Below, one piece after another: positions 1-8,731 of a DNA stretch of 8,731 bases (the first letter of the stretch is position 1; the number at the start of each line of letters is the position of its first letter). This stretch comes from a plasmid. Under the pieces are notes generated by a model. The model searched no databases. It had not been told where the DNA came from and saw nothing but the letters and a program-made list of their open reading frames with translations. The stretch lies in sequence record NZ_CP116681.1, one strand, 5' to 3'. The position numbers and the translations under genes were made by a program.

Positions 1-6944: not shown

Positions 6945-6972
6945 ATTTAACATAAAATCTCTTATACGAAGC
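6945..6972. other. pdif site, D/C orientation: ATTTAACATAA-AATCTC-TTATACGAAGC
   Basis: The XerD arm is identical to the one at 2527 and the XerC arm differs by one base, with a 6-nt spacer between them. Confidence 0.7.
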
Positions 6973-6996
6973 CCAGGTTAATTCTGGGCTTTTTGT
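6970..6996 (+). terminator. Intrinsic terminator abutting the pdif site
   Basis: AGCCCAG-GTTAATT-CTGGGCT hairpin followed by TTTTTG. Its left arm overlaps the last bases of the XerC arm. Confidence 0.5.
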
Positions 6997-7150
6997 TCAA
7001 TCTCATCATTGGCCGAGAACATACTTGGATTCGTAAGCCTGATATTTTCCTGACAACTTCCACACAGCATCAATCCTGCAAAAAGTTGTACATTTTGTCT
7101 ATTTTCACAAAGCGTACATGGCTTTGAAAGCTGAATAATATTATCTGACA

Positions 7151-7522
7151 CTACTTTACCCTCTTATAGTTATCATCTGCATATGAATAACCTTTAGCTT
7201 GTATCATTCTAACCTCATCTTTAGAAGCGCCATTTTTCATTAAGAGCCACAACATCATGAAATATAGTCCAGAAAAGTCTTCATAGTATTTTTCAGAAAA
7301 ATTGTTATCTTCCTCAAAATCATCTATTCGCTTTTCTAATCGATTCACCAGATCCTCAATACGATCGGCTTGCTGTTTAACAGCAATAGATTGAAAATCA
7401 TTGGTCAAAATTTTACTGAATAATTTACTGGTTCTGATTCCTTCTGAATTAGCCAATTGATCGTAGAATTCTGCTACTTGTGGATCTAACCTGACTGCAT
7501 AAGTTTTGACTTTTTCGCCCAT
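7151..7522 (-). CDS. Hypothetical 123-aa protein with a ribbon-helix-helix-like N-terminus; candidate DNA-binding regulator or centromere-binding protein
   Basis: ATG start with a strong AAGAGGTG Shine-Dalgarno 6 nt upstream on the minus strand. KTYAVRLDPQVAEFYDQLANSEG fits a beta-strand plus helix RHH pattern. A coiled-coil/acidic middle and a hydrophobic C-terminal segment follow. I recognise no family with certainty. Confidence 0.6.
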   Translation of the reverse strand: MGEKVKTYAVRLDPQVAEFYDQLANSEGIRTSKLFSKILTNDFQSIAVKQQADRIEDLVNRLEKRIDDFEEDNNFSEKYYEDFSGLYFMMLWLLMKNGASKDEVRMIQAKGYSYADDNYKRVK

Positions 7523-7544
7523 AAATTACACCTCTTATTAAAAT

Positions 7545-7830
7545 TAGATTTTGTACAAAATTAAATATATATAATTCAACTAATTAAATAAAAAATAATA
7601 ATTAGATTACGTACAAACTTATTTGTACAGAATTAATTTATTCTAAAACAAAAACTTATTTAAATATAATGCTTTTTTTATGTACAATCATGAGTACATA
7701 TTTTTTCTTAAATTTATCAATATCTTATCTAAAAAAAGTGTTGTTTTGATGTACAACCATGAGCACAGCATAAAAAATAGATAATTCAATCACTTATTCT
7801 AAAAAAAGACCATTTTTCTGTACACGTTTC
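7545..7830. repeat. Array of TGTACA(A) palindromic cores in AT-rich DNA upstream of the RHH-like gene, including three roughly 69-bp iteron-like direct repeat units
   Basis: TGTACA occurs at 7552, 7624, 7681, 7750 and 7819, with CGTACA at 7610. About 0.1 copies would be expected by chance in 280 bp at this base composition. Units at 7673-7740, 7741-7811 and 7812-7880 share tTGTACAA.CATGAG.ACA...CTAAAAAAAG. AGATT..GTACAAA is repeated at 7544 and 7601. Confidence 0.6.
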
Positions 7831-7908
7831 TGAGACCCTAAAAAATCGCTGAAATCCTTATCCTGTAAGGCTTTGAGGGGTGTCATCGTTAGATGCGTGG
7901 TGTGTGAC

Positions 7909-7933
7909 AAAAAAATCCCGGCATGTGCCGGAT
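7909..7933 (-). terminator. Strong rho-independent terminator on the minus strand inside a GC-richer island
   Basis: On the minus strand, GATCCGGCA-CAT-GCCGGGAT (5-7 bp GC stem) is followed by UUUUUUU; on the plus strand this appears as A7 followed by TCCCGGCATGTGCCGGAT. Confidence 0.6.
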
Positions 7934-8185
7934 CTTGGATTGGAAAATTGGCTAAAGTGACGTAGGGCCGGTGCTTGGTTTTGCATGGAAAAAAGTATTT
8001 ATTTCCTTGTTTAGAAAAACGTAAAAAATCAATTTTTTGTCCATTCATCCAGGTTAAAAATTTCAACCCAAAACTTTAATTATGAAAAGCTTCATAGAAC
8101 GCGTTCAAATGCGATTTAAGAGCCTTTACCTAGAAAACATAGATCTCATAGTGAAAAACACAAAACAGCTCAAAAAACGCAAATG

Positions 8186-8495
8186 AGAGCGAAATAAAGA
8201 GGTATTTTGACTTTAGATAGATGCATAGAGCGAGTGTCTACGAGCGAACTATCAAAATTTGCGCCTAGACCCTCTGAAAAACATTTTTTTGTCCTCTTTA
8301 GCCTAAGAAAGCGTAAGTTTCGTGCAGAAATTTGCTCCTGGATCGAGCGTAGCGAGTAAAAAAGTTTTATGAGCGAAGCGAATTCCAAGTTTCTTTTGCT
8401 TTTTTTTAAAGTCACGCCAGTATTAACCAAAAAATTGCCCCAACGAACTGAGCGAAAGCGAAGTTCAATAGAGTTTGAGCGAAGCGAAAACCAAG
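8186..8495. repeat. Dispersed family of paired GAGCGA hexamers (GAGCGAAGCGAA-like), including a roughly 50-bp unit duplicated about 105 bp apart
   Basis: Copies at 8186, 8228 (GAGCGAgtgtctacGAGCGAA), 8345 (GAGCGtAGCGAG), 8371 (GAGCGAAGCGAAttCCAAG), 8450 (GAGCGAaAGCGAAG) and 8477 (GAGCGAAGCGAAaaCCAAG). Units 8344-8388 and 8449-8495 align along their length. Confidence 0.6.
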
Positions 8496-8590
8496 GGCAA
8501 TTTTTCATTCCCTGGGCTTTTAATTATTTTAAAGTTTTTAAATACTTTTAAATGGCTTGAAAGCCTTATGAATAAAGGGTTTTAGCTCTT

Positions 8591-8678
8591 ATATGTCCAC
8601 GTTTACCTTGCAATATGTCCACGTTTACCTTGCAATATGTCCACGTTTACCTTGCAATATGTCCACGTTTACCTTGCA
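8591..8678. repeat. Four perfect tandem 22-bp iterons (ATATGTCCACGTTTACCTTGCA); Rep_3 origin
   Basis: Exact head-to-tail 22-bp repeats ending 53 bp before the window end, which would be immediately upstream of the rep ATG at 1 if circular. An AT-rich stretch (8521-8590) precedes them. Confidence 0.9.
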
Positions 8679-8681
8679 TTA

Positions 8682-8706
8682 GTACACAAATAATATTAAC
8701 GTGTAC
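8682..8706. promoter_or_regulatory. Inverted repeat GTACAC-N13-GTGTAC between the iterons and the rep start; candidate rep promoter/operator
   Basis: 6-bp arms with a 13-bp AT-rich spacer, about 25 bp upstream of the rep ATG if circular. Rep_3 initiators commonly autoregulate at such inverted half-iteron-like sites. Confidence 0.3.
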
Positions 8707-8731
8707 TTATACACAATAAAAAATAGTGGCT

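Follow-up and report, generated by a model that had tools for sequence, protein, structure and literature searches.

A conserved one-strand hairpin array upstream of the iterons of Acinetobacter Rep_3 plasmids, with a possible role in single-stranded-DNA initiation

What occupies the kilobase of DNA between an RHH-like gene and the rep iterons of an Acinetobacter plasmid, if not genes? The window, by which we mean the whole stretch of 8731 bp analysed here (NZ_CP116681.1), represents an Acinetobacter Rep_3/OrfX plasmid. Among Acinetobacter plasmids, those of the Rep_3 type form the largest group, and resistance modules such as OXA-24/72, OXA-58 and tet39 are found on them. Current descriptions of the Rep_3 origin list just iterons plus rep (plus orfX), and for these particular backbones the published descriptions we found give only 'iterons-repA-orfX'. 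The region at 7523–8590 lies within the backbone bounded by pdif sites and is 100% identical between A. baumannii and A. nosocomialis plasmids; pAB2 of ATCC 17978 shares 95.6% identity over it. It takes up 1068 of the 8731 bp (12.2%), in agreement with the first-pass annotation, which had put it at more than 12% of the replicon and had proposed either an unusually elaborate origin or a non-protein-coding system such as a centromere or an RNA locus. Our results show that the region is not a single element but a composite of three separate parts (A, B and C), which are arranged as follows:

1829–1854, 2527–2552 and 6945–6970: pdif sites
6978–7151, minus strand: zinc-ribbon gene, in an operon with the RHH-like gene
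7151–7522, minus strand: RHH-like gene (123 aa), flanking part A
7523–7850: part A, a putative AT-rich promoter/operator region with GTACA repeats
7850–8160: part B, gene-free, with a conserved minus-strand intrinsic terminator and an invariant 18-mer
8228–8505, plus strand: part C, a hairpin array that immediately precedes the AT-rich element and iterons
8514–8555: AT-rich element with three TTTT(T)AAAT repeats of ~10 nt; GC content 27%
8560–8583: inverted repeat AAAGCCTTATGAATAAAGGGTTTT, separating the AT-rich element from the iterons
8591–8678, plus strand: four 22-bp iterons ATATGTCCACGTTTACCTTGCA, a separate repeat family that defines the origin

Three repeat systems other than the iterons are present, as had been noticed earlier, and each is well in excess of chance.

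The region holds no real gene. Its ORFs of at least 40 aa measure 90 (TTG start, minus strand, 7794–8066), 42, 112 (minus strand), 50 and 60 aa, and the 90-, 112- and 60-aa ORFs matched no family in Pfam or NCBIfam. The 90-aa frame, which PGAP starts at an ATG at position 8048 (84 aa), is annotated as WP_001014303 and, in pMMCU3, as WP_001014301, and is unannotated in some records. Compared with the related locus L004, it shows 6, 17 and 12 substitutions at codon positions 1, 2 and 3, respectively, four 1-nt indels, and codon changes that are synonymous in 5 cases and non-synonymous in 23. The conserved gene that such a codon comparison might have brought to light did not materialise. Moreover, pAB2 has a 1-nt deletion in this frame, and L005, L036, L019 and L084 have in-frame stops. 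In relatives, 1-nt indels disrupt the 60-aa plus-strand frame, and they would equally disrupt the 112-aa minus-strand frame that overlaps it. Earlier doubts about both ORF candidates were justified, including the remark that the 90-aa frame runs through a terminator, which lies on the minus strand, and the kilobase is indeed ORF-poor. Annotations accordingly lose one spurious 'hypothetical protein'.

Alignment with related plasmids, as had been suggested, divides the region in two. The stretch 8228–8590 precedes the iterons in essentially all of the related Rep_3 replicons examined, whereas 7523–8160 is restricted to a few backbone lineages, where it travels together with the RHH-like/zinc-ribbon operon. 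The idea of an elaborate origin thus holds for the right-hand third only; the left two-thirds fall outside the shared origin and are ordinary lineage-specific regulatory DNA. The array in the right-hand third has the following predicted components:

8228–8247, plus strand: near-invariant 20-mer GAGCGAGTGTCTACGAGCGA, predicted hairpin with loop GTCT
8345–8355, plus strand: mini-hairpin GAGC-GTA-GCGA
8369–8383, plus strand: hairpin AT[GAGC-GAA-GCGA]AT, followed by a T-rich tract at 8391–8407
8430–8505, plus strand: three-way junction, outer stem 8430–8440 with 8495–8505
8445–8466, plus strand: junction hairpin 1, GAACT[GAGCGAAAGCGA]AGTTC
8473–8491, plus strand: junction hairpin 2, GTTT[GAGCGAAGCGA]AAAC

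Part C occurs in 856 plasmids of PLSDB, 846 of which are from Acinetobacter, and is near-invariant among plasmids with completely different iterons and with Rep proteins that are only 54–62% identical. Its conservation exceeds that of Rep and of the iterons. In a set of 80 genome loci retrieved via Rep, nearly every one with at least ~340 nt of upstream DNA carries part C, which precedes Rep and keeps the same orientation, with L020 and L071–L073 as partial exceptions. Use of the 20-mer as an independent probe of metagenomes yielded 46 true loci. With the exception of L111, all of these with enough flank have a Rep_3 gene 390–1020 nt downstream, with Rep identities down to ~30%; L111 contains the junction, followed downstream by only a weak Rep-like match (24% identical). 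A mobile repeat (MITE or REP-like) was rejected since true 20-mer matches with enough flank, bar L111, all lie upstream of Rep_3. An oriT, expected in the divergent mob intergenic region, was rejected as well, since the array of MOBQ plasmids follows mobQ and the divergent mob intergenic region is elsewhere.

The repeats of part C appear on one strand only. GAGCGA is found 7 times in the window against 1.56 expected, with 6 copies at 8187–8482, all on the plus strand. Likewise, all four copies of GAGC-N3-4-GCGA (0.11 expected) are on the plus strand, at 8345–8487, and define an array unit GA-GC-(3–4 nt loop)-GC-GA. The 20-mer is invariant in alignment A1 and has the predicted pairs G.A, A.G, G-C, C-G, G.A, A.G, G-C and T-A; pair 3–18 is found as G-C, A-T (18 instances), C-G or G.T, and pair 4–17 as C-G or T.G. 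The flanking stem of the hairpin at 8369–8383 covaries among relatives (GTAT/ATAC, GCAT/ATGC, CTT/AAG, CT/AG). The junction, seen in both MFE and centroid folds, has an outer stem AAAAATTGCCC...GGGCAATTTTT with an A-run and a T-run. Its pairing is kept in 97.8% of the cells of alignment A3, compared to 86.7% after shuffling (none of 500 shuffles reached 97.8%) and 25–49% in slid controls, and 12 of the 22 pairs show two-sided (compensatory) changes. Four genuine G.T wobbles in the junction can be read on the plus strand, with no A.C pairs, and in part C as a whole only ~8 wobble cases support this strand. Some relatives have unrelated hairpins in place of junction hairpin 1. Across 145 unique units, flank complementarity averages 2.54 bp, against 1.16 ± 0.08 bp in shuffled units, and involves 16 different stems.

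Judged from these alignments, part C has a conserved hairpin structure on the plus strand of the DNA. The description of the region as highly structured is therefore supported by covariation but not by folding energies, since the MFE z-scores of 8225–8512 were unremarkable (+0.27 and +0.31 as DNA, −1.40 as RNA). Natural variants show that the array can do without some of its parts. In L020, most of it is missing although the iterons are the same and Rep is 92% identical, and in the complete plasmid pMsp22 the junction has shrunk to a simple hairpin, AAAAATTGCCC-GG-GGCAATTTTTT, flanked by A/T runs, which looks like a bidirectional terminator. The 20-mer core had no match in the full-text literature, and the GAGCGAAGCGAA unit or its complement appeared only in unrelated papers. 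We found no description of the hairpin array; papers on Acinetobacter plasmids mention just iterons and an A+T-rich region.

The neighbourhood of part C resembles a familiar type of origin. The AT-rich element at 8514–8555 is conserved in alignment A1 and in diverged loci, and is probably the DNA-unwinding element, by analogy with the general anatomy of iteron origins. The arms AAGCCTT/AAGGCTT of the adjacent inverted repeat recur, with spacers of varying length. Downstream of the tandem iterons, whose sequences differ among plasmids that have the hairpin array in common, lies the Rep_3 gene with its Rep3_N and Rep3_C domains. This order of AT-rich repeats, iterons, rep promoter and rep is the same as in pSC101, pPS10 and R6K gamma. 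In contrast to origins of that type, the present one has a hairpin array flanking its AT-rich element, and no DnaA box was found in 7523–8590 when at most one mismatch to TTATCCACA was allowed, the nearest being TTATACACA at 8707.

With ~79% of the array units (115 of 145 unique units) fitting GCGNAGC or GCGNNAGC, including GCGAAAGC at 8452–8459 and GCGAAGC at 8373 and 8479 in the window, the best reading of part C would be an auxiliary of oriV that serves initiation or priming on single-stranded DNA. This 'mini-hairpin DNA' motif has been described at the primase sites of phages G4, St-1 and alpha3 (PMC13037366), a related mini-hairpin, CCGAAGG, is present in ssiA of RSF1010, and SSB binds the motif poorly (PMC13037366; PMC8567376). 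Like an ssi signal, part C is adjacent to the origin, has a fixed orientation, and shows hairpins on one strand that contain the mini-hairpin motif. Possibly, once Rep has opened the neighbouring AT-rich element, the helicase would move leftward and the plus strand would then fold into very stable hairpins that are poorly bound by SSB. These hairpins would mark a fixed entry site for a primase or primosome, or stabilise the open complex. Part C would then act as an ssi signal that aids initiation and does not set replicon specificity, which would account for its constancy next to diverging iterons and Rep DNA-binding domains. A composite in which part C is this auxiliary and part A the operator of an operon is our leading explanation of the region, though a tentative one. 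Counting against the reading of part C are the natural variants that lack parts of the array, the weak Rep-like match of L111, the unremarkable folding energies and a review in which the minimal replicon of pMAC consisted of repB plus four repeats, with fragment limits not given (PMC5559437).

Several known systems offer a comparison. In phage G4, as in St-1 and alpha3, the primase-dependent origin of the complementary strand similarly has strand-specific clusters of single-stranded-DNA hairpins adjoining the origin, with mini-hairpins of the GCGAAAGC or GCGTTAGC type that SSB binds poorly (PMC13037366), a likeness by motif. RSF1010 (IncQ) has hairpin ssi signals, ssiA and ssiB, beside the iterons and AT-rich region of its oriV, and ssiA contains a mini-hairpin with a GAA loop, as do units of part C (PMC13037366; PMC8567376). 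Yet, the two 40-nt signals of RSF1010 are on opposite strands and are read by its own primase RepB', whereas the plasmid studied here encodes no primase and has all units on one strand. Part C also differs from G4 in its 4–6 units, the fixed GA-GC...GC-GA frame, the three-way junction and the 20-mer, and in belonging to an iteron/Rep_3 theta plasmid, in which priming is only putative. A G4-type 'G site' is located downstream of oriR in the IncFII plasmid R1. The sso of rolling-circle plasmids are likewise non-coding, orientation-dependent and highly structured cassettes shared across different Rep proteins, but they serve Rep_1/Rep_2 rolling-circle replicons, while part C belongs to a Rep_3 replicon with iterons.

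An alternative explanation, which we consider unlikely but worth keeping in view, is that the array is transcribed into a structured non-coding or cis-acting plus-strand RNA that regulates replication or rep expression, or serves as a scaffold. Covariation with G.U-type wobbles would be expected of such an RNA, Watson–Crick covariation suits a plus-strand RNA equally well, the GAAA, GAGA and GTAA loops are of the GNRA type, and the fold scores better as RNA (z = −1.40) than as DNA. Furthermore, a 454 small-RNA set for pAB2 has low-level read-covered stretches that correspond to window positions 8438–8674, 8350–8377 and 8300–8326. However, these stretches are patchy, unstranded and under the authors' own expression cut-off. 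Papers on the AB5075 RNA interactome do not mention plasmid sRNAs. No conserved promoter is apparent, as the sequence 5' of the 20-mer varies between plasmids and the neighbouring genes point in either direction; a scan found no promoter-like plus-strand site in 8100–8430, and the array has no canonical terminator. The array has no Rfam match at E values up to 10; a search of the whole window against Rfam 15 within this limit yielded nothing credible for the region, only SNORD26 on the minus strand (E = 9.7), at chance level. In addition, 77% of the 145 unique units have triloops, a better match to DNA mini-hairpins. On balance, the mini-hairpin fit, the triloops, and the lack of an Rfam match and of a conserved promoter suggest a function at the DNA level.

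The GAGC..GCGA units and the 20-mer might instead be duplex-DNA sites for a conserved protein at oriV, with the hairpin potential being secondary; the binder could be OrfX, a host factor or the C-terminal domain of RepM (residues ~237–316), which is near-invariant. This was close to the accessory protein-binding arrays proposed in the first-pass annotation. The GAGC and GCGA cores are indeed far more constant than stems or loops. The C-terminal ~70 residues of Rep are also always more conserved than WH1/WH2 (e.g. 80% vs 48%), and accompany the array down to identities of 29–38% in the N-terminal part of Rep. Nevertheless, a duplex site would not predict covarying stems, of which 16 kinds flank the units with compensatory changes, nor the replacement of hairpins by unrelated ones. 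The pattern seen in the GAGCGA family is that of base-paired hairpins on a single strand and not of a simple duplex array. As for the binders, the C-terminal domain of Rep gave a low-confidence model (pLDDT 61), for which Foldseek against the PDB found no match below E = 3.7, and OrfX is a weakened candidate because it was undetected in many array-bearing loci. We regard duplex sites as quite improbable.

A bolder proposal, to which we attach little probability as well, is that the array represents an unrecognised class of origin element, read as folded single-stranded DNA by the C-terminal domain of RepM, which is equally conserved, or by the host primase, and fixing the placement of the first primer or helicase. 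A constant 'engine' of array plus Rep C-terminal domain would then be combined with an exchangeable 'specificity cassette' of iterons plus WH1/WH2, and the array might also convert the plasmid to duplex form after single-stranded DNA has entered by natural transformation or mobilisation.

It is very doubtful that the main role of the array is to shield the origin from transcription, with the outer stem as a bidirectional terminator and the other hairpins as pause or stability elements. The outer stem with its A- and T-runs would suit this role, pMsp22 retains just that part, several plasmids transcribe the upstream gene mobQ towards the origin, and the second covarying terminator at 7908–7934 implies that insulation is in use in this backbone. 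Yet, terminators normally lack invariant 20-mers and loop-flanking cores that are kept across replicons with ~30% Rep identity, a 55-nt branched insert is atypical of a terminator loop, and the scan called no terminator at the array.

Part C would have wider implications. A non-coding element conserved more strongly than the initiator, found in more than 850 sequenced plasmids and with a structure backed by covariation, would revise the origin map, and would give an easily testable handle on how Acinetobacter Rep_3 plasmids start replication. It would also help in designing minimal shuttle vectors and pairs of compatible vectors, and offer a genus-wide marker or curing target. Finally, it would be a rare natural case of evolutionary evidence of function for 'mini-hairpin DNA' motifs.

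Part B, to the left of the array, contains the spurious 90-aa ORF discussed above and the following features:

7853–7875: palindrome AAATCCTTA-N5-TAAGGCTTT, related to the inverted repeat at 8560–8583
7890–7907: invariant 18-mer TTAGATGCGTGGTGTGTG, adjoining the terminator
7908–7934, minus strand (leftward transcription): intrinsic terminator, with its hairpin at 7917–7932 followed by a T-run
8079–8108, minus strand: weak promoter-like sequence TTGAAC-18-CATAAT

The 18-mer is unchanged in the six sequences of alignment A6, which has a mean column identity of 69%. The terminator is the one terminator-like site called by the scan, with a T-run on the minus strand only, and its stem covaries in alignment A6: CCGGCA/TGCCGG in the window and L004, GCCGGTA/TACCGGC in L005, L036 and L019, and GTCGGTA/TACCGAC in L084. 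The arms of the palindrome are retained in L005, L036 and L019, with different spacers. The promoter-like site could start a minus-strand transcript of ~160 nt that ends at the terminator. This site is kept in L004 and missing from L005-type backbones, and the folded transcript is not significantly stable (z = −1.35).

Part A has a GC content of 14–23%, and its block is absent from most related plasmids. Its features are:

7552, 7624, 7681, 7750 and 7819: TGTACA
7610, 7693 and 7762: variants CGTACA, AGTACA and AGCACA, respectively
7796–7824, minus strand: promoter-like TGTACA-17-TAGAAT, a consensus match facing the RHH-like gene

The window contains TGTACA 7 times, compared to 2.15 expected, with five of these copies at 7552–7824. 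One of the repeats forms the −35 hexamer of the promoter-like site, although promoter-like sites in the region are no more numerous than in shuffled sequences. The RHH-like protein or its zinc-ribbon partner would bind the GTACA array and control its own operon. The RHH assignment itself is weak: the best family match is DUF6364 (E = 0.13), a PDB profile search with the protein gave no match, and a single-sequence AlphaFold model (pLDDT 54), too weak for a structure search, shows two short helices after an unstructured N-terminus.

That the TGTACA array and the RHH-like protein form a single-protein partition or stability system, with the array as centromere and not as a simple operator, is highly improbable: five to eight sites spaced 57–72 bp apart over ~280 bp of very AT-rich DNA exceed what autoregulation needs, and the predicted N-terminal segment of the protein is compatible with a strand-helix-helix, with long helices after it, but the fold assignment is weak as noted, the block is missing in most relatives, the array is also found without the RHH gene, and, since ParA, ParM and TubZ genes are absent among the plasmid's ORFs and annotated products, the classical centromere suggested earlier is unsupported.

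Read as an operator, part A resembles the systems of RHH or omega/ParG-type repressors, which similarly have an array of short repeats upstream of their own small gene, although their heptad or tetramer-box arrays are much more closely spaced than the sites here, and the ribbon-helix-helix at the N-terminus is only putative. The array also persists without the RHH gene in r3-T5 backbones, unlike in such repressor systems. L004, which lacks the RHH gene, has 6 TGTACA sites in ~215 bp (0.54 expected in the locus) upstream of a zinc-ribbon homologue. As in the repressor systems, the repeat changes where the protein diverges. In L005, where the RHH homologue is 40% identical, TGTACA is replaced by four copies of GTAAAC at spacings of 72, 72 and 46 bp, even though the zinc-ribbon protein is still 78% identical.

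The unexplained kilobase at 7523–8590 is real, and it is a layered, composite region rather than a single element. Its right third is a widespread, apparently undescribed hairpin array, backed by covariation and belonging to oriV; the remaining two-thirds, on the left, amount to regulatory DNA of an ordinary, lineage-specific kind plus a spurious ORF. Hence, the first-pass annotation, which proposed either an unusually elaborate origin with accessory arrays or a non-coding system, was half right: the former holds for the right third but not for the left two-thirds.

The sequence represents a small Rep_3/OrfX-type plasmid of Acinetobacter, and the 1068-bp region is 100% identical between A. baumannii and A. 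nosocomialis plasmids. Annotated relatives carry repM, a 'plasmid replication DNA-binding protein' (OrfX), BrnT/BrnA, ZnuD2 and a DIP1984-family gene. From the positions of the pdif sites, the region therefore lies inside the backbone module (6970 via the origin to 1829), known in the literature as 'iterons-repA-orfX bounded by pdif sites' (PMC13141974; PMC13621841). The Sel1-repeat gene at 1871–2437, between two pdif sites, forms a dif module; a close relative has blaOXA-72 there. GC content is 14–19% at 7500–7750 and reaches 45% at 7850–8000. The main features are:

1829–1854, 2527–2552, 6945–6970: pdif (XerC/D) sites, consensus match with 0 mismatches
7523–7850: part A, very AT-rich, upstream of a 123-aa gene (7151–7522, minus strand)
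7552, 7624, 7681, 7750, 7819: TGTACA sites, with variants at 7610, 7693 and 7762
7932–7917, minus strand: the one terminator-like site of the region (part B)
8228–8590: part C, with the hairpin array
8430–8505: three-way junction of the array
8591–8678: iterons, a separate 22-bp family distinct from the region's other repeats

The region is indeed poor in ORFs (90 aa, with TTG start on the minus strand, and 42, 112, 50 and 60 aa), and the three that were scanned (90, 112 and 60 aa) had no family matches. The repeats noted at first reading, none of them the rep iteron, are also enriched: TGTACA occurs 7 times versus 2.15 expected (five copies at 7552–7824), and GAGCGA 7 times versus 1.56 expected (six on the plus strand, 8187–8482). 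A more specific motif, GAGC-N3-4-GCGA, was counted 4 times versus 0.11 expected, on the plus strand only. Conversely, the label 'highly structured' found no thermodynamic backing, since the MFE z-scores of 8225–8512 were unremarkable (+0.27 and +0.31 as DNA, −1.40 as RNA); it therefore rests on comparative evidence.

A megablast search of the region against 72,556 plasmids matched 480 records in a nested pattern: 133 span most of the region, while others begin at ~7867 or ~8163–8227, and many only at ~8328–8345. Thus, the distribution of these matches widens with nearness to the iterons.

Diverged copies reveal that what looked like GAGCGA 'repeats' are in fact hairpins. Each unit, GA-GC-(loop)-GC-GA, has two G-C pairs, a 3–4-nt loop and potential tandem G.A pairs flanking it, above a lower stem whose sequence varies with compensation. 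Among 145 unique units, with 16 distinct stems, flank complementarity averaged 2.54 bp versus 1.16 ± 0.08 in shuffled pairings. The near-invariant 20-mer hairpin at 8228–8247 keeps the same fold, with pair 3-18 occurring as G-C, A-T (18 instances), C-G and G.T. For each of the three junction stems, several versions with compensating changes occur:

Outer stem: AAAATTGCC/GGCAATTTT, AAAACTGCC/GGCAGTTTT, AAAACAGCC/GGCTGTTTT, AAAATCGCC/GGCGATTTT
Hairpin 1: GAACT/AGTTC, GAATC/GATTC, GAAGC/GCTTC, GCTGT/ACAGC, GCTGC/GCAGC, GACC/GGTC, or swapped for unrelated hairpins (loci L093 and L164)
Hairpin 2: GTTT/AAAC, GTAC/GTAC, GTCC/GGGC

When 27 diverse copies were aligned with MAFFT, the junction partners paired in 97.8% of cells versus 86.7 ± 0.7% after shuffling, a value reached by 0 of 500 shuffles. 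Both sides had changed in 12 of 22 pairs and in 66 cells (17.7 in shuffles), and sliding the partners by 1–3 columns reduced pairing to 25–49%. These copies had been picked by a search pattern into which the outer stem's G/C core was already built; neither inner hairpin, nor the covarying positions of the outer stem, formed part of that selection. This covariation argues strongly for the hairpin array as a structure.

The array is also conserved in its position. Among seven aligned plasmids with unrelated iterons and Rep proteins only 54–62% identical, 8228–8550 is nearly invariant. Eighty GTDB loci were retrieved via Rep, and nearly every one with at least ~340 nt upstream has the array upstream of Rep in the same orientation; it is partial in L020 and L071–L073, and diverged in L085. 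An independent metagenome search with the 20-mer core as probe found 46 true loci, with a Rep_3 gene 390–1020 nt downstream wherever the flank suffices. The sole exception (L111) has just a weak 24%-identical Rep match downstream. Across the metagenome array loci Rep identity falls to ~30%, and OrfX often went undetected. In a sensitive BLAST search the block was present in 856 PLSDB records (846 from Acinetobacter), almost never annotated. The accessible literature contained no description of the array and no full-text match to the 20-mer core. Hence, the array is apparently new to the literature, while origin-associated single-strand structure is already known as a class.

Duplications occur among the loci L071, L073, L133, L146, L191 and L195: some lineages have two 20-mer copies, ~75–125 nt apart where measured, without the three-way junction (L071, L073), and in several metagenome contigs the whole array-plus-Rep_3 unit is present two or three times. 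Beyond the Pfam domains WH1/WH2, the last ~70 residues of RepM (709–948, Rep ~237–316) co-occur with the array and are far more conserved than the DNA-binding domains (e.g., 80% versus 48%, and still 36–49% where the N-terminus has 29–38%). No Pfam domain covers these residues, and a single-sequence model (pLDDT 61) gave no fold match. The result is a mosaic (8228–8590, 8591–8678, 1–1519) of conserved array and Rep C-terminus with variable iterons and WH1/WH2. It resembles a swappable cassette for specificity, set between flanks that stay constant, and could also favour recombination between co-resident backbones.

Several observations bear on what the array does. Its units occur on the plus strand only, and the one-sided junction changes are G.T wobbles readable on that strand (4 genuine, 0 A.C pairs). 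Pairs 3-18 and 4-17 of the 20-mer supply further G.T wobbles; its single A.C, at pair 7-14, occurs only in an odd second-copy variant. The functional strand is hence the rep-sense one, albeit on few cases. The unit loops are GAA (55), GTA (29), AAA (11), TTTA (10), GAAA (9), GGA (6), ATA (6), GATA (5) and others; 77% are triloops, and 79% of the 145 units match GCGNAGC or GCGNNAGC. By sequence, the motif is the 'mini-hairpin DNA' of Hirao and colleagues, which is extraordinarily stable as DNA, is poorly bound by SSB, and lies at the primase start sites of phages G4 (GCGAAAGC) and St-1 and alpha3 (GCGTTAGC) (PMC13037366). RSF1010 ssiA contains a relative of this motif (PMC13037366; PMC8567376). 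Part C has no Rfam match and no conserved promoter, and the array is fixed in place and orientation beside the AT-rich repeats (8514–8555) and iterons, which favours a role in single-stranded DNA initiation. The reading we favour, as an inference, is that the array would act like an ssi signal, as a site of priming or of primosome entry, or would stabilise the plus strand once it is open. Functionally, G4-type ssi signals and RSF1010 ssiA/ssiB are nearest, and rolling-circle sso cassettes a looser match; membership of these families cannot be claimed, their defining activity being priming on SSB-coated single-stranded DNA. The iterons and AT-rich repeats are typical of iteron origins, and the region has no DnaA box, even when one mismatch is allowed.

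An alternative explanation might be that the array acts as a terminator or insulator. In the complete plasmid pMsp22, the 20-mer and upstream units are kept, but the junction is down to its outer stem, a plain hairpin AAAAATTGCCC-GG-GGCAATTTTTT between an A-run and a T-run (pMsp22 1795–1818), which keeps this explanation alive. The array is probably accessory rather than essential. An A. apis contig (L020, ~940–1000), with identical iterons and a 92%-identical Rep, lacks most of the array: the 20-mer and every unit are gone, and the AT-rich repeats remain. A review gives the pMAC minimal replicon, in summary, as repB plus four repeats (PMC5559437).

A 454 small-RNA set covers pAB2 with low, unstranded reads at stretches corresponding to 7760–7980, 8438–8674 and a few shorter ones. 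The only plasmid 'sRNA candidate' above the authors' expression cut-off in the 454 study of ATCC 17978 is 8709–8731 (pAB2 11279–11302; exprReg_29). It directly precedes the start codon of rep, which makes it the probable leader of the rep mRNA and not an sRNA.

Part B (7850–8160) contains a conserved hairpin with a covarying stem (CCGGCA/TGCCGG, GCCGGTA/TACCGGC, GTCGGTA/TACCGAC). A T-run follows the stem on the minus strand only, so the hairpin is an intrinsic terminator of transcripts running leftward. It adjoins the invariant TTAGATGCGTGGTGTGTG as well as a CCTTAT...ATAAGG palindrome. TTGAAC-18-CATAAT (8108–8079) is a candidate start for a ~160-nt minus-strand RNA that would end at this terminator; pAJ14-type backbones do not conserve the site, and the predicted RNA has an unremarkable fold. 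Two related inverted repeats lie ~700 bp apart, at 7853–7875 (AAATCCTTA..TAAGGCTTT) beside the terminator and 8560–8583 (AAAGCCTTA..AAAGGGTTT) beside the iterons; relatives keep the arms and vary the spacer length. An 84-aa 'hypothetical protein' (7794–8048, minus strand; WP_001014303, WP_001014301) is annotated by RefSeq/PGAP in some records and absent in others. We rejected it as non-coding from its substitution pattern and frameshifts, in line with the first reading, which doubted the 90-aa frame here. Compared with the copy in the r3-T5 backbone, it has 6/17/12 substitutions at codon positions 1/2/3, 5 synonymous versus 23 non-synonymous codon changes, and four 1-nt indels; the frame is shifted in pAB2 and interrupted by in-frame stops in more distant copies.

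In part A, the sole promoter-like site facing the operon (7824–7796) uses a TGTACA as its −35 hexamer. The r3-T5 backbone lacks the 123-aa gene, yet has six TGTACA upstream of the zinc-ribbon homologue 'orf71'. In pAJ14-type backbones, identity is only 40% for the 123-aa homologue and 78% for the zinc-ribbon protein; the locus has four GTAAAC hexamers, every one of them in the corresponding 200 bp, at spacings of 72, 72 and 46 bp. Part A is therefore likely an operator or control array, with mixed signals from relatives on the binding protein. A true centromere, one of the options raised at first reading, is unlikely, since the plasmid encodes no partition NTPase. The label 'RHH-like' for the 123-aa protein is only compatible with the data (DUF6364 at a weak E = 0.13; model pLDDT 54, no PDB match). 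Its gene overlaps that of the 57-aa CxxC...CxxC (zinc-ribbon) protein (6978–7151, minus strand), which corresponds to 'orf71' in r3-T5 plasmids and shows 64–78% identity across backbones whose 123-aa partner is 40% identical or absent.

Follow-up and report, generated by a model that had tools for sequence, protein, structure and literature searches.

Strand-specific stem-loops make up the complementary-strand origins of phages G4, St-1 and α3 as well as the G-site of plasmid R1, in each case on the template for the primed strand; the R1 G-site, as reportedly described by Bernander in 1992 (listed in PMC4980987), adjoins a theta origin that depends on Rep and serves to prime the leading strand. 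Single-strand origins are cassettes that are exchangeable between replicons and tuned to the host, and in pPS10- and pSC101-type origins, the DnaA boxes lie on the side of the A+T-rich region opposite to the iterons. Among the single-strand origins, ssoA and ssoU of rolling-circle plasmids are described as long ssDNA folds that are specific for strand and orientation (summary in PMC10378824). In the IncQ plasmid RSF1010, ssiA and ssiB are 40-nt hairpins in oriV that adjoin the iterons (PMC8567376), and a CCGAAGG mini-hairpin in ssiA supports primase binding (PMC13037366). Mini-hairpin DNA, which is also known at the primase start of phage G4, follows a GNA/GNNA loop rule, melts at ~70-76 °C and shows extraordinary thermal and nuclease stability (PMC13037366). 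The CGAG block and d(ATGAGCGAATA)2, in turn, are stable DNA motifs that form thermally stable hairpins and duplexes by NMR (PMC10085684).

No plasmid type is more common in Acinetobacter baumannii than the Rep_3 plasmids, which carry carbapenemase modules, e.g., OXA-24/72. Their origin is given in reviews as 'iterons plus rep' (PMC5559437, PMC9927589), and a 2017 review lists a single experimental study of an Acinetobacter Rep_3 basic replicon (PMC5559437). The window analyzed here, an 8731-bp A. baumannii Rep_3 (RepAci1) plasmid, contains a module of ~290 nt (8228-8505) that precedes the A+T-rich region and the iterons, and the place and orientation of this module are constant among relatives (Table 1). 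The GAGCGA repeats in this region are five conserved single-strand hairpins with G·A-zipped stems and mini-loops. The original prediction of a repeat family is borne out by the counts: GAGCGA occurs 7 times in the window compared to a mean of 1.56 in dinucleotide shuffles, none of which (0 of 200) reaches 7, and the pair AGCGA-N0-9-AGCGA is found four times, always in the GAGCGA-repeat region, with an expectation of 0.04. The six GAGCGA copies on the + strand, at 8187, 8228, 8242, 8371, 8450 and 8477, are all confined to 8187-8482. The longer duplicated unit is real as well and comprises a 20-nt repeat (8370-8389 and 8476-8495; 90% identity, 106 nt from start to start). Instead of the six paired units that had been claimed, five are counted, namely hairpins 1 to 5, and the GAGCGA at 8187-8192 is a solitary hexamer that lacks a partner. 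A covariance model derived from 8431-8503 gives a weak second match at 8328-8391 (16.6 bits, E 0.11), and the pair of hairpins 2 and 3 therefore resembles the pair of hairpins 4 and 5 located ~105 nt away. The hexamer pairs are kept in relatives but their spacing is not: the interval between hairpins 3 and 4 ranges from ~68 to 90 nt, so the 105-bp interval that had been read as ten helical turns is not conserved.

Table 1. Features of the hairpin module and the adjoining origin in the window
Feature	Coordinates	Strand	Description
Hairpin 1	8228..8247	+	GA/GC/GA/GT/GTCT/AC/GA/GC/GA; apical stem GT/AC, loop GTCT; four Watson-Crick pairs (8230-8245, 8231-8244, 8234-8241, 8235-8240) and two tandem G·A steps
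Conserved unpaired motif CCCTCTGAAAAAC	8270..8282	+	Consensus YCYTGAWWA; 27 nt 3' of hairpin 1
Hairpin 2	8344..8356	+	C/GA/GC/GTA/GC/GA/G; 'CGAG block' with closing GCGTAGC GNA mini-hairpin
Hairpin 3	8369..8383	+	AT/GA/GC/GAA/GC/GA/AT
T-rich tract, one TTGCTTTTG-type unit, then conserved AAAGTCACG	8390..8416	+	
P1 5' arm of three-way junction	8430..8440	+	AAAAATTGCCC
Hairpin 4	8445..8466	+	GAACT/GA/GC/GAAA/GC/GA/AGTTC
Single-stranded linker between hairpins 4 and 5	8467..8472	+	AATAGA; columns invariant or at least 90% conserved, 62 distinct sequences
Hairpin 5	8473..8491	+	GTTT/GA/GC/GAA/GC/GA/AAAC
P1 3' arm of three-way junction	8495..8505	+	GGGCAATTTTT
A+T-rich region	8517..8553	+	Three ~11-nt CTTTTAA-type repeats; T-rich on + strand; presumed DNA unwinding element
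Imperfect palindrome	8555..8586		Consensus CTGAAAGCC-N10-GGCTTTCAG; between A+T-rich region and iterons
Four 22-bp iterons	8591..8678	+	Rep-specific part of the origin
repM	Start at 1 on circular map		rep annotation

Each hairpin combines Watson-Crick flanks and tandem G·A steps (one or two, in the Y-GA-R context) with an apical stem of 2 bp and a small loop. Hairpins 2 to 5 have a GC/GC apical stem and a GNA or GNNA loop, in agreement with the mini-hairpin DNA consensus GCGNAGC/GCGNNAGC; the window contains GCGTAGC at 8348, GCGAAGC at 8374, GCGAAAGC at 8453 and GCGAAGC at 8480. Among the relatives, all four bases occur at the N position, along with GAAA, GATA, GTAA, GGAA, GCAA and GAGA loops, and a minority of the copies contain AAA, ATA, CTA, TTTA or TT loops instead. 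In all five hairpins, C/T-GA-G faces C-GA-G/A, the sequence pattern of tandem G:A pairs and CGAG blocks as defined in PMC10085684, for which a sheared geometry is predicted. The five hairpins fold from the + (purine-rich) strand only; one-sided changes that retain a standard pair always result in G·T on the + strand and never in A·C. The G·A columns are invariant in sets of 62 and 32 distinct sequences, and among 135 distinct tandem-GA hairpins, 44 have at least four closing pairs, compared to 6.2 with shuffled partners. The nearest-neighbour stability of the fold of 8217-8510 is unexceptional (z = -0.12 for the + strand and +0.25 for the - strand) under an energy model that includes no G·A or mini-hairpin terms; the special stability of these elements is derived from the literature, and the ViennaRNA DNA parameters assign them none.

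Hairpins 4 and 5 are enclosed by a three-way junction with an 11-bp closing stem, P1, the arms of which form an 11-nt perfect inverted repeat. The covariance model matches 8431-8503 with 99.7 bits (E 8.5e-30). Across 8432-8503, 99.6% of the cells are paired, compared to at most 45% with slid partners, and double changes are detected in 10 of the 22 pairs (97 cells versus 19.7 in shuffles); RNAalifold independently recovers the same three-way-junction fold. Within P1, the pair 8435-8500 covaries, being U-A in 45 sequences and C-G in 17. In hairpin 4, 99.8% of the cells are paired and six of the seven Watson-Crick pairs show double changes, with flank variants such as AATC/GATT, GCTGT/ACAGC and GAAGC/GCTTC and with GAAA, GATA, GTAA, GGAA, GCAA, GCA, TTTA and TT loops. 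In hairpin 5, all cells (100%) are paired, double changes are seen at three pairs (GTTT/AAAC to GTAC/GTAC to GTAT/ATAC), and the apical stem GC/GC is replaced by GGC/GCC in one sequence. The 19-mer of hairpin 1 (AGCGAGTGTCTACGAGCGA) is present in 10 of 10 divergent plasmids and in at least 120 genome contigs; in its variants, which were taken from loci anchored independently on the linker, pairing is maintained at 100%, three pairs out of four carry double changes, and neither the G·A positions nor the loop varies. The high conservation of hairpins 2 and 3 leaves little room for covariation. The loop base of hairpin 2 is its most variable column (T38/A30/G3/C3), with the remaining columns at least 85% conserved, and the closing C-G pair is replaced by U-A in a single case and by U·G in three. 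The 15-mer of hairpin 3 is near-invariant apart from the base N of the loop (A65/T6/G2/C1) and a covarying pair, 8370-8382, in which U-A gives way to C-G in three sequences; in other subfamilies, the flanks are CT..AG, CAC..GTG or GCAT..ATGC. Pairing of hairpin 2 with hairpin 3, which RNAalifold returns for the full 347-column alignment, is judged to be an artefact of the repeated GC..GC units.

The YCYTGAWWA motif, which includes 5'-CTG-3' at 8274-8276, is located 20-35 nt past hairpin 1 in 84 of 105 distinct loci, and its columns are almost invariant in alignment A2; as a matter of speculation, it might be a primer start site. In the same alignment, the 12-nt TTGCTTTTG-type unit is present in one to three copies, and AAAGTCAC(G/A)A is conserved after the T-rich tract. 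Downstream of the module, 63 of 78 distinct loci contain at least one CTTTTAA-type repeat, with the first one beginning a median of 13 nt past P1, and the palindrome that is imperfect in the window is present in most relatives.

The module was detected in 859 PLSDB plasmids, of which 849 come from Acinetobacter, as well as in many genome and metagenome contigs; about one third of the Acinetobacter Rep_3 plasmids have no copy that BLAST detects. In 128 of 129 cases, a Rep_3 gene is located downstream on the same strand, at a median distance of 279 nt from the linker. The identity of the module remains at ~86-89% at any level of Rep identity, from below 40% to 80%; in one locus (L327), with a Rep identity of 45% and unrelated iterons, the module still scores 98.7 bits. 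The conservation of the cassette in BLAST alignments always stops at ~8550, just short of the iterons, and on the other side of the module, the flanks are unrelated from plasmid to plasmid. The hairpin array followed by the A+T-rich repeats is a conserved origin cassette of which the module is one half, and across Acinetobacter plasmids, this cassette is joined in a constant orientation to very different iteron/Rep_3 pairs. The suggestion that the motifs are maintained by selection thus holds, given that they are kept in hundreds of plasmids with differing Rep proteins and iterons, and so does their distinction from the rep iterons, which are separate 22-mers. The 191-aa HTH protein that had been named as a candidate is not supported as a ligand, considering that the module is kept where other, varied small genes follow repM and in a plasmid of 2356 bp. 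A relationship of the module to oriT is disfavoured by its linkage to Rep_3 rather than to mob genes. A phage origin was also considered and rejected: all 75 exact matches in IMG/VR to the linker pattern (17 nt, 15 specified bases) are chance matches in which the module is absent.

Comparison with the known systems shows partial similarities to several of them. Hairpin I of G4 contains GCGAAAGC and St-1/α3 contain GCGTTAGC, both of which fit the mini-hairpin consensus common to hairpins 2 to 5 (PMC13037366), and like these signals and the R1 G-site, the module consists of strand-specific stem-loops. However, the homology is limited to the 7-8-nt mini-hairpin, whereas the module includes five hairpins with tandem G·A steps and a three-way junction; the CTG start is only partly conserved, the host is Acinetobacter rather than E. 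coli, and priming by the module is a prediction. The similarity to the RSF1010 ssi sites extends from the location next to the iterons to the hairpin itself, in that one Acinetobacter module subfamily contains a CCGAAGG or CCCGAATGGG hairpin with GA..GA flanks, comparable to ssiA. In contrast to the plasmids that carry the module, which encode only Rep (with or without orfX), RSF1010 has its own primase and helicase, and it carries one ssi per strand, whereas the module is present on one strand only. The ssoA-type origins share with the module the long fold with strand and orientation specificity but function with a rolling-circle Rep and a dso, and their CS-6 sequence TAGCGT is exposed in a terminal loop and associated with an RNA polymerase primer; the stem and G·A step take up most of the TAGCGA of the module (8350-8355). 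An ssoA-type rolling-circle origin is therefore rejected because the module is partnered with an iteron/Rep_3 theta-type replicon in 128 of 129 cases and TAGCGA is not loop-exposed. The CGAG-block hairpins and d(ATGAGCGAATA)2 contain an identical motif, with 5'-CGAG/3'-GAGC and 5'-TGAG/3'-AAGC steps flanked by G:C, but come from a human promoter repeat and a synthetic oligomer, respectively, unlike the origin-linked module; to our knowledge, CGAG-block DNA has no link to replication. Finally, like iterons and DnaA boxes, the module is made of short motifs repeated at a plasmid origin, and it occupies the position of the DnaA boxes in pPS10- and pSC101-type origins, across the A+T-rich region from the iterons. 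Unlike iterons, the module does not covary with Rep, is strand-asymmetric and covaries as stems; iterons are ruled out by its identity of 86-89% alongside unrelated iterons and Rep identities below 40%. A DnaA-box cluster is rejected as well because DnaA-box-like 9-mers are essentially absent: no site with one mismatch or less to the TTATCCACA-like 9-mer is found in 8100-8700, and DnaA-box-like sites occur in 5 of 93 elements compared to 10 in shuffled controls.

We tentatively propose, with a confidence that falls slightly short of an even chance, that the module is a strand-specific and host-specific ssDNA initiation signal, similar to ssi, that serves for priming or helicase entry. Under this scenario, Rep would open the A+T-rich region adjoining the module, and a helicase moving on the - strand away from the iterons would expose the + strand, which would be the leading-strand template for a fork leaving the iterons. 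The G·A-zipped mini-hairpins would then fold on the exposed + strand; such hairpins bind SSB poorly in model systems (review, PMC13037366). The folded array could provide a defined entry site for the host DnaG primase, a PriA-type primosome or RNA polymerase, where the first strand would start. Should the fork leave towards rep, the + strand would not be the leading-strand template. A CTG adjoining the A+T-rich region or following P1 is present in only ~30% of the distinct loci, and on this ground, a CTG beside the A+T-rich region was rejected as a universal primase start. The extent of the upstream DNA in the pMAC minimal replicon, which is summarized as 'rep plus four direct repeats', is unstated (PMC5559437), and the module may therefore be dispensable for basal replication. 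A further conjecture, which we regard as rather doubtful, is that the G·A-zipper mini-hairpin array represents a new, genus-specific class of origin elements that replaces DnaA boxes and brings in the priming or helicase-loading machinery of the host, either at the opened origin or on incoming plasmid ssDNA, and as such would be a determinant of narrow host range and a swappable host-adaptation cassette.

No description of the module was found in the literature, where searches with motif strings gave primer coincidences only, and the hairpin module appears to be previously undescribed. With its ~290 nt, the module surpasses Rep itself in conservation, is tied to the origin and confined to the genus, and folds on one strand only; it is an obvious component that descriptions of the Rep_3 origin have lacked. 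It offers a handle on how DNA synthesis starts without DnaA boxes, on the confinement of these plasmids to Acinetobacter, and on shuttle-vector needs and anti-plasmid targets. It would also be a natural case, under strong selection, of mini-hairpin and CGAG-block DNA, which are mostly structures of oligonucleotide chemistry.

Covariation as such cannot separate RNA from DNA, and one alternative is that the module is a structured RNA (a non-coding, primer or regulatory transcript, an insulator or a terminator) transcribed from the + strand towards the origin, with the GNRA-like GAAA loop and the tandem G·A steps as RNA motifs. The 4-nt loops of hairpin 4, which are mostly GNAA and compatible with GNRA, and the A-run and T-run that flank P1 in the manner of a bidirectional terminator are in line with this possibility, as is a short structured transcript that, in human cells, starts 290-318 bp upstream of rep in BMMF circles, which are related to Acinetobacter plasmids, although that transcript is antisense (PMC5809378). 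Nevertheless, we consider an RNA unlikely. A sigma-70-like promoter upstream of hairpin 1 is not conserved (6 scattered matches in 102 distinct flanks), and scans of the window and ~100 relatives for the sigma-70-type consensus yield no conserved + strand signal within the module and none in the window either; the sole recurrent promoter-like match is on the - strand, within the A+T-rich region (26 of 93). There is no + strand terminator-like site in the window, and the sequence past P1 is not conserved across relatives, with terminator conservation judged by eye. A scan of the whole window against Rfam 15, with E up to 1, gives no match in 8100-8731, and the accessible portion of the AB5075 Hi-GRIL-seq report names only CDS partners on p2AB5075, a weak negative. 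Moreover, GNA triloops, which are stable loops of the DNA type, occupy three of the four GCG..AGC-type sites (hairpins 2, 3 and 5), the GATA and TTTA loops are also DNA-type rather than RNA-type (PMC13037366), and G·U pairs are very rare, ~10 in ~2300 cells. Collectively, these indirect arguments suggest that the folded molecule is probably DNA rather than RNA. A fold in ssDNA could also have a role other than priming: it might keep the A+T-rich region open, load or stall the helicase, sense supercoiling, control the copy number, or act similarly to a single-strand origin on ssDNA that enters via natural transformation or mobilisation. The structural and strand evidence is identical to that for priming, and no sequence feature separates such roles from it. 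Acinetobacter is naturally competent, and about half of the module carriers are mobilisable; ssDNA intermediates have been reported for some Rep_3 plasmids from other genera (PMC10378824). However, the module is tied to Rep_3 origins rather than to mob genes and is kept in non-mobilisable and 2.3-kb plasmids, and a role of this kind seems improbable to us.

The motifs are best interpreted as serving an accessory origin function, which the original prediction had listed, or as acting at the level of nucleic acid structure, whereas its main idea, direct repeats (AGCGA/GAGCGA) recognized in duplex DNA by a host factor, Rep or the HTH protein, is very unlikely. Short repeated motifs at origins are classically protein-binding sites, and some sequence-specific recognition of the module is likely, judging from the invariance of the G·A positions, the AATAGA linker and the GTCT loop of hairpin 1. 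Yet the flanks and apical stems show compensatory changes that are unexpected for duplex sites, and the constraint within a unit is asymmetric, the loop N being the sole freely variable base while its counterpart in the 'second repeat' never varies. In addition, all copies are on one strand, their spacing is unphased, and the module persists with highly diverged Rep proteins, unrelated iterons and differing genes downstream of repM. Hardly any credence can be given to the remaining explanations, under which the region is either protein-coding or a functionless relic of a mobile element or slippage. A 112-codon ORF with an ATG start (8170-8508, - strand) does span the region, but neither this ORF nor those of 60 and 50 codons have a Pfam match, the region is unannotated in RefSeq, and among relatives, 1-nt loop indels are common and the open frames over the module vary in strand and in length, from 20 to 130 codons. 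An IS fragment or satellite, which the original prediction had allowed for, is at odds with the covariation and with the fixed place and orientation of the module, always upstream of the Rep_3 gene.

The GAGCGA repeats upstream of repM are hairpins, as supported by their flanks, apical stems and loops. The 8731-bp window that carries them is an entire small plasmid from Acinetobacter baumannii, of the Rep_3/RepAci1 (R3-T1) type, and shares 100% identity over 7900-8731 with pAB-NCGM253 and numerous further plasmids; pAB0057 (8731 bp) is given as the same type in a typing paper (PMC9927589). In RefSeq, repM occupies 1-951 and has a 'plasmid replication DNA-binding protein' after it; 8170-8560 is devoid of annotated genes. 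GAGCGA occurs seven times in the window, six of these on the + strand within 8187-8482, compared with a mean of 1.56 in shuffled sequences (0 of 200 attain seven), and AGCGA-N0-9-AGCGA occurs four times, always within the repeat region (0.04 expected). A 20-nt unit is duplicated, with the copies 106 nt apart, and a model built on the downstream pair of hairpins gives a weak match to the upstream one. The repeat family and the longer duplicated unit of the original prediction are thus real, but its six paired units are reduced to five, the hairpins H1 to H5, and a lone hexamer. The latter (8187-8192) lies, without a partner, at the edge of the segment CGCAAATGAGAGC, which directly adjoins H1 in some relatives and is separated from it by ~35 extra nt in the window.

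Elements of the hairpin array (the module) and the adjoining origin, in window coordinates
Feature	Position	Remarks
H1	8228-8247	
Conserved CCCTCTGAAAAAC	8270-8282	
H2	8344-8356	
H3	8369-8383	
T-rich tract and AAAGTCACG	8390-8416	
P1 (stem)	8430-8440 paired with 8495-8505	encloses H4, linker and H5
H4	8445-8466	
Linker AATAGA	8467-8472	
H5	8473-8491	
A+T-rich repeats, three, ~11 nt, CTTTTAA-type	8517-8553	T-rich on the + strand
Imperfect palindrome	8555-8586	between A+T-rich region and iterons
Iterons, four, 22 bp	8591-8678	

Read as a single strand, each pair of units consists of Watson-Crick flanks, GA, a 2-bp stem, a small loop, a 2-bp stem, GA and again Watson-Crick flanks. With G·A counted as a pair, GAGCGA is its own 'complement', so that any direct repeat of it mimics an inverted repeat and independent evidence is required from flanks, apical stems and loops. 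The flanks covary in H4 (AACT/AGTT, AATC/GATT, GCTGT/ACAGC, GAAGC/GCTTC), H5 (GTTT/AAAC, GTAC/GTAC, GTAT/ATAC) and H3 (AT/AT, CT/AG, CAC/GTG), and the apical stem GC/GC is replaced by GT/AC, AC/GT or GGC/GCC. Among 62 distinct copies, 99.6% of the cells are paired in the proposed three-way junction (8431-8503, the 73-nt core), compared with at most 45% for slid partners. Both-sided changes are found in 10 of its 22 pairs and involve 97 cells, where shuffles give 19.7 (none of 500 as high); the cell count exceeds the number of independent events because the sequences share descent, although several different replacement stems are seen at each helix. RNAalifold predicts this fold independently of the proposed structure. 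In H1, sampled anew at loci located through another part of the module, pairing is 100% and three of the four pairs show double changes (G-C to A-T twice, C-G to T-A once); at least four contiguous closing pairs are present in 44 of 135 distinct hairpins of the GA type (6.2 with shuffled partners). H2 and H3 show little covariation, their sequences being too conserved. Within the 'repeat', the loop N is the sole freely variable base (T38/A30/G3/C3 at site 2) and its counterpart in the second half is invariant, as predicted by a hairpin and not by symmetric binding sites, which argues against the earlier view of direct repeats bound as duplex by a protein.

The G and A of all tandem G·A steps are invariant; the complementary strand would show C·T in their place. 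One-sided changes that retain a standard pair always give G·T on the + strand, never A·C. Both patterns point to the + strand, that is, the rep sense strand, as the one that folds.

A sensitive BLAST search of PLSDB with 8150-8560 retrieves 859 plasmids, 849 of them from Acinetobacter; the matched block always ends at ~8550, just short of the iterons, and its starts are nested (8150, 8163, ~8228, ~8329, 8344, 8360). About one-third of Acinetobacter Rep_3 plasmid records have no BLAST match to the module. The conservation of the hexamer pairs and their spacing, proposed earlier as a check, holds for the pairs, all of which recur ~200 nt upstream of repM, with strand and order unchanged, in ten divergent plasmids from several species (3.8-22 kb), whereas the distance from H3 to H4 changes between relatives via 12-nt indels. 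The span from H1 to the end of P1 stays close to 288-289 nt in many lineages. A T-rich TTGCTTTTG-type unit (8390-8407; columns ~210-240 in the alignment of module relatives) is present in one to three copies among plasmids, the number changing by 12-nt indels of ATCTTGCTTTTG; on its own, GCTTTTGC already amounts to a weak mini-hairpin. Other subfamilies, but not that of the window, have a further hairpin built in the same way, GA-GCATCCC-GAAT-GGGTGC-GA, placed between H1 and H2. In many relatives (alignment columns ~114-140) it reads A-GA-GCATCCC-(GAAT, GCAT or GAA)-GGGTGC-GA-AC and includes CCGAAGG, the mini-hairpin sequence reported for RSF1010 ssiA. Five loci carry the H1 19-mer twice, 87-90 nt apart, with a compact (~195-nt) version of the module, and two others, one on a 304-kb contig, have a solitary H1 with no module downstream.

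At least 120 genome contigs contain the H1 19-mer. Nearly all come from Acinetobacter; the exceptions are a single Alkanindiges contig and some, mainly MAGs, that are assigned to different genera. Ten loci place the module on contigs labelled Bacteroidia, Sulfurimonas, Aquiluna, Kineococcus, Kurthia and others; such contigs probably represent small plasmids that were mis-binned or are contaminants. Related Rep_3 genes are common in Psychrobacter (121 records) and Moraxella (79), but no module was detected in either genus. The linker pattern yielded 58 additional true modules in metagenomes, and its 75 matches in viral contigs were all due to chance, so that a phage-borne element is rejected. 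A Rep_3 gene on the same strand follows 128 of the 129 modules with sufficient downstream sequence, at a median distance of 279 nt; this fixed position rejects a mobile-element fragment and speaks against the possibility, raised originally, that the segment derives from a larger known element. A Rep-specific element is rejected as well: the median identity of the core is 86-89% whether the adjacent Rep is <40% or 60-80% identical to that of the window, and one plasmid combines a Rep of 45% identity and unrelated iterons with an almost identical core. Coding tests of the module rejected a protein-coding region, a search for DnaA boxes rejected a DnaA-box cluster, and it matches no known RNA family. 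A 2356-bp plasmid consists of little beyond the module, the A+T-rich region, three iterons and rep.

The folded molecule is more likely DNA than RNA. The loops conform to the GCGNAGC/GCGNNAGC rule of mini-hairpin DNA, each of the four bases occurring at N, and the stems match the sequence motif of 'CGAG blocks', tandem sheared G:A pairs in Y-GA-R context; both features favour DNA. According to a review, mini-hairpins melt at 76.5 °C (Tm) in the case of GCGAAGC and GCGAAAGC and at ~70-72 °C when the loop is varied in most other ways, are poorly bound by SSB, and are located at the primase start of phages G4, St-1 and α3 and in RSF1010 ssiA (PMC13037366). CGAG blocks form stable DNA hairpins by NMR, and the classic d(ATGAGCGAATA)2 duplex cited in the same work has the sequence of the H3 arms (PMC10085684). 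DNA is further favoured by the rarity of G·U-type pairs in the stems and by the T-rich, DNA-style loops (TTTA, TTTT, TT) that replace GNA in some lineages. The GAAA-type loops are compatible with RNA GNRA loops, but a structured RNA seems less probable because the flanks upstream of H1 are unrelated from plasmid to plasmid and contain no consistently placed sigma-70 promoter (six scattered matches in 102 distinct flanks), the + strand has no such promoter inside the module, and no terminator-like site is present on the + strand of the window.

The A+T-rich repeats (of the CTTTTAATTAT, TTTTTAAATA or CTTTTAAATGG type) begin 13 nt (median) past the module, are kept across plasmids with unrelated iterons, and lie on the iteron side away from rep. 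They are probably the DNA unwinding element, which in oriC has a similar layout relative to the DnaA boxes. The hairpin array and these repeats probably form the host-facing half of the origin, with the iterons and Rep as the plasmid-specific half. A helicase loaded on the A-rich - strand would travel away from the iterons and bare the + strand, the presumed leading-strand template for the fork leaving the iterons. On the exposed strand, the G·A-zipped mini-hairpins and the three-way junction could fold and offer the invariant single-stranded AATAGA, the GTCT loop and CCCTGA to host proteins. Leading-strand synthesis of plasmid R1 begins at a 'G-site', used by primase alone, that adjoins the origin. 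The corresponding starts for the plasmid primase of RSF1010 are ssiA and ssiB (PMC13037366; PMC8567376). Judging from sequence, the module probably provides a host-specific site of entry for priming or for the loading of a helicase, a reading consistent with the lack of DnaA boxes and the confinement of the module to one genus. Other roles of single-stranded DNA, namely keeping the origin open, copy-number control or complementary-strand synthesis after ssDNA uptake, are inseparable from priming on this basis.

Among relatives, the palindrome has the consensus CTGAAAGCC-N~10-GGCTTTCAG; some of its variants (GCA/TGC) seem to covary, and it may serve as a further hairpin or be recognised by a host factor. 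The sole DnaA-box-like 9-mer near the origin, TTATACACA (8707-8715, one mismatch), is situated after the last iteron and before the start of rep. On the - strand, an annotated 84-aa hypothetical ORF (7794-8048) contains what resembles a terminator, a GC-rich hairpin and T-run (TCCGGCACATGCCGGG ATTTTTTT, 7917-7932), which makes this ORF somewhat doubtful.

Reviews and typing papers on these plasmids describe only iterons, rep, orfX and pdif modules (PMC5559437, PMC9927589). The motif strings had no match in the literature searched, which did not extend to subscription sources, so that a prior description is possible. We regard the module as a putative single-strand signal linked to the origin, whose building blocks are unusual and well-defined structural motifs of DNA. 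The BMMF/SPHINX 'virus-like' circles from milk and meat are relatives of Acinetobacter Rep_3 plasmids; the respective papers mention a short palindrome but not the hairpin array, and report that an antisense transcript made in human cells, which includes a conserved hairpin, starts 290-318 bp upstream of rep (PMC5809378, PMC10378824). This start is approximately where the module stands relative to rep.
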